A stretch of DNA of 64,000 nucleotides from Candidatus Saccharimonadales bacterium. GTDB taxonomy: Bacteria > Patescibacteriota > Saccharimonadia > Saccharimonadales > UBA10212. Location of the stretch: NCBI GenBank assembly GCA_035717985.1, contig DASTHW010000013.1, positions 7,656 to 71,655 on the forward strand, written 5' to 3'. Below the pieces are notes generated by a model. That model was not told where the DNA came from. It saw only the letters and a program-made list of their open reading frames with translations, and ran no database searches. Shown one piece after another: positions 1 to 64,000 of this stretch. A program made the position numbers and the translations under genes. Every line of letters starts with the position of its first letter. Within the stretch, counting starts at the first letter, position 1.

Positions 1-1770
1 TCCGGAATCGAAAACAGCAGGTCGCCCCGGCCAAGCAGTTTTTCAGCACCGACTTGGTCGATTATGGTGCGACTGTCTACCTGGCTAACCACCGTAAAGG
101 CAATCCGAGCCGGTACGTTAGCTTTAATCAAGCCGGTAATCACATCTACGCTAGGCCGTTGGGTAGCAATTACTAGGTGGATACCGGCGGCCCGGGCCTT
201 TTGGGCAAGGCGGACTATCAAAGTTTCCACATCACGGGCGGCCATCATCATTAGATCAGCCAGCTCGTCGATCACCACTACGATGTAGGGCATGCCTTCT
301 TCTTTTTTCAGGCTGTTATATTCTCCAATATTGCGCTTGCCTACCTCGGCGAAGGCTTTCAAGCGCCGGTCCATCTCAGCTACCGCCCACTTCAGCGCGC
401 TGATACACTTTTCCGGCTCCGTAATCACCGGGCTCAAAAGGTGCGGAATGTCATGATAAAGTGCCATCTCTACCTGTTTTGGGTCAACTAAAATCAGCTT
501 TAAATCGGCCGGGCTATTGCGGTAAAGCAAGCTGGTCAACAGTGTATTAATCATCACGCTTTTACCAGAGCCGGTTTGGCCAGCAATTAGTAGGTGCGGC
601 ATGCTATCGAGATTCCCTACCACTGGTGTGCCGGCAATATCTTTGCCGATTGTGAAGCCCAGCGGGCTTTTAAGCTCGCGCCACTGCTCGCTAGCTATCA
701 GACCATGCACTGTCACCGTAGCCGCCTTAACGTTCGGCACCTCTACGCCAACTGAGCGCTTGCCGGGAATCGGTGCTTCCATACGGATGCTATTGGCGGC
801 CAAATCCAGCTTAAGATTGTCCTCTAGGGCCGTTAGTTTTGATAATTTAACTCCGGTGGGTGGCTTGATAGTGTACTGAGTGACCCGAGGGCCGACATTG
901 GCGCCCTCTACCTCAACGTTGATATTAAAGTTTTCAAAAGTGCTCTTGATAGTTTCGGCATTGGCGGCCACATTGCCGGCGTCAGCCTTATCCTGCTTAT
1001 CGTTAAGAAGGTTAAGCGGAGGGAATTGCCAATCCGGATCACTAGCTACCGTCAGGGCGGCGTGATCTTGCTCCGGCGTTAGTTTTTGGGCGGTATTACG
1101 CAGGCTGGTCATGCGCGACGGTACATGGTGCTCTACCGGCACTCCCTCATGTAGTTGAAAGCCGCTGGCCTTTTTCTTAAGGTCGGCTAGGTCCTCGCTA
1201 GCACTCTCCTCCTCGCCGGCCTCAGCTTTGGGCTTTAGGGCGCTAAACAGCTTTAAGAGCGTTTTAGGCTCCACGCTAAAGGTAAATAGTAGGGCAAAGA
1301 CTGCCAATATAAAGAAGATTAGCGACGATAAAAAGCGCCCCAAGGCCCCTTCAACTGCCTTGCCAACAGCCTCGCCAACCACGCCGCCATGACCGCCGAT
1401 TAGAAGGCCGGTAGCCGCATCGGTGTGTAAAAAGGCGGTATAAAGCCAGCTAGCTAAAAACAACCACAGGGCGGCGATACCTAAAATTTTGTGAAACGGC
1501 GTACGCTGATCTTCACTGGCAAACTTCAAACCGCCCAAATAGATTAGGGTTATTGGGGCAATTACACTGGCCGCGCCAATCGCCCACCAAAAGCCGTTCC
1601 AAAGATCATGCGGCACTGGCGCTCCGATAAAGGCTCCAAACAGTAAAACAATCCCTAAAATAATTAAAACTACAGCTCCAAAACCACGCCAAAAGTTACT
1701 GCTCGGTTTTTTGAGCTCAGTTTTCTTTTTAGCGCCCCTGGGTCTGCCTGGTTTTCGTTTTTTAGCCATG
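1..1770 (-). CDS. ftsK: DNA translocase FtsK/SpoIIIE (gene 5' end present; C-terminus runs off the window start)
   Basis: The minus-strand frame is open from the ATG at 1768-1770 to the window edge, so it is absent from the ORF track (no stop in window). Translation starts MAKKRKPGRPRGAKKK, followed by N-terminal TM helices and Walker A LIAGQTGSGKSVMINTL (revcomp of ~541-600), then the DEL/AD motifs of the FtsK motor. Confidence 0.85.
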
Positions 1771-1796
1771 CCTAATCATTATAACCTGTTTTAGAG

Positions 1797-1819
1797 GCTA
1801 ACCTATCTGGTAGGTTAGC
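1797..1819. promoter_or_regulatory. perfect 9-5-9 palindrome GCTAACCTA-tctgg-TAGGTTAGC between the ftsK promoter and start codon (candidate operator)
   Basis: Read directly from the sequence. It lies downstream of the -10 and upstream of the ATG, an operator-like placement. Confidence 0.4.
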
Positions 1820-1826
1820 TGTTGTA

Positions 1827-1856
1827 ATTATAACATGATTATGCTTGCTCTGTCAA
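1827..1856 (-). promoter_or_regulatory. sigma70-type promoter for ftsK (TTGACA-17-TTATAAT on minus strand)
   Basis: Revcomp of 1827-1856 reads TTGACA gagcaagcataatcatg TTATAAT. It sits ~60 nt upstream of the ftsK ATG. Confidence 0.55.
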
Positions 1857-1863
1857 ACTATAG

Positions 1864-2028
1864 CTAGCCAAAGAAGCCACTACTTTCTTCCTCGGCCTCC
1901 GACTTCTTCTCTTCAGCCTTTTCAGCTTCTTCTTTAGCTTCATCCAGTTTTTCAATTTTTTCTTCTAGCTCTTCCTTCTCCTTTTCTTTCTCTTTCTTTT
2001 TTTCTTCTAGTTCATCAGGGTCTGGCAT
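1864..2028 (-). CDS. small acidic Lys/Glu-rich protein (54 aa), hypothetical
   Basis: ATG is preceded by TATAAGGAGGAGCC (strong SD). Translation is MPDPDELEEKKKEKEKEKEELEEKIEKLDEAKEEAEKAEEKKSEAEEESSGFFG. It is below the ORF-track length cutoff. Confidence 0.4.
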   Translation of the reverse strand: MPDPDELEEKKKEKEKEKEELEEKIEKLDEAKEEAEKAEEKKSEAEEESSGFFG

Positions 2029-2087
2029 GGCTCCTCCTTATACCTTGCCTATTTAACCTTCACAAACTCGGCTCTAGCAGTAAGAAT

Positions 2088-2540
2088 TTAGTCTTTTATA
2101 TAAAGCAGGACAAAGTTTTCAACCTTAGCCGGTACAAGATTGGGAAAATAAAAATAATTACAGACAATACGGGCGCCGGATTTGGCCTCAGCTAAAATCT
2201 TCTTTTCAAGAGCCGGCATAATAGAGCGAATACCAAAAACGGTAATGATATCGTAGGGCCCTAAGTTGTGATCCCAAAAGTTGGCCTGCTCAATTTTAGC
2301 CTGGCGGGCGAGGCCAGCCTTCTTTAAACGGTCTTGGGCCAGTTTAGCCCGCTCGCTGTCAATTTCTAAACCGAGTGCTCGGGCGCCAGCTTTAGCCATC
2401 GCAATTACCACTCGGCCGTCGCCGGCGCCCAAATCGAGGCTGTTGTCACCGGCCCCCGCCTTGGCAAACTTCAGCATTATCTCCAGCCGGTCATCAGAGC
2501 TGGGCACGTAAGGAATATCATAGTTATCATCGCTAGCCAC
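2088..2540 (-). CDS. small class I SAM-dependent methyltransferase
   Basis: 150 aa with motif I LDLGAGDGRVVIAMAKAG and a Rossmann-like MTase fold pattern. Confidence 0.6.
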   Translation of the reverse strand: MASDDNYDIPYVPSSDDRLEIMLKFAKAGAGDNSLDLGAGDGRVVIAMAKAGARALGLEIDSERAKLAQDRLKKAGLARQAKIEQANFWDHNLGPYDIITVFGIRSIMPALEKKILAEAKSGARIVCNYFYFPNLVPAKVENFVLLYIKD

Positions 2541-2638
2541 TAGCTAGCAATTATTGGCCTCTTGCTATTCTTGACGCTATAAAATTTTACTCACCTGTCT
2601 AGCTACTGATAAATCTTGCCACGCCGGCATTTAATCAA

Positions 2639-2814
2639 GGACTGACGCGTTTTCGCCTGAGCGCAGTATAAGGAAAAGTTGAGCAACAGACTGAGCCGTA
2701 TATTAATACAGTGAAGGAGTAGCGCAGATTTTGACATAGTAATGCGCCAGGAGTGCCGGCGGAGTTGCCAGCTCTGCTGGCAAGCAGACCGGCGCGGCGA
2801 AAGCGCGTCAGTCG
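2639..2814 (-). ncRNA. candidate structured RNA / regulatory element closed by an 18-bp long-range inverted repeat
   Basis: GACTGACGCGTTTTCGCC at 2639-2656 pairs with GGCGAAAGCGCGTCAGTC at 2797-2814 (one mismatch), enclosing ~140 nt. The enclosed region has internal hairpins (TTGCCAGC-AGA-GCTGGCAA, CCGG/CCGG, GCGCC/GGCGC). It lies between the rnj stop and the start of the methyltransferase gene; the strand is uncertain. Confidence 0.3.
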
Positions 2815-4850
2815 ACGCGGGCGTCTTGATTCAAAAGCCGCTGGCGCATCTGAGCAAAGCGCCTTTGCTGTTCTAGGGCAATCTCTTCAGGTGACTTTTC
2901 AGCCGTGCTGTTTCCATTGCCAACGGCGGTAGTTACCTTTTCTGTCCGGCCGCCAATAATATTGACTACCGGGATAACGATAGGGCTCCGCTGGGTCCGC
3001 TCATATAGAAAGTGGGTGATGTAGTCTTTGAGTTCAGCCTTAAAGCGGTCTAAATCTACCCGCTTAAAGCGCTGGGTAACCGCCCGGCGCAGTTCGGCCC
3101 GAAAGTCATTCATCAACTGCTCGTTCTCTTTCATATAGATGAAGCCACGGCTGATGATATCTGGACTGGTTAACAGCGAGCCGGTCTTTTTATCGATGGT
3201 CAGCACTACGGCTACTAGCCCTTCTTCAGCCAGCAAGACCCGGTCTTTAATGACTACGTTAGGCACAATCGACCCGGTCTGGTCGACCAAAATGGTACCG
3301 TGCGGCACTTGGCCACTAATTTGGATTTTGTCTTTAGTGACCGAAATGACATCGCCGTTTTCAGCGTTAATACAGTTCGAGCGCGGAATGCCCTGCTCGA
3401 TAGCAATATCGATGTGCCGCTTTTTAGAGCGGTATGGCCCCCACATGGGGATGAAGAATTTGGGCTTGACCATGGCTATCATTTCGCCGAACTCTTCCAT
3501 ACTGCCGTGACCGGATACATGCAGTGGTCCGGCGCCGTCAATATCATGAGTTTCATGACGAAAGACATGCACGCCTTTACGCATTAAATCATCCACCATG
3601 ACACCAATTAGGGCGTCGTTACCAGTCTCCGGAATCGGCGTACTAGACAAAATTACGGTGTCTTGTTCTTTTAGGCTGACATGTTTGTGGTCGCCCATAC
3701 TCATGCGCACCAGGGCCGAATTGGGCTCGCCTTGGCCGCCGGTACAAACTACCACCACATCTTGATCTTTCAGCGAAGGCACGCTGGCAATCGGCACAAA
3801 TGTACCTTTTGGAATCTTCATGAAACCATTACGCACGGCCATCTCAAGAGTCGAAATCATGCTCCGGCCATCAAGCGCGATTTTGCGGTTATGATGCACG
3901 GCCGCGTTGACTATCATCTGGATACGGTTAACATTGGTCGAGAATATGGCAATGAAAATCCGGCCCGGCGCCTGCTCCATAATATTGATGAAGCTTTGTT
4001 CAAGGTTACTTTCACTGGGAGTGCGGCCCGGGCGCTCGGTTGTGGTCGACTCGCTCATTAGAACCAGCACATTATCTTTAGCTAGCTCTTTGATGCGGTC
4101 AATGTCGGTGCGCTCGTGGTCTAGCGGGTTGGGGTCCAGCCGGAAGTCGCCGGTATTTATCAGGCGGCCAATCGGCGTATCAATGGCTATCAACGTGCTT
4201 CCCGGGATGGAATGGGTTATGCGCACCAGCTCAATGTAGAACTGGCCTAGTTTTAGCCGCTCATGGGTATCTTCGTTCATAGCGACAGTTTTCAGCTCAA
4301 AGCCTTCCGGCATGGGCAAACCAAAGTTCTGAAAGATTTCCTCTACCCGGCCGATGGTAAAGCGGCTACCGTACACCGGCACACCAGGGTAATTTGGCAA
4401 AATGTGCGGCAAGGCACCGATATGGTCTAGATGTCCATGGCTTATTACAAAACCGCGTAGTTTAGATTTGATTTGGTCCAGATAGGTAGTATCACTGATG
4501 GCGTAGTTAATCCCGGGCAGGTCAACGCCTAAATCGTTACCGCAGTCAATAACAATGGCGTCATTTTGATACTCGATCACCAGCATGTTTTTACTACCGC
4601 CGCCGTCAAAACCGCCCAAGCCGATAATTTTCAGTTGGGGGCTATCATCAATGACGTTTGCCCGCTTGGGCTTAGGGCCAGCCGAGGCCGCCAGATATTG
4701 ATTGGCTTTACGGTTAGCATCAGACACAGCCTGTTTTTGAGCCCGGATGGCCGCCCCGCGGCTAAGGCTCCGCCCGCCACCGGCTGGGCGCTTATTTTTG
4801 TCGCCAGCGCCAGACTTATTTGGTTGGTTTTTAGATTGATTTTTCTCCAT
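2808..4850 (-). CDS. rnj: ribonuclease J (metallo-beta-lactamase/beta-CASP) with a basic low-complexity N-terminal extension
   Basis: HGHLDHIGALP motif, beta-CASP region and a C-terminal domain; 680 aa. The first ~65 aa are rich in Lys/Arg/Gly/Ala. Confidence 0.9.
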   Translation of the reverse strand: MEKNQSKNQPNKSGAGDKNKRPAGGGRSLSRGAAIRAQKQAVSDANRKANQYLAASAGPKPKRANVIDDSPQLKIIGLGGFDGGGSKNMLVIEYQNDAIVIDCGNDLGVDLPGINYAISDTTYLDQIKSKLRGFVISHGHLDHIGALPHILPNYPGVPVYGSRFTIGRVEEIFQNFGLPMPEGFELKTVAMNEDTHERLKLGQFYIELVRITHSIPGSTLIAIDTPIGRLINTGDFRLDPNPLDHERTDIDRIKELAKDNVLVLMSESTTTERPGRTPSESNLEQSFINIMEQAPGRIFIAIFSTNVNRIQMIVNAAVHHNRKIALDGRSMISTLEMAVRNGFMKIPKGTFVPIASVPSLKDQDVVVVCTGGQGEPNSALVRMSMGDHKHVSLKEQDTVILSSTPIPETGNDALIGVMVDDLMRKGVHVFRHETHDIDGAGPLHVSGHGSMEEFGEMIAMVKPKFFIPMWGPYRSKKRHIDIAIEQGIPRSNCINAENGDVISVTKDKIQISGQVPHGTILVDQTGSIVPNVVIKDRVLLAEEGLVAVVLTIDKKTGSLLTSPDIISRGFIYMKENEQLMNDFRAELRRAVTQRFKRVDLDRFKAELKDYITHFLYERTQRSPIVIPVVNIIGGRTEKVTTAVGNGNSTAEKSPEEIALEQQRRFAQMRQRLLNQDARVD

Positions 4851-4889
4851 ATGTTCCTTTCTTTTTAGAGATTTATAAAATTAGTTTTC

Positions 4890-5495
4890 TTAAATTTTGG
4901 CTAAAGTTAGCGGGATTTTGGCAAAATCTTCAATTAACGTCTCCCGCATGGCGCCGTTATAAAGGGCCGCCGCCGGATGAAAAAGCGGTAGGATGACCCA
5001 AGTCGCAGTTTTGTCTTCACCGCCGGCGTCTAAGCGAACTTTAATCCGCTTTGGCTGGCCGTGGCACTGACTAATTTTGAGTCCGGGAAGAAGGGTCTCC
5101 ATGCTATGCCGCCCCAGCGTCACTATCAACTTTGGATTAATGACCATCAGCTGTTTTTTCAGATAGGGCAAGAAGGCTATTTTCTCCTCGGGCAAAGGGT
5201 CGCGGTTATTCGGAGGCCGGTATTTAACGATGTTAGTTATATAAACATCTTTTCTGTCCAGACCAATGCCGGCCAGCATTTCGTTCAAGAATTTGCCGGC
5301 CGCCCCGACAAACGGCAGACCCTGCTCGTCCTCATTTTTACCCGGCGCCTCGCCGATAAATACCACTTCGGCCGAGGCGTTACCGTCGCCAAAAACCAGC
5401 TGGGTAGCAGAACTCGCCAGCTCGCTACAGACCCGGGCGTCTAAGATTTTCTTTTTAATGTCGTCTAATTCGGACTGCTTAGTTTTTACTGCCAC
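4890..5495 (-). CDS. uracil-DNA glycosylase, family 4-like
   Basis: GEAPGKNEDEQGLPFVGAAGKFLNEML and a C-terminal HPAAALYN motif characteristic of the UDG superfamily family 4/5. The 5' end overlaps pnp by 17 nt. Confidence 0.8.
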   Translation of the reverse strand: MAVKTKQSELDDIKKKILDARVCSELASSATQLVFGDGNASAEVVFIGEAPGKNEDEQGLPFVGAAGKFLNEMLAGIGLDRKDVYITNIVKYRPPNNRDPLPEEKIAFLPYLKKQLMVINPKLIVTLGRHSMETLLPGLKISQCHGQPKRIKVRLDAGGEDKTATWVILPLFHPAAALYNGAMRETLIEDFAKIPLTLAKI

Positions 5496-7623
5496 TGCTT
5501 TTAGTTAATTCTCTCTGGGCGGCTTTCATTGATAGCTGAAGTCGGCCACGGTCGTCAATGGCCACCAACTTGACGGTTACCTTGTCGCCTTCTTTAACTA
5601 CATCGCTGGGCTTTTCCACCCTCTCTTCTTTCATCTCAGAGACATGGACCAGCCCTTCTTTACCGGGCAAAATTTCTACAAAGGCGCCAAAGTCCAGCAC
5701 GCTGACAACTCGGCAATCCTCGTAGATTTTGCCAACTTCCGGCTCGGCCGTTAGGTGGCGGATGAACTGGATAGCGGCGTCAATACTCTTTTTGTCCGGG
5801 CTGGCAATCATGACCGTGCCGTCATCCTTAATATCAATCTCAGCGCCAGTTTCGGCCACAATTTTATTGATGGTCTCACCGCCCTTACCAATGACCTCAC
5901 GGATTTTATCGGGATTAATGCTAATCGCCTCAACCCGTGGCGCATATGGGCTCATTTCACTGCGCGGGCCGGCTAGGGTGCTCAGCATGTGGCGCAGTAT
6001 CTCAGCCCGGCCGCCTTTAGCCTGGGCTAGCGCCTTAGCCATAATCTCTGGTGTAATGCCGTGCACTTTGATGTCCATTTGGAGCGCTGTAATGCCCTTT
6101 TGGGTACCGGCTACCTTAAAGTCCATGTCACCGGCAAAATCCTCAGCGCCGGCAATATCAGATAGCACTACATATTTTTTGCTATCCGGGTCAGTCACTA
6201 GGCCCATAGCAATGCCGCTAACGGGCGCTTTCAAAGGCACACCGGCATCCATCAGGCTAAGACAGCCGCTACAAGTAGCCGCCATAGATGTGGAACCGTT
6301 ACTGCTCATAATCTCAGTCACGGTACGGATAGTATATGGAAAGTCTTTTTCGTCAGGAATCACGGCTGACAAGGCCCGCTGGGCTAGAGCCGAGTGGCCG
6401 ATTTCCCGCCGGCCGGGGCTACCTAGGCGCTTAATCTCACCAGAGGCATAGCCAGGCATATTGTAGTGGTGAAAGAAGCGCCTCTCTTCGTTAGCTTCCA
6501 TGGTATCAACTAGCTGGGCGTAGCTGAGCGGCGCCAGCGTGGTCACATTCAAGGCCTGAGTCGAACCGCGGGTAAAAATGCTACTTCCGTGGGCCCTTGG
6601 TAGAACGCCTACCTCACTGGACAAGGTGCGGATTTGATCGGGTTTACGGTTATCGGGCCGCAGGCCGTCTTGCAAAATAGCCCGGCGGACTTCTTTTTTA
6701 ATGGCTGAGTCAAAAGCCTCAATATACTCCGTTAAGTCGGCCTCCTCGCCCAGCTCTCCCCTGAAATGCTCGGTTAGCTGGTCTTTCAAAGCGTCAATTT
6801 TTTGACCACGCTCTTCTTGGTTGCCGCGAGTGTCGGTCAGCTTGCCGGCTAAGAATTTATCAACGGCTTTTTGAACTGATTCGTCCGGTAAGGCTAGTTC
6901 ATAATCGCGGGCTTTGGTACCCACTTTTTTAGCCAACTCCTCCTGCAGGGCAATCGCCGGCTGGATAGATTTATGCGCCAGCTCGATAGCCGAGACCATA
7001 GTCGACTCATCTACTTCACCTGCGCCGGCTTCTACCATCATGATGGCGCCAGCCGTACCGGCTACCGTTAGATCTAGATCGCTGTCAGCTAGCTCTAAAG
7101 CAGTTGGGTAAGCCTTCAGCTTGCCGTCCACCAAACCAACTCGCACCCCAGCCACCGGCCCGTCAAACGGCGCACCAGACAGCTTTAGGGCCGTACTAAC
7201 TGCAATCATGGCCGGAATATCAGACTTTAACTCAGGATCCAGGCTTAGCACCATAGCAATAGCCTGCACTTCATCACGGTAGCCTTTCGGGAATAGCGGC
7301 CGGATCGGCCTATCTATCAGGCGGCCGGCTAAAATGGCTTCCTCGCTAGGCCGGCCCTCACGCTTAATAAAGCGGCTTCCGCTAATCTTGCCAGCGGCAT
7401 AAAAACGCTCCTCATAGTCAACGCTTAAAGGGAAAAAATCCAGGCCAGGCACCGGCGGACCAACACTAACAATAGCCTCCACTACGGTGTCGCCATAGCG
7501 GACCGTTACCGCCGAGGTGGCCTGAAAAGCCAGCCGGCCGGTCTCAAGCGTCAATTTACGGCCGCAAAAGTCGCCGCTGACACTGATTATCTTTTTACCA
7601 AAGGGGTTTATGGTACTAGCCAT
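5479..7623 (-). CDS. pnp: polynucleotide phosphorylase (PNPase)
   Basis: 714 aa with two RNase PH domains, a KH domain (EVIGKGGETINKI) and a C-terminal S1 domain. Confidence 0.95.
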   Translation of the reverse strand: MASTINPFGKKIISVSGDFCGRKLTLETGRLAFQATSAVTVRYGDTVVEAIVSVGPPVPGLDFFPLSVDYEERFYAAGKISGSRFIKREGRPSEEAILAGRLIDRPIRPLFPKGYRDEVQAIAMVLSLDPELKSDIPAMIAVSTALKLSGAPFDGPVAGVRVGLVDGKLKAYPTALELADSDLDLTVAGTAGAIMMVEAGAGEVDESTMVSAIELAHKSIQPAIALQEELAKKVGTKARDYELALPDESVQKAVDKFLAGKLTDTRGNQEERGQKIDALKDQLTEHFRGELGEEADLTEYIEAFDSAIKKEVRRAILQDGLRPDNRKPDQIRTLSSEVGVLPRAHGSSIFTRGSTQALNVTTLAPLSYAQLVDTMEANEERRFFHHYNMPGYASGEIKRLGSPGRREIGHSALAQRALSAVIPDEKDFPYTIRTVTEIMSSNGSTSMAATCSGCLSLMDAGVPLKAPVSGIAMGLVTDPDSKKYVVLSDIAGAEDFAGDMDFKVAGTQKGITALQMDIKVHGITPEIMAKALAQAKGGRAEILRHMLSTLAGPRSEMSPYAPRVEAISINPDKIREVIGKGGETINKIVAETGAEIDIKDDGTVMIASPDKKSIDAAIQFIRHLTAEPEVGKIYEDCRVVSVLDFGAFVEILPGKEGLVHVSEMKEERVEKPSDVVKEGDKVTVKLVAIDDRGRLQLSMKAAQRELTKSSGSKN

Positions 7624-7757
7624 AATTCAAAAAATCCTTCCTCGCCTTCGCGAACAGGGTGCAGGTATATGGCCACTTGTGCATGTTTTAGATTTGGCAT
7701 ATATCTGAGGCTCTGGTCACGAACGGCTTATTACCTCTTTATAGCGCACAAGCTTGC

Positions 7758-7774
7758 TCCGCTAAATTAGCGGA
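7758..7774 (-). promoter_or_regulatory. hairpin TCCGCTA-AAT-TAGCGGA in the rpsO-pnp intergenic region (candidate processing/attenuation structure)
   Basis: Near-perfect palindrome immediately downstream of rpsO. An analogous rpsO-pnp hairpin is an RNase III / autoregulation site in other bacteria. Confidence 0.35.
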
Positions 7775-7789
7775 CCTGTAGTTTGGGCA

Positions 7790-8056
7790 CTACCTTCTGA
7801 TACCTAGTTTTTTAATCAGCTCCAAATATTTATCGCCACTATCTTCGGCAATGTATTTAAGCAGGCGCTTTCGCTTACCAACCAGCTGAAGCAGTGCCCG
7901 GCGGGCGGCATAGTCGTGCTTATGGGTCTTCATATGCTCGGTCAGCTCAGCAATCCGGGCCGTCATAATACCGACCTGGGCCGCCGAGGCACCGCTGTCA
8001 TCTTTAGACTTACCAAGATCAGCAATAATCTTAGCTTTTTTCTCACTAGTTATCAT
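7790..8056 (-). CDS. rpsO: 30S ribosomal protein S15
   Basis: 88 aa, HKHDYAARRALLQLVGKRKRLLKYI. Confidence 0.9.
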   Translation of the reverse strand: MITSEKKAKIIADLGKSKDDSGASAAQVGIMTARIAELTEHMKTHKHDYAARRALLQLVGKRKRLLKYIAEDSGDKYLELIKKLGIRR

Positions 8057-8098
8057 CTGTTGGCTCTTATCCTAGCACATCAGGGGTGGTTTGACAAC

Positions 8099-8383
8099 TT
8101 ATCTTAAGGCGAATGAGGGCTGGGTTTCAACTTGAACATCTTGGTCGGCGGTTTTAACGGTGGCCGCCAAGCCCTCAAGTACTATTGTCTCAGTTCTAGG
8201 TAATAATCCCGTGTGCGCCATGGCCCCTCCCATCAGATAGGTTAAGGCGATATCTCCCAGCGTCTCTAGAGGCGCCTGCGGCTCAGTTAGACGGTCGATT
8301 CTCTGCCTCTGTTGTTCGAAGACTGTCTGAATCAAGGGCTGAGGGTCATGTTCTTGATAAAACTTAACGGATTGCTCACGCAC
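8099..8383 (-). CDS. hypothetical protein (94 aa) between truB and rpsO
   Basis: GTG start is preceded by AAGGAGGT at 5-nt spacing. It is on the same strand as its neighbours, with ~42-nt spacers. No recognisable domain. Confidence 0.45.
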   Translation of the reverse strand: MREQSVKFYQEHDPQPLIQTVFEQQRQRIDRLTEPQAPLETLGDIALTYLMGGAMAHTGLLPRTETIVLEGLAATVKTADQDVQVETQPSFALR

Positions 8384-8427
8384 GACGTACCTCCTTAGCA
8401 GAACTTACTTTGGAGGTTTTTGTCTTA

Positions 8428-9093
8428 CTAGCTTATTATATCATTAAGATTAATTTTGTCAATGACTTTCGCCCGCTCTACCGCGTAGTCTCCCACCTTC
8501 GTGCGGCGAAGGGTGGATAAGTAGGCGCCGGTACCAAGTTCTTCGCCAATGTCTTCGGCCAAAGACCGAATGTAGGTGCCGGAGGATACTTTAGTAGTAA
8601 ACTCTAGCCTTGGATAACTATATTTGACCTCTGTTATTTCATATATTTTCACTTGGCGGGGTTCAATCTTTATAGACTTGCCGGCCCGGGCCGCCCTATA
8701 AGCCCTCTGGCCGTCGACCTTAACCGCACTAAAGGCTGGCGGAATTTGGCTTATTAAACCAACAAATTTATTCAAAGCCGGCTCAATTTCAGCCGGCGCA
8801 GGCTGATGAGAACTTTTTTTAGTCAATGAGCCTTCTCGATCGCCCGTTGTGCTTATGGCCCCGAGCGTAATTTCGGCCTTATAAACCTTGTCAAGCTTGC
8901 TAAATTCACCGGCCCGTTTGGTAAACTTGCCAATAACTAAAATCAGCAGACCGCTGGCCATGGGATCCAATGTGCCAGTGTGGCCGACTTTTATTTTGAG
9001 TCCGGTCTTAGCTCTAATAATCGAGCGGACTTTAGCCACCACATCATGCGATGTCCAGCCTTCTGGTTTATCGACCAGCAAAATTCCATCCAT
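8428..9093 (-). CDS. truB: tRNA pseudouridine(55) synthase TruB
   Basis: MDGILLVDKPEGWTSHDVV...GHTGTLDPMASGLL catalytic Asp motif. Confidence 0.9.
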   Translation of the reverse strand: MDGILLVDKPEGWTSHDVVAKVRSIIRAKTGLKIKVGHTGTLDPMASGLLILVIGKFTKRAGEFSKLDKVYKAEITLGAISTTGDREGSLTKKSSHQPAPAEIEPALNKFVGLISQIPPAFSAVKVDGQRAYRAARAGKSIKIEPRQVKIYEITEVKYSYPRLEFTTKVSSGTYIRSLAEDIGEELGTGAYLSTLRRTKVGDYAVERAKVIDKINLNDIIS

Positions 9094-9149
9094 GACTCTA
9101 GTTTAAGCTATAAAGACGGCTTTTAGCGTGGCTTGCAGAAGAAGTAGCC

Positions 9150-10736
9150 TTACTTCTTGCCTTTATCGTCTTTTTTATCAGATTTATCCGGCTCGTCACT
9201 GTTCTTTTGTGGCGGCGGGATAACAACGCCTCCGCCCAAATTCATTGGCGGCGGAAACGGCGGCGGGGCCGGCATATCAGGATTGCCAAAGGCCCGCTCA
9301 ACGGCACCTCTGGCATCGTCCTCCGGCGGCTTAACCTCTTTGGAGTGCGTTAAAAAGCCCTCGTCCCGGGAGTGGTTTTCGGCCAGTGGGTCGCTGTCAG
9401 CTTCAGGTGAATCGTTATCTAAAGCGGCCGTAAAGCTATTCCTTGTGCCGCCGGCGTCTAGAAAAGAATGCGGGCCCGGCGGTTCTTCTGTCGGGCCTTC
9501 TTCCGTACCTTCTTCTTCTTGAGTGTTAGTTTTGTCTTCGGCTTCCCTCTCTTGAGCCAGTTCAGCCGGCGGTTCTTCGGGCGTAGGTTTAGACTCGGGC
9601 TCTGGCTTTTCAGGCCTGGGAGCAGGCTCTTCGGATCCGGGAGGCGGTTCTTCGTGGCTTTGCTCAGGCTTAAGCTCCAATTGATCCTCTTTGGGCGGCT
9701 GAGGCAAACTAAGCTGATTGGCGGCGGCTTTAGCCTTCATTAGAGTTCCCTCGGTATCAATCCTTATTTCAGAGGTGTCAACATCTACCTCTTGGCCGTC
9801 TTGGCCGCCGGCGCCGTGATTGACGTTAAGTGTGCCGTCGTTTTTAACTTCCGGTTTTTGATCAAATTTCTCCGGCGGGGCCGTAGGAGCGGCCGGAGGG
9901 GGTGGCGCCGCTGGCCTTGGCGCCGGCGGCTCTAGTTTGCTGACGATTAACTGCTGGTTAGCGCCGGCCGCCATCAGTTGGGCCGACATAGTCATAACCT
10001 TTGGCGAGGTTTTTAGGTTGCTGAAGCGTTTAGTCTCGGCCACAATGCCGGTTAGAAAGGCAGTAGCCATTTGGCTATCCAGCAAACTGGAGCCAAAAGC
10101 CTCACTAATACTGACAATCATCTCTGATAAACTGCTGGCCGTAGGTTCTTTCCAGTTAATTTGGCCCAGCTCCACTGCCTTACCTTCCCCGGCGTTAACC
10201 GATATCACAGCGGCGTCGTGCAAAATTTTGCCGTGGGCTAGAATCGCGGCGTCCAGCTGGCTTTGGCTGATAACACCTAGAGCCAGTACTACGTCGACAT
10301 TAAAATCACCTTGGCTGAACTGCAGATCCTTCTCGCCAATGCTGGTTTTATAAGGAGTTATATAGATTTTTACAAACTGATCTTCAATCTTGTAGCGCAG
10401 TTTGTCGGCCTTGGCCTTATCCAGCGAGATTATAAAATCCTGCAAACTGTCAGTATTGGCTTCGAGAGTTTTTTCGGGTTGCAAAAATTCAATCGTTGAA
10501 GGCACCTTGCCGGAAAAAACAGCTGTAGCGTGTTTGCCCAGCTTATTGAGCAGTAAAGTAGTGCCGATACAGGCCGCCAGCTGGTCGACCGACGGGTCTT
10601 TACTGACCGTCACTAAAATATCGGCGGCTTGTTTTAGCCTTTCTACGACCTGTTGCTTAGCCTGGGCTTCCATTTTTGTTTTATTTGGTTTTAGTTTTAG
10701 GCTTCTTATTTGACAGATTAGCACTACTGTTGACAA
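9150..10736 (-). CDS. DHH/NrnA-like phosphoesterase-fold protein with degenerate catalytic motifs and a long Pro/Glu-rich disordered C-terminal tail
   Basis: The N-terminal ~270 aa align in pattern to NrnA-type DHH-DHHA1 proteins, but motif I reads SKDPSVDQLAA and motif III has no DHH (FNVDVVLALG). The C-terminal ~250 aa are low complexity (PAPRPAAPPPPAAPTAPPEK...PPPFPPPMNLGGG...KKDDKGKK). The true start is probably the internal MEAQAKQ. Confidence 0.6.
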   Translation of the reverse strand: MSTVVLICQIRSLKLKPNKTKMEAQAKQQVVERLKQAADILVTVSKDPSVDQLAACIGTTLLLNKLGKHATAVFSGKVPSTIEFLQPEKTLEANTDSLQDFIISLDKAKADKLRYKIEDQFVKIYITPYKTSIGEKDLQFSQGDFNVDVVLALGVISQSQLDAAILAHGKILHDAAVISVNAGEGKAVELGQINWKEPTASSLSEMIVSISEAFGSSLLDSQMATAFLTGIVAETKRFSNLKTSPKVMTMSAQLMAAGANQQLIVSKLEPPAPRPAAPPPPAAPTAPPEKFDQKPEVKNDGTLNVNHGAGGQDGQEVDVDTSEIRIDTEGTLMKAKAAANQLSLPQPPKEDQLELKPEQSHEEPPPGSEEPAPRPEKPEPESKPTPEEPPAELAQEREAEDKTNTQEEEGTEEGPTEEPPGPHSFLDAGGTRNSFTAALDNDSPEADSDPLAENHSRDEGFLTHSKEVKPPEDDARGAVERAFGNPDMPAPPPFPPPMNLGGGVVIPPPQKNSDEPDKSDKKDDKGKK

Positions 10737-10764
10737 AGCGCAAGCTTTTTAGGTAATAGCTTGC

Positions 10765-10794
10765 TTTACAAAAAACGGGCGGCTAGGGTACAAT
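10765..10794 (+). promoter_or_regulatory. sigma70-type promoter for rpsT (TTTACA-18-TACAAT)
   Basis: TTTACA at 10765-10770 and TACAAT at 10789-10794, ~40 nt upstream of the rpsT ATG. Confidence 0.5.
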
Positions 10795-10832
10795 CTGTCC
10801 CTAGTATTTAAAGTGTTAATTTAAGGATAAAC

Positions 10833-11195
10833 ATGCCGATAATCAAATCCGCTCGTAAGCGTGTAAAGACAGCCGCCAAGGCTAACCAGCGAAATTATAA
10901 AACTAAGCGCTCTATGCGTGAGGCCGTTAAGGCTTTCACTAAGGCCTTAAGCGGCGGCAATGCAAAGACAATTGGCGAGGCTGAACGAGCCGCCGTTAGC
11001 GCCATTGACCTGGCCGCCAAAAAAGCTGTTATCCATAAAAATAAAGCCGCGCGGGAAAAAGCTCGCTTGTCGGCACGGGCCAAAGCCGCCGGTGCTAAAC
11101 CCCTAAAACAAACCGCCAAGCCAGCGGCTAAGAAACCGGTAGCCAAGAAGTCTAGTGCCAAAAAGCCAGCCGCCAAAAAACCGGCTAAAAAATAA
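10833..11195 (+). CDS. rpsT: 30S ribosomal protein S20 with a Lys/Ala-rich C-terminal extension
   Basis: MPIIKSARKRVKTAAKANQRNYKTKRSMREAVKAF. The C-terminal ~40 aa form an AKPAAKKPVAKKSSAKKPAAKKPAKK histone-H1-like tail. Confidence 0.9.
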   Translation: MPIIKSARKRVKTAAKANQRNYKTKRSMREAVKAFTKALSGGNAKTIGEAERAAVSAIDLAAKKAVIHKNKAAREKARLSARAKAAGAKPLKQTAKPAAKKPVAKKSSAKKPAAKKPAKK

Positions 11196-11341
11196 TCTTT
11201 TGCTAGCTTAATAAATTGCAATTTAGATAGTTTTATGTTATAGTTATTCAGCTCCGGTTGAAGGTGTTTTTGTCGGTTTTAACCTGCAAAATCTCTACTT
11301 CCCGGAGAGACGCCCGTAGCCACCTATTGAAGGGGTAACCC

Positions 11342-11638
11342 GTGCATCAAACCTGCCTTCACGGCGAAGAACCCTGCTGGGGCCACGCTGAGCCTGAGTG
11401 GGGAGCGGTTCCTGTTCCTGGGGCCGCCGGCCGCCTGAGCCGCCTAACCAAGCGGGCATTCGTGCCCCTGGTTCTGGCTCTCACAGCGGCCTACTGCGTG
11501 CACAAGACGCTGGCGGCCACGCCGGGTGTCAGTGCCGAGCGCTGGGACAACCTGCTCTGGCTGAACCTGGTGATCCTCACCTTCTCGGTGATCCTGAGGA
11601 TTCCCAAGCCGGCAAGAAGCCGCCGGAGACGGCTATAG
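11342..11638 (+). CDS. small high-GC ORF (98 aa), predicted two-TM membrane protein with basic C-terminus; foreign codon usage
   Basis: GTG start 6 nt after GAAGGGG. The second half has ~90% G/C at third codon positions (ctg, gtg, atc, ctc, acc, ttc, aac, gac), hydrophobic segments FVPLVLALTAAYCV and LLWLNLVILTFSVIL, and ends RSRRRRL. Confidence 0.45.
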   Translation: MHQTCLHGEEPCWGHAEPEWGAVPVPGAAGRLSRLTKRAFVPLVLALTAAYCVHKTLAATPGVSAERWDNLLWLNLVILTFSVILRIPKPARSRRRRL

Positions 11639-11642
11639 CTGG

Positions 11643-11694
11643 ATCCCTGGGTTCCGTCGCTCTCGACAGAGAGCGGCGGGACCCTGTTTTATTT
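11643..11694. terminator. strong intrinsic (bidirectional) terminator between cassette-1 ORF and holA
   Basis: Stem CCGTCGCTCTC (11654-11664), loop GACA, stem GAGAGCGGCGG (11669-11679), followed by GACCCTGTTTTATTT. An extended outer stem pairs GGGTTCC with GGGACCC. Confidence 0.65.
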
Positions 11695-12642
11695 AAGACC
11701 GACAATTAAGTTTTTTAAGGCTTCGTCCAAGTCGACAGCGTAAACCTTAGATTTATAGTCTGCTTCGGCGGCCAAACCTATGATTTGTTTTAGCTTAGCG
11801 GCCTCTAGCTTGCCGGCTAGGCTTTTAGCTTTATTTAAGGGGTAAGGGTTAAGTTTTGCCTCGCTGGCAATTTGGCCGGCCGGCCGGCCTCCGGCTGACT
11901 TTGCTATAGCAATAAGCTGTAACTGCCAGACAATAAGGGCCAAGATGGCCTGCGGCTCTACCTTTTGGGCTCTTTGCTCTTCGTAGAGGGTTAGCGCCTT
12001 TTTTTGGTTACCGCTGAACATGGCATCTAATAGATCAAATATTCTGCTTTGCGGTCTTTTCTCTGTTAGTAAATCAATGGATTCTTTAGTGATAGTTCTG
12101 TTATGAAGAACCAGTTTCTCCAGTTCGCTGATAAGCAGTGTCTGGCTGACACCCACTCTATCGACTAAATATCTGGCGGTGCCTAGATCCAGTTTGGCGC
12201 CAAGGCTTTCTGCCTCGGCGGTCAGCCATTTAGGTAGAAGCTCCTGCGGCAATTCGTTAAATTCTTCGAGTCTAGTTTTACTTTTCAGCACCTTGAAATA
12301 AGCCGTACGTTTATCAGGACTAGACTCTAATATTATTAAATCTACCTCTGTTGGAATTGAACTAATTATTTGTTCAATTTTATCTGTGGCCCAACTGTTA
12401 GTGCCGAGCCCGCGCAGTATAACCAGCTTGGCGCTGGTCAGAAAAGGTAGGTTAGAAATTGACGATAAAATGATGTCCGGCTCGGCACCCTCGGCGTCAA
12501 TCCGCTCGATACTCAACTCTCCATGCTGGGCGGTAAACCTTTCGACCAGCTCGTCTAGGCGGCGTTTTAAGTTAGTGTTGTTAGGGCCCGTTAAGCTGAT
12601 TATCATTTCGGACTCCTGGGTAGTTTCTGGCAGTGGGGACAA
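11689..12642 (-). CDS. holA: DNA polymerase III delta subunit (HolA)
   Basis: A delta-subunit-like N-terminal AAA-like domain and C-terminal helical domain. The likely true start is the internal Met at 12606 (MIISLTGPNN...), which forms an ATGA start/stop overlap with fpg. Confidence 0.75.
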   Translation of the reverse strand: MSPLPETTQESEMIISLTGPNNTNLKRRLDELVERFTAQHGELSIERIDAEGAEPDIILSSISNLPFLTSAKLVILRGLGTNSWATDKIEQIISSIPTEVDLIILESSPDKRTAYFKVLKSKTRLEEFNELPQELLPKWLTAEAESLGAKLDLGTARYLVDRVGVSQTLLISELEKLVLHNRTITKESIDLLTEKRPQSRIFDLLDAMFSGNQKKALTLYEEQRAQKVEPQAILALIVWQLQLIAIAKSAGGRPAGQIASEAKLNPYPLNKAKSLAGKLEAAKLKQIIGLAAEADYKSKVYAVDLDEALKNLIVGLK

Positions 12643-13484
12643 AAATGAGTGCCCCGCCCGGCTACCCTAATTTTCTCAATCGGTGTGCCACAGCGTGGGC
12701 ACGGTTGACCTTGACGGCGAAAAACCTTAGCAAAGCTAAGATAGCTACCTTTCTTGCCTTGACTATCTACATAATTTCGGTCGGTACTGCCGCCTTTTTT
12801 AATACTGAGATTTAAGATTTCCCTTAAAGATTGGTACAGCTTAATCAGCTTAGCATTTGAGACGGTTGAGACCGGCCCAGCCGGATGAATTTTAGCCGCC
12901 CATAGCGACTCGTCGGCATAAATATTGCCAACTCCGGCGATTACGGTTTGATCTAGCAGAGCCGCCTTAATAGAGCTATTTTTTCGCCTTTGCAGGCGAT
13001 CTATAAAATCAGCTGGTTTAAAGCCTGCCTCCAGTGGTTCGGGGCCGACTTTTTTGAAAAAATCAATCTCGGGTATTTCGATGGTTGGCATTAGGCGCAT
13101 CCAGCCAAATTTACGCTGATCGTTAAAAAATAATTTACTGGCGCCAGCAAAGTCGATAATTACTCGAGTAGCTTTGGCCGGCAGGCTAGCAATTAGGTCG
13201 GCACTGGGGTGGCCGGCCCCAAAACGCTCTTGGCCGACAAAAACCAGCTGGCCGGTCATCTTAAGGTGAACTAATAAGGAATACTTGGTATTTAAATCAA
13301 TAATTAGAACTTTAGCCCGCCGCCGCACACCGAGGACTTTAGCGCCTACCATAAAACGCTCAACATCAGCGGGGGCGTTAGGAAAAGATTTGGGCCAGTC
13401 GTGCTGGACATTTGTAATGACCAATCCGGGCAGTAACTTAGATAGCCCCAGTTTAATTGTCTCGACCTCTGGCAATTCCGGCAT
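12603..13484 (-). CDS. mutM: formamidopyrimidine-DNA glycosylase (Fpg/MutM)
   Basis: N-terminal MPELPEVE, an H2TH domain and a C-terminal zinc finger CPRCGTPIEKIRVAGRGTHFCPHC. Confidence 0.9.
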   Translation of the reverse strand: MPELPEVETIKLGLSKLLPGLVITNVQHDWPKSFPNAPADVERFMVGAKVLGVRRRAKVLIIDLNTKYSLLVHLKMTGQLVFVGQERFGAGHPSADLIASLPAKATRVIIDFAGASKLFFNDQRKFGWMRLMPTIEIPEIDFFKKVGPEPLEAGFKPADFIDRLQRRKNSSIKAALLDQTVIAGVGNIYADESLWAAKIHPAGPVSTVSNAKLIKLYQSLREILNLSIKKGGSTDRNYVDSQGKKGSYLSFAKVFRRQGQPCPRCGTPIEKIRVAGRGTHFCPHCQKLPRSPK

Positions 13485-13742
13485 GGCTAAATTATACAGC
13501 CGCCGGCAAGTTATACTTGATGTGATATGGACAGCCTGCAGGATATCTTAAGCCAGAAAGACTTTTCCCCGCCTGACGAGATCAAGTCTCTGCGGGATTA
13601 CGTTAAGCGCAAATATAAGAGTAATTCATACATAAAACTAGAGCGTGAGGCTGTTATTTTAAGTGTGCCAAGCTCAGCCCTGGCCGCCACTCTACAGCTA
13701 GAAAGAACCGCTATAGCCGAGGCCTGCGGGCTGACAAAAAAA

Positions 13743-14336
13743 CTAGTTATCCGCTTTGGCAGACAATAGCCGGGCCAGCTCGGCCTTCATTTGACCAAAG
13801 TTTCGATACAAAATAGTGTTCATACCAATTTGTTGAGCCGATGTAATGTGCTTCATGGAATCGTCAATAAATACACACTCCTCGGGCTCAACGGCCAATT
13901 TTTGCAGAGCTAGTTGATATATTTTAAGGTCCGGTTTGATGACGCCGACATCTGATGAAATGATAATGGCATCCATATATTGACTGATGTTGGTATCACG
14001 GGTTAGGCGCTCAATAGTTTCGCGGCTGGCATTGGTAATTAGGCCGGTTTTATAACGGACATGTAGCTTCTCAATAAACGCCAGTAGCTGGGGGTTAAGC
14101 TTTTGCGATTCATAGCCGGCTAACAGCTCAGGCACGGATTTGCCGGTTTTACTAGACAACCGGTTAACGAAGTCTGCCCAGCTGATTTTGCCTAAATTAA
14201 CAGCTTCCGATAAAGGTAGAAAGTCCCCACTAATCTCATCGGCAGATTTAATAAAATCCCAATATTCGTCAGAGCAAATGACGCCAAAGAAATCAAAAAT
14301 AACGGCTTTAACCACCCCTTTATTGTGGCACAGCAT
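13743..14336 (-). CDS. HAD-superfamily hydrolase (haloacid dehalogenase-like; motif I reads DFFGV)
   Basis: AVIFDFFGVICSDE motif I, a HAD core and a cap-domain pattern; 197 aa. Confidence 0.7.
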   Translation of the reverse strand: MLCHNKGVVKAVIFDFFGVICSDEYWDFIKSADEISGDFLPLSEAVNLGKISWADFVNRLSSKTGKSVPELLAGYESQKLNPQLLAFIEKLHVRYKTGLITNASRETIERLTRDTNISQYMDAIIISSDVGVIKPDLKIYQLALQKLAVEPEECVFIDDSMKHITSAQQIGMNTILYRNFGQMKAELARLLSAKADN

Positions 14337-14346
14337 GGCCGAGTGT

Positions 14347-15780
14347 TTAGTAAGTTTTCTTTTGGCGGGCCAGTGCCCGGCGCAGGGATCTATTTAAAGC
14401 GACGCCACCAATACTAACCGGTTGGTTGGCCCGGCGGGCCGCCTGCCTGGCCTCAACTTTTGAAGTCTCTAGCTGGGCCTTAAGGTCGGCATATTCGGCC
14501 TTAACACTTTCCAGCAGGTATTTTTCAACTGGCGCAATGCCCTCGGTAAAACCACCCCGCTCTACGGCCGTCAGTAAAAACTGCTTATAATGACGGAGCT
14601 TAGCCTCCAGGCTACGGGGGTTAATGTCCTGAAAATTGCGCTCGAAAATAGTTTTGATTTCTGGGTGATAGTCTTTAGAAAATTTAGGATTGGGTTTGGA
14701 CTTAAGCTGAACTGGATAGCCGAGTTCACCGCGCTGATAGTCGGTTCTATGGATTATAAAATCATAGCCGCGCCGAAGAGATGGAAAGCCAACCTTGGGC
14801 GCGTCGTGAGCCGAGATTGCCGGCGTAACGGCGATATTTTGATCATTCTCAGCCTGAAGTAGCAGATTAAAGTCAAAATACCACATCAGCTCGTGCAAAA
14901 GGCCAGCTAGCCCTGGTTCGCCTTTAAAACGCCGCTGAAGGGAGTTTTGGCCGCTGAACTTCAAAGCAGTGGCAAACAAAATCTCTAAACTTGTTAGCTG
15001 ATACGCCCGGTCAGCCAGGTTTTCCGGGCGGCTTCTAGAATTTAGCTGAAGGCTGGCTATGAAAATGGCGCATTTAACCTTGACTGACTCTAGCTCAAAA
15101 TTTTCACTGGTTGAGTCTAGCTCCACAGCCCGCTGGTGGATGAGCCCGCAGACTTGGCTGGCTGTAGATATCAGATAGCGCTTACGTGGTGTCAGCTCGT
15201 TTTGCATAGTATTGATGGTCTTGCCGAGCTGAGCAAAAGATAGCCGATCGATATTATCACGCACAAAGTCGGATGTATTTTCGTTAAAGCTGGCGGCCAT
15301 AGTTAGCATTTCGGCGCCGGCTAAGGCCGTACTTAACTGCTCAGCCGGGATTGACTCTGCGCCTCCGGTGGCCAAACAGTAGGCCAGTGTATCCTCGGCT
15401 GTTAGGTCTTTGCCTGCTTCGCGGCTAAGAGCCGCCAAGGGGGCGTCTGGTTGACTGGCAAAAATGTCGGGCCGCAGGATTCTAGCTAGGGTGTTAACGC
15501 CGGCCAGCTCATAGGCTTGGCTCTGGCGGTGTTCACCGTCGATATATTCCATATACTGGATTCCGGCCCGTTCACCCGCGAGCAGTGCCCTATATTCCTC
15601 CTGGGTGGAGCTTTCAAACATCGGATCCTGGGCATAAAACCAGGCCAAGGTATCTTCCAGGCTGGGCCGCAGGGCGGCTAGGTCGGCAAGGTCTAGCTGG
15701 GCACTCCTGCCAGCCGAAGTTACCCGCTCAAAGTCACTCTGGATTAAATTAGCCTGCTCTTTATCAACAATTTTTGCCAT
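14347..15780 (-). CDS. hypothetical protein (477 aa), no recognisable domain
   Basis: A long ORF with consistent codon usage, 10 nt upstream of the HAD gene on the same strand. Confidence 0.6.
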   Translation of the reverse strand: MAKIVDKEQANLIQSDFERVTSAGRSAQLDLADLAALRPSLEDTLAWFYAQDPMFESSTQEEYRALLAGERAGIQYMEYIDGEHRQSQAYELAGVNTLARILRPDIFASQPDAPLAALSREAGKDLTAEDTLAYCLATGGAESIPAEQLSTALAGAEMLTMAASFNENTSDFVRDNIDRLSFAQLGKTINTMQNELTPRKRYLISTASQVCGLIHQRAVELDSTSENFELESVKVKCAIFIASLQLNSRSRPENLADRAYQLTSLEILFATALKFSGQNSLQRRFKGEPGLAGLLHELMWYFDFNLLLQAENDQNIAVTPAISAHDAPKVGFPSLRRGYDFIIHRTDYQRGELGYPVQLKSKPNPKFSKDYHPEIKTIFERNFQDINPRSLEAKLRHYKQFLLTAVERGGFTEGIAPVEKYLLESVKAEYADLKAQLETSKVEARQAARRANQPVSIGGVALNRSLRRALARQKKTY

Positions 15781-15797
15781 AGAACTGCCTTTAAAAA

Positions 15798-16358
15798 TTA
15801 AAGGGCGACGTTTTCAGTTAGAGTCTCGTAATTAGTAATTTGTTTTTCAAATAAATCAGTCACCTGGGCGGCATTACCGTTAAAGTTACCCAGCGAGCCA
15901 GGACAGTTAGTACTCCAAAGGTTAACCAAACTGTTGCCGTTTTGATTTAGCTGATAAACATAGCGTAGGCCGTCCGGGCACTGGCCCATTGGATCGGCGT
16001 TAGCACTAGTTGGTTTTTTGGCGGATGTAAAACTGGATAAGTCCAGCGCCCGCAAAAAGACGCGGTAGGCGTCGGGAGTATTGTAGGTAACGTTGGCGCT
16101 TAAAACATGCCCGCTATAACCCTGGATAATATCCAGCTCGCGGCTGTCTTTATCAACGGTTATCTTAATCACACGGTGGGCGTCATCGCCGTTAATCTGG
16201 CCGTTAATGGTCAGACTGACGCTAGCATCGGTGTTAGCATACTGGGTTAGAGGTAAAATGGTCGGGCCTTTGGGCGTCTTTTTACCGCCGCCGCCAAATA
16301 TTAAGACGCCAATTAAGACAATAAATACGATAGCTAGTAAACCTATAAAATACCGCAT
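15798..16358 (-). CDS. membrane-anchored extracytoplasmic protein (186 aa), hypothetical
   Basis: N-terminal TM helix YFIGLLAIVFIVLIGVLIFGGGGKK, then a soluble domain with Cys residues. Confidence 0.55.
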   Translation of the reverse strand: MRYFIGLLAIVFIVLIGVLIFGGGGKKTPKGPTILPLTQYANTDASVSLTINGQINGDDAHRVIKITVDKDSRELDIIQGYSGHVLSANVTYNTPDAYRVFLRALDLSSFTSAKKPTSANADPMGQCPDGLRYVYQLNQNGNSLVNLWSTNCPGSLGNFNGNAAQVTDLFEKQITNYETLTENVAL

Positions 16359-16410
16359 AAACTTCCTTACCTGCTATACGATAACATAAATTTGATTTAA
16401 TTGCAAGACT

Positions 16411-17088
16411 CTAGGCGGCTAGCGGGGTAATCACCTGGTTATCGGGCCCGGTAAGCTCAATATCACCTTCTAAAGACATCAGCTTGGCCGTTTTTCGGAC
16501 TTTAGTTGGTGAAATATCTAAAAGTGCGGCAAAACCATCAACCAAGCCAACATCACTGCGATGGCTCACCAGCCAGTTGTGCGGTTGCTTGCGGCCGTAG
16601 TCGAGCATAAACCTTATAACTCCGCGGCGGCCCCTATAAGTCTGTCCGGCCTCAGCTAGAGCCGGCGTATTACCCAGCTTCGACTGCAAAACGTAAGACC
16701 GGATCATAATGGCTTCACGGACCGCCTGACAGGTAAACAACAGTTCCTCACTGAGAGCCGATTCGCCTTCCTCGGCTACGTGGTCACAGACTATTTGGTG
16801 ATGGTCAGTTTGACCAGTTTGGTCGCATATCCGGCACCAGGCTACCGTATGCTCGCCGCCTGCTAAGGGTATTTGGTAAGATTCTTTGACTACAACCACC
16901 CTACCCAGCTCAAAGCTGGTACGAGCAAATTCTTCAATCGCCGGGCTGGATGGAGTTTTATCTAATTTAAGAGCGGCGTCTAAAGAGCTTTGGGGGAAAT
17001 ATAGCTGGCCATCTTGTATCGCTGGAACTTCATATAGCTCCCGCTCATTAAACCTAGGCAGGTCGCGCAGTGTTTCATCGTAAGCCAT
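16411..17088 (-). CDS. hypothetical protein (225 aa) with a Cys/His-rich motif
   Basis: HTVAWCRICDQTGQTDHHQIVCDHV segment. It shares a divergent 58-bp promoter region with the PEP-utilising enzyme gene. Confidence 0.55.
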   Translation of the reverse strand: MAYDETLRDLPRFNERELYEVPAIQDGQLYFPQSSLDAALKLDKTPSSPAIEEFARTSFELGRVVVVKESYQIPLAGGEHTVAWCRICDQTGQTDHHQIVCDHVAEEGESALSEELLFTCQAVREAIMIRSYVLQSKLGNTPALAEAGQTYRGRRGVIRFMLDYGRKQPHNWLVSHRSDVGLVDGFAALLDISPTKVRKTAKLMSLEGDIELTGPDNQVITPLAA

Positions 17089-17146
17089 CGTTTTTTATGC
17101 CCCAAAAGTTAAGACAATTATAACAAAGCCTTGTTAAGATAAGGCC

Positions 17147-17878
17147 ATGAACGGTGAGGTCACCGCCCTTAGCAAACTAAAGCTGGAAGCTAATGCTGGC
17201 GGTAAAGCTTTGGCGCTAGCCAGACTAATCCAGGCCGGTTTTAACGTACCGGCCGGTTTTATCGTCAACGGCGACCCTAAGGACCCCAACCTGAGGCAGG
17301 ACATTTTAGAGCATTTTGACAAGTTAAAGACCAGCCGAGTGGCGGTCCGCTCCAGCGCCGCGAGCGAGGATGGTGCCCGTGACGCCTGGGCTGGCCAACT
17401 GGATAGTTATCTCAATGTGAGCCGTGAGGAACTTATCGAAAAAATTGCTTTATGCCAAAAATTGGCCGGCTCTGAAAGAGCCAAATCTTATGCTAAGCAA
17501 AAAGGCCTGAGGGCCGGCCATATAAGCGTAATTGTCCAAAAAATGATTACTAGTGCCACCGCCGGAGTAGCCTTTTCAATCCATCCCGTATCCGGCCAAA
17601 CCGGCCAGATGGTTATCGAAGCCGTAGCCGGCCTGGGCGAAAAGCTGGTTGCCGGTTCGATTACCCCAGACACATATGTGATTGATAAAAAATCAGCTAA
17701 AACGATAGAGGCTCATACTGCCGGCCGGCCGGTTCTAACTGATGAAATGCTAACAAATTTAAGCCAAACTATTAAAAAAGTTGAGGTCTTTTTTGGGCAC
17801 CCGGTGGATGTGGAGTGGGCTATCTCGGACGGCCGGCTGTATATTTTACAAAGCCGGCCAATAACGGCTATAGGCTAA
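17147..17878 (+). CDS. PEP-utilising enzyme family, N-terminal ATP-grasp (pyruvate phosphate dikinase / PEP synthase / rifampin-phosphotransferase-like) part
   Basis: RVAVRSSAASEDGARDAWAGQLDSYLNV matches the PPDK_N nucleotide-binding signature (SVRSSAxxED...FAGQ). Confidence 0.7.
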   Translation: MNGEVTALSKLKLEANAGGKALALARLIQAGFNVPAGFIVNGDPKDPNLRQDILEHFDKLKTSRVAVRSSAASEDGARDAWAGQLDSYLNVSREELIEKIALCQKLAGSERAKSYAKQKGLRAGHISVIVQKMITSATAGVAFSIHPVSGQTGQMVIEAVAGLGEKLVAGSITPDTYVIDKKSAKTIEAHTAGRPVLTDEMLTNLSQTIKKVEVFFGHPVDVEWAISDGRLYILQSRPITAIG

Positions 17879-17887
17879 AATTAACTT

Positions 17888-18982
17888 ATGGCCGACGACA
17901 AACTAGCCCAACTGTTAAAGACCCAGAAGTCGCTGACCGAGTGGCTGGATGACATTCAACATAAAGATGCCGAGGCTATCAGAAAAGAAGATAATGATAA
18001 ACGCGAGCGGCTTAAGGTTTTAAACGAAGTTATTGGCCTGCCGTTTGATAAGCCTACCCAATTTACGGCTGTCGAATTAGCCGAAAAGTCGCCCGCTTTC
18101 ACTAAATATTTAAGCCAACACGGCCAAGAGCTTTGTGCATTAAGGCTAATTCCTAGGGCTGACGGCTTACCTAAACTGCGGATGCGCGGCAAGACTGTCG
18201 CCGGTGCCTATGAGTGGTTTTTAGAGCAAAATATTGAACCGGCAAAATACAGAGCCGACTTTATTCCCCACCCGCCAGATTACGCCTGGGCTACCATTTT
18301 TGTGGTCAACAAAAACGGCATTCAGGGCGAAATCATCTGGGGCGGCCATCACCAGCTAACCCAAGGATTCCACGATAGCAAGCGGCCGCATATTTTTAGA
18401 TATGATTTCGCGAAGTGGATGATTTCGCCATCTAGTGTTAAAGCTTTGGCGCACCTGAAGGATCTAGCAAATTTTTTGCATGTGGCAGACAAGTCTAAAC
18501 AATATCAACTCAAAAAACAACTGGGCGCTAGCTTTGTAAACGACTTCCTGGAAGGTTATTTTGAGACTACCGATTCATCTCTTGGAACCTGGTTTATAGA
18601 CTACAGTCCGACACTGGGCAAAATGTACGCCGATATGACCATCACGCCGCCGGTGGCCGCAGGGAAAAAACTTATAAGCGGGCTGTGCGCCTGCCCCGGC
18701 CAGGCTAGTGGTAAAGTCCGCATTGTGCCGTCCAGCGGCGTTGATAAAGATTTTCCGCATGGCGCTGTTTTGGTCTGTGCCGTGACTACGCCGGAGTTTG
18801 TGCCGCTAATGCAAAAAGCCTCGGCCATTGTAACCGACCAGGGAGGTATTTTATCTCATGCCGCCATCGTGGCCCGGGAGCTTAAAAAACCTTGCATTGT
18901 TGGAACTGGCAATGCCACTAAACTGCTTAAAAATGGGCAACCCGTAACCGTTGATGCCGGCGCCGGTACGCTTAGCCTATAA
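17888..18982 (+). CDS. PEP-utilising enzyme family, C-terminal part with phosphohistidine swivel (mobile) domain
   Basis: The C-terminal ~90 aa read GKVRIVPSSGVDKDF...VTDQGGILSHAAIVARELKKPCIVGTG (PEP-utilisers mobile domain with a conserved His). It starts 9 nt after the stop of the preceding ORF. Confidence 0.7.
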   Translation: MADDKLAQLLKTQKSLTEWLDDIQHKDAEAIRKEDNDKRERLKVLNEVIGLPFDKPTQFTAVELAEKSPAFTKYLSQHGQELCALRLIPRADGLPKLRMRGKTVAGAYEWFLEQNIEPAKYRADFIPHPPDYAWATIFVVNKNGIQGEIIWGGHHQLTQGFHDSKRPHIFRYDFAKWMISPSSVKALAHLKDLANFLHVADKSKQYQLKKQLGASFVNDFLEGYFETTDSSLGTWFIDYSPTLGKMYADMTITPPVAAGKKLISGLCACPGQASGKVRIVPSSGVDKDFPHGAVLVCAVTTPEFVPLMQKASAIVTDQGGILSHAAIVARELKKPCIVGTGNATKLLKNGQPVTVDAGAGTLSL

Positions 18983-19523
18983 AGTGCTCTTCGTACAGTT
19001 TGGCTTTTGAGTGCTGGGCGGCAAATTTATTTTTGGCTTTATCTATCAGCTCTAAGGCTTTAACTTCCAGCTTGTCCAAATTAGTTAAAGCCTCTGCCAG
19101 TTCGCTGATTGAGCCGCAAACCTGGTCACAAGTGCTGAATAAAAATGGGTGTTTATAATCAGTCATCAGCACGCCGGCCACCTCTTTAGTGCCGCCGTTA
19201 AAATGCCCGCCGGCCGGCGCGTAGGCAATCACCGGTTTTTTAAAATATTTGGCGATTAATATCTCCTGGCTGGCACCAACGCTAATATCATCACTAACGT
19301 AGACAATCACTACATCCACTTGGTCAATCATATGTACGTCACTGCCAAAGACTAGCTCTAAATTGTCATAATTTTTTTGGGCGCGCGTAGGATCAAAGCT
19401 GATGAACCGTAGGCCAGTCAGTTTAGCAAGTTCTTCTAAAAACTCATCGCGCCAGGTGTGGTTAGCAAAGCCGGAGTGGCCGCGCATTTTGCCGGCGACA
19501 TAGACCTTTAAAGTCTGGTTCAT
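18972..19523 (-). CDS. YtoQ / nucleoside 2-deoxyribosyltransferase-like Rossmann protein
   Basis: KVYVAGKMRGHSG...VIVYVSD pattern resembling the YtoQ/NDT fold; 183 aa. The 5' end overlaps the kinase gene by 4 nt. Confidence 0.45.
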   Translation of the reverse strand: MNQTLKVYVAGKMRGHSGFANHTWRDEFLEELAKLTGLRFISFDPTRAQKNYDNLELVFGSDVHMIDQVDVVIVYVSDDISVGASQEILIAKYFKKPVIAYAPAGGHFNGGTKEVAGVLMTDYKHPFLFSTCDQVCGSISELAEALTNLDKLEVKALELIDKAKNKFAAQHSKAKLYEEHFIG

Positions 19524-20407
19524 ATATAAGCCTCAATTTGCTCCCATTTGTGCTGGGCGGCTTCGTCAAAACCACGACTTTTGAAGTCTTGGTAATCGGC
19601 CACAATATAAAACTGGTGGATGGCGACGGCTAGGTTAATATCAATCTTGGTACCGTCAAAATCCTCCTGCATTTTAGCTACTTTCTCTAGCATTTCGTGG
19701 CCGTATTTGCTCCAAAAATAAAACTCCGCCTCCAGCGGGCCAATTTCGGCTTCCAGCCAGTCAATAACACCGGTGATTTTCTTGGCGGCCGGGTTGACCA
19801 TACAATTGCTCATCTGCAGATCTTCATGGATAAACACCCAGGAATCTTTGGGCTGGCACTGAGCGCAGACATAATCCATAGCCGCCTTGGCCATTTGCTT
19901 GACCCGCTCGTCAACTCCCCCGTCAGCTAAAAATTGGTTGACGAACTGTTGATTTTTATCGGTGCGGTAGCTGGGAATTTTTAAGGCTCCGGCTTCGGCC
20001 ACCGGTATGGCTTTACTTAGTTCGCTCCGTACTGCCACCCAGCTTTTTAAATATTCATCAGTCATGGAATTGGGAGTTTGGTCCCACAGGGCTCCAGGGA
20101 TGGACTTATAGCCAAAATAGCTATAATAGCGGCCGACGTAGTCCGGCTTAGGTACGGCAAAGCTGGTCTTACCAGCAAGCCGCTTTAAAATATTAACTTC
20201 TTTTTCAATTTCTTCGGTTTTTAAGGGGTAATTACGCTCAAATAGGCCGCGCAGGAACCTAAAGACGTATTCATTATTGACTAAAAAGGCGGCGTTGTCC
20301 CAACCGCTACCCAGGTACTTTATCTCGTTGACTTTAAAATTCGGAAAGTCGCGCTCGATATATTTTTTGTATTCGTCTATCAGCAGTTCGGCGGCATACA
20401 TTTCCAT
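19520..20407 (-). CDS. aminoglycoside-phosphotransferase (APH)-like small-molecule kinase
   Basis: Brenner motif IHEDLQMSNCMV and a downstream VIDWLEAEIG (DxD-type) motif; 295 aa. Confidence 0.7.
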   Translation of the reverse strand: MEMYAAELLIDEYKKYIERDFPNFKVNEIKYLGSGWDNAAFLVNNEYVFRFLRGLFERNYPLKTEEIEKEVNILKRLAGKTSFAVPKPDYVGRYYSYFGYKSIPGALWDQTPNSMTDEYLKSWVAVRSELSKAIPVAEAGALKIPSYRTDKNQQFVNQFLADGGVDERVKQMAKAAMDYVCAQCQPKDSWVFIHEDLQMSNCMVNPAAKKITGVIDWLEAEIGPLEAEFYFWSKYGHEMLEKVAKMQEDFDGTKIDINLAVAIHQFYIVADYQDFKSRGFDEAAQHKWEQIEAYI

Positions 20408-20409
20408 GG

Positions 20410-20826
20410 TTAAATTTTAAGCCTTTCCACCCGCAAAGGCCGCGGTACTTTTTTAGCAAAATCGGCGGCACTAAAGTCTTTGAACTCGTACATAACATCG
20501 GCCTGTTCGCTGGCCGGCGTGGCGTAAACAATACGGCTAACTTCCGCCCAAGCCGCACAGGCTAAGCACATCATACACGGTTCATGAGAAGCATAAAGAA
20601 CGGCGCCTGGAATATTGTGGTTACCCAGTTTCTTGCAGGCCTTGATAATAGCTGAGATTTCGGCGTGCAGAGTTGGATTGCCGGTTTCCTGGACGTGCCC
20701 GTGCTCTAAAGCCAAAACTTTTCCGCCGCAAACTACCGCGGCGCCGTAGTTATACGGGGCCGGCTTTTTATTGCCCTCATTTATAGCAAGCTTAAGATAA
20801 TCTTTATCACTCATGGGCGGCCCCAA
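20410..20826 (-). CDS. CDA-fold nucleoside/nucleotide deaminase (TadA/guanine deaminase-like)
   Basis: HAEISAI...PCMMCLACAAW zinc-binding deaminase signature. The likely true start is the internal MSDKDYL. Confidence 0.75.
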   Translation of the reverse strand: MGPPMSDKDYLKLAINEGNKKPAPYNYGAAVVCGGKVLALEHGHVQETGNPTLHAEISAIIKACKKLGNHNIPGAVLYASHEPCMMCLACAAWAEVSRIVYATPASEQADVMYEFKDFSAADFAKKVPRPLRVERLKI

Positions 20827-22034
20827 TTCTTCCGGCAGGTTTCAACATCTAGCTTAAATGGTGAACTCTTGAGCTCTAAATATTTGGCCATAGTATTAAT
20901 AAACCCCGGCGTAAAATCGCTGGGCTTGGCATTCATATCATCAACAACTTCTTTTAGGGGCCGGGCGGTTAGTCCCGATACTTCTTCATTAGGTTTAAAG
21001 CGCCAGCCAGCTGGCGCCTGAGCCTCAAAGATGCCGAACATGTGCCGCTGGCGGGTTTGCTGAACCTCCGGGTTAAATTGCTCGTCAGAGTAAAGCCCGG
21101 TGATGACCTTGGTTAGCGTAATATCATTAATGCCGATTTCTTCGGCCATTTCCCTGATGGCTGAAGGCAGATAATCTTCACCGGCGCTGACATGCCCGCC
21201 CACCGTATGGTCAAACAGCCCGGAATGGTGGTCTTGAATGTATAAATTGCCGTTTTTATCAAAAACATAAACGGCTACGCACCGGTGTAAGATAGCGTTG
21301 GCGTGGGCGGTTTGCCTATCCACCGTCTGGCCGGTGGGCTGATCATGCTCATCTACGATGTCGAATAGTTCACTATCCTCCACCGCTCCGGCTTCAATTT
21401 TTTTGGCGACACATCTTATAAGGCTATCAACTTGGCCGTCGTTTTCATCCTTAACTTCTTCCAGCAGGAGCGGCCGAAACTTACCGGCCAGCAGATTCTT
21501 CGTATAATCAAGCGAAAACAAATGACGGATATGGCCTTTATCCGAAATAAAAACATTATTTCCTGCCTGCTCACCATTACCGAAATGGTGGTCATTAACT
21601 GATTTGCAGGTAAAAGCTAGTAGGCCGCCGGGCTTTAAAATTCGCCAAATTTCATCAAAAATTTTTCTCGTAGTGTCGTCGTCGAAATAATGTAGGGCTA
21701 GGTTGGCGTAAACCGCGTCAACTGAACTATCTGAAAAGGTCAGTGGCTGGCGCATATCGTGAACTGAAAAATCAATGTCGAGCTCTTTAAAGATCTTTTT
21801 GTCTTGCGCTATAGCTACTGGCGAAAAATCGCTAGCCAGGACGCGGTAGCCCTTTTTGGCAAAGAACTCACTTTCCCTGCCCACTCCACAACCCAGTTCG
21901 ACTATAGTGGACCCCTGTCGAAAATATCTTTCGGCGATTGATGCAAAGTGACTGGGCGAGTGGCGCAGGTTTTCGTGTTCTCCTCGGGAGTGCTTGCCTT
22001 CCCATAGGGCTAATTGATCCGGCAGGTTAGCCAT
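20811..22034 (-). CDS. bifunctional fusion: class I SAM methyltransferase (N-terminal) + Nudix hydrolase (C-terminal)
   Basis: VELGCGVGRESEFFAKKGYRVLASDFS (MTase motif I) and a Nudix box GGHVSAGEDYLPSAIREMAEEIGI. Its start abuts the polA stop. Confidence 0.75.
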   Translation of the reverse strand: MANLPDQLALWEGKHSRGEHENLRHSPSHFASIAERYFRQGSTIVELGCGVGRESEFFAKKGYRVLASDFSPVAIAQDKKIFKELDIDFSVHDMRQPLTFSDSSVDAVYANLALHYFDDDTTRKIFDEIWRILKPGGLLAFTCKSVNDHHFGNGEQAGNNVFISDKGHIRHLFSLDYTKNLLAGKFRPLLLEEVKDENDGQVDSLIRCVAKKIEAGAVEDSELFDIVDEHDQPTGQTVDRQTAHANAILHRCVAVYVFDKNGNLYIQDHHSGLFDHTVGGHVSAGEDYLPSAIREMAEEIGINDITLTKVITGLYSDEQFNPEVQQTRQRHMFGIFEAQAPAGWRFKPNEEVSGLTARPLKEVVDDMNAKPSDFTPGFINTMAKYLELKSSPFKLDVETCRKNWGRP

Positions 22035-24704
22035 CTATAGCTCGCCCCAGTTTTTACCGATTGATACATCGGCTTTGAGCTTAACCGGCAGTTTATAAAC
22101 GCCTTCCATAACTTCTTTTAAAATACTGCCGGCTTTTTCAGCTTCATTTGCCGGCGCTTCGGCTAAAATGCTGTCGTGAATCTGCAGAAGCTGTTTAGTG
22201 CCAGATGGCAATTTTTTAGCTACCTCCACCATGGCCAGTTTCATTAAATCGGCGGCCGAGCCTTGCAGGGGCATATTGATAGCGGCCCGGTAAGCCGCCT
22301 CACGGACGGCAAAATTAGGCGAGCGGACATCCGGCGTTGGCCGGCGGCGGCCCAGGATGGTCTCGACATAACCCTGCTCCTCAGCCTGGCGGCGCAATAG
22401 CTGGATAAATTCTCTTAAGGCTGGGCGAATTTCAAAATATTTAGCAATAAATTCGCGGGCTTCATTAAACGGCATGCCGGTACCAGCACTAAGGCCATGC
22501 GGCCCCTGCCCGTACATAATGCCAAAATTAACGGCTTTGGCTGAATATCTTTGAGCTTTAGTAACGTCTTTAGGATCAATACCATACACAAGCGCGGCCG
22601 TCTCTACATGAATGTCAGCGTCGCGGTTAAAGGCGTTAATCATACCCCCGTCGCCAGATAGTGCGGCCGCTAGACGTAGTTCAAACTGGCTGTAGTCGGC
22701 ACTGATTAAAACATTGCCCTCCCCAGCTACAAAAGCCGTGCGGATATTTTTACCCAGCTCGGTGCGCACTGGGATATTTTGCAGATTAGGGTCGGCCGAG
22801 CTTAACCGGCCGGTCTGAGCGACAGTTAAGTTAAAAGTGGTGTGCACCCTAGAATTTTCATCAACCAGTTGAGGTAGAGTATCGACATAGGTGTTTTTTA
22901 GCTTGGCGGCCTCGCGGTAGGCCGTGATTAAATCAATCACCGGGTGGACGCCGCGTAGTTTATCCAGCTCGCTGGCCGCCGTGCTATAGCCAGTTTTACC
23001 GCGCTTAATGCCGGTCGTTGACAGCTGGAGTTTAGTAAACAGGGCTTCTGCTAACTGCGTCGGCGAGCCAATGTTAAACTCGTAGCCGCAGTGGCCATAA
23101 ATTTGTTGTTCAATGTCGCTTAAAGAATCTTCCAGCTGGCCGGCAAACCTTTTTAAATACTTAACATCTAGTTTAATGCCGGCCAGCTCCATGTCAGCCA
23201 GAACCGGAATCAGCGGCCACTCTACTTTCCGAGCCAGCCTAGCGATAGTCGGCGCCTCGGCTAAAGCCTGCATTTGGCCAAGGTAAAGCTCACGGATAAC
23301 GGCTATAAATTCATTGGCTCTGTCCGCTAAATCTTCTGTCGGTACATCATCAAGCGATACGCCGTCCCAGCCTAGGCCGGCCCGGGCTAGTTCACTTAAG
23401 CTTTGTGCTCGTACTAACGGATTGATTAAAAAGGATCCTACCAAAACATCGTGGTCTACGGCTGGTGGCTCTATATCTAGATTTCTAAGGAGTTTGACGG
23501 TACTTTTAGTGTCATAGCCGACGATGCCCTTGTCATGCTTGGCAAAGACCGCTTTTAAGGCAATTTGAACCTTAGTCTTATCCAGCCGGGCTAAATCTAG
23601 CGCGTAGACTCCGCCAACCGAGCCCAAAATTAGGACTTTGGGCAGTGTGCCGTTCTGCCCAGCCGAACGGCTGTGAACAAAAATTGGTTCCTCTTTATCA
23701 AAGGTCAGGCTATCTAGCTGGCTGTCGTTTTTAACGAGCAGATTTTTGGCTAGTTTTAATTTAGAGCCAGCACCGTCCGGGGAGTCGGAGCCGTCTTTCA
23801 TGCTGTCCGGCAGGTTTCTCAGCAGACTGCGAAATTCCAGCTCTTCAAGTAAGCTTCTCAGGTGAGCTGTGTCAATTTTTGTACCGTCCATGGCAGGAAG
23901 ATCCAGCTCTACAGGGGCAGTGCACCAAATTTCAGCCAGTTTTTTACTTAGATAAGCCAGATCTTTGCCGTCCTGTAGTTTTTTACGCAGGCTATCACGG
24001 ATGTCGGGTAGATGCTCGTAAACGCCATCGAGTGTCTTGTATTGCTTGAGTAGTTCGATGGCTGTTTTCTCACCCACACCAGGCACCCCAGGAAGATTGT
24101 CAGAGCTATCGCCTTTTAAGGCTTTGAGCTCTAAAAATTGCCCGGCCTGCAGGCCGTACTTTTTTTCAAAACTCTCGACATGAAATTCTTCAATGTTGGA
24201 AAAGCCGCGCTTCAGCGCGTAAACCCGAACACTGTGATTGATTAGTTGAAGAACGTCTAAATCAGAGGTAATAAGTAGCGTTTCAATGCCCTTCTTCTCG
24301 GCCTTAACGGCCAGTGTGCCCATAATGTCGTCAGCTTCATAATCATCCAGCTCATAAAGCGGCCAGCCAAAGGCAGAAAGTAAGTCATGTAAAATTGGGA
24401 TTTGGGTATAAAAATCCGGCGGCGCAGGCTTACGCCCGGCTTTATAATCCGGATACATATTTAAGCGTTTTCGGATGTTGGTTTTGGGCTTGTCCCAAGC
24501 TACAGCCACATAGTCCGGCTGGAGTTTTTTAATCAGCTCTAGCGCCATAGTGGCAAAACCATACACGCCGCCGGTGGGTATGCCGTCTTTGGTGGCTAAA
24601 TTAGGCAGAGCATAATAACCCCTGTAAAACACACTTTTACCGTCAATAACCGCCAGCTTTTTCTTAGACTCCGCCACTATGCTAACAGTATACGACGGGG
24701 GCAA
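22035..24704 (-). CDS. polA: DNA polymerase I
   Basis: 889 aa with a 5'-3' exonuclease (LAVIDGKSVFYRGYYA), a 3'-5' exo region and a polymerase domain (motif A DYSQFELR, motif B RRxAKAVNFGIMYG, motif C HDS). The start codon is uncertain (TTG/GTG, no clear SD). Confidence 0.95.
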   Translation of the reverse strand: MPPSYTVSIVAESKKKLAVIDGKSVFYRGYYALPNLATKDGIPTGGVYGFATMALELIKKLQPDYVAVAWDKPKTNIRKRLNMYPDYKAGRKPAPPDFYTQIPILHDLLSAFGWPLYELDDYEADDIMGTLAVKAEKKGIETLLITSDLDVLQLINHSVRVYALKRGFSNIEEFHVESFEKKYGLQAGQFLELKALKGDSSDNLPGVPGVGEKTAIELLKQYKTLDGVYEHLPDIRDSLRKKLQDGKDLAYLSKKLAEIWCTAPVELDLPAMDGTKIDTAHLRSLLEELEFRSLLRNLPDSMKDGSDSPDGAGSKLKLAKNLLVKNDSQLDSLTFDKEEPIFVHSRSAGQNGTLPKVLILGSVGGVYALDLARLDKTKVQIALKAVFAKHDKGIVGYDTKSTVKLLRNLDIEPPAVDHDVLVGSFLINPLVRAQSLSELARAGLGWDGVSLDDVPTEDLADRANEFIAVIRELYLGQMQALAEAPTIARLARKVEWPLIPVLADMELAGIKLDVKYLKRFAGQLEDSLSDIEQQIYGHCGYEFNIGSPTQLAEALFTKLQLSTTGIKRGKTGYSTAASELDKLRGVHPVIDLITAYREAAKLKNTYVDTLPQLVDENSRVHTTFNLTVAQTGRLSSADPNLQNIPVRTELGKNIRTAFVAGEGNVLISADYSQFELRLAAALSGDGGMINAFNRDADIHVETAALVYGIDPKDVTKAQRYSAKAVNFGIMYGQGPHGLSAGTGMPFNEAREFIAKYFEIRPALREFIQLLRRQAEEQGYVETILGRRRPTPDVRSPNFAVREAAYRAAINMPLQGSAADLMKLAMVEVAKKLPSGTKQLLQIHDSILAEAPANEAEKAGSILKEVMEGVYKLPVKLKADVSIGKNWGEL

Positions 24705-24740
24705 TTAAACAGCGACCGCTTACGGTAAAATTGGTGAGGC

Positions 24741-25040
24741 CTACTCTATCTCAGTTTCTTCTTGTATGGGAGTCTTGGCTTTTTCGCGGTGCAGAGTTAT
24801 ATCAATTTCCTCTGGTGTCAGCGGCCTGCCTAGCTCCATCTCGAGTGTGAATAACTCATAAATACGCTTAATTTGTTCGTTTTGGTCGGCCAATATTTCA
24901 GCTAGCTGATCCGGCCTAGCCCCTGCTATTTCGCCCCAGGTCCTGTCCCACCTAAGGGCTCTTTCTCGCAAAGGCTCAAGCTTAAGCTCATTTTCCTGGC
25001 TGGGTTCATGAGTCTCTCCACCGGATGTTGTTTCTGGCAT
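24741..25040 (-). CDS. small acidic hypothetical protein (99 aa)
   Basis: An ORF 8 nt downstream of the P-loop kinase gene on the same strand. It is predicted helical and Glu-rich. Confidence 0.4.
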   Translation of the reverse strand: MPETTSGGETHEPSQENELKLEPLRERALRWDRTWGEIAGARPDQLAEILADQNEQIKRIYELFTLEMELGRPLTPEEIDITLHREKAKTPIQEETEIE

Positions 25041-25047
25041 GTTTTTA

Positions 25048-25629
25048 TTATAGACCCAGAGCGGTTTTAGCGGCCTTTGAAAAATCTTCTAAATCGTTAG
25101 AGTCGTTGGTGATAAAAATATCGGCCCGGTCTTTGACACCTTGCCAATTGAGCGTCGCCTCGTCGCCGGCGTGCTGTCGCTCGGTTTGTTCTTCAGCTAA
25201 AAACTGCTCAAAAGATTTTTTATCCTTGTCACCTTGGCCGCGACTCATTACGCGCTGGTAACGGACCGCTGGGTCGGCGTCCACCCAGACCACCTGGCCG
25301 CCTAGAGCGTGAATTTTATCAACTTCCCAGGGGTGACGGATGCTGGAGATAACCAGTCCGTTATATTTTTCTTGGCCGCTTTTTTGCTCATATAGTTCAA
25401 CCGCTTTATCAATGATGGCACCGCGGCTTAGCCTATTCCATTCGGCCGATAGGGCGGCCATGTTTACCCGCTCGGCCGGCAAGCCGCGCCGCGCCAGTTC
25501 CGGAATTATTAAGTCAACTGAGGCTGAGACAAATAGCCAGCCGTAGTCATCGGCCAAAATACGGCTTAAAGTATCCTTGCCCGAGCCGTTTGTGCCGCCA
25601 ATACCGATAATTTTGATCTTCAAGGTCAT
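25048..25629 (-). CDS. P-loop nucleoside/nucleotide kinase-like protein
   Basis: Walker A IGIGGTNGSGKDT at the N-terminus with a kinase-like lid region; 193 aa. Confidence 0.6.
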   Translation of the reverse strand: MTLKIKIIGIGGTNGSGKDTLSRILADDYGWLFVSASVDLIIPELARRGLPAERVNMAALSAEWNRLSRGAIIDKAVELYEQKSGQEKYNGLVISSIRHPWEVDKIHALGGQVVWVDADPAVRYQRVMSRGQGDKDKKSFEQFLAEEQTERQHAGDEATLNWQGVKDRADIFITNDSNDLEDFSKAAKTALGL

Positions 25630-25635
25630 TCTCTT

Positions 25636-26805
25636 TTATTCATAGATGGAATCGCGCAAAGATTGAGCTTCGTCTAAGTTACGTAACCGCGTTAAGGCTT
25701 GAGTTTCAATTTGTCGAATCCGCTCGCGGGTAACGCCAAAGGCTTTGCCGACCTCATCCAGCGTACTCGGCGGCTGTCCGTTTAGGCCAAAGCGCAAAGA
25801 CAAGACGCCCCTTTCCCTTTCGGTTAACGAATCAAGAACAAAATAAAGAGTCTGATTGCGAAGCGATTCGCCCGCACCATCTTCAGGTGCCGGCTCAGAC
25901 TCGTTAGGTAGCAAACTGCCAAAAGTCTCTTCCTCGTCCTCGCCAATCGGCTTGTCTAGAGAAACGGGGATTTGGGCCGACTTCATAATAGCCAGCACAT
26001 CGTCTACTTTCATACCTATATCTTCAGCGATTTCTTCGGGCGATGGCTCACGACTAAGTATTTGAGTTAGGCGACGGTTTGATCTAACAATTTTATGCAG
26101 TTTTTCAACGATATGAACCGGCATCCTGATGGTCCGAGCCTTGTCAGCCAGACCCCTTTGCACCGCCTGGCGGATCCACCAAGTAGCATAGGTGCTAAAC
26201 TTATAGCCCTTTCGCCAGTCAAACTTTTCAGCGGCCCTGATTAAGCCAATCATCCCTTCCTGGATTAATTCCGGAAAGTCCAACCCCTGATTCCGAAAAT
26301 TTTTAGCTATCGATACCACCAGCCTTTGATTAGCTAAAACCATTTCCTCTTTGGCTAAAGAATCTCCCCGCTCGATTCTTTGAGCTAGAGATCTCTCCTG
26401 AGCCGCCGTCAGTAAATCAAAATCTCCAGCCGACCTAAGCATTAACTGCAGAGTTTCGGTTGACGGACGATCCCGCTTTTTAGAGCCAGAACTGGTAGAG
26501 ACATATTGCGGTTCGGCGCTGGCCAGCGGCTCCCTTATTTCAATATCCATCTCTTCAAAAACCTGATAGAAGCTATTTAATTGAGCCGGTTCCAGGTCTA
26601 TTTCATTAGCCACAGCCACCAACTCGTCGGTGGTTATATAACCTTTAATCAGCGCGCTATCTATCAGCTCACTTACCATTGGCAGTGCCAGCACGGCCAT
26701 AACATCGAATAGGCCAGTTTCGACAGCCGGCCTGGCTTGAGCTATGGTCTCAGCCGGAGTCTGGGCTAACTTTTGTCCGGTATTAGCAGGATATGGTTCG
26801 AGCAT
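25636..26805 (-). CDS. RNA polymerase sigma-70 family factor (second RpoD-like paralog)
   Basis: Regions 2-4 are present: [31 protein letters not shown] plus a region-4 HTH ([19 protein letters not shown]). Confidence 0.85.
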   Translation of the reverse strand: MLEPYPANTGQKLAQTPAETIAQARPAVETGLFDVMAVLALPMVSELIDSALIKGYITTDELVAVANEIDLEPAQLNSFYQVFEEMDIEIREPLASAEPQYVSTSSGSKKRDRPSTETLQLMLRSAGDFDLLTAAQERSLAQRIERGDSLAKEEMVLANQRLVVSIAKNFRNQGLDFPELIQEGMIGLIRAAEKFDWRKGYKFSTYATWWIRQAVQRGLADKARTIRMPVHIVEKLHKIVRSNRRLTQILSREPSPEEIAEDIGMKVDDVLAIMKSAQIPVSLDKPIGEDEEETFGSLLPNESEPAPEDGAGESLRNQTLYFVLDSLTERERGVLSLRFGLNGQPPSTLDEVGKAFGVTRERIRQIETQALTRLRNLDEAQSLRDSIYE

Positions 26806-26807
26806 AT

Positions 26808-27938
26808 CTATTGTAAATATTCGTGCAGGCGGCGGGTATCCTTGTGCTTTCGCAGTTTAGCCAATGCTTTAGCCTCAATTTGGCGGATACGCTCGCGGGT
26901 AACAGAAAATTCCTGGCCGACTTCCTCTAGGGTATGACTTTTGCCATCCTCTAGGCCAAAGCGCAGTTTTAGAATCTTTTGTTCACGCTCGGTTAAGGTG
27001 CCCAGGATCTTTTTAACTTGTTCTTTAAGTAACTGTTCGCTAGCTGATTCGCTAGGTGTTTTTTGGTCTTCATCCTCAATGAAATCACCCAAGACGGAAT
27101 CTTCTTCGTCATCACGCACGCTAGCATCAAGACTAGAAATGTCTTGCTTAATCTTCATGATGTGCTCAACTTTATCGACTTCCATTTCCATAGCGGTAGC
27201 AATTTCTTCATTGGTCGGCTCGCGGTTTAACTCTTGAGTCAGGCGGCGCTGGGTGCGCAGGAGTTTGTTAATGGTCTCCACCATGTGCACTGGAATACGG
27301 ATAGTCCGGGCTTGGTCGGCAATGGCCCGAGTAATGGCTTGGCGGATCCACCAAGTGGCGTAAGTACTAAATTTAAAGCCGCGGTCCGGGTCAAACTTTT
27401 CAACCGCCCGCAGTAAGCCGGTATTGCCTTCCTGAATCAAATCAAGCAAATCCAACCCTCGGCCGACGTAGCGCTTAGCAATGCTTACTACTAGGCGCAT
27501 GTTGGCCTCAGCCATGGCGTCTTTAGCCCGCTTATCGCCTTTAACTACTTTTTGAGCCAGCTTTAACTCCTCTTCAGGAGTTAACAGCGGGATTTTACCA
27601 ATTTCGCGCAGGTAAAGACGGACTGAGTCGTCGGCGATATCGTCCATATAGGCCGTATCTTCGGCTACTGCTTCTTCTTCCTCTTCGACCGCCCATTCAT
27701 CTACAAAATCTTCCTCACGCGGCTCGGTAGCGGCAATTATCTCAACGTCATTTTCCGCCAGCTCGGCATTAAGTCCATCCAATACATCAATATTGGCCGG
27801 CGTGTCCGGAATCAGCGCAAAGATATCACGCTGATCTAGCTTGCCGGCCTTTTTGCCCTTTTCAAGTAACTGTTTAACTTGCTTTTCATAATCCCGCTTT
27901 TTAGCAGGTACTGGTTTTGGCACGGATTTCTTTACCAT
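26808..27938 (-). CDS. rpoD: RNA polymerase primary sigma factor RpoD
   Basis: [54 protein letters not shown] and a region-4 HTH. It is immediately downstream of dnaG, the classical dnaG-rpoD arrangement. Confidence 0.9.
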
Positions 27939-27942
27939 AAGC

Positions 27943-29697
27943 TCACCCCTTTATTAACTGATTAAGTTTATCGACTTTTTTGATTAATTTTTGGGTCTCA
28001 GTCTCATCTTTAGCCTGGTTAATAGCTAGGATTAACTGAGTTTTTTGTATTTTTACGTAGTAATCAACTAATCTTCTGGCGAGGTTCTGGGCCTGCAGGG
28101 CCAAATCTTGGGCCGGCAGATCAGAATAAAGCTCCTCGAACTGTAATATTACAATTTTAACATAATCACTGATTTCCTGCAAAGCTCCCGCCGTCTTGGC
28201 GTCAGATTTAAAGTTAGGATTTTTAGTTAAAAATTCAAATAAAATCCGGGGCGGACCGTCTGAAAAATAGGCCGCTCGGCAATCTTTTAAAAGCCGCCGC
28301 AGTTTAGGCTGGGCCAGCAGGATTGATAAAAAGTGATCCTGCAGGCGGCGGTGCTCCACCGCCAGCTTATCTACCTCCGCTGGTTTAAGGTTAGGCCGCT
28401 TGAGTCGAACCTGCGGCTGGCCTGCCCCGCCGGCCAGCTTAGCCTTGACGGTCTCTAGGCTGGTATCAGTCAACTCGGCAATTTTCTTTAGGTAATGTTC
28501 CTGCTCCAGCGGGTCGCTTAGGCGTTTTATAATCGGCAAAAGCAGGTCGCTGAAACTACGCTTGCCGGCGGCCGAGGCTAAATCCAGCTGTTTTTCATAG
28601 ACTTCCATTAGCCAATCTGGAGCGTAAACTGCACTATCAATGGCTTTTTGCCAGGCTGAGGCGTCTTTTTTTACCAGTTCGTCAGGGTCTTTAAAGCCAG
28701 CCGGCAGGCTAATAATCTTTAGGCTGACATCGACTTTTTGAGACAGTGGGATGACCCGCTCGGTGGCGCTGATGCCGGCCCGGTCAGCATCAAAAGATAG
28801 ACGCACATCGCCGCTGAAGCGTTTTAGCTCGCGCAGGTGATACTCGGTCATAGCCGTACCGGCGCTGGCGACGACATTTGCTATACCGGCCTGGTGGCTG
28901 GCAATTACATCTAAATTACCTTCTACGGCCACCACAAAACCCAGTTTTCTGATGTCATTTTTAGCTTGAGCTAGACCAAAAACGTTACGGCTTTTGTCAT
29001 AGAGAATTGTCTGGGGAGTGTTGATATATTTGGGGGCATTTGGCTGATCAACCACCAGGCGGGCAGTAAAGCCGACCGGCATCCCGCGGCTGTCGGTCAA
29101 GGGCACCATAATCCGTCCGCGGAACATGTCAGCCGGATAGCCTTGGCGCTGGCTAATCAGCCCGGCCCGTTTCATCTCATCTGTCGTAAAGCCCTGCTTG
29201 GTTAAAAAATCGCTCAGCCCGCGGGCGGTGTTGGGGGCATAGCCCAGACGCCAATTTATAATTGTCTGCTTGCTAAAACCGCGCTTTTTTATAAGGTATT
29301 CAAGCGCCGGCCGGTTGGCAGTAAGCTGTTTTTGATAAAACTTGATAGACAGTTCCAGCGCCTCTTGGGCTCGAGCTTTAAGATTGGCGTTAGCACTAGA
29401 GCTACCAGTTTTTTTATACTGTGCCAGATCAACGCCGGCTTTGCGTGCCAGCGTCTCTAGAGCTCCCTTAAAATCCAGCCCCTCCATCTCCATAACAAAG
29501 CCAAAAATATCACCACCCTTGCCGCTGGAAAAATCATGCCAGATTTGCTTTTCCGGACTAACGATAAAACTAGGCGTTTTTTCATTAGTCCAGGGCGATA
29601 TTCCCTTAAAATTACGGCCGGCGCGCTTAAGCTGAACGTACTCGCTAACGACGTCCTCAATGTTTAGCCGGCTCTTGACCTCCTGCGCCGCATCCAT
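27943..29697 (-). CDS. dnaG: DNA primase DnaG (zinc-binding domain present but all four zinc ligands substituted)
   Basis: NEKTPSF motif, a TOPRIM core (EGNLDV, DADRAG) and a C-terminal helicase-interaction region. The segment [30 protein letters not shown] corresponds to CPFHNEKTPSF...HCFGCG in E. coli. Confidence 0.9.
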
Positions 29698-29876
29698 CCC
29701 GTTTAGACCTTACCCTCCAGCTTTGAACTTTTGGCTGAGGTCGGAAAACTAATATGCCGTCCGTAGTGCCAGACAATTCGCAAAATGGTACCAAGAGTTC
29801 TAACGGGATCCATCCTTTTAGTTTACGGCCGAAACATAAAAGCTGAAAGCTTAAGAGTAATCGTTATAATAGTCTT

Positions 29877-30479
29877 ATGCCGCCTCAACCGCAGAGCCCC
29901 AACCCTAGCTACGATTTCATTTTAAAGAGTGGCCAAACCAAATCGCGGTCTTTTAACCCGCTGAACCTATCTGGCCCGGTTAAAATCATCGGCGCGGTAC
30001 TGATTGTAATTATCTTGATAATTGTCTTAGGCACAGCCCTAGGGGGTAAAAATAGTGGCAAAGCTGGTGGTTTAACCGGGGTTTTAGGCCGGGCTCAGGA
30101 AATAAATCGCATCAACACCCTGGAACAACCAGTGATCACGGATCCAACTACACTTGATCTTTTAGTTACTGTCCAGAGTGCTCTTTCTAGCGAACAAACT
30201 CAGCTAACGAACATATTGAATCAGCAAAAAATTAAGCTCGACTCTAAGCAGTTGGCGGCCTATCAAAATAACGGCACCGATCAGCTACTGCAGTCGGCCG
30301 CCCAGAATAATAATCTGCCGGCGGCTTATGATACATATTTGCGCGGGGCACTGGCTGATTATGCCAATAGCCTCGTGCAAGCCTACCAGACCAATAACTC
30401 AAGCAGTGTAAAAAGTATTTTGCAGTCGGCTTACTCGAGCACAAAGACTCTGCTAGCCAGCCCACCGCTTAAACAGTAA
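29877..30479 (+). CDS. single-pass membrane protein, Gln/Asn/Ser-rich (200 aa), hypothetical
   Basis: TM helix VKIIGAVLIVIILIIVLGTALGG. A TATAAT at 29862-29867 sits only ~9 nt before the ATG, a possible leaderless transcript. Confidence 0.55.
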   Translation: MPPQPQSPNPSYDFILKSGQTKSRSFNPLNLSGPVKIIGAVLIVIILIIVLGTALGGKNSGKAGGLTGVLGRAQEINRINTLEQPVITDPTTLDLLVTVQSALSSEQTQLTNILNQQKIKLDSKQLAAYQNNGTDQLLQSAAQNNNLPAAYDTYLRGALADYANSLVQAYQTNNSSSVKSILQSAYSSTKTLLASPPLKQ

Positions 30480-30593
30480 ATTACCCTGACACCAGCTGGT
30501 AGGAATGATTTAATTTGAAGACAAACCTACGGTTTTTCCTCAACACTCCTTTTAGAATGAATCCAAATCCGTGCTCAAAAGCACGAACCGGAG

Positions 30594-30974
30594 CTACTCT
30601 TTTTCCCTTTTCTCAGACACCAATGAAAAGGAATGATTAATTAGATCTTTGACCTCTTCCCAAGACAGCTGGCCGGTTAGCAGTAAGGTATTCCAGTGCT
30701 TTTTATTTAGATGCCAGCCGGGCATGACAGTCTCATATCTTGCCCGCAGGGTTTCGGCTAAAAGCGGGTCGCACTTTAAACTCAGGCGCACTGGCTCAGA
30801 TTTTTCGGCTACCAGAGCGAACATTTTATCCTTCACTTTATAAACCGCCACACCTTCTCCGAACGGATAGTCCAGCTTAGATCCAGGTAAAGACAATAAA
30901 TATTTTTCTACCTCAGCATGCGTCATCCTTAAATTATATGATAGACAGCTCATATATTTGACAGCCGCGCCCAA
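30594..30974 (-). CDS. YjbR/MmcQ-family protein
   Basis: ...DYPFGEGVAVYKVKDKMFALV...PGWHLNKKHW pattern typical of PF04237. The probable start is the internal MTHAEVEKY. Confidence 0.6.
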   Translation of the reverse strand: MGAAVKYMSCLSYNLRMTHAEVEKYLLSLPGSKLDYPFGEGVAVYKVKDKMFALVAEKSEPVRLSLKCDPLLAETLRARYETVMPGWHLNKKHWNTLLLTGQLSWEEVKDLINHSFSLVSEKREKE

Positions 30975-30986
30975 CTACTATTTATT
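30958..30986 (+). promoter_or_regulatory. candidate promoter for the large surface-protein gene (TTGACA-17-TTTATT)
   Basis: Consensus -35 TTGACA at 30958-30963 with a weak -10. The RBS GCGAGGAG precedes the ATG. Confidence 0.35.
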
Positions 30987-31016
30987 AGTAAATAACAATT
31001 AGCGAGGAGTACTAAT

Positions 31017-34000
31017 ATGGCCCAATGGCTGAGGGTGGCTTGGCGAACATCAAAAAAAGTCATTAATATAACAGCGGCCTCGGCGCTAGCTTTTAGCGGC
31101 TTGGCTCTAGCTGGTCCCCTCTTTACAGCTTCAGCGGCGGCTAGCCCAACGGTAGTTATTAACGAAATCTCTAGTGGTGCCTCATCTAACGACTGGGTAG
31201 AACTCTATAACCCGGCTGATACCAGCACGTCTCTCACCGGCTGGACCGTATCCGACTCGGCCAATAATTTAGGTACTTTAAGCGCCTCTAGCATAGCCGG
31301 TCACGGCTATGTAACTGCGGCTTTTGGCAATTCCTTAAATAATAGCGGCGACAGCGTAACGCTTAAGGATGCCAGTGCGGTAATAGTGGACTCCGTTACT
31401 TATGGTGCAGGCGGCCAGCCCGCCCCGGCTAGCGGCCAGAGTTTGGCCCGCGTAACTAACGGCGGCGACAGCTGGGCTCTTAGTAACTCACCGACAGATG
31501 GCACTAGTAACGACCCTTTAGCTGAGCAGAGCGTCTGCGCCAGCGGCTGTGACGTAACTACCATCGCCGCCGCCCTATCAACCATCGGCGCCGGCGGTAA
31601 TATCTTTATTAACGACGGCACCTACAGCTTAAGCTACACTCTGTCCATTGATAAGGCTGTCACCCTTACGGGCGCTGACGAGGCCGGTGTGATTATCAAC
31701 GCATCGAATGTAGCCTCTGGCTACGGTGTTTACACCAATGTTGACAATGTAACAATTAAAAACCTATCCATTATTGGCCCGGCTAATTCCAGCGGTTACG
31801 GTCTAAAAATTGAGGGTAGCGTCTTAGGCGGACTAGCGGCTGATAGTAATATTAAGGTTACAAACGTAGCCGTCAGCGGTAGTTACCGCAGTGGCATTGA
31901 TTTAAACGGCATTAACAACGCCAAGCTAACTAACATCAGCTCGACCGGGGCCACCCATGGTAACGGCCTAGCTATAACTGATAGCCGTAATATTGTCCTC
32001 GACGGCGTTTCTACTGCTTCAAATGCCTGGGGTGGCGTAGCTCTTTACGCCAAGGGCAGTTACTATGCCTGCGGCGTCGATAACATTACCCTTACCGGCA
32101 CTAACAGCTTGGATGATCCAGGAGCACTATATACCGGCATAGATAACACCTCTAATCCTGACTGCACGGTTACCAATCTCCACATATCCTCAACCGACTT
32201 ACCCTACAAAGTAAGCCTGTCTAGCGACGATCCGCAGGATGTCTACACGACTAGTTTGGATAATGCCGGCTTGGTTTCGGCCATTCGCGCCTCTGCAAAC
32301 CCAGTAGTCAGCTCAACCGATGACAGCACTAACTTATGGGTGGCTACCGGCCAGACAATCCAAGATGTGGTCGACAGCGCCCAAACCGGCGACACCGTCA
32401 ACGTACCAGCCGGCACCTACGATGGCTTTTCGATTAGCGGCAAAACCGGCGTAACCGTCAGCGGAGCCGGAGCCACGGTTATCGCTCCGACCAACCTGGT
32501 CGATAGCCACTTGCAACACAAATATACGGCTGATATGCAAGTTTCAGTCCTGGTCAATAATTCCAGCGATATCACAATCAGTGGCCTATCAATAAATGAT
32601 AATGGTATGGCTCCTGGTTATGGTGGACCTGATTCACTAGTGTTTTGGAATGCTTCAACTGGTACGCTAGCTAATGATAATATCGCCGGCACCTATGCAA
32701 TCAACGGCATTCAAACAGGCCAAGGTATCGCCCTAGACGCTAGCGGCAGTGCCGGCGCTAGCCTGAACGTACTTAACTCTACCATCACCGGCTTCCAGAA
32801 AAATGGCATTGATGTCATTAACGGCAACGGTTCAACCAGCGGAGCTAGCGGTACGGTTAGCTTAAATGTCAGCGGTACGACCATAACCGGCGCTGGTTCA
32901 ACCTCGGCAATAGCCCAAAACGGCATCGTGCTCTGGGACCGCGGCGGCGGCACGGTCAGTGGGACTATTAGCGATTCGGCTATCTCAGGTTTTGAATACG
33001 CTCCACTAGATATAGTCAACGGCAATAACGGCACAGGTATTCTGACGTACGGTACATCAAGCTCGGCGAGCGTTACAAACAGCACATTAAGTAATTCTGA
33101 TTTGGACGTAGCTAACGCTACCGCTAGCGGTACGTTTGATGCCAGTCTTAACTGGTGGGCCAGCTCAGACCCGGACTTTTCTGTCCTGGTTGGCCAAGCT
33201 AGCGATGGCTATAGCCCGGTAACGACCACACCTTATTTCACTAATGCCGCCATGACTACCCGCTCTGATGCTAAAGTCCTGCCGGATAGCGGCGGCAATG
33301 CCACTGTCAATAATTCGACTCCTCAGGTTGTGGTAACCTCTAACAGCCAACCCCTTAATATAACGGTAACCAGTGGTACCAATAGTGCCTCAATTGACTT
33401 CAGTTCGCTAATAAACTCGGGCAGTGGGACATTGCCGCAAACCACCATTAGTAGCACCACTGCCACAGTGTCGATCCCGGCCGCCACGACTGTGACCGCC
33501 GCCAGCGGGAGCTGGAATGGTGTGATTAGCGCGCCGACTGTCGAACCAAACAGTTCAGTTAATGTTCCAACGGCCAGTGGTACTACCACTACTGTGGCGA
33601 CGGTAATCGAGGTAGGCGCCGGTAACACCGGACTGACATTCAGTAAGGCTGTCCGCCTGCTGATTCCCGGTCAGGCCAGCAAACTGGTCGGTTTCGTCAG
33701 AAACGGCGACTTTACTCAAATTACAAATGTCTGCTCGGCCGATTCGCAGACTATCGGTGATAGCTTACCAGCGGGCGGTGATTGCTGGATCAATGTCGGT
33801 AATGACATGGTGGTCTGGACAAAACACTTCACGGAATTTGTAACCTATAGCCAACAGCCAACGGTCAGTAGTACCAAATCCAGCGCTAGCGGAACCTCCA
33901 CGCCCGTTCAAACAGCTAGCGCCATTACAAACAGCACTGGAGAGACAAATAATAGCTCGGCCGAACCCCAGGTTCTTGGTGCTAACAACAGCGGCCAGCC

Positions 34001-34181
34001 CAGAACCTCGTCTGCCTCGACTCAAAAGCCGGCTCCAAAAGCGGCGACGGCTATAGCCAACTCCAAAGCCGGCCGAATCTTTGGCCTAATGTGGTACTGG
34101 TGGATCCCCATCATTTTGGCGGCGGCCATAATCATTTGGATTTACCAGCGCGGCCTAGCTACCACTTCCGGAAAATCTTAG
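31017..34181 (+). CDS. large cell-surface protein: signal peptide, lamin-tail domain (LTD), parallel beta-helix repeats, Ser/Thr-rich stalk and C-terminal TM anchor
   Basis: N-terminal signal/TM (ITAASALAFSGLALAGPLFTASA). LTD signature VVINEISSGASSNDWVELYNPADTSTSLTGWTVSD...GDSVTLKD. Many G/N/T-rich beta-helix repeats. C-terminal IFGLMWYWWIPIILAAAIIIWIYQRG. Confidence 0.8.
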   Translation: MAQWLRVAWRTSKKVINITAASALAFSGLALAGPLFTASAAASPTVVINEISSGASSNDWVELYNPADTSTSLTGWTVSDSANNLGTLSASSIAGHGYVTAAFGNSLNNSGDSVTLKDASAVIVDSVTYGAGGQPAPASGQSLARVTNGGDSWALSNSPTDGTSNDPLAEQSVCASGCDVTTIAAALSTIGAGGNIFINDGTYSLSYTLSIDKAVTLTGADEAGVIINASNVASGYGVYTNVDNVTIKNLSIIGPANSSGYGLKIEGSVLGGLAADSNIKVTNVAVSGSYRSGIDLNGINNAKLTNISSTGATHGNGLAITDSRNIVLDGVSTASNAWGGVALYAKGSYYACGVDNITLTGTNSLDDPGALYTGIDNTSNPDCTVTNLHISSTDLPYKVSLSSDDPQDVYTTSLDNAGLVSAIRASANPVVSSTDDSTNLWVATGQTIQDVVDSAQTGDTVNVPAGTYDGFSISGKTGVTVSGAGATVIAPTNLVDSHLQHKYTADMQVSVLVNNSSDITISGLSINDNGMAPGYGGPDSLVFWNASTGTLANDNIAGTYAINGIQTGQGIALDASGSAGASLNVLNSTITGFQKNGIDVINGNGSTSGASGTVSLNVSGTTITGAGSTSAIAQNGIVLWDRGGGTVSGTISDSAISGFEYAPLDIVNGNNGTGILTYGTSSSASVTNSTLSNSDLDVANATASGTFDASLNWWASSDPDFSVLVGQASDGYSPVTTTPYFTNAAMTTRSDAKVLPDSGGNATVNNSTPQVVVTSNSQPLNITVTSGTNSASIDFSSLINSGSGTLPQTTISSTTATVSIPAATTVTAASGSWNGVISAPTVEPNSSVNVPTASGTTTTVATVIEVGAGNTGLTFSKAVRLLIPGQASKLVGFVRNGDFTQITNVCSADSQTIGDSLPAGGDCWINVGNDMVVWTKHFTEFVTYSQQPTVSSTKSSASGTSTPVQTASAITNSTGETNNSSAEPQVLGANNSGQPRTSSASTQKPAPKAATAIANSKAGRIFGLMWYWWIPIILAAAIIIWIYQRGLATTSGKS

Positions 34182-34196
34182 AGATAATTTAAAATC

Positions 34197-34592
34197 TTAC
34201 TTTTTGGGTTTGAAGTCTAGGCTGGCTGAATTAATGCAAAAGCGCATACCGGTCGGGGTCTGCGGAGCATCGTGAAAAACGTGGCCCAAGTGACTGCCGC
34301 AGGCGGCGCAGGAGACTTCTACTCTCTGCAGACCGTCAGCTCTATCCTCGGTTAATTTAACGGCGCTAGCGTGAGCCACATTATAAAAACTAGGCCAGCC
34401 GGAACCGCTATCAAACTTGGTATCGCTTTTAAACAGCTCCGCCCCGCAAACCGGGCAGACATAAGTACCGGCCTGCTTGTTATGCAGTAGTTTACCGGTA
34501 AACGGCGTCTCAGTGCCTTTTTCACGCAGAATACGGTACTGCTGTGGCGTCAGCCTTTGTTTAATCTGCTCTTCTGTCTGAGCTTTTTTCAC
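34197..34592 (-). CDS. msrB: peptide-methionine (R)-S-oxide reductase MsrB
   Basis: Two CxxC zinc motifs plus the catalytic Cys: CPVCGAELF...[21 protein letters not shown]. Confidence 0.9.
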
Positions 34593-34596
34593 TTAA

Positions 34597-36249
34597 CTAC
34601 ATCCTCTCTGGAGCTGAAATACCCAGTAATTTTAATCCGCCGGCTAAAACTTGGCTGTAAGATTCTACCAACTTTAGCCGCAAGCCTGCCCGCGGGTCAC
34701 CAATAATCCGGCTAGTTTCATAAAATTTGTTAAAACTTTGGGCTAGCTCATACAGATAATTGCAAATTTGATTAGGCGCCAGCTCAGCCGTGGCGCCAGC
34801 GACTACCTCTGGGAATTCACTAATTTTGCGGGCCAGTAGCCGCTCCGGCGGCTCATAAGATTCAATAGCCGCTGGCTCTGCCGGTAGTTCCGAGGCTTTG
34901 GCTAAAATTGAGCAGGCCCTAGCGTGGGCGTACTGCAGGTAAGGCCCGCTATTGCCCTCAACGGCCACCGATTCTTCCACATCATAAACAATATCTGAAC
35001 CTAAGTGGTGGCGCAGTAGACCATATTTAACGGCGCCCAAGTAGATTTCATCCTTTTGGGCCGAGTCGGGATACTGGGCATAGACCCGCTCTTTTACTTT
35101 AGCCAGTAAATTAGTTGCCGAATAAACATTGCCTGTGCGACTACTCATTTTGCCGGTGGATAGGCTTAAAAAGCCGTGAGCCAGATGGGTGGTTTTTTCG
35201 GCTAGGGAACGGTTAATTTCAGCTAAAGCCGCTAGCATTACTTTAAAGTACTCGCTCTGCTCACTAGCCGTAATGATTAGGGAGCGCCTGGCTCCCGGGT
35301 AATCTTTGTCTTTTAGGCTGGTTAGACCAAGATCTTTTGCCTCATAAGTCGGCAGACCTTGACTGGTTATAAAAACCCGTGTGTGCAGGCCGGCTTTTTC
35401 ACCCGGATAAATCACCGCTCCGTCAGACTCTTCAAAGACCGGGCCGATATTTTTCTGTACCATCTCCTTGCCAACCTCCGCCGTCTGGCTTTCTAAATAT
35501 CGCCGGTCATTGCTTATATCAAGCAGTTTTAAAATGTTGTCAAAAGCCTTGAAACTAAGCTCTCTACCCTGTTCATAAATATTTTTAATGTCTGGGTCTT
35601 GACCGCTATAAATCAAATGATTGATTTTGGTAATCTCATCCTTGGCAGATGGCGACTGCTCATAAGCCTCGGCGCCTTTGGCGTAGTAATTACCAATCAT
35701 GGTATCCGCCGCCAAACCGTCCGCCAGCTGAAATTCGGCGGCTCCGCTGGCCTGCTTGAGCGCCCAAATGGTTTTAGCTACGTGCAGGCCAACATCGCCG
35801 TGGTAGCTTAGACGGCGCACACTGGCGCCGGCCGATTCCAGCAGTCTGGCAATAGCATCACCGACAATGTAGCTGTATAAATGGCCAATGTGCATTTCTT
35901 TGAAAGGGTTAGGGTCGCCAAATTCTACCAAAATTTCCTGACCGGCCAGAGCCTGCGCCGGTCGGGTGGCGGCTTGTGCCGACTCAGCCAGCACCTTGTC
36001 GGTCAACCAAAAATTAATAAAGCCCGGCCCAGCCAGCTCTACTTTAGCTAGGTTTGGGTTTTGGCTTAAAGCGTTAGCTAGCGCTTGGGCTATTTCGCGC
36101 GGCGGTTTTTTTAGCTGAGCGGCTAATTTTAAAGCAATGTTAGACGAAAAATCGCCAAATTTAGCTTCCGGGCGGCTAATTTCCGGCTCAATATCAGTTT
36201 CATATACTGACTTAGCGGCCTGTTTTAGGGCCGACGAGATTTCCTGCAT
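34597..36249 (-). CDS. argS: arginine--tRNA ligase
   Basis: HIGH motif (EMHIGHLYSYIVGDAIARLL), the class I catalytic core and a DALR anticodon-binding domain; 550 aa. Confidence 0.9.
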   Translation of the reverse strand: MQEISSALKQAAKSVYETDIEPEISRPEAKFGDFSSNIALKLAAQLKKPPREIAQALANALSQNPNLAKVELAGPGFINFWLTDKVLAESAQAATRPAQALAGQEILVEFGDPNPFKEMHIGHLYSYIVGDAIARLLESAGASVRRLSYHGDVGLHVAKTIWALKQASGAAEFQLADGLAADTMIGNYYAKGAEAYEQSPSAKDEITKINHLIYSGQDPDIKNIYEQGRELSFKAFDNILKLLDISNDRRYLESQTAEVGKEMVQKNIGPVFEESDGAVIYPGEKAGLHTRVFITSQGLPTYEAKDLGLTSLKDKDYPGARRSLIITASEQSEYFKVMLAALAEINRSLAEKTTHLAHGFLSLSTGKMSSRTGNVYSATNLLAKVKERVYAQYPDSAQKDEIYLGAVKYGLLRHHLGSDIVYDVEESVAVEGNSGPYLQYAHARACSILAKASELPAEPAAIESYEPPERLLARKISEFPEVVAGATAELAPNQICNYLYELAQSFNKFYETSRIIGDPRAGLRLKLVESYSQVLAGGLKLLGISAPERM

Positions 36250-36269
36250 ACCATTTATGATAACAAAAG

Positions 36270-36938
36270 CTATCTTTTGGAATCCGGCTGGACTAGTAAA
36301 AAATAGGCTCGGTACATAATGCTTAAAACTACAAAGAATAAACCGGTAACGGCCAGTGTGCTGGTATGGCCTAGCGGGTCGACTATCCGGTCGGTCAAGC
36401 TGATGATTACTCCCGCTGGATTCAAAATGACATCTAAGCTATTCCAGCGTAGAACTCGGCCCATATAAATAGCCAGGCTACTTATTAAAATAACCGCCTC
36501 GATGATAACAAGAGCCTGCTGGGCCGAAAGCCTTTGCCTCAGCTCCCGGTGGACTAGATAAAGGCTGGTAAAGCCTAGCAGGTAGCCGGTGATAATTAAA
36601 CTGCCCAGCTGGGCAATATCATAAAGTTGGCTAACCATAGTGCCGGGTGTCAGGTGGATAAAATCGGTCAGCACGTACCAGGAATTAGGCAGTAGTACTA
36701 GCCAGAGAAGGCTCAAGCCCGCCCCGCCCCAGCTTTGCCAGCGGTGGCTCTTTAGATAGTCGCCTAACAGCCAAGCCGAGGCCAGGCTGGCCCAAGCCAG
36801 CGCCAAGTTGCCAGGGATAAATAAATATATCCACTGGCGATCGATGAGCAGTCTCAATAAAAAAAGGCCGAGGCACAGCCCACTAAGCCAAAGCAGGCTT
36901 AGGCTAAAGCGAGTCTCAGTTTTAGTAAAAGCGGTCAT
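36270..36938 (-). CDS. polytopic integral membrane protein, hypothetical
   Basis: At least 6 predicted TM helices and Trp-rich loops. Confidence 0.55.
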   Translation of the reverse strand: MTAFTKTETRFSLSLLWLSGLCLGLFLLRLLIDRQWIYLFIPGNLALAWASLASAWLLGDYLKSHRWQSWGGAGLSLLWLVLLPNSWYVLTDFIHLTPGTMVSQLYDIAQLGSLIITGYLLGFTSLYLVHRELRQRLSAQQALVIIEAVILISSLAIYMGRVLRWNSLDVILNPAGVIISLTDRIVDPLGHTSTLAVTGLFFVVLSIMYRAYFLLVQPDSKR

Positions 36939-37027
36939 CGCTTACCCTACATTTTAACCGATTACGCTTTAAGTAAATTAAATAAATATATTTACATATA
37001 TAAATACATCTTGTTACAATAAAGTCC

Positions 37028-37300
37028 ATGATCAGTGACCAAACTGTAGCCGTCTTAAAAGCTCTGGCTGACCCGACTCGTCTCAATTTGGTGCGGCGGC
37101 TAGCGCATGAGCCAGCTAGCCGGCAATCCTGTGGTCGTTTAAGCGCCCGGGCCTGTTTAAGCCAGCCAGCCATGAGCCATCATTTTGCCAAGTTGGTTAA
37201 TGCCGGCGTGGTGCTAGAAAGTAAATCCGGCAAAGAAAAGAATTATCAGCTTAACCGGCAATTACTTATAAAGTGCGGTTTGGTACCTGAGCGCTTATAA
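37028..37300 (+). CDS. ArsR/SmtB-family transcriptional regulator
   Basis: LKALADPTRLNLVRRLA...LSQPAMSHHFAKLVNAGVV winged-HTH signature. An AT-rich palindromic region (TAAATATATTTA) lies upstream. Confidence 0.75.
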   Translation: MISDQTVAVLKALADPTRLNLVRRLAHEPASRQSCGRLSARACLSQPAMSHHFAKLVNAGVVLESKSGKEKNYQLNRQLLIKCGLVPERL

Positions 37301-37323
37301 AATCTAACCCAAAGGAAATAACT

Positions 37324-37920
37324 ATGAAACTGTTGATTATTATTGGCTCAACCCGCCCCGGCCGGCTAACTGAAAGACTGGCCAAATGGGTTGAAGCCAG
37401 TGCCAAAAAACTACCAGAAATTGACGCCGAGCTAGTCGATCTGGCTGATTATCCCCTACCTTTTATGAACGAGCCCAGGAGTCCGCGCTTTAACCCCGAG
37501 CGGCACCTGCCGCCTGAGATTCAAAAGTGGGTCCAAAAAATGGCCGAGGGCGACGCTTACATTTTTGTGACTCCCGAATATAACCATTCCATCCCCGGCG
37601 TACTAAAAAACACCTTAGATTTCATTACCTGGGAGCTGGTCAAAAAGCCGGCTACCATCGTCAGCCACGGTACCGTTGGCGGTGCCCGGGCTACTATGCA
37701 CCTTAAAGAAATTCTTAGTGAGTCCCGCGCGGCTATCATTCCTACGCAGGTAGCTGTCGCCGGCCTGGGCGACAAAATTGACGAGGCCGGCCAGTTATCG
37801 ACCGAGCAAAAAACCCTGGAATACGGCCCGCAAACAGCGCTTGATAATATGCTGGGTGAACTTAGCTGGTACGGCCAAGCTTTGAGCGCCGCCAGAGCCA
37901 AAGACCAGACGTCTAGCTAA
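37324..37920 (+). CDS. NADPH-dependent FMN reductase (ArsH/ChrR-type flavodoxin-fold)
   Basis: MKLLIIIGSTRPGRLTERLAKWV N-terminal flavin-binding signature. Confidence 0.7.
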   Translation: MKLLIIIGSTRPGRLTERLAKWVEASAKKLPEIDAELVDLADYPLPFMNEPRSPRFNPERHLPPEIQKWVQKMAEGDAYIFVTPEYNHSIPGVLKNTLDFITWELVKKPATIVSHGTVGGARATMHLKEILSESRAAIIPTQVAVAGLGDKIDEAGQLSTEQKTLEYGPQTALDNMLGELSWYGQALSAARAKDQTSS

Positions 37921-37923
37921 AAA

Positions 37924-38595
37924 TTAGTCCCAGCGAACCAGCCAATTAGGGCTCTCGACTAAATGTTCGAGCCTAAATTCCAGTTCGCCTAACTGCTTGG
38001 TTAGCTCATCGGGCCCGCTACCCAGCACATTCATAGCTGTAAACGGCTCGTGAACGTTAAAGCCGCAAAAAGCCAAAGTGCCGTAATTAATGTGATGCAG
38101 ACTGCCATTAATATCCACCTTATACATGCCTTCGGGTTTATAAAAATCAGCCGGGCCGCCAGCGGCGGCAATTATCATGGATGATTTGCCACGCATAAGG
38201 CCGGCCTCAAAAATCTTGCCGCTATCCCAGGCTACGCCCATAGCCAGTACGCGGTCATACCAGCCTTTTAATATTGCCGGGCAAGACAGCCACCAGATTG
38301 GAAAGATAAAAAGAACCAGCTCGGCGGCTTTTATCTTCTCAATCTCGCCCAAAATATCCGGTGAGAAGGCCAGATCCAGCCCAGCGGCGTGTTTTTGTTC
38401 GAGCATGTAGTTAAAGTGGCCGCCGCGGGTTGAGACGAAGTCCCATTTCTGGGCCGACGGGCTAAAGCCTTGAGTATAAAGGTCACTCAGCACCACGGTA
38501 TGTCCCTGCCGGCTTAAAACCTCCATGGCTTTATTTTTCATGGCGGCCGTAAAAGACGCTGGCTCATCGTGAGCATAGACGATTAATATGTTCAT
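37924..38595 (-). CDS. NAD(P)H:quinone oxidoreductase (NQO1/DT-diaphorase-like, flavodoxin-2 fold)
   Basis: ILIVYAHDEPASFTAAMKNKAMEVLSRQGHTVVLSDLY and LVLFIFPIWWLSCPAILKGWYDRV align closely in pattern to NQO1-family proteins. Confidence 0.8.
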   Translation of the reverse strand: MNILIVYAHDEPASFTAAMKNKAMEVLSRQGHTVVLSDLYTQGFSPSAQKWDFVSTRGGHFNYMLEQKHAAGLDLAFSPDILGEIEKIKAAELVLFIFPIWWLSCPAILKGWYDRVLAMGVAWDSGKIFEAGLMRGKSSMIIAAAGGPADFYKPEGMYKVDINGSLHHINYGTLAFCGFNVHEPFTAMNVLGSGPDELTKQLGELEFRLEHLVESPNWLVRWD

Positions 38596-38657
38596 CCAGC
38601 TTACATTTTACCGTAAGCGCAATTATTTTTTACTTAACTAATTATTTAGCCGCGGAT

Positions 38658-39098
38658 TTAAACAGCTACGCCAACCGGCTTAACCACCTGGTCCTGCAAG
38701 CGAAAAATCATTTGGCTGATTCGCCAGCTACCATTTGCCGACTTTATTAAGATGTACTCAACCGTGCCGCGGACCGTCCAGGCGTAGCGCTCGCCGCGGT
38801 CAGCTACATAGTGAACATTTTCGACCAAGGTAGTAACTTTTGCCCGGCGCGAATTGACCATGCGAACAGCCAGCCGGCGGATAAAGTGCCGGGTAGCATA
38901 AAAGTAAGAGCCAATTTCGCGGCGCCATTCATTAATTAATCTCTGCTTAGGAATCACTGCCGGCGTCTCGCCGTTTAGGGCCTTGTTATCAATAAACGGT
39001 TTTTTGACAAAATATTCCTCCAGGCGCTCCCACTGCTTCATATCCTGGAGTAAAGCTACACTGTTAACTACATTTTTGATCTGTTCTTTGTCGTTCAC
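38658..39098 (-). CDS. NTF2-like (SnoaL-like) superfamily protein, hypothetical
   Basis: Size and hydrophobic pattern only; a weak call. Confidence 0.4.
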   Translation of the reverse strand: MNDKEQIKNVVNSVALLQDMKQWERLEEYFVKKPFIDNKALNGETPAVIPKQRLINEWRREIGSYFYATRHFIRRLAVRMVNSRRAKVTTLVENVHYVADRGERYAWTVRGTVEYILIKSANGSWRISQMIFRLQDQVVKPVGVAV

Positions 39099-39300
39099 TT
39101 TTATAGCTCCTTATTTGTGCTTTGATTTATAGGCCAGCCAGCTGAGAATTGGCTAAGAATAAGTGGAATTGGCGGACCGGTTAATTATTTTAGCACGCGT
39201 GTTATTGGCCTATACATAAGTATGTCAAAGGCCGGGACAGCATCCAGCACACGGCCCACAAGGCATTGAGCAAAAAACACACTACATAGATATCCATGGA

Positions 39301-39328
39301 CTTCATATGATATAATATTCATATGAAG
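39301..39328. promoter_or_regulatory. perfect 10-8-10 palindrome CTTCATATGA-TATAATAT-TCATATGAAG overlapping a -10 box and the ArsR start codon (candidate ArsR-family operator)
   Basis: Read directly from the sequence. The ATG of the 39323 ArsR gene lies inside the right half-site, and the spacer is itself TATAAT-like. Confidence 0.5.
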
Positions 39329-39628
39329 TATGCAGTGTTTGACGATTTCTTTACGGTACTGGGCAATAAACAGCGTGTCAAAATTTTACAGTATTTAAGT
39401 AAGGAGGGTGATAAAAGTGTAGGTGAAATCAGCCAGCGGTTGAACATGGAACAATCAGCCGTATCGCACAACTTAAGAAGGTTACTCCTCTGCCATTTCG
39501 TTAGCGTGGAGCAGTGCGGCAAAGAGCGGGTTTATTCCATCAACCACGATACTGTCCAACCCTTATTTGAAATGATTGAAGATCACGTCAGCAAGTACTG
39601 CGCCAAGGGCTGTAAACATTGGGAATAA
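39323..39628 (+). CDS. ArsR/SmtB-family transcriptional regulator
   Basis: VKILQYLSKEGDKSVGEISQRLNMEQSAVSHNLRRL HTH signature. Confidence 0.75.
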   Translation: MKYAVFDDFFTVLGNKQRVKILQYLSKEGDKSVGEISQRLNMEQSAVSHNLRRLLLCHFVSVEQCGKERVYSINHDTVQPLFEMIEDHVSKYCAKGCKHWE

Positions 39629-39644
39629 ACAAAGGAGGTGAAAA

Positions 39645-40358
39645 ATGGTCACAAACATCAAACTTATTAAAAAAGAAACCATCGCCAAGGACACAATGGC
39701 CTTCTACTTTGAGAAGCCCGAAGGTTTTGAGTACCGCGCCGGCCAATTTGCCGACTATACGCTGATAGACCCGCCGGAAACTGACGAAGAAGGCAATACA
39801 CGCGGCTTTTCGCTTATTACTGCCCCCTTTGAGGAAAATATAGGCGCGGCCACCCGCCTGCGCGATACGGCCTTCAAACGAGTTCTAAAGAATTTACCAA
39901 TTGGCACCGAGCTTAAGCTTGATGCGCCTTATGGCGACTTTACGCTACATAAGACCGAAACGACTCCGGCGGTGTTTTTGATCGGCGGTATTGGCGTGAC
40001 GCCGGTACGTAGCATGATTGCCCAGGCGACTCATGATAAAACCGGCCACAAGTTAATTTTGCTACATGCCAACCGCGCCCCGATCGACGCGCCGTTCGCC
40101 GCTGACTTTGAGCGCCTTGCTAAAGAAAACCCTAACCTGACCTTTGTGCCGGTAGCAACTGACGAAGCTACCAAGGACTGGGGCGGCGAACGCGGCCATA
40201 TCACGGCCGATATGATTAAGCGGCATGTAGCCGATTTGAACGCGCCAATTTATTATCTGTCCGGCCCCGAGGGCATGGTTAAAGCTATGCGCGGCCTGCT
40301 GGTTAGTATGAACGTGAACGAAGATAACATCCGCACGGAAGAATTTACAGGGTACTAA
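39645..40358 (+). CDS. ferredoxin-NADP+ reductase-like FAD/NAD(P)-binding oxidoreductase
   Basis: RGFSLITAP (RxYS-type FAD motif) and VFLIGGIGVTPVRSM (NAD-binding GGxGxxP). The SD AAAGGAGGTG precedes the ATG. Confidence 0.75.
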   Translation: MVTNIKLIKKETIAKDTMAFYFEKPEGFEYRAGQFADYTLIDPPETDEEGNTRGFSLITAPFEENIGAATRLRDTAFKRVLKNLPIGTELKLDAPYGDFTLHKTETTPAVFLIGGIGVTPVRSMIAQATHDKTGHKLILLHANRAPIDAPFAADFERLAKENPNLTFVPVATDEATKDWGGERGHITADMIKRHVADLNAPIYYLSGPEGMVKAMRGLLVSMNVNEDNIRTEEFTGY

Positions 40359-40416
40359 AGCTTACAGCATTTGCGGGTAACATTGGCCTAATATAGGGCC
40401 CAGAAAGGCGGTATCA

Positions 40417-41409
40417 ATGACTACACCAGAGGCTCCGCTTCCCGGACTTCACTTGCGGCGAGCTATAGCCGCTGAAATTGAACGTGATCCGGTGCTGGTA
40501 TCTGAGTTCGGGGTGGAGCTTAAGCTAGCCCCAGCCGAGTACACCGAGTCGGTAGCGGCTTTATATAGAAACGCCTTTGAGCGCGGCGACTATTTTGCCA
40601 GCCGCTACAGCGACCCGGAAAATCAGATTTTTAGCCCGCAGTGGCTCGAGCAGGAATTTCAAGACCCCGAGCACCTTCGGTTTATCTTTACAGACAGCCA
40701 GGGCATTTTACTGGGCGCGACCGGCTTCTTCCATGACCGGGACAGTACCGCCAGGCCGCTTATGACCAGCGACGCCACCCAAATCGATATTCCCGGCCGC
40801 GGCGAGCACATTATGGGCTACTTCTTTGGGCGCATCGTGCCGATAGTAGAAGCCTGCGGCGATGGAATACTAACCGATTTTGTGCTGACGCCGGAATCAA
40901 AAGGTCTGCGTCGGACTCTCCAGACCGAACTCGGCATGGTGGCGCTCGGTATTCATCCTCATGCCCTACACCACAGAAAACTAGACATCACCCGTAGTGA
41001 GATTTCAGCCGCCAAATATCCGGTTTTGACGCCAAAACCTGTAAGGATCCTACCGGAATTCGAGCCGCTCTACCGTATAGTGCAGTCGCAGTTACCTCTG
41101 CCGGAACCTACTATTTTACCTGTGCAGACAGACAAACTTCCACACTTCACGGAGCAGTCCGCTGAAGTAGTAAGAGAAGTAGATGCAATCGATCCCGAAA
41201 GCCAGAGAGACGCTTTAGCGGCCGGCTGGGCGCCGGTAGAGTTTGACCCGGACAGTAACCTATTCAAAGTAGCGCAGTTCCCCAGTGAACGGCCAGAACT
41301 GGATTTCATACTAACCAACGAGGACGTGCCCGCTAACAAGCTACTTGTCAGATATTTAAACGAGGTTCTGTACGGTCAGGGCCCAGATAAAGGAGGTATA
41401 TATGAGTAG
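40417..41409 (+). CDS. hypothetical protein (330 aa)
   Basis: A long ORF with an RBS. The 3' end overlaps the SDR gene by 8 nt. Confidence 0.5.
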   Translation: MTTPEAPLPGLHLRRAIAAEIERDPVLVSEFGVELKLAPAEYTESVAALYRNAFERGDYFASRYSDPENQIFSPQWLEQEFQDPEHLRFIFTDSQGILLGATGFFHDRDSTARPLMTSDATQIDIPGRGEHIMGYFFGRIVPIVEACGDGILTDFVLTPESKGLRRTLQTELGMVALGIHPHALHHRKLDITRSEISAAKYPVLTPKPVRILPEFEPLYRIVQSQLPLPEPTILPVQTDKLPHFTEQSAEVVREVDAIDPESQRDALAAGWAPVEFDPDSNLFKVAQFPSERPELDFILTNEDVPANKLLVRYLNEVLYGQGPDKGGIYE

Positions 41410-42343
41410 CGCAGAGACGGTAAACTTTAACTTCGAAAACAAAAACGCGTTTGTAACCGGCGCCAGCAAGGGATTGGGCGAACAAATCGGCTTAAAACTA
41501 CTGGAGCGAGGCGTCCACGTAATCGGCGCTTCTCGCACCGGCCCGCCAGAATCATTCCAGCCCTACATCGAACAAGGCCAAGCTGACTACGAACTTGGTG
41601 ATCTGGCGCGTGAGGGCGACCGAGTTATTAGCGATATTTACGAAAAGCATCAGGGCTATGAAATTTTCGTCAATAATGCCGGGGCCTTTTCGCCGGATTA
41701 TTTTACTCATTTAGATCCGGATAAAATCAGAGGTGATTTAGAATTAGACTTAATAACACCGTTACTATTGCATCGCAGTTGGTTTGGGCTCTATGACAAA
41801 TTCCACCCAAACGCTAAAGCTCCGGAATTATCCATAAATATCTGCTCTATTTCCAGTTTCTATGCCTGGCCTGGCGGAACTGCCTACCAGGCGGCCAAAA
41901 CTGGCCTCGGAGCGGCCATCTACGGGCTTAGATCAATGCAGGCATATCTTAACGAACAAGCCCCGGATGAGGTAAAAAGTCAAATTGGACCTTCGGCTAG
42001 CCTGGCTACCAGAATCATCGCCATTTACCCAGACAACGTGGCCACAGGTCTCATCTCCCGAGCACAAGCCGAGTCGCTGTACGAAGTCCAAGGGGAAGCT
42101 CTGCCGCCGGATATAGTGGTACAGACGGTTATGCAGGCCATAGATGGTCAAGGCAAGTTTAGTGAATATGATGATGTGGCTATTTTGGTGAATCCGAATG
42201 AACCGGGCAGTGAAAAGAAACTTAGGGGTGTTTACCTCGGATTCATACCGATTGATGATGAAACTCACCGGCCTAATTTTGCTAGTCGTACTCTGGAAAA
42301 AATTGCCGACGAAGACATTCTGGTGAAGCGGGGTGCATCATGA
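41402..42343 (+). CDS. short-chain dehydrogenase/reductase (SDR) family oxidoreductase with C-terminal extension
   Basis: NAFVTGASKGLGEQIG (TGxxxGxG) and GTAYQAAKTG (YxxxK). Confidence 0.7.
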   Translation: MSSAETVNFNFENKNAFVTGASKGLGEQIGLKLLERGVHVIGASRTGPPESFQPYIEQGQADYELGDLAREGDRVISDIYEKHQGYEIFVNNAGAFSPDYFTHLDPDKIRGDLELDLITPLLLHRSWFGLYDKFHPNAKAPELSINICSISSFYAWPGGTAYQAAKTGLGAAIYGLRSMQAYLNEQAPDEVKSQIGPSASLATRIIAIYPDNVATGLISRAQAESLYEVQGEALPPDIVVQTVMQAIDGQGKFSEYDDVAILVNPNEPGSEKKLRGVYLGFIPIDDETHRPNFASRTLEKIADEDILVKRGAS

Positions 42344-42675
42344 TCAAGATTAAACGGGTTTACGAGCCGTACGACTCAAGCGACGGTAAACGAATTTTGA
42401 TTGACCGGCTATGGCCGCGTGGCCTTAGTAAAGACAAGGCTAAAATTAGCCTCTGGCTGAAAGACATCGCTCCCAGTGCCGAGCTACGAAAGTGGTTTGG
42501 CCATGACCCAGAGAAATGGCCTGAGTTCCAAAAGCGGTACAAAAATGAATTGGACTCCAACAAGGAAAGTGCCGAGGCTCTGCGCCAACAACTAAAGGAC
42601 GGCTCTATCATATTGGTGTATGGCGCTAAGGACGAAAAACACAATGATGCTGTTGTGCTCGCTGAGTATCTTTAA
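42340..42675 (+). CDS. DUF488-family protein
   Basis: MIKIKRVYEPYDSSDGKRILIDRLWPRGLSKDKAKISLWLKDIAPS matches the DUF488 (YeaO-like) signature. It overlaps the SDR stop by 4 nt. Confidence 0.7.
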   Translation: MIKIKRVYEPYDSSDGKRILIDRLWPRGLSKDKAKISLWLKDIAPSAELRKWFGHDPEKWPEFQKRYKNELDSNKESAEALRQQLKDGSIILVYGAKDEKHNDAVVLAEYL

Positions 42676-42763
42676 AGTGATGAGCCACTATGTACGAAAA
42701 GCTTCTCCTTAGTGGCTGGTGGACCAGTAATAGATGTAGGTAAGGGGTCAAGCTTTACCTTCC

Positions 42764-42853
42764 TGGCGGAAGGGGCGGGATTCGAACCCGCGATACGGTT
42801 GCCCGCATACACGCTTTCCAAGCGTGCTCCTTCAACCACTCGGACACCCTTCC
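42764..42853 (-). tRNA. tRNA-Ser (anticodon GGA), CCA encoded
   Basis: Revcomp reads GGAAGGGTGTCCGAGTGGTTGAAGGAGCACGCTTGGAAAGCGTG...GGGTTCGAATCCCGCCCCTTCCGCCA. It has a long variable arm and anticodon loop CTTGGAAAG. Confidence 0.85.
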
Positions 42854-43066
42854 TTATGCACAATATTTTAGCAGAGGCGGTTAAAAGCGGCCTGTCCGCT
42901 AAAAGTCACCGGCCGGTTTGTAGCCTATTTTGCAACTTAAAATATTTGTCGGCGGGCCGGCGTTAAGAGTAGAATTTAGATTAAGAAGAAGCCTTCGGTA
43001 TCCCAAAATCACCGTAATAAGCGAGGGTCGCGGTGGTTTCTTCTTTAGAATTATTAAAAAACGGTT

Positions 43067-43936
43067 ATGGCCCTAATAGAACTACGCGACGTTTCTAAAA
43101 TCTACGGATTTGGCGACGCCACTACCCTGGCGCTGGATGAAATATGTCTGCGCGTAGAGCGGGGCGAATTTGTAGCTTTTATGGGTCCGTCTGGTAGTGG
43201 CAAGACTACTCTTATGAATCTTATCGGCCTGCTTGACCGGCCGGCTGGCGGAGACTACCTGCTAGACGGCCGGCATGTCTCGCGGCTTAAACCAAACCAG
43301 CAGGCCCGCCTGCGCCGGGATCGCATTGGCTTTGTTTTTCAATCTTATAATTTACTACCCCGGCTTAACGTACTGGATAATGTGGCCCTGCCCCTGACCT
43401 ACAAAGGTATGACGCCAGTGCGACGGGCTAAAAAGGCCAGCGATATTTTAGAGCTAGTCGGCATGCGCGACCGTGAATACTTTATGCCCCGGCAGTTGTC
43501 CGGCGGCCAGGCCCAGCGGGTAGCCATCGCCCGGGCGCTAGTAAATAATCCCGGCATTATCATTGCCGACGAGCCCACCGGCAACCTCGACAGCACTGAC
43601 AGCCGAGTACTGATGGAGCTACTTACCGAGATTCACAGCCGCGGCAATACCATCTTGCTAGTGACTCATAATCCAGAGCTTACCCGCTGGGCCAACCGCG
43701 TAATCTACATGCGCGACGGCGTCATTGTCGGCGACGAAAAGACAGCCATCGGCCAAGTGGCTAAAGGCGTCCGCCGGATTTATTACAAACAGCAAAGGGT
43801 TAGCGAGGACGATATTACTGCCGGCGTCTCGGCCCTGATGAAAAAAATGCCTGGTAAAGAAATTACTCTTAGCCTGCCCCGCCGACGTTTGGGTAAAAAG
43901 TCAAAGAAGGGCCGGCGGGCAACTCGGGTGTCGTAA
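43067..43936 (+). CDS. ABC transporter ATP-binding protein (MacB/LolD/FtsE-like) with basic C-terminal tail
   Basis: Walker A GPSGSGKTT, signature LSGGQAQRVAIARAL, Walker B IIIADEPTGNLD. Confidence 0.9.
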   Translation: MALIELRDVSKIYGFGDATTLALDEICLRVERGEFVAFMGPSGSGKTTLMNLIGLLDRPAGGDYLLDGRHVSRLKPNQQARLRRDRIGFVFQSYNLLPRLNVLDNVALPLTYKGMTPVRRAKKASDILELVGMRDREYFMPRQLSGGQAQRVAIARALVNNPGIIIADEPTGNLDSTDSRVLMELLTEIHSRGNTILLVTHNPELTRWANRVIYMRDGVIVGDEKTAIGQVAKGVRRIYYKQQRVSEDDITAGVSALMKKMPGKEITLSLPRRRLGKKSKKGRRATRVS

Positions 43937-43938
43937 TT

Positions 43939-45147
43939 ATGTGGAGCGGCAATTTTAAAACAGCGGTCTCAGCTCTTCGCCAAAGCAAGTGGCGCAGTAT
44001 GCTAACCATGCTTGGTATTATCATCGGCATCAGTTCGGTGGTAACCATTGTTAGCCTGGGCGAGGGGCTAAAAACCCAGATTGTCGGCCAGGTAGCCAAT
44101 TTAGGAAGCGGCGTCGTTACCGTCCGTCCCGGCAAACTAATCAACGGTAACAGTTTAAATTATTTGGCCCTTTTAAATAGCAGTAATTTAACGACGGCTG
44201 ATTTAAAATCGCTTAATTCCATACCGTCGGCGCAGGCCGTTGTGCCTCTGGATTTTGTCACCAGCTCGGCCAAAGGCGACTCCGGCGAGCTGGATAATAT
44301 CTTTGTGGCCGGCACCACCAGCCAGTTCTCCCAGGTAGTCCGCCAAGATGTTAATTACGGCGAATTTTTTCCCAGCACCGACGATTTTCAAAACGTGGCC
44401 GTCATTGGCCCGGAGGTAGCTATGAAACTATTTGGTCAACCGTCGCCAATCGGCCATACACTTATCATCAACGGCCAGCCGTTCATCGTCCACGGCGTTT
44501 TTAAAGCCTCCAGCAACAGCTTTTTATCGGTCGCCCAAGCCGATTTAAACTCATCCATCCTCATTCCTTTCGGCTCGGCCAGCCAGCTAACCGGCGGCAC
44601 CACCAATATTTTGGAGATTTTTGTTAAGTCTAAAAACTCTAACCTAGTCGACCAGACCATAGCCCAAGCCGGCAGTGTACTAACTAAAAACCACGGCCAG
44701 ACCGACTTTACAGTCTTAAAACAACAGCAGTTACTGACCGTTGCCGGTAATTTAATAAATACGGCCGCCGGCTTTGTTACGGCAATAGCCGCCATTTCCC
44801 TGCTGGTGGGCGGTATCGGCATTATGGATATCATGCTAGTTAGCGTCAGCGAGCGTAACCGCGAGATCGGTATCAGAAAAGCGATTGGCGCGACTAACCG
44901 TCAAATCTTAAGCCAATTTCTAACCGAGGGCCTGGCTCTAACCGTTTGCGGCGGCCTGCTGGGCATTTTAGTGTCTCTGGCCGTTAATGGCCTATTAAGG
45001 CTCTATACGTCTTGGGAGCCGGCTGTAAACCCCTGGATAATGGCCCTGGCGGCCGGAGTGTCTATAGCCTTAGGACTCATATTTAGTACGGTGCCGGCGC
45101 TTAAAGCCGCCCGCAAAGACCCCATCGACGCCCTCCGCGGCGACTAG
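43939..45147 (+). CDS. ABC transporter permease, FtsX/MacB-like
   Basis: N-terminal TM, a large periplasmic domain and a C-terminal FtsX 3-TM bundle. It starts 2 nt after the ATPase stop. Confidence 0.85.
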   Translation: MWSGNFKTAVSALRQSKWRSMLTMLGIIIGISSVVTIVSLGEGLKTQIVGQVANLGSGVVTVRPGKLINGNSLNYLALLNSSNLTTADLKSLNSIPSAQAVVPLDFVTSSAKGDSGELDNIFVAGTTSQFSQVVRQDVNYGEFFPSTDDFQNVAVIGPEVAMKLFGQPSPIGHTLIINGQPFIVHGVFKASSNSFLSVAQADLNSSILIPFGSASQLTGGTTNILEIFVKSKNSNLVDQTIAQAGSVLTKNHGQTDFTVLKQQQLLTVAGNLINTAAGFVTAIAAISLLVGGIGIMDIMLVSVSERNREIGIRKAIGATNRQILSQFLTEGLALTVCGGLLGILVSLAVNGLLRLYTSWEPAVNPWIMALAAGVSIALGLIFSTVPALKAARKDPIDALRGD

Positions 45148-45158
45148 AAGCCGACCTA

Positions 45159-46187
45159 CTACCCGAGTTCTTTTTTGAACTTTTCGACTAAATCTACCGG
45201 CGCCGGGTTGACGCCGTTTAATAGTGCTAGATAGATGCTGACAAAATCGCCAAAAGCCGTAGTCCAAACCAACTGCTCAAGTAAATTTTCGCCCTCGGCG
45301 TTAACGACATTAGGCGCCGGCCGAAGGCCGGACAGCAGTTTTTCGCCTACCTCAAAGCGCTTTTGGACGCGCGGGTTTTCTAAGTTACTTCTTAGCTCGA
45401 CTACGCCGTACGGCTTTTGAATGGGGTGACTGCTCCAGCCGGTCAGCTCGTTATGGTCAAACTCCGGCAGTTCGTTCCACCAGGCTACGTTTTTGGCATT
45501 CTCATTAAAGCTGATTTTCCATTTATAGGCGGCCGGCGCCAGCAGTGGCCCGGCGTAAATGGCGGGCGCCTTGCCAGCCAGCTCTTGAGCAAGCAATTTA
45601 GCCGGGTTTTGGCTCTGAGGTACCGTGGGCACCCAAGCTTTGACTTTTTCCGCTAAAAACTGGCCGGCTTTTTCCAGCTGGCGGACGGTTTCAACTTCGT
45701 TGACCAGGCCGGCATCCTCGAGGATGGTCAAAAGGGCCACCAGATTATAAAAAACGGCATAGCGTGGCTGTTCGGCCTTGGGTAGTTTCAAATAAGGATA
45801 GCCTTTGGCTAAGGCTATCTCTTCTAATTTGCCGCCGCCGGCAATTACGGCAATAGTAGCCTTTTTCTGTTCGGCTTCGCTAAGAGCTGAAAGTGTTTCC
45901 TCAGTATTGCCAGAGTAGCTAGCGGCAATAAATAGAGTATTCTCGCCCACATAGGCCGGTATGTGATACTGCCGGCAAACTTCAAACGGCAGGCGGTAGC
46001 CAGGCCAGCTGTGGCTTAAAAGGGCCGCCAGGGCCGAGCCGCCCATGCCGGCGTAAACAATGTTGGCAAAACTGCCGGGGATCCGAGGCCGCTCAAACTG
46101 GTAGGATAATTGGGCGCTTTGGCGCTCGGCTATACCCAGCGCGTCCGAGCCGTCCCGCTGGTGAATATATTTAAGATCATCAAGCAT
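45159..46187 (-). CDS. bifunctional phosphoglucose/phosphomannose isomerase (archaeal-type SIS-domain PGI/PMI)
   Basis: SIS domain NTLFIAASYSGNTEETLSAL; 342 aa, consistent with the PGI/PMI family. Confidence 0.75.
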   Translation of the reverse strand: MLDDLKYIHQRDGSDALGIAERQSAQLSYQFERPRIPGSFANIVYAGMGGSALAALLSHSWPGYRLPFEVCRQYHIPAYVGENTLFIAASYSGNTEETLSALSEAEQKKATIAVIAGGGKLEEIALAKGYPYLKLPKAEQPRYAVFYNLVALLTILEDAGLVNEVETVRQLEKAGQFLAEKVKAWVPTVPQSQNPAKLLAQELAGKAPAIYAGPLLAPAAYKWKISFNENAKNVAWWNELPEFDHNELTGWSSHPIQKPYGVVELRSNLENPRVQKRFEVGEKLLSGLRPAPNVVNAEGENLLEQLVWTTAFGDFVSIYLALLNGVNPAPVDLVEKFKKELG

Positions 46188-46285
46188 CTAAATCCATTTT
46201 ACATTTACCATTTAGCATTAGCCATTTAATTATTCACATTGGCCAATAAAGTTGTGCTTATCGACTGAAAAATGTAAATTGATAA

Positions 46286-46687
46286 GTGATAAATGACAAT
46301 CGCCCGCTGGCCGGGCTAGGGGGTGGAATGGTTCCAAACGATAACAGCACTCAAACGACGCCAAGCTTGCCGCTGACCCAGGATGGCGCTGATCAGGCGC
46401 CGGCTCAAAACCCCATTAGTGCTAGTGGTGTCGAACCGGCTGGCGATAATCTCCTAGATATTAAAAAACAGGCCCTGCAAAACCTGGCGCCCCTGATCAA
46501 TCAGTTAGAGCTGGCCCCGCCAGAGAAATTTAAAACGCTGATGATGCTTATTCAGGCTAGTGACAATCCAGCTCTGATTAAAGACGCTTACCACGCCGCC
46601 AACCAAATTTCTGACAATAAAGCTAAGGCCCAGGCCTTAATCGACGTGGTTAACGAGATTAATTACTTTACCAAAAACCAAAAATAA
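46286..46687 (+). CDS. hypothetical protein
   Basis: Probable start at the internal Met (46328, MVPNDNST), preceded by GGGGGTGG. No recognisable domain. Confidence 0.45.
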   Translation: MINDNRPLAGLGGGMVPNDNSTQTTPSLPLTQDGADQAPAQNPISASGVEPAGDNLLDIKKQALQNLAPLINQLELAPPEKFKTLMMLIQASDNPALIKDAYHAANQISDNKAKAQALIDVVNEINYFTKNQK

Positions 46688-46691
46688 AACT

Positions 46692-47000
46692 TTAGTGTCC
46701 GGACTGCAGGTTTGTGGGCGGCGGTTTTGGCAGGTTGTTAGTCTGAGCCGGCGCCGGCGTCTGATGATTGCCGCCGCGGTTAACCGCCCAGCTAATTAAA
46801 AGCCCGATTAGTACGGCCAAAGCTAGAGCCGCTATCAGCAGGGCTATCAGCATCGGCAGGTTTTGGCCAGACTTAGCCGCCTCGCCGGTGGCGATTGGAT
46901 AGTCAGCTCCGGGCTCTATTTGCTTTGAGCCATCTGGTTCTGCCAGCTTTTTAGGCTCCTTTTCCTCAACCGGAAGTATGTATTTGTGGTACCAAGCCAT
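46692..47000 (-). CDS. small membrane protein, hypothetical
   Basis: TM helix LPMLIALLIAALALAVLIGLLISWAV. Confidence 0.45.
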   Translation of the reverse strand: MAWYHKYILPVEEKEPKKLAEPDGSKQIEPGADYPIATGEAAKSGQNLPMLIALLIAALALAVLIGLLISWAVNRGGNHQTPAPAQTNNLPKPPPTNLQSGH

Positions 47001-47277
47001 ATTAATTCCCTTCTTATTAATACCCTACCACAATAAAACTCCAGAGGTTTTACCCTCCGGAGTTTTATTTTTTTGGCAAGGTTTTTCTTTGCCTTTATAT
47101 TACTACACTCGTGCCGGCTTTGTCCTGGCCAATTTCAGATAAAGCTGTTGTGATTTATAGAATTTCCACAAAGCCAACCGGCCGTTTTGCTCGAGGGAAA
47201 GGTACCAGCGGCGATCCGCCGATGGAATTTTCTCGGGAAGATAGTCCGAGCTCGGATTCATTCCGAGCCCGGCTCTG

Positions 47278-47300
47278 GTAAGAAACCCCGAAGGGGTGTC
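47278..47300 (-). terminator. groEL intrinsic terminator (CCCC-UUCG-GGGG hairpin + U-rich tract on minus strand)
   Basis: Revcomp of 47281-47300 is GACACCCCTTCGGGGTTTCT, immediately after the groEL stop. Confidence 0.5.
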
Positions 47301-47309
47301 TTATTGTTC

Positions 47310-48956
47310 CTACATCATATCCATGCCGCCGCCCATACCGGCGCCCGGCATTGGCGGGGTCTTTTCGGGTATTTCGACCACCAGCGCGCCCATGGTCATA
47401 GCCGTGCCGGCTACAGAGACGGCGTTTTGGATAGCCTCTTTGGTGACCCTGGCCGGGTCAACAATACCAGCAGTTTTCATATCAATTAGTTTGGTGGCGT
47501 CGTTGACATTGACTCCCTGCCCCGGCTTAGCTTTACGGACCTGCGGTAGCCATTCGTCAGGGTTGATACCGGCATTCTCTAGCAAAATACGGAATGGCTG
47601 TTCCAGTGCTCTAAACAGCAGGCTCTGGCCAGCCAAAACCGAAGAGTGTTCGGTGCTGGGTTTGACAGCAAAGACTAGATTGATCATAGTCACGCCGCCG
47701 CCGGCCACCACACCCTCATCCAGGGCGGCTTTCACGGCCGCCACGGCATCGTCTACACGGAATTTCTTCTCTTCAATCTCGGTTTCAGTGGCCCCACCGA
47801 CTTTGATGACGGCTACCTTGCCGGAAAGCGCCGCCCGGCGCTTTTCTAACTGCTCACGGTCGTACTCACTGCTGGCAGAATCAGCCTGTTTGCTAATTTG
47901 GCTGATGCGTTCCTTGACGGCCGAGGCCGGGCCGCCACCCTCGATGATGGTAGTTTCATCCTTAGTGACAATCACCTTACGGGCAGTGCCGATTACGCTC
48001 ATATCGGCGTTTTCAAAAGTGACACCCAGCTCCTCGCTGATGACCTCGCCGCCGGTTAAGGTGGCAATGTCAGCTAAAATTTCTTTTCGGCGGTCGCCAA
48101 AGCTGGGAGCTTTAATGGCTACGGTGTTAAAGACGCCTTTTAGCTTGTTAAGAATCAGCGTACCTAGAGCCTCGCCTTCGACATCCTCAGCAATGATTAC
48201 TAGGTCTTTCTTGCCGGCGGCGGCCAGTTTCTCAAGCAGTGGCAAAAACTCCTGGACCGAGCTGATCTTTGCGTCGGTGATTAAGATGGCCGGCTTTTCG
48301 TAGACCGCCTCCATGCGTGCAGTATCCGTCACCATGTAAGGGCTAACGTAGCCGCGGTCCATGGTAAAGCCCTCAACCACTTCGCTTTCCATAGCTAGGC
48401 CCTGGCCCTCTTCTACGGTCACCACGCCGTCTTTACCGACTTTATCCATGACTTCGGCAATCAAATTGCCGATTTGCTCATCGCCGGCGCTAATAGCGGC
48501 CACCTCGGCCACCCGGTTTTTCTTACCGGCAATATCTTCACTCAAGGAACCCAGGCGGCCTAACACGTCCTCAGCGGCCGCTTCCAGGCCTTTTCGCAGG
48601 AGCAGTGGGTTGTGGCCGGCGGCAATCAGCTTATTGGCTTCATTTAAGATGTGATAGGTCAGCACCGTGACGGTAGTAGTGCCGTCACCGGCGGTGTCAT
48701 TCATTTTGGACGCGGCCTGCTTGATAAGCTCGGCGCCGACACTGTAGCCCAGCGTCTCGTCGTCATCATCGGGCAGTTCCACGCCTTTAGCGACAGTTAC
48801 ACCGTCGTGAGTAACCGTCGGGCTACCGTAGCTTTTACTAATAACTACATTGCGGCCGCGTGGCCCCATAGTGGTCTTAACAGCGTCGTAGAGCACCTGC
48901 GCCCCGCCCAGCAGGCGCCGGCGGGCATCATCGTCATAAAATACTTTTTTAGCCAT
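47310..48956 (-). CDS. groL: chaperonin GroEL
   Basis: 548 aa. MAKKVFYDDDARRRLLGGAQVLYDAVKTTMGPRGRNVVI with a Gly-Gly-Met C-terminal tail. Confidence 0.95.
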   Translation of the reverse strand: MAKKVFYDDDARRRLLGGAQVLYDAVKTTMGPRGRNVVISKSYGSPTVTHDGVTVAKGVELPDDDDETLGYSVGAELIKQAASKMNDTAGDGTTTVTVLTYHILNEANKLIAAGHNPLLLRKGLEAAAEDVLGRLGSLSEDIAGKKNRVAEVAAISAGDEQIGNLIAEVMDKVGKDGVVTVEEGQGLAMESEVVEGFTMDRGYVSPYMVTDTARMEAVYEKPAILITDAKISSVQEFLPLLEKLAAAGKKDLVIIAEDVEGEALGTLILNKLKGVFNTVAIKAPSFGDRRKEILADIATLTGGEVISEELGVTFENADMSVIGTARKVIVTKDETTIIEGGGPASAVKERISQISKQADSASSEYDREQLEKRRAALSGKVAVIKVGGATETEIEEKKFRVDDAVAAVKAALDEGVVAGGGVTMINLVFAVKPSTEHSSVLAGQSLLFRALEQPFRILLENAGINPDEWLPQVRKAKPGQGVNVNDATKLIDMKTAGIVDPARVTKEAIQNAVSVAGTAMTMGALVVEIPEKTPPMPGAGMGGGMDMM

Positions 48957-48964
48957 CTTATCTC

Positions 48965-49231
48965 CTATTTAACCTTAGCGATTATGTCTTCTTCTTTGAC
49001 CAATATATATTCTTGGTCACCAACTTTTACCTCGGTGGTGCTATAGCTTTTATAAACTATGCGGTCGCCGGCCTTAATTTCTTTAACATTTTTGCCCACG
49101 CTTAAAACTCTGGCGGTTTTAGGCTTTTCGGCCGCCTTATCCGGCAAATAAATGCCACTGGCAGTCTTAGTCACGGCCTCTTCGGCCTCGGCTACTACCC
49201 AGTCGCTTAGTGGTTGCAGTGGTGAAGACAT
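48965..49231 (-). CDS. groS: co-chaperonin GroES
   Basis: 88 aa with a mobile-loop GroES pattern. It is 8 nt upstream of groEL. Confidence 0.9.
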   Translation of the reverse strand: MSSPLQPLSDWVVAEAEEAVTKTASGIYLPDKAAEKPKTARVLSVGKNVKEIKAGDRIVYKSYSTTEVKVGDQEYILVKEEDIIAKVK

Positions 49232-49434
49232 AGGTCATCCTCCTTAGACTTGTTTAGAGATAGGGCTTACATGATTTGGTATAGCGCAAGGCCATAGCCG
49301 AGGATACGGACTGAGGCGTATATCAATACCCCGAAGGAGTACCGCAGGCTATAACACAGCGATATGCCAAATAGTGGTGGCTATTGCCAACTGGCTTAGC
49401 CAGTGGGCAGGTCAACACGGCATGTAAGTCCTAG

Positions 49435-49473
49435 CTAGCACTCATAATAGTAGAGTGCCAAATTTGCTGTCAA
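49435..49473 (-). promoter_or_regulatory. groESL sigma70-type promoter (TTGACA-17-TATTAT) overlapped by CIRCE-like operator CTAGCACTC-N9-GAGTGCCAA
   Basis: CIRCE consensus is TTAGCACTC-N9-GAGTGCTAA; the observed element is at 49435-49461. On the minus strand, TTGACA (49468-49473) and TATTAT (49445-49450) have a 17-nt spacer. Confidence 0.65.
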
Positions 49474-49504
49474 GCCCTTTAACCCGTACTTGCTTTTCCA
49501 CAGG

Positions 49505-49520
49505 AATATTGGACAATATT
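49505..49520. promoter_or_regulatory. palindrome AATATTG-ga-CAATATT upstream of the cassette-2 promoter
   Basis: Read directly from the sequence. Confidence 0.3.
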
Positions 49521-49547
49521 GCTTTCATAACCGTTCGGGTTTATACT
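49519..49547 (+). promoter_or_regulatory. sigma70-type promoter TTGCTT-17-TATACT driving the high-GC ORF at 49605
   Basis: It lies in host-like AT-rich DNA just upstream of the GC-rich cassette. The ~50-nt leader contains the palindrome CCGTCCA-atc-TGGACGG (49574-49590) and the RBS GGAGAGGGGAG. Confidence 0.5.
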
Positions 49548-49604
49548 CACTTTTAGTCCTATTCACATCTACACCGTCCAATCTGGACGGAGAGGGGAGT
49601 ACCC

Positions 49605-50048
49605 GTGCGAAAGGGCACCTTGGTCCATGGGGACCTGATGGTGGCGATCGTCCGTAGGGGACGGGGCTGGCGCGTCCGCGTCACCCGCCCCCGCGGCCAC
49701 AAGGATCTGCCGCCGCGCGTGCTGGGGCTCATGCTCCTGCATTTCGAGCACTCAGAGCTGTGCCCGAAGGGGCAGGAGTACCGGCCCGGCAGAACGCTGG
49801 ACGAGACGGGGAGGCGCTTCATCCTCGTCGACGGTCCCCTGGACGATTCGTTCTGCACCGATGAGTGCCAGCGGAGCCTGGCCTCGTCGCACGCGAGCGA
49901 CATCGTCGGAAGGTGCTTCGAAGTGGCCGCCAGCGAGGAGGCCATCACGGACAAGGTCGACGCCGGTGCGGGCGAGCCCGAGCCGGCCAAGCACTCCAGG
50001 CGCCAGCGCCTGCCGGCACGTGTCTACGCTCCCGCTCGCGCGGCCTGA
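49605..50048 (+). CDS. high-GC ORF (147 aa), hypothetical; actinobacterial-style codon usage
   Basis: GTG start 6 nt after GGAGAGGGGAG. G/C at codon position 3 is very high throughout (ctg, gtc, cgc, gac, ttc, atc...). The product is Arg-rich, MRKGTLVHGDLMVAIVRRGRGWRVRVTRPRGHKDLPPRVLGLMLLHFEHSELCPKG... Confidence 0.55.
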   Translation: MRKGTLVHGDLMVAIVRRGRGWRVRVTRPRGHKDLPPRVLGLMLLHFEHSELCPKGQEYRPGRTLDETGRRFILVDGPLDDSFCTDECQRSLASSHASDIVGRCFEVAASEEAITDKVDAGAGEPEPAKHSRRQRLPARVYAPARAA

Positions 50049-50120
50049 CCAGCAAACACCGGTCAGGCGCCCGCGCCGAACAAATTCTCTGAAAGGAGGT
50101 GTGGCCTAGGCCAGATGGGC

Positions 50121-50226
50121 GGCGAAGGCGCGGTAAGCAAACTCCGCGCCTTCGCCCCCGGCCCTTAGCCGGATAGGGCTAACCAGCCGCGTTTTCTGCT
50201 TATTTCTCACGGGCAGAAACCGCGGC
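50121..50226. terminator. cluster of GC-rich hairpins downstream of the cassette-2 ORF (bidirectional terminator-like)
   Basis: GGCGAAGGCGCGG-taagcaaact-CCGCGCCTTCGCC (50121-50156, perfect 13-bp stem) and GCCGCGTTTTCTGC-(13 nt)-GCAGAAACCGCGGC (50186-50226), followed by TTTAGTCGTTTAAT. Confidence 0.55.
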
Positions 50227-50308
50227 TTTAGTCGTTTAATAAACTTAGCTATGTATCTTTACCGGCTAAGCGCTTTTGGTTCAGTCTAATCTGAGATCCA
50301 GTTTTCTT

Positions 50309-51607
50309 TTATTCAGTGAGCAGTTCGCGGGCGATTTGCCTCTCGTCCCACGGCTCATCTACCCCGCCCATATTGCGGGTGGTCTGGTGGCCGATGCCAG
50401 CCAGCAGTACGGCGTCACCGCGCCGGGCCGAGTTAAAGGCTGTAATAATTGCCTCCCGGCGGTCGCCGATAATTTTGGTTCTGCCTTCCCCGCCGGCTTT
50501 TTTAATACCGGCATAGACTGACTGGCGGATGGCCTCGGGGTCCTCAGTGTACGTCTCATCATCAGTTAGAAAAATAAGATCGGCATTTTTGGCCGCCGCC
50601 TCGCCCATTATCGGCCGCTTAGTCTTATCGCGGTCGCCAGTAGCTCCAAACACCACCAGTACTCTTCCCACCGCCGACTTGCCGATTTCCTGCAGGGTCC
50701 GCTCTAGGGCCTCCGGTGTTACAGCATAATCAACTATCACTTCAAAGGGCTGGCCAGCTGAGATCTTTTCCATCCGGCCCGGCACCGCCTCTAGCGCCCC
50801 CACCCCTTTCTCGATCTGTTGGCGAGTTAGCCCTAAGACCTGCCCTACGCCCACGGCCGCTAAGGTGTTATAAACGTTAAAATGGCCCACTAGCTTACTT
50901 TTTATGTGAAAGGCTTGGCCGTTAAGTTCGGCCCGGTAAGAGATACCAGTCGGCTGGCTGACTACGCCCTTAGCCCTTAGTTCGCCGTGATTGATGCCGT
51001 ATAAAACTGAATGCTTGATAACTTTAGCAAACAGGTTGACGCTGTCGTCATCGGCGTTAATGACCCCTGTCCGCAGGCCGCTGTGGTGGCGATTGGTCAT
51101 TTTAAATAAACAGCGTTTAGCCTCACGGTAGCGCTTAAAGGTACCGTGATAATCCAGGTGTTCATGACTAATATTAGTTAAAACGGCTATCGAATACGGC
51201 AGGCTCCAAACCCGGTGCTGAGCCAGAGCGTGGCTGGAAGTCTCTAGCACCAGCCAGTCGATTTTTTGACGCTTCATTTCCTTAATTCGTCTTAGCAAAA
51301 TCGGCACTGGTACAGTGGTCATATGCTCTTTTTGAGGTTTAATATCAAGTCCCACGCCCCAACCGACAGTTGTCATAACGCCGACGTTATAGCCGGCCTC
51401 AAGTAACATCCGATGAATTAAAAAGCAGGTTGTTGTCTTACCGTCGGTACCAGTTACGCCGATAACATTCATCCCCCGGGCCGGAAAACCGTGAACGACA
51501 TTTAAAATAATCGCCTCGGCCCAGTGGCCGTAAGGCTCTACCAGTCTAAATAAGCGTCTAGGAATTAGCTTTTTGACTAATTTTCTGGGATTCATATCTA
51601 GATTCAT
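50309..51607 (-). CDS. MurE-like Mur ligase (UDP-N-acetylmuramoyl-tripeptide ligase family) with short N-terminal region
   Basis: P-loop GVTGTDGKTTT. The C-terminal domain DYAVTPEALERTLQ...VFGATGDRDKTKRP...FLTDDETYTEDPEAI...GDRREAI...LLAGIGHQ matches the MurE C-terminal pattern. Only ~50 aa precede the P-loop. Confidence 0.75.
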   Translation of the reverse strand: MNLDMNPRKLVKKLIPRRLFRLVEPYGHWAEAIILNVVHGFPARGMNVIGVTGTDGKTTTCFLIHRMLLEAGYNVGVMTTVGWGVGLDIKPQKEHMTTVPVPILLRRIKEMKRQKIDWLVLETSSHALAQHRVWSLPYSIAVLTNISHEHLDYHGTFKRYREAKRCLFKMTNRHHSGLRTGVINADDDSVNLFAKVIKHSVLYGINHGELRAKGVVSQPTGISYRAELNGQAFHIKSKLVGHFNVYNTLAAVGVGQVLGLTRQQIEKGVGALEAVPGRMEKISAGQPFEVIVDYAVTPEALERTLQEIGKSAVGRVLVVFGATGDRDKTKRPIMGEAAAKNADLIFLTDDETYTEDPEAIRQSVYAGIKKAGGEGRTKIIGDRREAIITAFNSARRGDAVLLAGIGHQTTRNMGGVDEPWDERQIARELLTE

Positions 51608-51719
51608 TTCCTTTCAGATGGCGGGCACTAGTTCAGATAATCAGCTTAGCTTACGGCTTTAGTATACTATTACAACTGATGAGCGCAGTTAGAATTTATA
51701 AGACTTTGAAAGTTAGCTC

Positions 51720-52778
51720 GTGACGATACTAGGTATTGAAACATCTTGCGATGAGACAGCCGCCGCCGTAGTTGAAGACGGCCAAAACATGCTTAGCAAT
51801 GTGGTGGCTTCCAGTGTTGACCTGCATAAAGCTTACGGCGGCGTAGTGCCGGAAATTGCCGCCCGTAGCCATCTGGAGGTTATTACCCCTGTCATTGAAG
51901 AGGCTTTGACCACCGCCAAACGCCGCTGGTCAGACATCGACGCTATCGCCGTCACCCAGGGGCCGGGCCTGGCCGGCTCACTTTTGATCGGTGTCGTTAC
52001 CGCTAAAAGCTTAGCTATGACAAAGAATAAGCCTCTTTACCCGATTAACCACGTTGAGGCGCACATCTATGCCAATTTTATTACTGGCTCAACCCTCGCT
52101 GGCTATCAACTACTGCAAAAAGCCCCTGCCCTACCCCTGTTAGCTCTAATTATCTCCGGCGGTCATAGCCATCTAATTTATCTAGAGGCGCCCGGCAAAT
52201 ACCAAGTCATTGGCCGCACCCTAGATGATGCCGTGGGCGAAGCTTTTGATAAAGTGGCTAAACTGCTAGGCTTGCCCTACCCCGGCGGCCCGTCTATCTC
52301 TCACGCCGCCGAGAGGGGTAATGCCTCTGCTTATAAACTGCCGAAGGCCCACACCGACGGCCCATATGACTTTAGCTTTTCCGGCCTTAAAACAGCGGTG
52401 CTGAGAACTGCCCAGACGGCCGCCGGCCACGATTTTAGCCTGCCCTCCACCCGCCTGCCAGCACTATTAACAGATAAGCAAAAGGTTGATTTGGCCGCCA
52501 GCTTTCAGGCCACGGCCTTAGAGACACTGGTTGATAAACTGGCAAAAGCCGTAGATGATTTCCAGCCGGCGTCAGTTGTAATAGGCGGCGGCGTAGCCGC
52601 TAATAAACCCCTGCGAGCTCTTGTAACAAAACGCTTAAAAACAGAGGTAGAGTACGCCGACCCGCGGCTATGTACTGATAATGGTGCCATGATAGCCGGA
52701 TTAGCCTTTTTCATGGCCCAGGCTGGCCCGCCTGCCCCTCCAGCTAGCTGGGATGTTGAACCTAACCTAGCCTTATAA
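51720..52778 (+). CDS. tsaD: tRNA N6-adenosine threonylcarbamoyltransferase TsaD (Kae1/Gcp family)
   Basis: GTG start. ILGIETSCDETAAAV, His-His metal site (HVEAHIYA), 352 aa. Confidence 0.9.
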   Translation: MTILGIETSCDETAAAVVEDGQNMLSNVVASSVDLHKAYGGVVPEIAARSHLEVITPVIEEALTTAKRRWSDIDAIAVTQGPGLAGSLLIGVVTAKSLAMTKNKPLYPINHVEAHIYANFITGSTLAGYQLLQKAPALPLLALIISGGHSHLIYLEAPGKYQVIGRTLDDAVGEAFDKVAKLLGLPYPGGPSISHAAERGNASAYKLPKAHTDGPYDFSFSGLKTAVLRTAQTAAGHDFSLPSTRLPALLTDKQKVDLAASFQATALETLVDKLAKAVDDFQPASVVIGGGVAANKPLRALVTKRLKTEVEYADPRLCTDNGAMIAGLAFFMAQAGPPAPPASWDVEPNLAL

Positions 52779-52875
52779 AGCTAGCCGGCTTGATAGTAAT
52801 TCGGGGTAAATCAGTTTCATATGAAAGGTATTTGGCCTTTAGTCAAGCCCCCGTTAGCGGTATACTGTAGCAAAG

Positions 52876-55458
52876 ATGAAATTACCGCACGTCTACGAAC
52901 CAGGAAAATACGAAGCCGACATATATCTGCTATGGGAACGCAATGAAGCTTTTCGCCCGGCTAACAGAGGCGGGGAAGGGCACTTCAGTGTGGTTTTCCC
53001 GCCGCCCAATGCTAACGGTGACTTGCATATGGGTCACGCCCTGACTACGGCTATTCAAGATTCTTTGGTGCGCTATAACCGGATGACCGGCCAGCCGACA
53101 ATATTTGTGCCAGGGGCCGACCATGCCGGCTTTGAGACCTGGGTGGTTTATGAGCGCAAGCTAAACGAGCAGGGCAAAAGCCGCTTTGATTTCACTCGAG
53201 AAGAGTTATATAAGCAGGTTTGGGACTTCGTCCAAGCCAATCGGCATAATTTTGAGGCTCAGCTGAGGGCTTTGGGCGCCAGCTTTGACTGGGGTCAGTT
53301 TACTTTTACCCTCGACGGCAAGGTGGTTAAAAGTTCTTATAGCCTCTTTAAAAAAATGTGGGATGAGGGCCTGATCTATAGAGGTCTAAGAATAGTCAAC
53401 TTCTGTACTTTTCACGGCACCAGCTTTTCGGACATTGAGGTGATCCACGAGGATGAGGACAGCCGCCTATGGCATATCGCCTACCCCCTGAGTGACGGCA
53501 GTGGGGAAGTGGTGGTAGCGACCACCCGCCCCGAGACTATGCTTGGTGATACCGCTGTGGCCGTAAATCCCGATGATGATAGATATAAATCTGTTGTAGG
53601 AAAAACTATTAAACTCCCCTTATCTAAGCGGGAAATTCCGATTGTAGCCGACAAAATGGTGGATCCCCAGTTTGGCAGTGGTGCCGTAAAAGTGACTCCG
53701 GCCCACGACCCGAATGACTTTGAAGTAGCGGGTCGCCATAATTTACCACTAATCGAAGTCATAACCACCGAAGGTAAAATCGGCCCTAAAGCGCCAAAAC
53801 CGTTCCGGGGACTGACGGTTAGCCAGGCTCGCTCAGCCGTCGAAAAGGCTTTGGAAGAGCAGGGGTTTATGCGCGGCTCAGAACCTTACCGCCACGCTGT
53901 TGGTAAGTGCTATAAGTGCGGCACAGTCATCGAGCCCCTGCCGCGCCAGCAATGGTTTGTTAAGATGCGCTCGCTCGCTGAAAAGGCGGAGCGCTATTTA
54001 AATCATGACCAAATTAAGTTTTACCCGGCCAGTAAGAAAAAGCAGGTCTTAAATTATCTTGCCGAAGTTAAAGATTGGAATATTAGCCGCCAGATTGCCT
54101 GGGGCATACCGATCCCGGCATTCGTTAATACCAAAGATGAGAACGACTGGATTTTTGACGAGCGGGTCAATAAACAGACCATCAAGGTGGACGGGGTTAC
54201 TTACCGGCGCGACCCGGACGTTTTTGATACTTGGTTTTCCAGCGGCCAGTGGCCGTTTGTGACTTTGGACTACCCGGACGGGCCCGCCTTCAAACAATTT
54301 TACCCCTTAAGCCTGATGGAGACCGGCGGCGAGATTTTATACCAGTGGGTGGCCCGCATGATTATGCTGGGGCTTTATGTGACCGATGAGGTACCGTTTA
54401 AAAACGTTTATATCCACGGCTACGTGCTGGCTGAAGACGGCGCCAAGATGAGTAAAAGCCTGGGTAATGTTATCAATCCGCTGGATATCATCGGTGAATT
54501 TGGCTCCGACGCCCTGCGTATGGGTCTGCTAACCGGCCGGCGGCCCGGGATTAATCAGGGTTATCATCCGGCCAAAATCAAAGGTGGCCGCAATTTTGCC
54601 AACAAATTATGGAACATTGCCCGCTATACCGAAGATAAAGTTGGCGATGTGCCCGAGTTTCAGCCGTCGCTTACGGCTAATACTCTAGCTGAGCATTGGA
54701 TTTTGGCCAGGGCAGGGGAGACAGCAAGGGCTGTCGGGCAGGCGCTAGAAAATTACCGTCTCAGCGAGGCCTACGAGCATGTTTATGAATATATTTGGCA
54801 CGATTTAGCCGACTGGTACATAGAAGTTAGCAAAACCGAGCCTAATCCGGCCCTGCTAGCTGGCGTTCTCCAGCTGTCGCTTAAGCTGGTGCACCCGTTT
54901 GCGCCGTTTATCAGCGAGACTATCTGGCAGACTCTGGCCTGGACGCGCGACAGCCTGCTGGCTATCCAGCGCTGGCCGGCGCAAGCAGATCACGACCCAG
55001 CAAAAGCCAGCCAGTTTCAAGATTTAGTCGAGATTATCAGCGAAATCCGCCGCATTAACGCCGCTATGGGAGTCAAGGCGCCAGCGCTTTACTTTAGAGA
55101 CTCTGAGCTGATTAAGGGTAATGCCGGACTTATCCAGCGGCTGGCCGGCGTCTCAGCCGTGCAGGAATCAGGCGTACCAAAAAGCTTTGGGATTAGGATT
55201 AACAAAGTCGGCTTTGACTGCTGGCTAAATGTCGACACCGCCACCACCCAGGCCTATCTGGATAAGTTAATCGACCAAAGGCTAGTCCATCAAAAAAATA
55301 TAGATAATCTGCAGGCCCGTCTGAATAACCAGGGCTATCTAAAGCAGGCGCCGGCCGAGGTGGTTAATCAAAGCCGCGAGGGATTACAAAAAGAGCAGGC
55401 CCTGCTTAGCCAGATTCAATCGGAAATTGATAATTTTTCCAATCTGGCTGGAAGCTAA
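52876..55458 (+). CDS. valS: valine--tRNA ligase
   Basis: PPPNANGDLHMGHAL (HIGH), KMSKSLGN, a CP1 editing domain and a C-terminal coiled coil; 860 aa. Confidence 0.95.
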   Translation: MKLPHVYEPGKYEADIYLLWERNEAFRPANRGGEGHFSVVFPPPNANGDLHMGHALTTAIQDSLVRYNRMTGQPTIFVPGADHAGFETWVVYERKLNEQGKSRFDFTREELYKQVWDFVQANRHNFEAQLRALGASFDWGQFTFTLDGKVVKSSYSLFKKMWDEGLIYRGLRIVNFCTFHGTSFSDIEVIHEDEDSRLWHIAYPLSDGSGEVVVATTRPETMLGDTAVAVNPDDDRYKSVVGKTIKLPLSKREIPIVADKMVDPQFGSGAVKVTPAHDPNDFEVAGRHNLPLIEVITTEGKIGPKAPKPFRGLTVSQARSAVEKALEEQGFMRGSEPYRHAVGKCYKCGTVIEPLPRQQWFVKMRSLAEKAERYLNHDQIKFYPASKKKQVLNYLAEVKDWNISRQIAWGIPIPAFVNTKDENDWIFDERVNKQTIKVDGVTYRRDPDVFDTWFSSGQWPFVTLDYPDGPAFKQFYPLSLMETGGEILYQWVARMIMLGLYVTDEVPFKNVYIHGYVLAEDGAKMSKSLGNVINPLDIIGEFGSDALRMGLLTGRRPGINQGYHPAKIKGGRNFANKLWNIARYTEDKVGDVPEFQPSLTANTLAEHWILARAGETARAVGQALENYRLSEAYEHVYEYIWHDLADWYIEVSKTEPNPALLAGVLQLSLKLVHPFAPFISETIWQTLAWTRDSLLAIQRWPAQADHDPAKASQFQDLVEIISEIRRINAAMGVKAPALYFRDSELIKGNAGLIQRLAGVSAVQESGVPKSFGIRINKVGFDCWLNVDTATTQAYLDKLIDQRLVHQKNIDNLQARLNNQGYLKQAPAEVVNQSREGLQKEQALLSQIQSEIDNFSNLAGS

Positions 55459-56315
55459 AACTCCAGCACCTGCCGGGCCCGCTCGATACCTTCCTCGGGC
55501 CGGTAATCATCAAACCACAGCACGTGCCAGCCTAGGCGGTCGGCGGCCATCAGATTGGAACGGCCGTCATCAATAAGTAAAATTTCCTGAGCGCTTACTC
55601 CAGCTTTGGCTTGAGCAATTTCGTAGATTTTATCTTCGGGTTTAATGGATTTTACCTCGGCCGAGTCGATAATCAGTTCATAATCGACTCTAGGAATAAC
55701 GCCTTGAGATAACAGTTCACGGGTAAATCCCGGCATATTATTGGTCAGCAGGCCCAAACGGTAACTACCAGCGATCCAGTCAACTAGCGCGTCAATGCCC
55801 GGCATGGCTTCGATATTGGCCATATAGTAGTGCTTCCAGTCAAAACCAGAAAGTCCCAGCTCGTCGGCGAAAATGCCGTTAAAATCGGCGTAAGACAGCT
55901 CTCCGCGGCAAACGGCGTCGTTATGCCGCCAAAACAAGGTCTCGACAATGTCGGCGCTGACGGCCGCCTCCTGGGCGATCTGGCCAAAAGCCCGGTGAAA
56001 AAAGCGCACCAGCACGCCGTTAACATCCAAAAAGACAAAGCTGACCCCAGTTTTAGAGCGCTTTTTATCGGTGCCGTCCCCGGCCCGCTTGTTAAGCTCG
56101 ATATTTAGTAATTCCTCTAGTGATACACCTGTAGCGGCGGCGATAGAGGCCACCGTAAATACTGATGGTGACCGGATAGCCCCGCGTTCGATTTTGGCTA
56201 GGGTGGAATAAGACAGGCCGGCCTTTTGGCACAGCTCCTGCTGAGTCATTTTGGCCTGGCGCCGGGCCTGCGCCAGCCGTTTACCAAGCGCCTTTTCATC
56301 CATCAGCGGTGCCAC
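55455..56315 (-). CDS. fusion protein: XRE-family HTH DNA-binding domain (N-terminal) + HAD-like hydrolase domain (C-terminal)
   Basis: LGKRLAQARRQAKMTQQELCQKAGLSYSTLAKIERG (HTH_XRE). The C-terminal part has HAD-like motifs FVFLDVNGVL and ILLIDDGRSNLMAADRLGWHV. The start is probably the internal Met. Confidence 0.7.
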   Translation of the reverse strand: MAPLMDEKALGKRLAQARRQAKMTQQELCQKAGLSYSTLAKIERGAIRSPSVFTVASIAAATGVSLEELLNIELNKRAGDGTDKKRSKTGVSFVFLDVNGVLVRFFHRAFGQIAQEAAVSADIVETLFWRHNDAVCRGELSYADFNGIFADELGLSGFDWKHYYMANIEAMPGIDALVDWIAGSYRLGLLTNNMPGFTRELLSQGVIPRVDYELIIDSAEVKSIKPEDKIYEIAQAKAGVSAQEILLIDDGRSNLMAADRLGWHVLWFDDYRPEEGIERARQVLEF

Positions 56316-56379
56316 CCCTCATAGCCATATAATATCAGAAGCCGGCCGGCCGGCGGAAGAAAATTAGCTAAAATTGATA

Positions 56380-56772
56380 CTAGAAGGCTAGTTTTTGGGC
56401 CATGTCTGCCAAGGCTGAGTGATTCGGCTCTGGATCAGCTGGCCGCCGAGCATAATAGTTTTCGGCAGAATTAAACGGGATCAGATGAACATGGGCATGC
56501 GGAACTTCTTCACCAATCACCTTCACACCCACGAATCTTACACTCAGAACATCACGAATACGGCGAGCCACTAGCTTAACTGTGGCCATCAGGGCCTGGT
56601 AATCGTCATCTGGTAAATCCCATAAAAACTCTATTTGAGTCTTAGGAATTACTAAGGCATGGCCGGGCTGGATTGGATTTATGTCCAGAAATGCTAGGGT
56701 TTTGTCGTCTTCATAGATTTTATGAGCCGGGATTTCGCCCTTGATGATTTTGGTAAAAATGCTGTCGGCCAT
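56380..56772 (-). CDS. HIT-family (histidine triad) nucleotide hydrolase/transferase
   Basis: HAHVHLIP histidine triad; 130 aa. Confidence 0.85.
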   Translation of the reverse strand: MADSIFTKIIKGEIPAHKIYEDDKTLAFLDINPIQPGHALVIPKTQIEFLWDLPDDDYQALMATVKLVARRIRDVLSVRFVGVKVIGEEVPHAHVHLIPFNSAENYYARRPADPEPNHSALADMAQKLAF

Positions 56773-56949
56773 TTATTTGATCCAGCTTTTTAAGACAAAG
56801 AAAACAATAATAAAAATCAGCAAAGCACAAATGCCGGCGGCCTGGACCGATTGGCGGGTATTACTGGCACCGCCCCGCCGCTGAAATTTGGTATAAATCC
56901 AGCTACCGGAACCGATAGCGAATAAAAAGCTAACTACTGCCGGACCCAT
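56773..56949 (-). CDS. small two-TM membrane protein (58 aa), hypothetical; translationally coupled to the HIT gene
   Basis: Minus-strand ORF MGPAVVSFLFAIGSGSWIYTKFQRRGGASNTRQSVQAAGICALLIFIIVFFVLKSWIK. Its TAA stop is immediately followed by the HIT ATG. It is below the ORF-track cutoff. Confidence 0.4.
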   Translation of the reverse strand: MGPAVVSFLFAIGSGSWIYTKFQRRGGASNTRQSVQAAGICALLIFIIVFFVLKSWIK

Positions 56950-57000
56950 AAATAAATGATATCAGATTAGTGTTTGTTGATTTAATAAAGTTTTTATTGT

Positions 57001-57013
57001 ATAGTATACATGT
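57001..57013. promoter_or_regulatory. palindrome TGTATA-g-TATACA in the divergent promoter region between the HIT operon and cassette 3
   Basis: Read directly from the sequence, adjacent to a TTGACA hexamer at 57017-57022. Confidence 0.3.
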
Positions 57014-57044
57014 ACGTTGACAGCTGGCGAGCCACGTATTCCTT

Positions 57045-57111
57045 GGACCCGAATCCCGCTTGAAAAAAGCGGAACAGTGGACCCGAATCCCGCTTGAAAA
57101 AAGCGGAACAG
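57045..57111 (+). repeat. two tandem copies of a 33-bp unit GGACCCGAATCCCGCTTGAAAAAAGCGGAACAG (34-bp period), each with an internal hairpin CCGCTT-GAAAA-AAGCGG
   Basis: Copy 1 is at 57045-57077 and copy 2 at 57079-57111, with identical sequence. Copy 2 runs directly into the RBS AAAGGAA and the ATG at 57123. Confidence 0.85.
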
Positions 57112-57122
57112 AAAGGAATGAC

Positions 57123-57533
57123 ATGGCAATTTTCTACAGATGCACCAACAACGGTACGACCGCAGTCGTTCCGGAGAACGTGTACGAGCAGATCCAGGCC
57201 CAACACGACTGGTGGATGAGGGTGCAGAGGGAGACTGGCGGCCGCGAGCCGATCGAGTCGCCGGAGTACCCCAAGCCCATCTTCACCTTCGTGCGGAGGG
57301 AGCACCTCGGTCCGGACCTCCACCTCAGGAACTACGTGACCGCCAGCCTCGAGCTGATGGACACGCTCCTGCAGGGGCATGTGGTCTTCAGCGGGGAGTT
57401 CTACGTGCCGTTCAGCAATAGTATCGAGCTGAACGACCACGACCCGCGTGCTGAAGGCGAGAGGACCTTCCGGACGACACTCGAGCAGGCCATCAAGGCC
57501 TTCGAGCTCGTCCGGGCAGGCACTACGCAGTAA
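57123..57533 (+). CDS. high-GC ORF (136 aa), hypothetical; actinobacterial-style codon usage
   Basis: ATG after AAAGGAATGAC. Third-position G/C is near-universal (acc, gtc, gag, atc, ttc, ctc, gac...). Product MAIFYRCTNNGTTAVVPENVYEQIQAQHDWWMRVQRETGGREPIESPEYPKPIFTFVRREHLGPD... The ORF-track entry 57060..57533 begins at a TTG inside the AT-rich repeat and is not favoured. Confidence 0.55.
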   Translation: MAIFYRCTNNGTTAVVPENVYEQIQAQHDWWMRVQRETGGREPIESPEYPKPIFTFVRREHLGPDLHLRNYVTASLELMDTLLQGHVVFSGEFYVPFSNSIELNDHDPRAEGERTFRTTLEQAIKAFELVRAGTTQ

Positions 57534-57574
57534 GAGCAGGCGGGTTCGCCGCTCATCGTACAGCCGGGATCGGT

Positions 57575-57615
57575 GCGGGCGCGCTCTCAGCGCGCCCGCA
57601 TCCCCGGACTTTCTA
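57575..57615 (+). terminator. GC-rich hairpin terminator after the cassette-3 ORF
   Basis: GCGGGCGCGC-TCTCA-GCGCGCCCGC, a perfect 10-bp stem, followed by ATCCCCGGACTTTCTATTTGT. Confidence 0.55.
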
Positions 57616-57691
57616 TTTGTAAGACGCAGGAACCCCGATAAGACTTCTTAAATCGCTAAACACTAGGCTATAATTACCTCTGTTCTTACGC

Positions 57692-57783
<92 letters not shown>

Positions 57784-57815
57784 AAGAAGAAAGGGTGGCC
57801 CCGGCCCGCTAAAGT

Positions 57816-58325
57816 CTAAAAGATGGTGAAGCGGGGGACTTTGATAGATAGCTGGGGCCGCGGCAGTTTGGCCAATTGAGTCCGCCAGGCCGGTTGGAGC
57901 CGTTTTGCCCGGGTACTGGTTTTAACCTGAGCTTTAGCCTTGGCCTTGGCTTTAGCAAAGACAGTAACCGGCAGGCTTTTAGCACAAAGGATTATCCCAA
58001 TCTCTAAGAGAAACATAGTATCTAGCGGCTGTACCCAGCCGTATAAAAATGAGCCCATGGCGGTATCGAGCCCGGCTATTAGACCAAAAGCGATTACCGC
58101 TAGCCCGGCGCTTAGAAAATACTCGCGGGTTTTGTCGCTAAAACGGTGAGTGTTAAAACTTAGCCAAACCAGCCCAGCCGCCAGCAAGACGCGTACGACG
58201 GCTACAAATATATTTAGCGAGGCAAAAGCAAACAGCAGACTATGGCTATGCGCCAGCGACATGTAGAAAAAGCCTAACTGGGCCAACAGTAATACAACAC
58301 TAATAACCTTGCTGGTTCTAGCCAT
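57816..58325 (-). CDS. polytopic membrane protein, hypothetical (169 aa)
   Basis: 4-5 predicted TM helices with a basic C-terminus. Confidence 0.5.
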   Translation of the reverse strand: MARTSKVISVVLLLAQLGFFYMSLAHSHSLLFAFASLNIFVAVVRVLLAAGLVWLSFNTHRFSDKTREYFLSAGLAVIAFGLIAGLDTAMGSFLYGWVQPLDTMFLLEIGIILCAKSLPVTVFAKAKAKAKAQVKTSTRAKRLQPAWRTQLAKLPRPQLSIKVPRFTIF

Positions 58326-58504
58326 TTATTTCCTCTGGTTCCTGATTAACGGTTCTAGATACATGGTATCAGTGGCCCACCGGCTAACTCAGCGACAAAA
58401 CTTACTAGACAAGAGTTAAAATTATTACTCTTATAATCATTATTGGTTTAGTTTGAGGCCCAAGTTAAACTATACTTAGCCAGTAAGGGAGGCTATCCGC
58501 CGAA

Positions 58505-58915
58505 GTGCTGAACGAGTTTAAGAAATTTATCCTACGCGGCAATGTGGTTGATTTGGCCGTCGGCGTGGTAATTGGCTCGGCCTTTAACGGCGTAGTTCAG
58601 GCGCTGGTTAAAGATATGATTACGCCTATTATCTCGGCTATCGGCGGCGGTAAGCACTTTGCTAATGCCAGCTTTACGATTCATAACAGCCAGTTTGCCT
58701 ACGGCGATTTTATTAACACTATTATTTCGTTTTTGCTGATTGCGGCGGCTGTCTTTTTCTTGGTGGTTCAGCCCATTAATAAACTGACTCAGCTGGCCAC
58801 GCGTGATCGTGATACAGACGAGCCGACGACTAAAAAATGCCGGTTTTGCTTTAGCGAAATTCCGGCTCAGGCCGTCCGCTGTAAGTTTTGTACTTCGAAA
58901 TTAGAAGAGTCTTAA
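58505..58915 (+). CDS. mscL: large-conductance mechanosensitive channel MscL with a C-terminal Cys4 zinc-ribbon extension
   Basis: GTG start after AAGGGAGG. FKKFILRGNVVDLAVGVVIGSAFNGVVQALVKDMITPII is the MscL TM1 signature. The C-terminus is CRFCFSEIPAQAVRCKFCTS. Confidence 0.8.
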   Translation: MLNEFKKFILRGNVVDLAVGVVIGSAFNGVVQALVKDMITPIISAIGGGKHFANASFTIHNSQFAYGDFINTIISFLLIAAAVFFLVVQPINKLTQLATRDRDTDEPTTKKCRFCFSEIPAQAVRCKFCTSKLEES

Positions 58916-58930
58916 GAAAGGCCAGCCAGC

Positions 58931-60370
58931 ATGCGCTTTTTGAATGATAACCAGCCCAACTATGAGCTGACTTATAACGACGTGTTTTTAGTCCCTAGCC
59001 ATAGTGACATTGATTCGCGGCTAGAGGTTGATCTAGCTAGCCCCGGCCCGATTGATACTCATCTGCCGCTAGTCGTCGCCAATATGAACGCAGTCGCCGG
59101 CAAGCGGATGGCCGAGACGGTAGCCCGCAGGGGCGGCCTAGCGGTTTTACCACAGGATATACCGCTGGAAGTACTGGCCGACATGATAGCTTACGTTAAA
59201 TCCCGGCATTTAGTCTTTGAGACACCCCTGACGCTGGGCGCCGATAACACCATCGCCGAGGCCTTGAATATCATCCATAAACGGGCTCATCAGGCCATAA
59301 TAATCATTGACAGCCGAGGCCGGCCGGTGGGCATTTTTACTAGTAGCGACTCAGCCGGTCATGATTTATTTAGCCAGGTAGGGCAGGTGATGAGTACAGA
59401 TTTAATTAGTCTACCGGCTAATCTGGCTCCAAAAGCTATGTTTGATAAATTGAGCCAGCAAAGATTAAACGTGGCGCCGGTGCTATCGGGCGGCAAAATG
59501 GTGGGTGTAGTCACTAAAAAAAGCATTTTGCGCTCTGGCCTTTACCAACCGGCAGTTGATAAGAATAAACGGTTAATGGTGGGCGCGGCCGTCGGCATTA
59601 ACGGTGATGTAGCTAAAAAGGTCGAGCAAGTCCTGCGCGCTGGGGCCGACGTACTGGTAATTGACACCGCTCACGGCCACCAGCAAAAAATGTGCGCGGC
59701 CATTAAAAAGGCACGAGCAGTTAGCACCCGCGTGCCGATTGTCGCCGGCAATGTGGTGACGGCCCAAGCCGTCCGCGATCTGGCCAAAGCCGGCGCCGAC
59801 ATCATAAAAGTGGGCGTCGGGCCAGGCGCGATGTGCACCACCCGAATGATGACTGGGGTTGGCCGGCCCCAGTTTAGTGCCGTGACGGAGTGCGCTAGCG
59901 CCGCCCGCGAGCTGGGCAAATACATCTGGGCCGACGGCGGTATCCGCTGGCCTAGGGACGTGGCGCTGGCTCTAGCGGCTGGCGCCTCCAGTGTAATGTT
60001 TGGCTCCTGGTGGGCTGGCACTTATGAAAGCGCCGCCGACATCCAGGCTGATAGTCAAGGACGATTGTTTAAAGAAAACTTTGGTATGGCCAGTAAGCGG
60101 GCTGTCAAAAACCGGAACGCCGGCCAAGCGGCCTATGATCAAGCCAAGCGCGAATTATTTGAAGAAGGTATCAGTAAAAGCCAGATGTTTTTGCACCCAG
60201 AGAGACCCGGCGCCGAAGATATCATCGACCATATCATTGCCGGGCTCAGAAGTTCGATGACTTACGCCGGAGCTAGAACTATCGAGGAATTTGCCCAAAA
60301 GGCGGTAGTCGGTGTGCAGTCAGGAGCCGGCTACGAAGAGGGCAAAGCCCTGCCGGCCAGCTGGAATTAA
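58931..60370 (+). CDS. guaB: IMP dehydrogenase (IMPDH/GuaB family, with CBS pair)
   Basis: N-terminal LTYNDVFLVPSHS, a CBS domains region and a catalytic loop GVGPGAMCTTR; 479 aa. Confidence 0.85.
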   Translation: MRFLNDNQPNYELTYNDVFLVPSHSDIDSRLEVDLASPGPIDTHLPLVVANMNAVAGKRMAETVARRGGLAVLPQDIPLEVLADMIAYVKSRHLVFETPLTLGADNTIAEALNIIHKRAHQAIIIIDSRGRPVGIFTSSDSAGHDLFSQVGQVMSTDLISLPANLAPKAMFDKLSQQRLNVAPVLSGGKMVGVVTKKSILRSGLYQPAVDKNKRLMVGAAVGINGDVAKKVEQVLRAGADVLVIDTAHGHQQKMCAAIKKARAVSTRVPIVAGNVVTAQAVRDLAKAGADIIKVGVGPGAMCTTRMMTGVGRPQFSAVTECASAARELGKYIWADGGIRWPRDVALALAAGASSVMFGSWWAGTYESAADIQADSQGRLFKENFGMASKRAVKNRNAGQAAYDQAKRELFEEGISKSQMFLHPERPGAEDIIDHIIAGLRSSMTYAGARTIEEFAQKAVVGVQSGAGYEEGKALPASWN

Positions 60371-60443
60371 TTTTGCTCTAAAATAAACAAGTAAAATAGC
60401 TAACGGCAAGTTTGGCGGCCGCCTAGTTATTATTGGTACTATC

Positions 60444-61652
60444 TTGAAAACCACCAGCACTAAATTCCTGCTTATGCTGGGCATACCAGCATTTGGGTTG
60501 ACGTTTGCGGTAACTACACTTACGGCCTATTTACCGGTGTTTTTACACTCGCTGGTGAACCCAATTTTCGTCGGGTTGATTATTGGCGGCGAGGGCATTT
60601 TTAGCCTATTCATACCTTTTATCTTTGGTGTTTTATCCGATAGAGCCAAGACCGTAGCCGGCCGCTGGCACTACCTTGTGCCGGCCGTCGGTGCGATGGC
60701 CAGTGCTTTGATATTAATGGGTCTAATCCGCCATTTGGCTGTTATTGCGCCGATGGTAGCCTTGTTTTATCTTGGCTATTTTGCCTATCTGGCGCCGTAT
60801 TGGGCCACTTATCCGGATATTATCGATAAGGCTCATGCCGGCCGGTCGCGCAGTGCCGAGAGCGTATGGCGGGTAACAGGAGCCTTTTTTGCCCTAGTCG
60901 GGAGCGGCTTTTTGCTTAGCGCCTGGAAACCTTTGCCGTTTATTGTCAGTGCCGGCTTGGTGGTAACTGTAACCCTAATTTTTGGCTGGATAATTAAAGG
61001 TTATTACCGTACACCAATTAAAACGGAGGATCGGCAGGTAACCACAGCCGCCCGTCAATCTTGGCGGCTGTTAAAAAGCCACAGCAATATTAGAAATCTA
61101 CTGATTGCTAATGCCCTTTGGAACGCCACTTTGCAGTCTATCCAGGCTTTTACGGTGTTATTTTTTACTCAAGGCCTGCACCGCTCTACCAGCTTTGTCT
61201 CGGGCGTTATCTTTCCGATAGCGGCTATTGGTCTGCTTATCATGGCGCCCATAAGCGGTAAGCTGGCTGACCGCTATAGCCACTACCGGGTACTGCTGAT
61301 TGCTTGTTTAATTTATGGGCTTGGCGATTTACTACCGGTTTTCTCGCAAGCTTCTGTAATCATCCTGATAATTCCGCTTGTCTCAGGCGCGGCGGCCACA
61401 GTAATGACACTGCCGTACGCGGCACTAATGCGGCTGATGGGCAAAGAACACCACGGCGCATTGTCCGGCTTATTTGGGGTGAGCCGCGGCATTGGCACCT
61501 TTTTGGGGCCGCTGTTAACCGGTGTGACGGTGGTGGTAGCCAGTAATATCTTTAAGAGCACCAACGGCTGGGCCGGAATGTGGCTGGCCTGCGGTTTATT
61601 TATGCTGGTCAGCCTGCTGTTTTTCATGCGCCTGTCGCCAAAAGCTATCTAG
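60444..61652 (+). CDS. MFS transporter
   Basis: 12 predicted TM helices; 402 aa. Confidence 0.8.
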   Translation: MKTTSTKFLLMLGIPAFGLTFAVTTLTAYLPVFLHSLVNPIFVGLIIGGEGIFSLFIPFIFGVLSDRAKTVAGRWHYLVPAVGAMASALILMGLIRHLAVIAPMVALFYLGYFAYLAPYWATYPDIIDKAHAGRSRSAESVWRVTGAFFALVGSGFLLSAWKPLPFIVSAGLVVTVTLIFGWIIKGYYRTPIKTEDRQVTTAARQSWRLLKSHSNIRNLLIANALWNATLQSIQAFTVLFFTQGLHRSTSFVSGVIFPIAAIGLLIMAPISGKLADRYSHYRVLLIACLIYGLGDLLPVFSQASVIILIIPLVSGAAATVMTLPYAALMRLMGKEHHGALSGLFGVSRGIGTFLGPLLTGVTVVVASNIFKSTNGWAGMWLACGLFMLVSLLFFMRLSPKAI

Positions 61653-61718
61653 TGGCTACCCGCACTCAATCGATTAAATAAACCAGCTCAGGCTCAGCTG
61701 GAAGAGCTGATCCTGGGC

Positions 61719-61795
61719 TGGTACGCGTGGCAGGATTTGAACCTACGACCTTCGGCTCCGCAAGCCGACGCTCTATCCAGCTGAGCTACACGCGC
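61719..61795 (-). tRNA. tRNA-Arg (anticodon GCG as read; G37), CCA encoded
   Basis: Revcomp reads GCGCGTGTAGCTCAGCTGGATAGAGCGTCGGCTTGCGGAGCCGAAGGTCGTAGGTTCAAATCCTGCCACGCGTACCA. It has an Arg-type D-arm. The anticodon stem is TCGGC/GCCGA and the loop TTGCGGA. Confidence 0.75.
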
Positions 61796-61878
61796 TTAAT
61801 TTGCTGACTAATGACAGCGATGACTGATTTTAACAGATTGAGGGGTTAATTTCCAGACGGGTAATAAAGTAGGACGGC

Positions 61879-62358
61879 CTAAAACCGCAGGCGGCGGCTC
61901 AGGCGGTCAATGCTATCAGCCCGCCGGTTTTTAATTGGCAGGTGATCGCCAATTATAGCCACTATTCGGTCTTCATCGCTCTCATCAAAATAGGCTGAAA
62001 CCGCCGGCATAAAACGCTTTAGCGGGTCCAGCACCAGGCTGGTTAGATCACCTTCACGGATGATTGAAAAAGTTTTAAATTGGCTCAAAGGATAAAATTT
62101 CTGGCCGGCTTTTAGACCCTGGGCCGATAGTTCGTAGTTAATTTGCTGAGGTTTCCAGTGAGCCACCGAGCCAACAATGGCGCCGGCTATGATGATAACT
62201 ACCGCGCCAAAAATATCCTTAGAAATAAAATAAACTAAGGCCGCCAGTACCGCGACCGATACCGCTAAACCCAGGTACCAGGCCGGGCCGCGCGGGTGGT
62301 CAATAAATTCGGAAGCTGTCCAAGAGATGGATGTATTTTTAGAGTTTTGATTAGCCAC
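61879..62358 (-). CDS. membrane protein with bacterial PH (bPH/YdbS-like) domain, hypothetical
   Basis: GTG start. Two TM helices are followed by a ~100-aa soluble domain (pattern only). Confidence 0.5.
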   Translation of the reverse strand: MANQNSKNTSISWTASEFIDHPRGPAWYLGLAVSVAVLAALVYFISKDIFGAVVIIIAGAIVGSVAHWKPQQINYELSAQGLKAGQKFYPLSQFKTFSIIREGDLTSLVLDPLKRFMPAVSAYFDESDEDRIVAIIGDHLPIKNRRADSIDRLSRRLRF

Positions 62359-62483
62359 TACCTACAAAATCCTTATGCTGTCATTGTAGCTTATTTAAGC
62401 TGGAGAGAGATAGCCGGCGTTCACCGTAGGAAGAAATCTTGCCCCATCAATAAAATAATCCGACCTTGGGCCGGAATTACTTA

Positions 62484-62510
62484 TTGGCGGAGAGGGAGGG
62501 ATTTTCGACC
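62484..62510 (-). repeat. partial direct copy (20-22 nt) of the 3' end of tRNA-Ser(GCT), ~160 bp downstream of the intact tRNA (att-like repeat)
   Basis: TTGGCGGAGAGGGAGGGATT at 62484-62503 is identical to 62668-62687 (the tRNA 3' end incl. CCA). Similarity decays thereafter (TTTCGACCC vs CGAACCCTC), and no matching 5' acceptor strand is present. Confidence 0.7.
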
Positions 62511-62668
62511 CACCCGTTAAAAAGCTTCCGCTTTTTACGGTCAGGCCCGTCTCGCCGCCGGCCCGGAACGGCCGGCAAGGCTCCGACTGTTCGAATCCCA
62601 CGCGAGCCAAGTAGTTGGCTCGCTTCGCCTCGTACCAATTTAAAAAGCCCGAATAGGGCTTATTAAAT

Positions 62669-62761
62669 TGGCGGAGAGGGAGGGATTCGAACCCTCGCGG
62701 GAGCTTTCGCCCCCCTATCGATTTAGCAAACCGACCCCTTCAGCCTCTTGGGTACCTCTCC
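62669..62761 (-). tRNA. tRNA-Ser (anticodon GCT), CCA encoded
   Basis: Revcomp reads GGAGAGGTACCCAAGAGGCTGAAGGGGTCGGTTTGCTAAATCGATAGGGGGGCGAAAGCTCCCGCGAGGGTTCGAATCCCTCCCTCTCCGCCA. It has a long variable arm and anticodon loop TTGCTAA. Confidence 0.85.
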
Positions 62762-62855
62762 TCAACGTAACTTACGCCCTTGCCTCGTTTTGTCTTCTAA
62801 CCTTAGCCTATTGTCGCTCAATGACAAAAGCTTCGGCTTAGGGCTATTCTGCTCC

Positions 62856-62899
62856 TCCAAATTTGGAAGATCCTGCCCAGCAGATTCTTCCAAATTTGC
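62856..62899. promoter_or_regulatory. two copies of palindromic motif TCCAAATTTGGA (CCAAATTTGGAAGA and its inverted partner TCTTCCAAATTTGC) 14 nt apart, between two tRNA-Ser genes
   Basis: 62856-62867 is a perfect 12-bp palindrome. 62886-62899 is a 13/14 inverted copy, so together they form a 14-bp stem / 14-nt loop hairpin or two adjacent dimeric binding sites. Confidence 0.5.
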
Positions 62900-62973
62900 T
62901 AAGCGTGAGGACGTGCGTAGGCTGAAAGCACTTTAGTTGTATAAAGTGCGGAAGCCGCAGTCACGGCCTAAGC

Positions 62974-63063
62974 TGGCGGAAGGGGTGGGATTCGAACCCA
63001 CGGTACCGTTTCCGGCACAATGGTTTTCAAGACCATCTCCTTAAACCGCTCGGACACCCTTCC
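62974..63063 (-). tRNA. tRNA-Ser (anticodon TGA), CCA encoded
   Basis: Revcomp reads GGAAGGGTGTCCGAGCGGTTTAAGGAGATGGTCTTGAAAACCATTGTGCCGGAAACGGTACCGTGGGTTCGAATCCCACCCCTTCCGCCA. Confidence 0.85.
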
Positions 63064-63134
63064 GTAAGTCAAGGGGCAATTAACTGACAAAGTATAGCAA
63101 ATAACACCTTAGCCAGCTAGGCTGGCTAGTATAT

Positions 63135-63830
63135 CTAGAGGCTTTTGGCAAAAACTAGAGCGTCTACAGCTCGGGCGCCGCCGACCCGCAAAACTCTAGC
63201 TGTCTCAGATAAGGTGGCTCCGGTAGTCACCACATCATCAATTAATAGAATATTGCGCCCGGCTATAACTACCGGCTTTTTTATGAAATAGCTACCCTTC
63301 GCCTGCTTTAGGCGGCTGGTCCGCCCGGCACCAACCTGGGCGCTGGAGCCCAGCCGCCCAAGAGCCTCAGCTCTTTCCATTTGAAGAATGGTGGCCAGCT
63401 TTTCGGCCAGCAGGGCGGTATGATCAAAGCCTCTTTGCCGGACGCGGCTGGCGGCCGTCGGAACCGGAATGAGCAAATAATTTTTGGCACATAACTGCTC
63501 GTCGCTATTTTGATCGAAAAGGGTTTGGGCCATTAGGCTAGCAATAGAGCTGGCACAGGCTCTTTGATGAGAGAACTTATATCTTTGGATTAATTTCTGC
63601 ACAGCGCTGTCGTAGCCGGCGCTAATAAAGACATGATTTGGCGACCCTTGGCGGCAGGCAGGGGGACAAACTTTAGAGCGCAGGCTCAGTTGGCCGCAGT
63701 GCCAACAGCGTTCGCCAAAGGGTACAATTTCGCTGAATTGGCAGGCCAGGCACAGCGGCGAACCCTCCGCCCCGCAGGTAACGCAAGTGGCCGGCGCCAG
63801 CCAGCTAATAGCTAGCTCTAGGAGGCTCAT
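63135..63830 (-). CDS. comFC: ComF family protein (ComFC-type phosphoribosyltransferase-fold competence protein)
   Basis: N-terminal zinc-ribbon cysteines (CVTCG...CLAC...CWHCG...C) and a PRTase motif ILLIDDVVTTGATL. Confidence 0.8.
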   Translation of the reverse strand: MSLLELAISWLAPATCVTCGAEGSPLCLACQFSEIVPFGERCWHCGQLSLRSKVCPPACRQGSPNHVFISAGYDSAVQKLIQRYKFSHQRACASSIASLMAQTLFDQNSDEQLCAKNYLLIPVPTAASRVRQRGFDHTALLAEKLATILQMERAEALGRLGSSAQVGAGRTSRLKQAKGSYFIKKPVVIAGRNILLIDDVVTTGATLSETARVLRVGGARAVDALVFAKSL

Positions 63831-64000
63831 AATTTGGCCAATTGTGGACTACCTGGGGATAAATGTAAAAAGCCTGAGCTTAAGCCGCCAAGGATGTATA
63901 TAGTACTGCGCAGTGCTGTCTGCCGGGGCCGCTTCAGGGGTTATAACGCACTATTTTGGCCGTAATTTTGCCGGTTAAAGCGGTTTTTAGGCCTAGGCGG

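What the first reader, a model, noticed from the sequence alone, without database searches (positions are those of the whole stretch)
11300..11700. Cassette 1: high-GC two-TM mini-protein gene with a textbook bidirectional terminator between rpsT and holA
Composition switches within ~30 bp upstream of a GTG preceded by GAAGGGG. The second half of the ORF has actinobacterial-style codons and encodes two hydrophobic helices and an RSRRRRL tail. An 11-bp stem/GACA loop hairpin followed by TGTTTTATTT (11654-11694) terminates it and overlaps the convergent holA stop codon. The insert sits in a conserved housekeeping spacer (rpsT / holA), making a recent insertion plausible.
Basis: partly seen in the sequence, partly recalled or inferred. 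Interest (0 to 1): 0.6.

Follow-up and report, generated by a model that had tools for sequence, protein, structure and literature searches.

The report
GC-locked small membrane-protein gene beside holA
The GC-rich stretch between rpsT and holA is a real, separately transcribed gene for a 98-residue two-helix membrane protein found only in some Saccharibacteria; it is an old resident rather than a recent insert, and selection appears to keep its silent codon positions G/C-rich for a reason not yet known.

Summary
A ~400-bp island of 60-71% GC (window mean 50%) holds a GTG-initiated 98-aa ORF (11342-11638, +) with a GAAGGGG Shine-Dalgarno, two hydrophobic helices, an Arg-rich tail and a strong hairpin/U-tract terminator whose U-tract overlaps the holA stop.

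The ORF is a genuine protein gene: only its own frame shows pN/pS below 1, and both its N-terminal motif and its membrane core are conserved. It belongs to a tiny uncharacterised family, about a dozen clusters among billions of proteins. All members come from Saccharimonadales and all sit convergent with holA.

It is not a recent insertion. Carriers share as little as 50% holA identity, no homologue exists outside the clade, and no mobile-element hallmarks flank it.

The high GC is a maintained property. GC3 is 0.72-0.97 in 13/13 loci (neighbours 0.45-0.69), even where the protein is I/K/F-rich. Synonymous divergence is 2-3.5x lower than in both neighbouring genes.

Each CDS folds better than codon-permuted versions of itself, but no common fold is conserved.

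The terminator is not canonically bidirectional. Biochemical function is unknown. I infer a cytoplasm-anchored membrane hairpin made from a stable, highly folded mRNA.

The parts
10833..11195 (+). rpsT (ribosomal protein S20), upstream neighbour; context only
   Evidence: Pfam PF01649 E=4.8e-19. GC3 0.50.
11216..11244 (+). Sigma-70-like promoter: TTGCAA, 17-nt spacer, TG-n-TATAGT (extended -10). Predicted transcription start near 11251.
   Evidence: Promoter scan, 9/12 matches with TG. Orthologous loci have a stronger version at the same place, ATTGTATTT...TGTGTTATAAT. Function is inferred, not shown.
11252..11307 (+). 5'-proximal leader stem-loop: outer helix CUCCGG 11252-11257 with CCGGAG 11302-11307, enclosing an AU-rich inner hairpin
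   Evidence: MFE and centroid folds of the leader. The architecture is analogous to the P1/P2 leader of the orthologues, but the leader covariance model R1 does not recognise it.
11329..11335 (+). Shine-Dalgarno-like GAAGGGG, 6 nt before the start codon
   Evidence: Read from the sequence. L001 and the window unit at 49.6 kb have the same style of site, GAAAGGGG / GAGAGGGGAG followed by GTG.
11342..11638 (+). CDS, GTG start, 98 aa: N-terminal cytoplasmic motif (residues ~2-27), TM1 (~38-54), short outside loop with PGVSAERW, TM2 (~70-88), IPK plus RSRRRRL tail
   Evidence: ORF list. Homology to L010/P0001: pairwise E=8e-14. Family profile hits. Alignments A2/A3. Only this frame shows pN/pS below 1. 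Hydropathy and charge. AlphaFold helices 29-58 and 65-86 at low confidence.
11649..11694 (+). Intrinsic terminator: 16-pair GC-rich stem, GACA loop, TGTTTTATTT tail. The tail overlaps the holA stop at 11689-11691.
   Evidence: Terminator scan and inverted repeat I2. Orthologues have a hairpin at the same place whose stem differs in sequence while remaining self-complementary. The U-tract is on the + strand only.
11689..12642 (-). holA (DNA polymerase III delta), convergent neighbour; context only
   Evidence: Pfam PF21694 and PF06144. GC3 0.48.

Best explanation
SHOWN:
- Positions 11342-11638 (+) are a real protein-coding gene, the most divergent known member of a very small, uncharacterised family restricted to Saccharimonadales (Saccharibacteria/TM7).
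- Every family member lies in the same slot: convergent with the 3' end of holA and, in all but one group of loci, directly after rpsT.
- Each has its own promoter-like site, a leader of about 70-115 nt, mostly GTG or TTG start codons, and a strong hairpin terminator abutting the holA stop.
- The high GC is not an insertion scar. It is a gene-specific excess of G/C at synonymous positions, seen in all 13 loci, and synonymous divergence is 2-3.5x lower than in both flanking genes.

INFERRED:
- The product is an N-in/C-in helical hairpin in the cytoplasmic membrane. It exposes a short conserved loop (PGxSxxRW) outside. A conserved N-terminal peptide and a poly-basic tail stay in the cytoplasm.
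- It most likely acts as a small accessory or regulatory membrane subunit, not as an enzyme.
- The G/C-locked silent sites, the 5' stem-loop and the strong 3' hairpin together give a compact, nuclease-resistant mRNA. A weak start codon would give low-rate translation from it. On this view selection acts on overall mRNA folding or stability, not on one particular fold.
For: Coding status:
- ORF98 against the L010 orthologue: 35% identity over 62 aa, E=8e-14, with no detectable DNA similarity.
- pN/pS is 0.42 in the annotated frame. It is 1.1 or higher in four of the other five frames and 0.62, with a stop codon, in the antisense frame that mirrors the coding frame. Pairwise dN/dS is 0.23-0.78.
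- The N-terminal motif is shared with P0005, P0006, P0008, P0010, P0012 and P0013.

Family size and range:
- 5 clusters among 5.8 billion proteins.
- 9 representatives at E<=1e-3 among 1.84 billion, two of them repetitive false positives.
- No hits in Pfam, NCBI-style domain scans attempted, PDB, PADLOC or viral contigs.

Synteny: identical in all retrieved loci.

GC3:
- 0.72-0.97 in the small ORF against 0.45-0.69 in neighbouring genes.
- L020 has GC1/GC2 of 0.50/0.40 but GC3 of 0.83.
- The window ORF lies about +3.3 SD from the window's gene distribution.

Synonymous constraint:
- pS is 0.15-0.32 in the small ORF against 0.52-0.68 in rpsT and holA, for the same genome pairs.
- No overlapping frame explains this.

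mRNA folding:
- The native CDS is more stable than versions with synonymous codons permuted in 13/13 loci, mean z -2.6.
- holA control segments give mean z -0.53; Mann-Whitney p=5e-5.
- The whole 411-nt unit folds with z=-4.9 on the + strand and -1.9 on the minus strand.

Leader structure in the orthologues: 76% of cells paired against 38-48% in slid controls, and 8 pairs with changes on both sides. Single-sequence folds agree.

Topology: hydropathy and charge distribution; AlphaFold helical hairpin.
Against: - No expression, localisation or functional data exist.
- The folding excess could partly reflect local compositional heterogeneity that codon permutation destroys.
- No specific CDS structure is conserved: SCI 0.002, no better than column shuffles.
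- The SD and start region is not sequestered, so no concrete regulatory switch is identified.
- The window's own leader is not recognised by the covariance model of the orthologous leaders.
- The window copy has the lowest GC3 contrast in its first half.
- Small-ORF divergence does not track holA divergence (rho 0.01). L001 carries an unrelated ORF behind a homologous leader. So recombination or replacement at this slot, possibly with GC-biased gene conversion, remains a live alternative cause of the high GC3.
- The structure model has low confidence (pLDDT 61).
Confidence: 0.6

Rival explanations
1. Recent horizontal insertion of a foreign high-GC cassette (for example from an actinobacterial host) into the rpsT-holA spacer.
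For: - Sharp GC contrast.
- The gene is absent from the 0-87 nt spacers of L002, L004, L005, L007, L011 and L012.
- Two more high-GC3 stand-alone units lie in the same window.
- GTG starts and G/C-ending codons resemble actinobacterial usage (the comparison with Actinobacteria rests on my own knowledge).
Against: - The gene, slot and GC3 excess are shared by at least 12 lineages with holA identity down to 50%.
- Synonymous divergence between those copies and the window copy is near saturation (pS 0.57-0.69), so a neutral scar should have eroded.
- pS is lower than in the neighbours, not equal to them.
- No homologue outside Saccharimonadales among 1.84 billion representatives.
- No hit in phage records or viral contigs.
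- No target-site duplication or convincing terminal repeats.
Confidence: 0.07
2. The slot is a recombination or replacement hot-spot. The cargo ORF is exchanged or rewritten between Saccharimonadales lineages, and GC-biased gene conversion (not selection on the mRNA) drives and maintains the high GC3.
For: - Small-ORF identity is uncoupled from holA identity: rho 0.01, and L146/L020 are 85% against 23%.
- L020 has dN about 1.0 against 0.11 for holA.
- L001 has a homologous promoter, leader and terminator (R1 57 bits) but an orphan, unrelated ORF that is also high in GC3.
- L018, L019 and L152 have the gene split into two ORFs.
- Low dS within the L010 clade could reflect recent exchange.
Against: - Within the L010/L015/L017 clade, dN of the small ORF equals dN of holA, as expected for vertical descent.
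- No repeats or recombinase genes flank the slot.
- The excess of folding over codon-permuted controls is not predicted by biased conversion alone.
Confidence: 0.2
3. A membrane-damaging small protein, type I toxin-like or holin-like, kept silent by a highly structured mRNA and a weak start codon.
For: - Small, hydrophobic, with a poly-Arg tail.
- GTG or TTG starts in 11 of 13 loci.
- Unusually folded mRNA.
- Fast and erratic protein evolution.
Against: - 98 aa with two TM segments and a conserved soluble N-terminal motif is unlike typical type I toxins (own knowledge).
- No minus-strand promoter-like site lies inside the unit, and no antisense frame or conserved RNA was found.
- The SD is not sequestered.
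- Single copy at a fixed housekeeping locus, with no endolysin or phage context.
- No PADLOC hit.
Confidence: 0.1
4. Not a protein gene: a structured non-coding RNA, as GC-rich islands in AT-richer genomes often are, with a fortuitous ORF.
For: A GC island of about 400 nt with its own promoter and terminator, and a + strand folding z-score of -4.9.
Against: - No Rfam family matches, at gathering or permissive thresholds, and no tmRNA.
- Amino-acid conservation without DNA similarity.
- The purifying-selection signature is confined to the ORF frame.
- Gaps fall between codons in the protein alignment.
- No conserved fold: SCI 0.002.
Confidence: 0.03

Closest known systems
Uncharacterised 'hypothetical protein' family of Saccharimonadales MAGs (e.g. 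NCBI locus tag VFJ84_02160 = P0001; clusters P0002-P0006, P0008-P0010, P0012, P0013)
   Same: Homologous by profile and pairwise comparison. Same slot next to holA, same two-TM plus ERW-loop plus IP(K/R) plus basic-tail architecture, same N-terminal motif, same high GC3.
   Different: The window copy is the most divergent member, at 28-39% identity to the other members. The conserved leader motif of the others is not detectable in it. No member has a name, a domain assignment or a known function.
Small two-TM membrane proteins of Gram-positive bacteria, e.g. the actinobacterial cell-division protein CrgA (Pfam PF06781). Recalled from memory, so a lead only.
   Same: Similar size, a basic cytoplasmic N-terminus, a helical hairpin with a short outside loop containing Trp, and a high-GC gene.
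   Different: No sequence similarity: Pfam scans of all family members at E<=10 return only noise and never CrgA. Different phylum and different genomic context.
Type I toxin-antitoxin toxins (Hok, TisB, Fst and similar) and class II holins
   Same: Short hydrophobic proteins with charged tails. Highly structured mRNAs and weak translation signals are typical of type I toxins (own knowledge).
   Different: Two TM segments plus a conserved soluble motif. No antisense RNA, no phage or lysis genes, no sequestered SD, single fixed chromosomal locus.
Compositionally atypical genomic islets acquired by horizontal transfer
   Same: Abrupt GC shift bounded by promoter and terminator, an accessory gene, patchy distribution.
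   Different: The anomaly is confined to synonymous positions, is conserved across deeply diverged orthologues and comes with reduced synonymous divergence. No donor lineage and no mobility signatures were found.

Membership tests
Saccharimonadales holA-adjacent two-TM small-protein family (unnamed; alignment A3) | Significant sequence similarity to family members or the family profile | tested here: met
   BLASTP E=8e-14 against L010/P0001. The window protein seeds profiles that retrieve the family at 1e-12 to 1e-36.
Saccharimonadales holA-adjacent two-TM small-protein family (unnamed; alignment A3) | Fixed genomic slot: same strand as rpsT, convergent with the holA 3' end | tested here: met
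   Window layout. All retrieved loci share it.
Saccharimonadales holA-adjacent two-TM small-protein family (unnamed; alignment A3) | Architecture: N-terminal xQRxxxGE..(C/S)(F/W/Y)G..E..G motif, TM1, (D/E)RW loop, TM2, IP(K/R), basic tail | tested here: met
   Alignment A3: W68 and L71 invariant; R67, I87 and P88 nearly invariant; the window has HQTCLHGEEPCWGHAEPEWG. Hydropathy.
Saccharimonadales holA-adjacent two-TM small-protein family (unnamed; alignment A3) | Gene-specific GC3 excess over neighbouring genes | tested here: met
   Window 0.76 against 0.46-0.52 in its neighbours. Family range 0.72-0.97.
Conserved 5' leader motif of that family (P1 GUCUCUGG/CCAGAGAC, P2 hairpin, CUUCAGUC; model R1) | Match to the covariance model built from 11 orthologous leaders | tested here: not met
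   No hit at 11245-11341, even with filters off and E<=10. Training loci score 47-76 bits and held-out L017 scores 17.5 bits. The window shows only an analogous stem-loop in the MFE fold.
Known RNA families (Rfam 15), including tmRNA, RNase P, 6S and riboswitches | Covariance-model match at or near gathering score | tested here: not met
   Nothing at gathering thresholds in the window. Only noise at E<=10 in 11150-11750 and in six orthologous loci. ARAGORN finds no tmRNA.
Type I toxin-antitoxin | Cis- or nearby-encoded antisense RNA with its own promoter | tested here: inconclusive
   No minus-strand promoter-like site between 11200 and 11700 in a simple consensus scan. No RNA-seq data are available.
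Type I toxin-antitoxin | Translation initiation region occluded in the full-length mRNA | tested here: not met
   P(unpaired) of the SD-to-start region is 0.35-0.54, equal to or above the transcript mean of 0.32-0.37, in 11 loci.
Holin | Phage or lysis-cassette context (adjacent endolysin); presence in viral genomes | tested here: not met
   Neighbours are rpsT, holA, fpg and truB in all loci. No relative in IMG/VR contigs. No DNA match in phage records.
Recently acquired horizontal-transfer islet or mobile cassette | Absent from close relatives at the same site; homologues in a donor lineage; flanking repeats or mobility genes | tested here: not met
   Present at the same site in at least 12 diverged lineages. 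No homologue outside the clade. No flanking direct repeats, and only a 13-nt inverted repeat at a chance-level expectation.
CrgA (PF06781) and other Pfam small two-TM families | Pfam HMM match | tested here: not met
   Zero families at E<=0.01. Only unrelated noise at E<=10 across six members.

The most novel reading that the evidence does not exclude
Some Saccharimonadales carry a class of small accessory genes housed in fixed 'expression slots' made of promoter, structured leader and terminator, placed between housekeeping genes. The cargo ORF in a slot can be rewritten or swapped: L020 shows a burst of change, L001 has an unrelated orphan ORF behind a homologous leader, and L018/L152 have the gene split in two. 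On this reading, selection locks the synonymous sites of these genes at G/C. That would amount to an mRNA-level expression regime distinct from the rest of the genome, or possibly codon usage tuned to the high-GC actinobacterial hosts these epibionts depend on. The window contains three such units (11.3, 49.6 and 57.1 kb).
Probability: 0.12. Interest if true: 0.75.

Novelty: new member of a known kind. Interest (0 to 1): 0.42.

Why it matters
Taken alone, this is one more lineage-specific small membrane protein of unknown function. Its relatives are already deposited as 'hypothetical protein'.

What makes it worth a note is the evolutionary signature. A sharp GC island would normally be read as recent horizontal transfer. 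Here it is an old resident whose silent sites are held G/C-rich: GC3 reaches 0.97 next to genes at 0.45-0.69, and synonymous divergence is 2-3.5x lower than in both neighbours.

This is a caution for composition-based detection of horizontal transfer in CPR genomes. It is also a compact, testable case of selection or biased conversion at synonymous sites in a reduced genome.

Saccharibacteria retain few accessory genes. A small envelope protein conserved in one soil/rhizosphere-type subclade, with a strictly conserved expression context, is a reasonable candidate for an envelope or host-interface function once a cultivable carrier exists.

Tried and rejected
1. Structured-ncRNA hypothesis, my first guess for a 400-nt GC island. 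Rfam at gathering and permissive thresholds and ARAGORN gave nothing. The coding signature then settled the matter.

2. Single-sequence search of the 98-aa product in the 5.8-billion-protein database found nothing. The family appeared only after an orthologue was located by synteny and a two-sequence profile was used.

Only 1 of the returned loci also had CTTCAGT downstream, and that one was spurious.

4. RNAalifold on the MAFFT leader alignment gave no consensus. The structure was supported only when specified by hand and by single-sequence folds, so that support is moderate.

5. SD-sequestration or thermometer idea: rejected.

6. Conserved fold within the CDS: rejected (SCI 0.002).

7. Overlapping gene in another frame as the cause of synonymous constraint: rejected.

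8. Remnant of the family ORF in another frame of the L001, L006 or L002 spacers: none found. The L001 ORF is an orphan.

9. Mobile-element hallmarks: none.

10. Pfam, PADLOC and PDB sequence searches: no informative hit. An NCBIfam scan failed on a coordinate error and was not repeated.

11. The AlphaFold model was too weak (pLDDT 61) to justify a fold search, so none was run.

12. Two literature searches found nothing on high-GC3 small genes in Saccharibacteria.
Full report
**1. What is in the sequence**

The window is a roughly 50% GC genome fragment from a member of the Saccharibacteria. The closest holA relatives are all Saccharimonadales MAGs. Pfam confirms rpsT/S20 at 10833-11195 (+) and holA at 11689-12642 (-).

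Between them, GC climbs from 0.32 to 0.62-0.70 over 11300-11600 and falls again after 11690. The stated features are all present:
- GAAGGGG at 11329-11335.
- GTG at 11342.
- A 98-codon ORF ending at 11638.
- A 16-pair GC-rich hairpin at 11649-11684 with a GACA loop, followed by TGTTTTATTT. This tail contains the holA stop codon.

A sigma-70-like promoter with an extended -10 (TTGCAA, 17 nt, TG-n-TATAGT) lies at 11216-11244. That delimits a unit of about 440 nt.

The terminator has a U-tract on the + strand only. 'Bidirectional' is therefore not supported.

**2. RNA gene or protein gene?**

A 400-nt GC island in a less GC-rich genome is a classic sign of a structured RNA, and the + strand does fold far better than its shuffles (z = -4.9, against -1.9 for the minus strand). 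However, Rfam gave nothing at either the gathering or the permissive threshold, and ARAGORN found no tmRNA.

Synteny settled the question. holA-based retrieval of relatives showed that the rpsT-holA adjacency is conserved. Several genomes have a 0-87 nt spacer (L002, L004, L005, L007, L011, L012). L001 and L010, the two closest relatives, have a GC-rich island of 400-600 nt with the same layout.

The L010 ORF is homologous to ours at the protein level (35% identity over 62 aa, E = 8e-14), although blastn finds no DNA similarity.

A two-sequence profile then retrieved five clusters from 5.8 billion proteins. A six-sequence profile read against 1.84 billion representatives found only nine hits at E <= 1e-3, and two of those are repetitive artefacts.

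All members whose DNA could be fetched lie in the same slot. The usual order is truB, a ~500-aa gene, rpsT, the small ORF, then convergent holA and fpg.

Three further results bear on coding status:
- Among the closest four members, only the annotated frame shows purifying selection (pN/pS 0.42). Four of the other frames are at 1.1 or above. The remaining one, 0.62 with a stop codon, is the antisense frame that mirrors the coding frame.
Compare the window's HQTCLHGEEPCWGHAEPEWG with P0013's HQRIWPGEEQCFGHETDLDG.
- The family has no hit in Pfam, PDB or PADLOC and no relative in viral contigs.

**3. The protein**

Hydropathy gives two hydrophobic segments at about residues 38-54 and 70-88. There is +4 charge just before the first, a neutral 16-residue loop (PGVSAERW; R67, W68 and L71 are nearly or fully invariant), and +6 in the tail after an invariant I-P. 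By the positive-inside rule (established knowledge) this is an N-in/C-in hairpin.

AlphaFold, with a shallow alignment, gives two helices (29-58 and 65-86) and a disordered N-terminus at low confidence (pLDDT 61).

Family variants:
- The L010 clade lacks the N-terminal motif (74 aa).
- In L018, L019 and L152 the motif plus one TM segment forms a separate upstream ORF.

**4. The compositional anomaly is a maintained trait**

- GC3 of the small ORF is 0.72-0.97 in all 13 loci, while neighbouring genes are at 0.45-0.69.
- In L020 the protein is rich in I, K and F (GC1/GC2 = 0.50/0.40), yet GC3 is 0.83. Amino-acid content is therefore not the cause.
- In the window, genes have GC3 of 0.543 +/- 0.066 with an ordinary maximum of 0.63. 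The ORF's 0.76 is about +3.3 SD.
- These orthologues are old. holA identity is 50-86%, and synonymous divergence from the window copy is near saturation (pS 0.57-0.69). A neutral transfer scar should have decayed.
- Where divergence is still measurable (L010/L015/L017), pS of the small ORF is 0.15-0.32. Both rpsT and holA give 0.52-0.68 in the same genome pairs, while pN is about the same in all three genes.
- Fourfold sites are almost entirely C or G (for example A0 C23 G21 T2 in L010).

**5. Is RNA structure the reason?**

- In 13/13 loci the native CDS folds more stably than versions with synonymous codons permuted, which keep both the protein and the codon usage (mean z -2.6).
- Twenty holA control segments give mean z -0.53. 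The difference is significant (Mann-Whitney p = 5e-5), with the caveat that the loci are phylogenetically related.
- On a protein-guided codon alignment there is no shared fold (SCI 0.002, no better than codon-column shuffles).
- The SD and start region is not occluded.

The data therefore favour selection for general compactness or stability, or some other G/C-favouring force. They do not point to a specific RNA structure.

**6. The leader**

Eleven orthologous leaders share four elements:
- a 5'-terminal helix, GUCUCUGG with CCAGAGAC;
- an enclosed hairpin, GUUCGC/GCGAAC, replaced by AGCGCC/GGCGCU in L015;
- a single-stranded CUUCAGUC;
- a GAGGAAAGG Shine-Dalgarno.

The hand-specified structure is 76% paired, against 38-48% in slid controls, and eight pairs change on both sides. 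Independent single-sequence folds recover it. RNAalifold alone does not.

A covariance model built without the window scores 47-76 bits on its training loci and 17.5 bits on held-out L017. It finds nothing in genomes lacking the gene, and it does not detect the window's leader.

The window leader does fold into an analogous 5' stem-loop at 11252-11307. That is a resemblance, not demonstrated membership.

A stem at the extreme 5' end and a strong 3' hairpin are classic mRNA stabilisers (established knowledge). Their role here is inferred.

**7. Evolutionary mode**

Small-ORF divergence is uncoupled from holA divergence (Spearman 0.01):
- L146 and L020 share 85% identity in holA but 23% in the small protein's core. 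The small ORF's dN is about 1.0, against 0.11 for holA.
- In the L010 clade the two genes have equal dN.

L001 keeps a homologous promoter, leader (57 bits) and terminator, but it encodes an orphan 118-aa ORF with GC3 0.83. That ORF has no similarity to the family in any frame.

No repeats or mobility genes flank the slot. Cargo replacement or bursts of change at a conserved expression slot therefore remain possible, and GC-biased gene conversion is a rival cause of the high GC3.

**8. Verdict**

It is wrong on 'recent insertion' and on 'bidirectional terminator'.
- The object is a new, divergent member of an unnamed small-membrane-protein family restricted to Saccharimonadales. Its function is unknown.
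- The unusual aspect is the conserved, constrained G/C-richness of its silent sites. Two other stand-alone small ORFs in the window share this property (49605-50048, GC3 0.88; 57123-57533, GC3 0.82).

Noticed in passing
window 49490-50230 (ORF 49605-50048 +): A second stand-alone high-GC unit, up to 75% GC with GC3 0.88, the highest in the window. It has a TTGCTT-17-TATACT promoter-like site, a leader hairpin CCGTCC/GGACGG, an SD plus start GAGAGGGGAGTACCC-GTG very like that of the unit studied, a 147-aa ORF with no Pfam or PADLOC hit, and GC-rich hairpins downstream. It lies upstream of a convergent mur-ligase-like gene at 50309-51607.
   Followed up: partly
window 56975-57620 (ORF 57123-57533 +): A third stand-alone high-GC3 unit (0.82). 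It has a promoter-like TTGATT...TG-TATAGT, a leader containing an exact 34-nt tandem duplication (57044-57077 and 57078-57111, each with a CCGCTT/AAGCGG hairpin), SD GAAAGGAA, a 136-aa soluble-looking ORF with no Pfam or PADLOC hit, and a strong GC hairpin terminator just before tRNA-Ser at 57692.
   Followed up: partly
L001 4983-5460 (minus strand of the locus; contig DASTHV010000055.1): The rpsT-holA slot has a promoter, leader (R1 57 bits) and terminator homologous to the family's. The ORF, however, is an orphan of 118 aa with GC3 0.83 and no similarity to the family in any frame. This looks like a cargo swap inside a conserved expression slot.
   Followed up: yes
L019 525-934; L018 97-506; L152 about 2300-2689: In these loci the gene is split. 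An upstream ORF of about 58 aa carries the N-terminal CFGxELG(Y/F)GLD motif plus one TM segment and ends at a TAG overlapping an AGGAGG. A 62-74-aa two-TM ORF follows immediately.
   Followed up: partly
L020 3001-3303 compared with L146 2501-2794: These genomes are 82-85% identical in holA but only about 23-25% identical in the small protein (dN about 1.0, dN/dS above 1 on its own dS). This is a lineage-specific burst of change or a xenologous replacement, with GC3 still at 0.83.
   Followed up: partly
window 11270-11282 and 11693-11705: A 13-nt inverted repeat (TTGTCGGTTTTAA / TTAAGACCGACAA, 92% complementary) brackets the ORF and terminator. The right arm lies inside the last codons of holA. 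My rough estimate is about 0.1 such repeats expected by chance in this region, so it is probably fortuitous.
   Followed up: partly
window 11270-11338: A possible 22-codon upstream ORF (TTG 11270 to TAA 11336-11338), preceded by a second copy of TTGAAGG(T/G)GT. It ends 3 nt before the main GTG, inside the SD region. No equivalent stood out when I read the orthologous leaders, and it was not tested.
   Followed up: no
L006 4916-5572 (contig JBDSPW010000007.1): This relative has a 657-nt rpsT-holA spacer of ordinary GC. It has no long ORF, no match to the family profile and no match to the leader model. Something else may occupy the slot there.
   Followed up: partly
window 9150-10736 (-) and its counterparts in L014, L146, L150, L152: The conserved ~500-aa gene upstream of rpsT has no Pfam hit. 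In the window it has a long Pro/Glu/Ala-rich low-complexity C-terminal half that creates local GC peaks at 9200-10000.
   Followed up: no
L023 63-1682: In the P0012 loci, the gene upstream of the small ORF is a 539-aa ORF with 69% GC at all three codon positions instead of rpsT. That flat pattern is atypical for coding sequence, so it may be low-complexity sequence or a mis-called gene.
   Followed up: no

Follow-up and report, generated by a model that had tools for sequence, protein, structure and literature searches.

A fast-evolving, lineage-specific orphan gene unit beside groES in Saccharimonadales with persistent and unexplained GC-richness

Atypical GC content is routinely taken as a sign of recent horizontal transfer, and small genes of deviant composition are commonly discussed as genomic islets or ORFan genes of presumed horizontal origin. 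The gene described here, which encodes a 147-aa protein next to groES, resembles these islets in its sharp compositional anomaly, its small size and its variable locus amid housekeeping genes. It differs from them in that neither a donor nor a mobility gene was found, that it is syntenic and vertically inherited, that its composition has not ameliorated, and that promoter, leader and terminator are conserved along with it. Integron gene cassettes also consist of a small ORF followed by conserved inverted repeats, and the tandem units in two species and the diversity of contents at our locus recall them. However, neither of the hairpins downstream of our gene is followed by the GTTRRRY of attC sites, and both are RNA-type covarying stems with U-rich tails. 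In contrast to the promoterless cassettes with their Pc promoter and intI, the unit has a predicted promoter and a Shine-Dalgarno (SD) sequence of its own, no intI nearby, and a fixed position beside groES.

On the RNA side, the 5' hairpins of ompA, ermC and aprE are mRNA-stabilizing and translational stem-loops. Together with intrinsic terminators and protective 3' hairpins, they are comparable to the covarying 5' stem-loop upstream of the SD and to the strong 3' GC hairpins of the unit, in which, unlike in these stabilizers, the 5' hairpin is predicted to begin some 20 nt into the transcript and structure continues throughout the coding sequence (CDS). The HrcA/CIRCE regulon is of interest because all genomes carrying the unit have it divergent from a groES promoter under CIRCE control; CIRCE nevertheless lies outside the unit's own promoter and leader, the unit's palindromes are unrelated to CIRCE, and its protein is not HrcA. 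As an analogy for a hypervariable, lineage-restricted coding family that is GC-richer than its genome, the PE_PGRS genes, a polymorphic GC-rich family of mycobacteria, may serve, although our gene has no repeats or Gly-Ala tracts, is single-copy, small and predicted to be cytoplasmic, and is unrelated in sequence.

The window that we analyzed is a stretch of 64,000 nucleotides of Saccharimonadales DNA, and the features of the locus are collected in Table 1. The first-pass annotation had placed the gene between a groESL control region and a murE-like gene, and this context is present as described. The murE product scores 382 bits against TIGR01085 (cutoff 257), with a match that begins at profile position 71. 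The CIRCE element, conserved at every related locus, is the HrcA operator of the promoter that serves the divergent groES. It marks the unit's left edge without belonging to the unit's own control region, overlaps the groES promoter only, and stops 58 bp short of the unit's -35 hexamer, on its upstream side.

Table 1. Features of the groES-murE locus, in window coordinates.
Feature	Position	Strand	Basis or remark
groEL	47310-48956		listed after groES
groES	48965-49231	-	divergent neighbor of the 147-aa gene
CIRCE element, CTAGCACTC-N9-GAGTGCCAA	49435-49461	strand-neutral	read from sequence
groES promoter	-35 TTGACA 49473-49468, -10 TATTAT ending 49444	-	called by promoter scan
Putative sigma-70-type promoter TTGCTT-17-TATACT, A/T-rich tract 5' of it	49519-49547	+	conserved position in relatives
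5'-UTR stem-loop CCGTCCA-atc-TGGACGG, 7 bp	49574-49590	+	ends 14 nt before start codon
SD region GGAGAGGGGAG, purine-rich	49589-49599	+	core GGGGAG 49594-49599, 5 nt before GTG
CDS, 147 aa, GTG start	49605-50048	+	codon-position GC, homologs, conserved SD and GTG
Start-codon hairpin GUGC-GAAAGG-GCAC	49605-49618	+	predicted; GUG start is the 5' arm
Mini-hairpin CUCU-GAAA-GGAG with SD-like AGGAGGU box	50087-50100	+	folds
Hairpin A, perfect 13-bp GC-rich stem, 10-nt loop	50121-50133/50144-50156	+	covaries fully
Hairpin B, AGCCGCG-U-UUUCUGCUU ... GGGCAGAAA-C-CGCGGCU, with T-rich tail	50185-50243	+	covariation
murE	50309-51607	-	convergent neighbor; 432 aa, N-terminal domain missing

The abrupt change in base composition reported in the first pass is real. 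GC content rises from 0.43 at 49500-49599 to 0.72 at 49600-49699 and then stays between 0.64 and 0.76 until about 50200, against a window background of about 50%. With 70% GC and a GC3 of 0.872, which is 7.8 standard deviations above the 0.542 ± 0.042 of the 37 long ORFs of the window, the ORF has the atypical composition expected of a foreign island; its GC1/2/3 values of.71/.52/.87 form a pattern seen in this frame only. The same anomaly characterizes the homologs, whose gene GC is.63-.70 and GC3.74-.91, beside a groES GC3 of.38-.55, and the three-base periodicity GC3 >> GC1 > GC2 is retained in all orthologs. GC content of the loci that carry these homologs is.48-.55 on the longer loci and.56-.60 on three contigs of 1.2-1.7 kb, where the gene makes up a large share of the sequence.

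This codon-position signature, the homologs and the predicted fold identify the ORF as a genuine gene with coding signal, in line with the earlier reading. Its public annotation (VFP35_02065) is a 136-aa protein, with the start placed 33 nt too late. The full-length protein is basic (pI 9.3, 20 Arg) and begins with M-[RP]-K-G-[TI], a conserved N-terminus in the family. An AF2 model built from an input alignment of only 8 sequences (pLDDT 83.8, pTM 0.71) has a beta-beta-alpha-beta-alpha arrangement, and residues 123-147 form a disordered tail; this Arg-rich C-terminal tail closes with a conserved ...R-V-x-x-P-x-R...A-x-A motif. The ORF had no match in Pfam, NCBIfam, PHROGs or PADLOC, a profile search of the PDB likewise gave none, and no described protein family or fold was matched. 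Pfam was equally without matches for the window's two other high-GC ORFs and for six non-family high-GC ORFs of relatives, as was PADLOC for the former two. The product is best explained as a small, basic, cytoplasmic alpha/beta protein.

Homologs of the protein are rare and were found in Saccharimonadales only, with no donor among them. They share 30-39% identity with the 147-aa protein (phmmer E values of 1e-11 to 4e-5, profile E values of 1e-29 to 1e-50), and all ten recognizable ones lie between CIRCE-groES and either DDAH or murE in other members of the order. The homologous units are alike in their promoter, leader hairpin, SD, GTG start, 3' hairpins and GC content of 63-70%. Outside the Saccharimonadales context, phmmer against 1.84 billion representative proteins returned only two low-complexity repeat proteins; tblastn against phages and plasmids and a scan of viral contigs yielded no homolog, and metagenome contigs searched with a sub-family alignment gave no match. 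A DNA pattern for the SD, the GTG and the N-terminus hit 120 loci, of which one was real, a duplicate of locus L009. Assembly chimera is ruled out by the recurrence of the same architecture in independent assemblies (Logan, JGI, ENA and GTDB genomes). In a search of the literature, no report of GC-rich minigenes from Saccharibacteria turned up.

The gene evolves considerably faster than its neighbor. In the trio L002/L005/L006, the family proteins share 55-61% identity and the MurE proteins 84-87%; the corresponding ranges for other pairs are 30-48% and 51-67%. Non-synonymous divergence within the trio (dN.31-.38) is about 3 times that of murE (.10-.12), while dN/dS of the family gene is about.55-.7, a rough figure since dS is poorly estimated at 90% GC3. 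For most pairs the synonymous sites of the flanking genes are saturated or nearly so (pS.52-.84), and divergence of the family gene scales with theirs.

The control elements of the unit are conserved as well, though not always in the form first suggested. The promoter proposed in the first pass is present (-35 at 49519-49524, -10 at 49542-49547, 17-nt spacer) and in register with its relatives, which have TTGACT, TTGACC or TTGTCC, the same spacing, and TATAAT or TATACC at this position. It agrees with the consensus at 8 of 12 positions (3/6 with TTGACA in the poor -35, 5/6 in the -10) and was not called by the promoter scan; the case for this putative promoter is its conservation in relatives. 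A palindrome noted next to it, AATATTG-ga-CAATATT at 49505-49520, can be read from the sequence but is absent from relatives, where only its A-rich tract and the TTGAC of the -35 are conserved. The palindrome in the leader, which had been taken for operator-like, is a different matter: in 7/7 orthologs a hairpin with 4 or more perfectly paired positions (mostly 5 or more) ends 13-16 nt upstream of the start codon, compared with 0.10-0.43 such hairpins per shuffled sequence. The stem differs in every ortholog (CCGTCCA, CCGCC, GCCGCC, CCCAC, CTCGGC, CTCCCC and CCCC), and the loop is often UUCG or GAAA. These stems were compared by folding each sequence and setting the register manually; an alignment by MAFFT plus RNAalifold gave 0 pairs. 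Since pairing is kept by compensatory changes and the sequence is not, the element is a covarying RNA stem-loop and not the operator of a protein. Perfect 7-bp palindromes with loops of up to 4 nt number 42 in the window versus 15-28 in shuffles, so neither of the two noted palindromes is remarkable alone.

Downstream of the leader hairpin, the ribosome-binding site is where the first pass had seen it, apart from a shift of one base (it had been given as 49588-49598), and a motif A-G-A..GGAG is common to all orthologs. The SD is unpaired, in a single-stranded linker between the leader hairpin and the start-codon hairpin. An equivalent of the latter, with 4-5 bp, is predicted in 8/9 members of the family (GUGC..GCAC or GUGCC-AAAA-GGCAU), and the conserved N-terminus of the protein may be due to it. 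A search of the whole window against Rfam at gathering thresholds returned tRNAs only. The permissive search of 49230-50320 gave chance-level matches only (E at least 0.8; among them 'Pseudomon-groES' at 15.8 bits versus a gathering score of 50) and no match to the thermometer families.

The 3' UTR of about 195 nt folds with z = -5.1. The perfect 13-bp hairpin reported at 50121-50156 is present, and a GC hairpin of 11-15 bp with differing sequence occupies its position in 7/7 orthologs. The second reported hairpin also exists; its description as a 14-bp stem at 50186-50226 needs correcting to 50185-50227, where a 1x1 mismatch divides the stem into perfectly paired stretches of 7 and 9 bp. This hairpin B is better conserved in sequence than the protein. 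Of the cells in its alignment 88% are paired, a share that drops to 38-54% on sliding the 3' partners, and compensatory changes occur at 5 pairs. Hairpin B, a strong stem, is likely an intrinsic terminator. The T tract of its tail in the window (UUUAGUCGUUU) is weak and the scan called no terminator, whereas better tails follow the hairpin in L009 (GUUUUUAAUUUUU) and L044. A covariance model of hairpin B (R1) recovered it at this locus in L084, L014 (twice) and L027 (E at most 5e-4), where the ORFs are not recognizably homologous, and elsewhere in about 1 Mb gave only a few weak matches (E at least 0.05). An AGGAGG like that of the mini-hairpin lies 45-85 nt past the stop codon in the window, L001, L002, L006 and L009; the small ORF that follows this box (17 codons in the window) was rejected as a gene, being unconserved in relatives.

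RNA structure extends into the coding sequence. The native CDS folds better than its synonymous-codon shuffles in 7/7 orthologs (z -1.8 to -5.1), and in 6/7 none of 40 shuffles reached the native energy. Six ordinary housekeeping segments used as controls gave z values of -1.1 to +0.1, and their minimum free energy per nt is -0.29 to -0.36 versus -0.45 to -0.54 for the CDS. This signal is, however, unspecific, as the GC-rich part of guaB reaches z = -2.3 and several non-family high-GC ORFs lie near -1 or 0.

Among 72 species, the site beside groES is empty in 16 and holds a high-GC island in about 19, so that the locus is indeed variable among relatives. The high-GC cases fall mostly into one GroEL clade, other clades having mostly an empty or ordinary site, and the empty sites belong mostly to another clade than the family-bearing lineages. 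Two tandem units occupy the site in L014 and L027, and in some species high-GC genes lie there on the opposite strand. Neither iterated HMM searches nor hhalign connected the family with the non-family high-GC ORFs that occupy the site. Together, the empty sites and the unrelated-looking ORFs show that gain, loss or replacement occurs on long time scales. No integrase was found among the ORFs within ±4 kb, no transposase, terminal inverted repeat or target-site duplication at the unit borders, and no tRNA within 6 kb. The only repeat at the borders, an imperfect direct one of 12 nt, does not flank the GC-rich segment on both sides and is probably a chance occurrence.

How such a gene came to stand beside groES can be explained in several ways. 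The recent transfer of a foreign high-GC gene into the space between groES and murE, which is how the first-pass annotation read the locus, would account for the jump of about 20 points in GC, the extreme GC3 and the absence of Pfam and NCBIfam matches. It is scarcely credible in view of orthologs with 30-39% identity at the same site in at least six other lineages whose flanks are at or near synonymous saturation. Instead of relatives in which the gene is absent or near-identical at the site, there are diverged orthologs (30-61% identity) in 10/10 family-bearing lineages, and no plausible donor lineage emerged among the 1.84 billion representative proteins, phages, plasmids or viral contigs, nor any signature of mobility at the borders. 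Synteny, the shared architecture and the high GC of all homologs contradict the notion of a recent foreign insert in a housekeeping context. A more elaborate view would make the gap between groES and murE or DDAH a hot spot for integration. High-GC minigenes unrelated to one another, each with its own promoter and hairpin terminator, would be inserted, duplicated and replaced there time and again, the gene of the window being one such mobile cassette. The island-bearing species with ORFs of no detectable relation to the family, the tandem and opposite-strand arrangements, and the occurrence of like-designed units at two other places in the window all fit this scenario. We nevertheless regard it as unlikely. 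Neither mobility genes nor terminal inverted repeats or target-site duplications were found at the borders, divergence within the family tracks that of the flanking genes, and the window's three units have no DNA similarity to one another and are therefore not copies of one repeat. In addition, the GroEL tree places family and non-family ORFs among each other, and the two kinds have the terminator hairpin and the promoter architecture in common, which fits divergence beyond recognition better than replacement.

Two further explanations take the age of the unit into account or dispense with the protein. It could be that a structured non-coding or dual-function RNA is the functional product, with GC-richness serving its folding and the ORF incidental or secondary. 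The strongly folded 3' UTR, the advantage of the CDS over synonymous shuffles in all orthologs, and the fact that hairpin B is conserved better than the protein would agree with this, but the strong three-base periodicity in all orthologs, the protein homology that is detectable where the DNA is saturated, the conserved SD and GTG, the confidently predicted protein fold and the lack of an Rfam match make it very unlikely. Alternatively, the CDS could have been captured once, at the root of this clade, from a high-GC organism such as an actinobacterial host, then joined to a native promoter, with its GC retained since by selection or biased conversion. This ancient capture is to be taken more seriously, albeit still as a rather unlikely course of events. 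The boundaries of the GC-rich segment coincide with the start codon and the terminator, the GTG start and a GC3 of up to.91 resemble actinobacterial genes, and the high-GC state is largely found within one GroEL clade. On the other hand, there is no homolog outside Saccharimonadales among the 1.84 billion representatives, the elements of leader and terminator have evolved in step with the gene, and a force acting against amelioration is still needed, so that capture would explain the origin and not the anomaly.

We consider it likely that the unit is native to one Saccharimonadales clade, lineage-specific, self-contained and vertically inherited, and that its GC content is actively maintained, as opposed to its being a recent foreign cassette; it might still have come from a foreign source when the clade arose. 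We propose that it is transcribed as a monocistronic unit from a sigma-70-type promoter placed back-to-back with that of groES, which CIRCE controls. The 5' UTR would present the SD in the single-stranded linker between the covarying stem-loop and the GUG-containing hairpin, and the CDS would be followed by a 3' UTR bearing the mini-hairpin, the long GC hairpin and the conserved terminator hairpin. Inherited vertically at its site, the gene would have changed at about three times the non-synonymous rate of murE and yet kept 63-70% GC in genomes of about 48-55%. Since its neighbors are near or at synonymous saturation, GC-richness appears to be maintained and not inherited from a donor, which calls for some local force. 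The most likely one is selection for an unusually structured, 'armored' transcript. Alternatively, GC-biased gene conversion at a recombination-prone locus could be at work; GC1 and GC2 are raised too, as they would be under mutational or conversion bias on a weakly constrained protein, so that selection on RNA is not required.

As to function, we would guess that the rapidly evolving product takes part in interactions, as an effector or as a regulator linked to stress, and that its C-terminal tail could serve as a recognition signal. [quoted passage not shown] The disordered Arg-rich tail with its conserved end motif, together with the fast evolution, makes the protein a candidate T4SS-secreted effector on circumstantial grounds. 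A speculative extension, which we think improbable, is that the clade possesses a whole class of 'GC-armored' minigenes, in which a host-like (actinobacterial) GC content is maintained for effectors or host-exposed transcripts. Each would combine a native AT-rich promoter with a leader hairpin, a strong SD, in many cases GTG as the start codon, a hypervariable ORF of 60-70% GC, and GC hairpins, and the unit beside groES would be the most widespread of them. Such genes might encode fast-evolving effectors against a high-GC host, possibly T4SS substrates by virtue of an Arg-rich C-terminal tail; alternatively, their transcripts might have to survive or function in a host-derived environment.

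Saccharimonadales are ultra-small parasitic bacteria, obligate epibionts of mostly high-GC Actinobacteria, and to our knowledge few of their host-interaction factors have been identified. A small protein that presumably has its own promoter, is found clade-wide, is hypervariable and has a conserved C-terminal tail is a candidate for such a factor. Composition-based calls of horizontal transfer would fail at this locus, where a GC excess of 15-20 points and a GC3 of up to 0.91 persist at a fixed site. Furthermore, we know of almost no experimentally mapped regulatory signals in this phylum, and the leader, start-codon and terminator hairpins are covarying RNA elements that could be used for studying gene expression in it. 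The window contains two more high-GC units built in the same way, each at a place of its own. Perfect stems of at least 10 bp are rare, occurring 3 times in the 64 kb; two of them are GC-rich, and both of these are located in 3' UTRs of high-GC units.

The 147-aa reading frame between the CIRCE-groES region and murE is a real gene, and it belongs to a protein family of unknown kind. Its only 100%-identity database match is VFP35_02065, a hypothetical protein encoded on a 137-kb MAG contig of a Candidatus Saccharimonadales bacterium; a word-indexed protein search returned the gene itself only, and Pfam, NCBIfam, PHROGs and PADLOC gave no match. Exhaustive phmmer searching of 1.84 billion representatives yielded four true relatives (P0002, P0004, P0005 and P0006; E 1e-11 to 4e-5, 29-39% identity); P0008, P0009 and P0010 came in through a profile search. 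Two further phmmer matches were set aside as unrelated low-complexity repeat proteins. The family alignment has a conserved N-terminus (M-[RP]-K-G-[TI]-L), a conserved strand with an R-P-R-G..D-[LV]-P motif, a second strand (R-F-I-L-[LV]-[ED]-x-P-L-D) and a C-terminal tail (...R-V-[HFY]-x-P-x-R-[SA]-x-G-x-[VI]-x-A-x-A). All members are basic (pI 8.6-9.8). An AlphaFold2 model of the 147-aa protein, built from only eight input sequences (pLDDT 83.8, pTM 0.71), has the topology E12-18, E21-29, H37-49, E71-78, H87-121, with residues 123-147 disordered. Since both the GTG with its Shine-Dalgarno (SD) sequence and the N-terminus MRKGT are conserved, the true start lies 33 nt upstream of the annotated ATG, which is 11 codons late. 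The public 136-aa entry begins at this internal ATG and omits 49605-49637; wrong starts are also annotated in P0002 and P0010.

On one side of the gene lie groEL and groES (-), on the other murE (-), then tsaD and valS. GC content jumps between 49500-49599 (0.43) and 49600-49699 (0.72) and remains at 0.64-0.76 to about 50200, in a window averaging 0.504. With GC1/2/3 of.71/.52/.87, the frame is a 7.8 sd outlier in GC3, because 37 long ORFs of the window give.542 +/-.042 (maximum.63). The first-pass annotation, which had described a foreign high-GC cassette, was correct about this anomaly, and every element it listed is found in the sequence to within one base.

Coordinates of features in the window and, where a locus is named, in related loci
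Feature	Position	Detail
Small gene	49605-50048 (+)	GTG start, 147 aa
Leader palindrome	49574-49590	
Second palindrome	49505-49520	
Hairpin A	50121-50156	GC stem
Hairpin B	50185-50243	likely terminator, with its T-rich tail
groES-leader insert	49232-49432 (-)	about 190 nt, between CIRCE and groES SD
murE	50309-51607 (-)	
12-nt direct repeat	49259-49270; 50172-50183	groES-leader insert; between hairpins A and B
Second unit	11283-11700	between rpsT and holA; promoter TTGCAA-17-TATAGT
Second-unit ORF	11342-11638	98 aa
Second-unit terminator hairpin	about 11647-11695	
Third unit	57000-57610	beside tRNA-Ser
Third-unit leader repeat	57045-57111	tandem, direct, ~33 nt
Third-unit ORF, VFP35_02100	57123-57533	ATG start, 136 aa
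Third-unit hairpin	57574-57600	perfect, 12 bp, GC
Borderline ORF	9468-9743	91 aa
GC-rich part of guaB	59691-60066	
Tandem units, L014	about 5600-6900	upstream of groES
Tandem units, L027	about 5700-6900	upstream of groES
TATACT-DDAH arrangement, L002	4343-4420	
TATACT-DDAH arrangement, L005	1055-1125	
TATACT-DDAH arrangement, L006	1514-1585	
TATACT-DDAH arrangement, L084 and L054		

The gene is no insertion unique to this genome: every recognisable family gene occupies the same place, divergent from groES-groEL and just beyond CIRCE (loci L001, L002-4, L005, L006-8, L009 (= L134), L044, L211/L212 and L213). Next on its 3' side comes murE, with or without a dimethylargininase-family (DDAH) gene in between; in L009 and L213, as in the window, there is none and the convergent murE follows directly. 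The family genes are GC-rich at all loci (GC.63-.70, GC3.74-.91), compared with a locus GC of.48-.55 on the longer loci, or.56-.60 on three 1.2-1.7 kb contigs, to which the gene itself contributes a good share of the length; groES at these loci has a GC3 of.38-.55. Scanning the GTDB species representatives with GroES as anchor gave 80 Saccharimonadales loci, 72 of them usable, and bore out the expected variability of the site, over long time scales. The site is empty in 16/72 (groES adjoins murE or DDAH across a gap of 69-309 bp), holds a high-GC island in about 19/72 (+0.11 to +0.21 over locus GC) and has other content in the remainder.

The gene is not a recent arrival, and no donor was found. 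Its divergence tracks that of flanks whose synonymous sites are saturated, or nearly so, in most pairs (pS.52-.84 for groES, murE and tsaD). Family protein identity is 55-61% where MurE identity is 84-87%, among L002, L005 and L006, and 30-48% where MurE identity is 51-67%, in the other pairs; this divergence in step fits vertical inheritance. Within the trio, dN is.31-.38 for the family gene versus.10-.12 for murE, and its dN/dS is about.55-.7, a rough value because 90% GC3 compresses dS. Had the gene been acquired before these lineages split and then been exposed only to host mutation bias, its GC3 should have fallen to the host value of about.55. With GC3 at.74-.91, some force must be keeping it GC-rich; the composition is not a leftover from a donor. 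The protein family and RNA elements are without a match in every library searched. Lineage-specific accessory genes at variable loci are a familiar kind of object; what is unusual is GC-richness without amelioration over deep divergence, together with a conserved, hairpin-capped transcript design.

That design begins with an order common to all orthologs: CIRCE, a promoter (TTGNCN-17-TATAAT), a 20-26 nt gap, a leader hairpin, an AGA..GGAG SD and, 5-8 nt on, a GTG start. In the window, a promoter scan called the divergent groES promoter overlapping CIRCE and did not call TTGCTT-17-TATACT, on account of a -35 hexamer that agrees at just 3/6 positions. The leader palindrome had been taken for an operator. 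Its stem differs from ortholog to ortholog (CCGTCCA in the window, then CCGCC, GCCGCC, CCCAC, CTCGGC, CTCCCC, CCCC), the stems being all perfect, of 4-8 bp, often with UUCG or GAAA loops, and ending 13-16 nt upstream of the start in 7/7 orthologs. Because pairing is conserved while sequence is free, it is an RNA stem-loop, and the operator reading is wrong. Such a hairpin arises in shuffles at.10-.43 per sequence (product about 6e-6). The second palindrome is present and unconserved; relatives keep no more of it than an A-rich tract plus the -35 hexamer. Chance readily gives palindromes of 7 bp (15-28 in shuffles, where the window has 42); perfect stems of at least 10 bp are rare (three in 64 kb). 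In 8/9 family members, the GUG start codon is predicted to supply the 5' arm of a further hairpin, of 4-5 bp.

Three elements follow the stop codon: a mini-hairpin with an AGGAGG box (5/7 orthologs), behind which the compared orthologs have no conserved ORF; an 11-15 bp GC hairpin, different in sequence in each; and hairpin B with a U-rich tail. In hairpin B, 88% of cells are paired versus 38-54% in slid controls, with compensatory changes at five pairs. The 3' UTR in the window folds with z = -5.1.

The coding sequence also folds better than dinucleotide shuffles (z = -2.4) and, in 7/7 orthologs, better than synonymous-codon shuffles (z -1.8 to -5.1), 0/40 of which reach the native energy in six of the seven; six ordinary housekeeping segments used as controls gave z of -1.1 to +0.1, and a GC-rich stretch inside guaB gave -2.3. 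These values are suggestive of, and not decisive for, selection for a highly structured transcript. GC1 and GC2 are raised as well, and GC-biased conversion or mutation in a protein under weak constraint would have the same outcome. The high-GC ORFs that occupy the same site in other loci (100-165 aa, GC3.70-.90) gave mixed z values, from 0 to -3.4. These ORFs have no homology to the family detectable by HMM iteration or hhalign. Their units have the family architecture: a TTGACT-17-TATACT promoter, an SD such as GGAGTACC then GTG, a GC hairpin, and a terminator starting GCCGCG and ending CGCGGC-TTT. Moreover, six family loci served to build a covariance model for the terminator hairpin. At E <= 5e-4 it matches L084, L027 and, twice, L014 (once behind each of two tandem units), and it matches L046 and L070 weakly; in about 1 Mb, it otherwise gave only a few weak matches at unrelated positions (E >= 0.05). 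Because architecture and terminator are shared, we think that most of these ORFs are family orthologs diverged past recognition; replacement by unrelated cassettes is less likely. In a GroEL neighbour-joining tree, family members and most such loci interleave in one major clade; L045, L071 and L074 fall in a second, otherwise mostly of empty or ordinary sites, and L078 branches alone. L014 and L027 each carry two tandem high-GC units, every unit with its own promoter and hairpin-B-like terminator, which suggests duplication of whole units.

The phenomenon is not limited to the groES site, because the window holds two more units of like design and a relative of one lies elsewhere. The second unit's SD and start (GAAGGGGTAACCC-GTG) are close to those of the small gene (GAGGGGAGTACCC-GTG). 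Its ORF (GC.66, GC3.76, synonymous-shuffle z = -3.5) has no Pfam or PADLOC match and encodes two long hydrophobic stretches, transmembrane-like by eye. In the third unit, each copy of the leader repeat contains a CCCGCTT/AAGCGG hairpin, and the ORF has a GC3 of about.81. Its product has one homolog, P0012 (locus L090, 48% identity), whose gene is richer in GC than its flanks (GC3.76), shares a leader motif with the third unit and lies in a different neighbourhood, beside an inorganic pyrophosphatase gene.

We propose that the groES-side unit is a monocistronic orphan gene, native to its clade and specific to it, whose promoter, structured leader and terminator are its own; it evolves fast and stays GC-rich. 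Four features suggest an interaction protein: the fold is small and basic, the Arg-rich tail is disordered and has a conserved terminal motif, evolution is rapid, and the family is restricted to an epibiotic lineage. An effector would fit, given that the T4SS of Saccharimonadia, reported to be essential, seems to have been recruited to tasks besides conjugation (PMC12102498). A protease-controlled stress factor would also fit, considering that the C-terminus is A-x-A and that groESL lies next door.

Several further observations concern the surroundings. The window and L006-8 carry the groES-leader insert, L212 has a related version of it, and L001, L002, L005 and L009 lack it. The window and L006 inserts are homologous, with a common core GTATTGATATACG and a covarying closing stem (GGACTTACATG/CATGTAAGCCC versus GGGCTTTAGCG/CGCTGAAAGCCC). 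RNAfold gives -69.3 kcal/mol (z = -1.9) and Rfam no match for the insert, perhaps a cis-regulatory RNA of groESL that is new to the literature. In relatives that retain DDAH, a TATACT stands directly 3' of the small-gene terminator hairpin and the DDAH ATG 6-10 nt beyond; this spacing suggests a leaderless DDAH mRNA, with the -35 region inside the terminator hairpin. MurE is short (428-448 aa) in the window and all these related genomes, and lacks the N-terminal Mur ligase domain, since its alignment to TIGR01085 begins at profile position 71. The 12-nt direct repeat (GATAGGGCT[T/A]AC) is probably due to chance; its copies do not bracket the GC-rich segment. Elsewhere in the window, the 91-aa ORF has a borderline GC3 of.75, and the GC-rich part of guaB (up to.685) folds better than its synonymous shuffles (z = -2.3).

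Follow-up and report, generated by a model that had tools for sequence, protein, structure and literature searches.

The window analysed here is a 64,000-nt stretch of Candidatus Saccharimonadales DNA (contig DASTHW010000013.1). Within it, Tandem Repeats Finder reports a repeat of period 34 at 57044–57111 (2.0 copies, 100% matches, score 136), ahead of a gene for a 136-aa protein. A 33-mer in this repeat occurs exactly twice, at 57045–57077 and 57079–57111, against 0 expected from 100 shuffles, and each copy holds the hairpin sequence CCGCTT-GAAAA-AAGCGG (57056–57072 and 57090–57106). The identical adjacent copies and their hairpins had been described in an earlier reading made from the letters alone (hereafter the sequence-only reading), and both are confirmed. 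The repeat unit consists of GGACCCGAAUCC, a variable hairpin, GAACAG, a single nucleotide (N) and GGACC. The GGACC of unit 2 (57079–57083) is also the 3′ GGACC box that follows unit 1, and such a box is found in every locus; the GGACC..GGACC pair is the only one in the whole window. The window's two copies are 100% identical, and here the second may have arisen by recent, neutral re-duplication. As read from the sequence, the leader contains five GGA triplets, a count relevant to a CsrA-type GGA leader. The features of the locus are:

56977–57005, + strand: predicted sigma-70-type promoter (TTGATT, 17 nt, TATAGT; 9 of 12 matches)
57011–57030, + strand: 5′ arm of a long-range 5′UTR–3′UTR helix (panhandle) in the predicted fold, beginning at the predicted first transcribed bases
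57031–57044, + strand: anti-RBS segment GCCACGUAUUCCUU, which in predicted folds pairs with the SD, the spacer and the AUG (helix P0)
57045–57077, + strand: motif unit 1, with GGACCCGAAUCC, hairpin P2 (57056–57061 with 57067–57072; covariation) and GAACAG (CM R1, 36 bits)
57079–57111, + strand: motif unit 2, identical to unit 1, with its hairpin at 57090–57106 (CM R1, 48.8 bits)
57113–57125, + strand: ribosome-binding region, with SD AAGGAAU at 57113–57119 and ATG at 57123–57125, pairing with 57031–57044 in predicted folds
57123–57533, + strand: ORF of 136 aa (HET9850397.1, VFP35_02100), member of a Patescibacteria-specific family
57543–57562, + strand: 3′ arm of the panhandle, GGUUCGCC...CGUACA, in the predicted fold, its first base 10 nt past the stop codon
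57564–57619, + strand: terminator-like hairpin (core 57574–57585 with 57589–57600; inverted repeat and transcript fold), then a T-rich tract

Promoter prediction places the transcription start near 57011–57013. The promoter layout recurs at the homologous locus L008 (TTGATT-N17-TAnnnT), and L009 has TTGACA-N17-TATAGT. Antisense promoters are also predicted near 57003–57030, oriented away from the ORF gene. At the other end, the GC hairpin described earlier as a 10-bp stem is present and perfect, with its length in need of revision: the arms are 12 nt (57574–57585 and 57589–57600) with a 3-nt loop, within a longer stem (57564–57607). The consensus terminator scan did not call the hairpin at 57564–57619 because its T-run is interrupted. 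From the end of the T-rich tract (57619) to tRNA-Ser(CGA) (57692–57781) we measured 72 nt, in agreement with the previous estimate of ~75 bp, and a TATAAT box lies in this spacer at 57670–57675 (read from the sequence). The module is flanked by an outer inverted repeat with 21-nt arms of 81% complementarity (56968–56988 and 57645–57665).

The ORF begins at ATG 57123, as annotated by the sequence-only reading, and shows the extreme third-position bias attributed to it: its GC content is 0.62 and its GC3 0.86, as against 0.46–0.63 for the other window ORFs of at least 100 aa, with a sole exception at 49605–50048 (0.88). The homology search that had been proposed places its 136-aa product in a family found so far only in Patescibacteria (~145 clusters at 90% identity), which matches no model in Pfam, PHROG, PADLOC or NCBIfam. 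An AF2 model of the protein is confident (pLDDT 95) and globular, with no structural neighbour in PDB or BFVD, and structure comparison detected no nucleic-acid-binding fold. The protein is soluble and acidic. Across the family, the median pI is 5.3, net charge is zero or below in 43 of 46 members, and no basic position reaches 70% conservation among these 46. A hok/sok-like type I toxin-antitoxin system, whose toxin would be hydrophobic and under ~60 aa, does not fit such a protein. Phage or plasmid origin was also rejected: tblastn found no match among 50,697 phage and 72,556 plasmid records, and two viral-contig pattern scans returned chance-level matches or nothing.

The coding RNA is over-folded, with z = -3.1 against dinucleotide shuffles and -2.5 against codon permutation. 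Across the family, ORF folding z-scores range from -1 to -5, compared with -0.7 to +0.45 in control genes of the window, synonymous-codon permutation included. Selection on folding across the coding region would explain the GC3 skew, with no need for recent transfer from a high-GC donor.

Beyond the window, the unit lies upstream of homologues at eight further distinct loci, in unrelated genomic contexts and in one or two copies. In hairpin P2, 91% of cells are paired, five of the six pairs show changes on both sides, and 20 cells are compensatory. Its covariation score is 0.646, a value that none of 500 shuffles reaches; sliding the partner columns gives no more than 0.167. The hairpin varies among loci yet stays palindromic (loops of 3–10 nt, stems of 4–8 bp, box spacing of 13–43 bp), and the GAACAG-N-GGACC junction is kept in all Saccharimonadia-type loci. 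P1, the pairing of GGACC with GGACC, is invariant and hence uninformative for covariation. L008 and L009 likewise have two-unit leaders, in which the units of a pair differ in their stems through compensated changes, indicating that the tandem arrangement was inherited rather than newly duplicated at a junction. Single-unit loci always have a second GGACC box just past the unit. The suggestion that the duplicated leader is a cis-regulatory element is therefore supported, as the unit is a covarying RNA motif ahead of homologous genes elsewhere.

The distant members L037 (WWE3) and L016 (from a 35%-GC genome) have two GGACC boxes 8–9 nt apart, and the 3′ arm of L016 also contains GGACCCGAAACCC. 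In these distant lineages (WWE3-type and L016 leaders), the conserved joints and the hairpin are missing and only the two boxes are kept, which is odd for a ligand-binding aptamer.

In the DNA searched, convincing copies of the motif are found only ahead of this ORF family. A metagenome-wide pattern scan returned five matches, all directly upstream of family members, and CM R1 run over 210 kb gave high scores (27–58 bits) only in family leaders, with earlier chance pattern loci at 15–23 bits. A 21-base pattern, for which we estimate ~5 chance matches in 596 Gb, also picked out L006 (Sumerlaeota) and L007 (immediately 3′ of a 6S RNA); both lack the second GGACC, score ~22 bits and were attributed to chance. 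No Rfam 15 match was found in the leader (cmscan with permissive filters, E <= 10, 56700–57900), and scans of the window, L001, L006, L007 and L008 at the Rfam gathering threshold returned only tRNAs and one 6S RNA. By eye, the internal loop lacks the GA/AG or AGUA/GAA geometry required for a K-turn or loop-E reading. The unit resembles the T-arm region of the neighbouring tRNA-Ser (19 of 25 nt) and also its anticodon arm. We treat this resemblance as coincidence or distant ancestry; tRNA mimicry was rejected, as loops elsewhere are 3–10 nt and a T-like stem is not consistently possible.

Folding the leader, another check that had been suggested, predicts pairing of the SD and AUG with the anti-RBS segment, which lies just upstream of the motif. 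The cognate P0 duplex in the window spans 14 nt (-15.2 kcal/mol). RBS pairing is likewise predicted in L008, L001, L014, L029 and L031 through locus-specific bases that include codons 1–3, with locus-specific complements to the SD and first codons in L001, L008, L014 and L031. Cognate and non-cognate P0 pairs gave mixed ranks, in a test that is weak because SD sequences are alike across loci.

The two ends of the transcript are also predicted to pair, 57011–57030 with 57543–57562, in both the MFE and centroid folds of the whole transcript. Whole-transcript folds containing this panhandle have z = -8.5 in the window and -5.0 in L008, scores inflated by the mixture of an AT-rich leader with a GC-rich ORF. 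Equivalent arms of different sequence are present in L008, L009, L014, L029 and L016, where the 3′ arm starts +8 to +12 after the stop, and for L008, L014 and L016 the cognate pairing of arms ranks first in its row as well as in its column. In L001, L011 and L031 the panhandle is short (6–7 nt, loop to loop), and none was found in the WWE3 locus. Between L014 and L029, the ORF and neighbouring genes differ by 16%, and the leader (minus a replaced hairpin) and 3′UTR are ~99% identical. We rejected a hypervariable ORF in this pair (84% identity versus 83.5% in neighbours, dN/dS 0.40): the ORF diverges at the genome-wide rate, so it is the UTRs that are unusual, in being conserved. With UTRs far better conserved than the protein in this one locus pair, the RNA may be the main object of selection.

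Taken together, sequence comparison and folding models suggest that the repeat most likely consists of two copies of a new RNA motif, conserved and located in the leader of an mRNA that is self-contained and heavily folded. This motif most likely controls whether the small protein is made, and is not a DNA-insertion scar beside a tRNA gene. We consider it probable that it constitutes a functional cis-acting RNA element governing translation or stability of the ORF mRNA. From 5′ to 3′, the transcript would comprise the 5′ arm, the anti-RBS segment, one or two GGACC-box units, the SD and AUG, the structured GC3-rich ORF, the 3′ arm and the terminator. In the default state, the anti-RBS segment would pair with the SD and AUG through P0 and hold translation off. 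The GGACC-box unit atop P0 would be the part recognized by a factor, whose binding would determine the rate of translation by stabilizing or opening P0. Burial of the 5′ end in the 5′–3′ helix would be expected to protect the RNA, and the helix would put the terminating ribosome beside the start site. The RNA-level claims rest on prediction and comparison, from which we infer that the RNA acts in vivo, in which direction it regulates and through which effector.

Our best guess for the effector, a tentative one, is a small ubiquitous ligand acting in a riboswitch-like manner, because no regulator gene is linked, the module moves between contexts and its own protein is acidic without a conserved basic residue. 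A more specific and more doubtful version would be a new, Patescibacteria-restricted riboswitch class that has the GGACC-box unit as its aptamer, with a translation-coupled panhandle gating a portable structured mRNA. Of the features bearing on a riboswitch, P2 covaries and an RBS-sequestering helix is predicted; P1 is invariant, and the joints are missing in WWE3-type and L016 leaders.

The same structures could instead have no sensor function and serve only to make the mRNA long-lived or a target of RNase III processing. A 5′ end buried in a ~20-bp predicted helix, the length of an RNase III substrate, and excess folding over the whole ORF would fit such a role, and 5′/3′UTR pairing has precedents in hbs (PMC5737220) and icaR (PMC3868564). 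Stability alone, however, does not require invariant 12-nt and 6-nt sequences around a freely varying hairpin, and it leaves unexplained why repeated GGACC boxes are kept in AT-rich lineages. We consider it rather unlikely that structure is all there is.

Motif and protein co-occur across deep divergence, with the GGACC pair as the sole feature kept in WWE3-type loci, and within the DNA searched no other gene was found with the motif. Both observations would be consistent with an autogenous operator, in which the encoded protein, possibly as a dimer, binds its own GGACC boxes and closes the RBS; a GGACC:GGACC duplex would be pseudo-two-fold symmetric, as read from the sequence. The acidity of the family, its want of a conserved basic residue and the failure of structure comparison to detect a nucleic-acid-binding fold argue against this, and we regard it as unlikely.

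Tandem repeats ahead of a small protein gene also call to mind a type III-like toxin-antitoxin system, whose repeat RNA would be cut at the GAACAG-N-GGACC junctions and neutralize the downstream protein. The 34-nt unit, 2.0 repeats and 136 aa fall within published ranges (repeats of 31–62 nt in 1.9–5.6 copies, proteins of 45–288 aa; PMC3401426), the second GGACC in single-unit loci fits two cut sites freeing one unit, and the module is accessory and patchily distributed. Yet there is no terminator between repeats and gene: unit 2 ends at 57111 and the SD starts at 57113, after the unit hairpin comes AACAGAAAGG and not a U-run, and the terminator scan called none there. The protein also falls outside the ToxN/AbiQ, CptN and TenpN endoribonuclease families and has no PADLOC match, and several homologous loci have only one full unit. 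Such a system is improbable here.

At the DNA level, the repeat could be the scar of a tRNA-targeted mobile element or a set of tandem operator sites for a DNA-binding repressor. Three relatives whose HIT protein is 73–76% identical keep the ValRS–HTH/HAD–HIT–TM58 synteny and lack the gene, which points to an accessory insertion into a variable interval; the TM58-to-tRNA-Ser interval indeed varies among relatives. The empty-site comparison proposed by the sequence-only reading thus bears out its idea of an insertion, but not of an integration or duplication scar beside the tRNA, as the leader–ORF–3′UTR module occurs without an adjacent tRNA in unrelated contexts (L008, L009, L014, L020 and L031) and two-unit leaders are inherited. 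A tRNA-targeted integrative element should come with an integrase, direct repeats of the tRNA 3′ end and an insert on the 3′ side. No integrase was seen among the ORFs of 54–60.5 kb, no direct repeat of the tRNA-Ser 3′ end or att repeat was found around the module, and the module is located 5′ of tRNA-Ser. The outer inverted repeat, the likeness of the unit to the tRNA-Ser T-arm region and the position of the boxes just downstream of the promoter could be read as DNA-level features, but the varied yet palindromic hairpin and the range of box spacings fit an RNA helix and not a DNA operator, making this account very improbable. An RNA thermometer, also raised by the sequence-only reading, in which the anti-RBS helix melts as temperature rises, would suit the imperfect predicted helix over the SD and AUG, but it needs no conserved single-stranded sequence, covarying side hairpin or 5′–3′ helix, leaves the invariant 12-nt and 6-nt flanks unexplained and sits poorly with a fairly stable 14-nt P0 in the window (-15 kcal/mol), and is highly improbable.

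A cis-acting RNA element governing the ORF mRNA, our preferred reading, would be of interest for the group in which it occurs. A large part of bacterial diversity belongs to the Patescibacteria (CPR). To our knowledge, their gene regulation is almost unknown and almost no cis-regulatory RNAs are known there. A 34-nt covarying unit tied to an unannotated family of ~145 clusters would provide a compact, testable regulatory RNA, in an mRNA that joins three features each rare in bacteria: a sometimes-tandem leader motif, a stop-spaced 5′–3′UTR helix and selection on coding-region folding. Were the effector a metabolite, the motif would define a new riboswitch class; were it the encoded protein, the two would form a new RNA–protein pair. 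The combination of aptamer and panhandle, if true, would be an RNA regulatory architecture undescribed in any bacterium.

With a ~34-nt unit directly upstream of the SD, once or twice per leader, the element resembles the guanidine-II/mini-ykkC, preQ1-I and tandem glycine riboswitches. As in small and tandem riboswitches, a covarying helix has conserved unpaired nucleotides on either side, the RBS is (here by prediction) sequestered in an adjoining helix and the motif is tied to one gene family. Unlike riboswitch classes, it has no Rfam 15 match at E <= 10 and no evident pseudoknot; its loop sequences are not conserved, in contrast to the ACGR loops of guanidine-II, and its distant lineages keep just two GGACC boxes. 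The E. coli thrS leader, ribosomal-protein leaders and the MS2 coat-protein operator are autoregulatory translational operators, with which the element shares repeated hairpin sites beside the SD and, as its likely output, RBS occlusion. It differs from them in that its protein is acidic, without conserved basic residues or a known RNA-binding fold. The arrangement of tandem repeats before a small protein gene under a single promoter is that of toxIN, cptIN and tenpIN (PMC3401426). Unlike these, the module has no intervening terminator, toxin-family fold or PADLOC match, and some members have one unit or GGACC boxes only.

Long-range pairing has its own counterparts. The hok mRNA folds back through tac/fbi. 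In S. aureus icaR (PMC3868564) and B. subtilis hbs (PMC5737220), pairing of the 5′UTR with the 3′UTR controls stability and translation. As in these three mRNAs, a long-range helix is predicted here to join the extreme 5′ end to the 3′UTR with the RBS occluded, and effects on stability and translation would be expected. Unlike in icaR, hbs and hok, the encoded protein is not a known regulator or a short hydrophobic toxin, and there is no evident antisense RNA; the predicted helix closes around the entire ORF, starts at a fixed ~8–12 nt past the stop and, judging from predicted pairing, is maintained by compensating changes across the protein family.

The tandem hairpin repeat, the 136-aa ORF of extreme GC3, the perfect GC hairpin after it and the downstream tRNA-Ser(CGA) gene described in a sequence-only reading are all present in the window. 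Tandem Repeats Finder places two perfect copies at 57044-57111 (period 34, 2.0 copies, 100% identity), and the window contains the 33-mer GGACCCGAATCCCGCTTGAAAAAAGCGGAACAG exactly twice, where 0 copies would be expected. The ORF product is NCBI HET9850397.1 (locus tag VFP35_02100, from a Candidatus Saccharimonadales MAG). Its GC3 is 0.86, compared with 0.46-0.63 in the other window ORFs of at least 100 aa (GroEL 0.63), bar the one at 49605-50048. The remaining features are arranged as follows:

56977-57005, predicted sigma-70-type promoter (TTGATT-17-TATAGT), which places transcription start near 57011
57123 (ATG) to 57533, ORF of 136 aa
57574-57585 with 57589-57600, perfect 12-bp hairpin 3′ of the ORF
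57692-57781, tRNA-Ser(CGA)

Four tRNA-Ser genes (GGA, CGA, GCU, UGA) and one tRNA-Arg gene lie within ~20 kb (42764-63063).

A single-sequence search with the 136-aa protein recovered, besides the query, a single relative (48% identity). A two-sequence profile run against 1.8 billion cluster representatives yielded 123 clusters (E <= 1e-3), and a 46-sequence profile yielded 145 clusters at 90% identity. The organism names among these matches are all Patescibacteria (WWE3, Magasanikbacteria, Levybacteria, Woykebacteria, Paceibacterota, Saccharimonadales), and members are annotated as 'hypothetical' throughout. The family shares the motifs NNGV.AVV, P.PIFTF, VTG, LM..LL.GH, FYVPFSN and TTL.EA.EAFGL; it matched no Pfam, NCBIfam, PHROG or PADLOC model and no PDB sequence, and no phage or plasmid record encoded a relative. 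Frame conservation, which the sequence-only reading had singled out as informative, holds: the reading frame is conserved, with dN/dS of 0.40 between the ORFs of two other genomic loci, L014 and L029 (L numbers denote such loci, most of which carry homologues), and the gene is real.

The leader unit recurs ahead of these homologues as a GGACC-containing start, a variable hairpin, GAACAG, N and GGACC. At L001, the locus of the 48%-identical homologue, a single copy (GGACCCGAATCC-CATCGC-AACCC-GCGATG-GAACAG) lies upstream of the start codon, with flanks identical to those of the window unit and a stem that is changed yet complementary. A genome-wide pattern scan turned up a Saccharibacteria genome (L008) in which two units, with stems that differ between the two (CGG...CCG vs CGCTC...GAGCG), are followed by a homologue. 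Additional loci were found via the proteins. Of these, L009 also has two units. L011, L014, L029 and L031 carry one unit and then an incomplete one, GGACC-NGAA, which runs into the Shine-Dalgarno (SD) sequence, and in low-GC lineages (WWE3, L037; L016, from a 35%-GC genome) there are just two GGACC boxes, 8-9 nt apart. The window contains one GGACC..GGACC pair. Under a stricter pattern, GGACCCGAAYCC-N8-30-GAACAG-N-GGACC, the metagenome collection returned five contigs, in each of which the motif immediately precedes a family member, and viral contigs returned no matches.

Across 12 aligned units, 91% of hairpin cells are paired and five of the six hairpin pairs show both-sided changes (20 compensatory cells). 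The observed score was reached by none of 500 shuffles, and the covariation score is 0.646, versus at most 0.167 with partner columns slid; these covariation figures are conservative because the misaligned second unit of L009 counts against the structure. A covariance model built from the aligned units scored highly (27-58 bits) in leaders only, within the 210 kb of window and loci searched, compared with 15-23 bits for chance loci from earlier pattern scans. With a covarying motif ahead of homologues, the earlier suggestion of a cis-regulatory leader is upheld and extended.

Two resemblances were set aside. A motif-like GGACCCGAAUCC-hairpin-GGAACAG (22 bits) occurs in an unrelated high-GC MAG at L007 (2147-2195, minus strand), immediately following a 6S RNA gene on its 3′ side and preceding a 5-formyltetrahydrofolate cyclo-ligase gene; the missing second GGACC box makes a chance match likely. 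The repeat unit (57056-57091) also resembles parts of the adjoining tRNA-Ser(CGA) (57719-57768), its hairpin matching the anticodon arm at 13/17 nt and AAGCGGAACAGTGGACCCGAATCCC the T-arm region at 19/25 nt, and the L014 motif start, GUGGACCCGAAUCCCAC, is 3 bases off a canonical T arm. This likeness is probably coincidental, because the loops vary in other loci.

MFE folds of the leader, and of the whole transcript as well, pair 57031-57044 (GCCACGUAUUCCUU) with 57113-57127, a stretch spanning the SD (AAGGAAU), spacer and AUG; the predicted RBS helix encloses both units. At other loci, the counterpart of this segment lies immediately 5′ of the first GGACC box and is complementary to that locus's own SD and first codons (GUCGA...GCGACUCC with GGAAGUCGCAUGUCGAC at L001, UCUUCACCGUCUACCU with AGGAGUCACGAUGAAGA at L014). 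The bases pairing with codons 1-3 change together with those codons, which we read as covariation, and a formal cognate versus non-cognate test of this pairing gave only a modest result. Pairing between the two GGACC boxes could give a 5-bp helix, with an A-A mismatch at its centre, stacked directly on the RBS helix, which we offer only as a hypothesis because those bases are invariant.

The predicted transcript begins, at most loci, with ~20-30 nt complementary to 3′UTR sequence that starts 8-12 nt past the stop codon. The arms of this panhandle differ in sequence by locus, with complementarity preserved:

Window, 57011-57030 with 57543-57562, predicted panhandle
L008, TGGTTCGTTGACAACTTGCAGAGGTG with CACCTCTGCACTGCAACGAACCA, predicted panhandle

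Similar complementarity is found at L014, L029, L009 and L016, and complementarity over fewer bases (GGUAAG with CUUACC or GGCAAGC with GCUUGCC) at L001, L011, L020 and L031. Whole-transcript folds recover the panhandle in the window (MFE -282.8 kcal/mol, z = -8.5, 20 shuffles) and at L008 (z = -5.0, 100 shuffles). In a 10 x 10 duplex-energy matrix, cognate arms are best in row and column for L008, L014 and L016, and best in row for the window. At L016, GGACCCGAAACCC (3376-3410, just past the homologue stop codon) is 12/13 identical to the window leader motif; it lies in the 3′UTR and forms the 3′ arm of the predicted panhandle, and the 5′ leader there has GGGACC-N8-GGACC only. L001, L008, L011, L020 and L031 have 3′UTR hairpins 10-45 nt past the stop, with varying stems and similar loops (RCUUACCA, CUCACCA, GCUUGCCA); a hexamer close to the leader's 5′ end at the same locus (GGUAAG, GGUGAG or GGCAAG) is complementary to these loops, in what looks like a covarying loop-to-5′-end contact.

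Folding extends into the coding sequence. Family ORFs alone give z = -1.0 to -5.3 against dinucleotide shuffles and -0.8 to -4.1 against their own synonymous-codon permutations, versus -0.7 to +0.45 for four control genes of the window. Given this excess, we read the extreme GC3 as part of selection for a folded coding sequence at the RNA level. The 136-aa ORF has GC1 and GC2 values ordinary for the genome, and a recent high-GC donor is therefore not suggested. The clearest sign of constraint on the non-coding parts comes from L014 and L029, whose ORFs are 84% identical and neighbouring genes 83.5%, and whose 5′ leader minus the hairpin and 110 nt of 3′UTR are ~99% identical, with the hairpin wholly replaced.

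The second compositional outlier, a 147-aa ORF at 49605-50048 (leader from about 49500; GC 0.70, GC3 0.88; NCBI version 136 aa, VFP35_02065, hypothetical), is flanked by groES and a Mur ligase gene. It seems to have a promoter-like site of its own, with a hairpin (CCGTCCA-ATC-TGGACGG) set against the SD and further hairpins past the stop. It lacks the GGACC-box motif, matched nothing in Pfam, NCBIfam or PHROG, and folds with z = -2.7 (dinucleotide shuffles) or -1.0 (codon permutation). Nearby, a CIRCE-like inverted repeat (TAGCACTC-N9-GAGTGCC, 49436-49459) lies ~205 nt upstream of groES on the minus strand, separated from it by ~190 nt of unassigned sequence (49240-49430).

Neighbours of the module, from promoter to terminator-like hairpin, differ at every locus. 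Three relatives (HIT protein 73-76% identical) keep the ValRS-HTH/HAD-HIT-TM58 order and lack the gene, with tRNA-Ser(CGA) 0.75-2.1 kb off and other ORFs between. From these gene-free syntenic relatives, the module is taken to be an accessory insertion into a variable interval. We reject the further proposal that repeat and ORF are an insertion or duplication scar at the tRNA: no integrase was seen in the ORFs between 54 and 60.5 kb, nor any att-type direct repeat, the module lies 5′ of the tRNA, and no tRNA adjoins it at L008, L009, L014, L020 or L031. An imperfect 21-nt inverted repeat (56968-56988 / 57645-57665, TAGTGTTTGTTGATTTAATAA / TTCTTAAATCGCTAAACACTA, 81% complementary) brackets the module; it may delimit an inserted segment or have arisen by chance, the spacers being AT-rich. 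In some contigs of L016-L019, the homologue is followed immediately by a large serine recombinase (583-609 aa with a Resolvase domain, about 3718-5547); other contigs, identical apart from this, have it in fragments or lack it, a hint of an adjoining mobile element in that lineage.

We conclude that the repeat probably acts in cis as an RNA element of a self-contained mRNA, with an RBS predicted to be closed by default and the GGACC-box unit as the putative recognized part. No linked regulator gene accompanies the module as it moves, so its trigger, if any, would be either a universal factor (metabolite, ribosome or RNase) or its own protein. A constant offset between stop codon and 3′ arm suggests, and we only infer, that a terminating ribosome might loosen the panhandle beside the start site. 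Riboswitch-like sensing is favoured by the unpaired joints conserved on either side of the covarying helix and by the predicted RBS sequestration, although the joints are lost in distant lineages. A DNA operator is disfavoured, as the palindromic character persists through changes of sequence and length, and the spacing of the boxes ranges from 13 to 43 bp. Autogenous binding by the encoded protein and an RNase toxin are both counted against by the family's acidity (median pI 5.3; net charge <= 0 in 43 of 46 members) and by the absence of any K, R or H conserved in at least 70% of those 46. Membership in the type III toxin-antitoxin systems fails on two defining features, the terminator between repeats and toxin gene and the toxin family. 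The motif matches no Rfam 15 family and did not turn up in the literature searched, and the protein family has no annotation. Structured regulatory leaders with UTR pairing are, as a general kind, already known.
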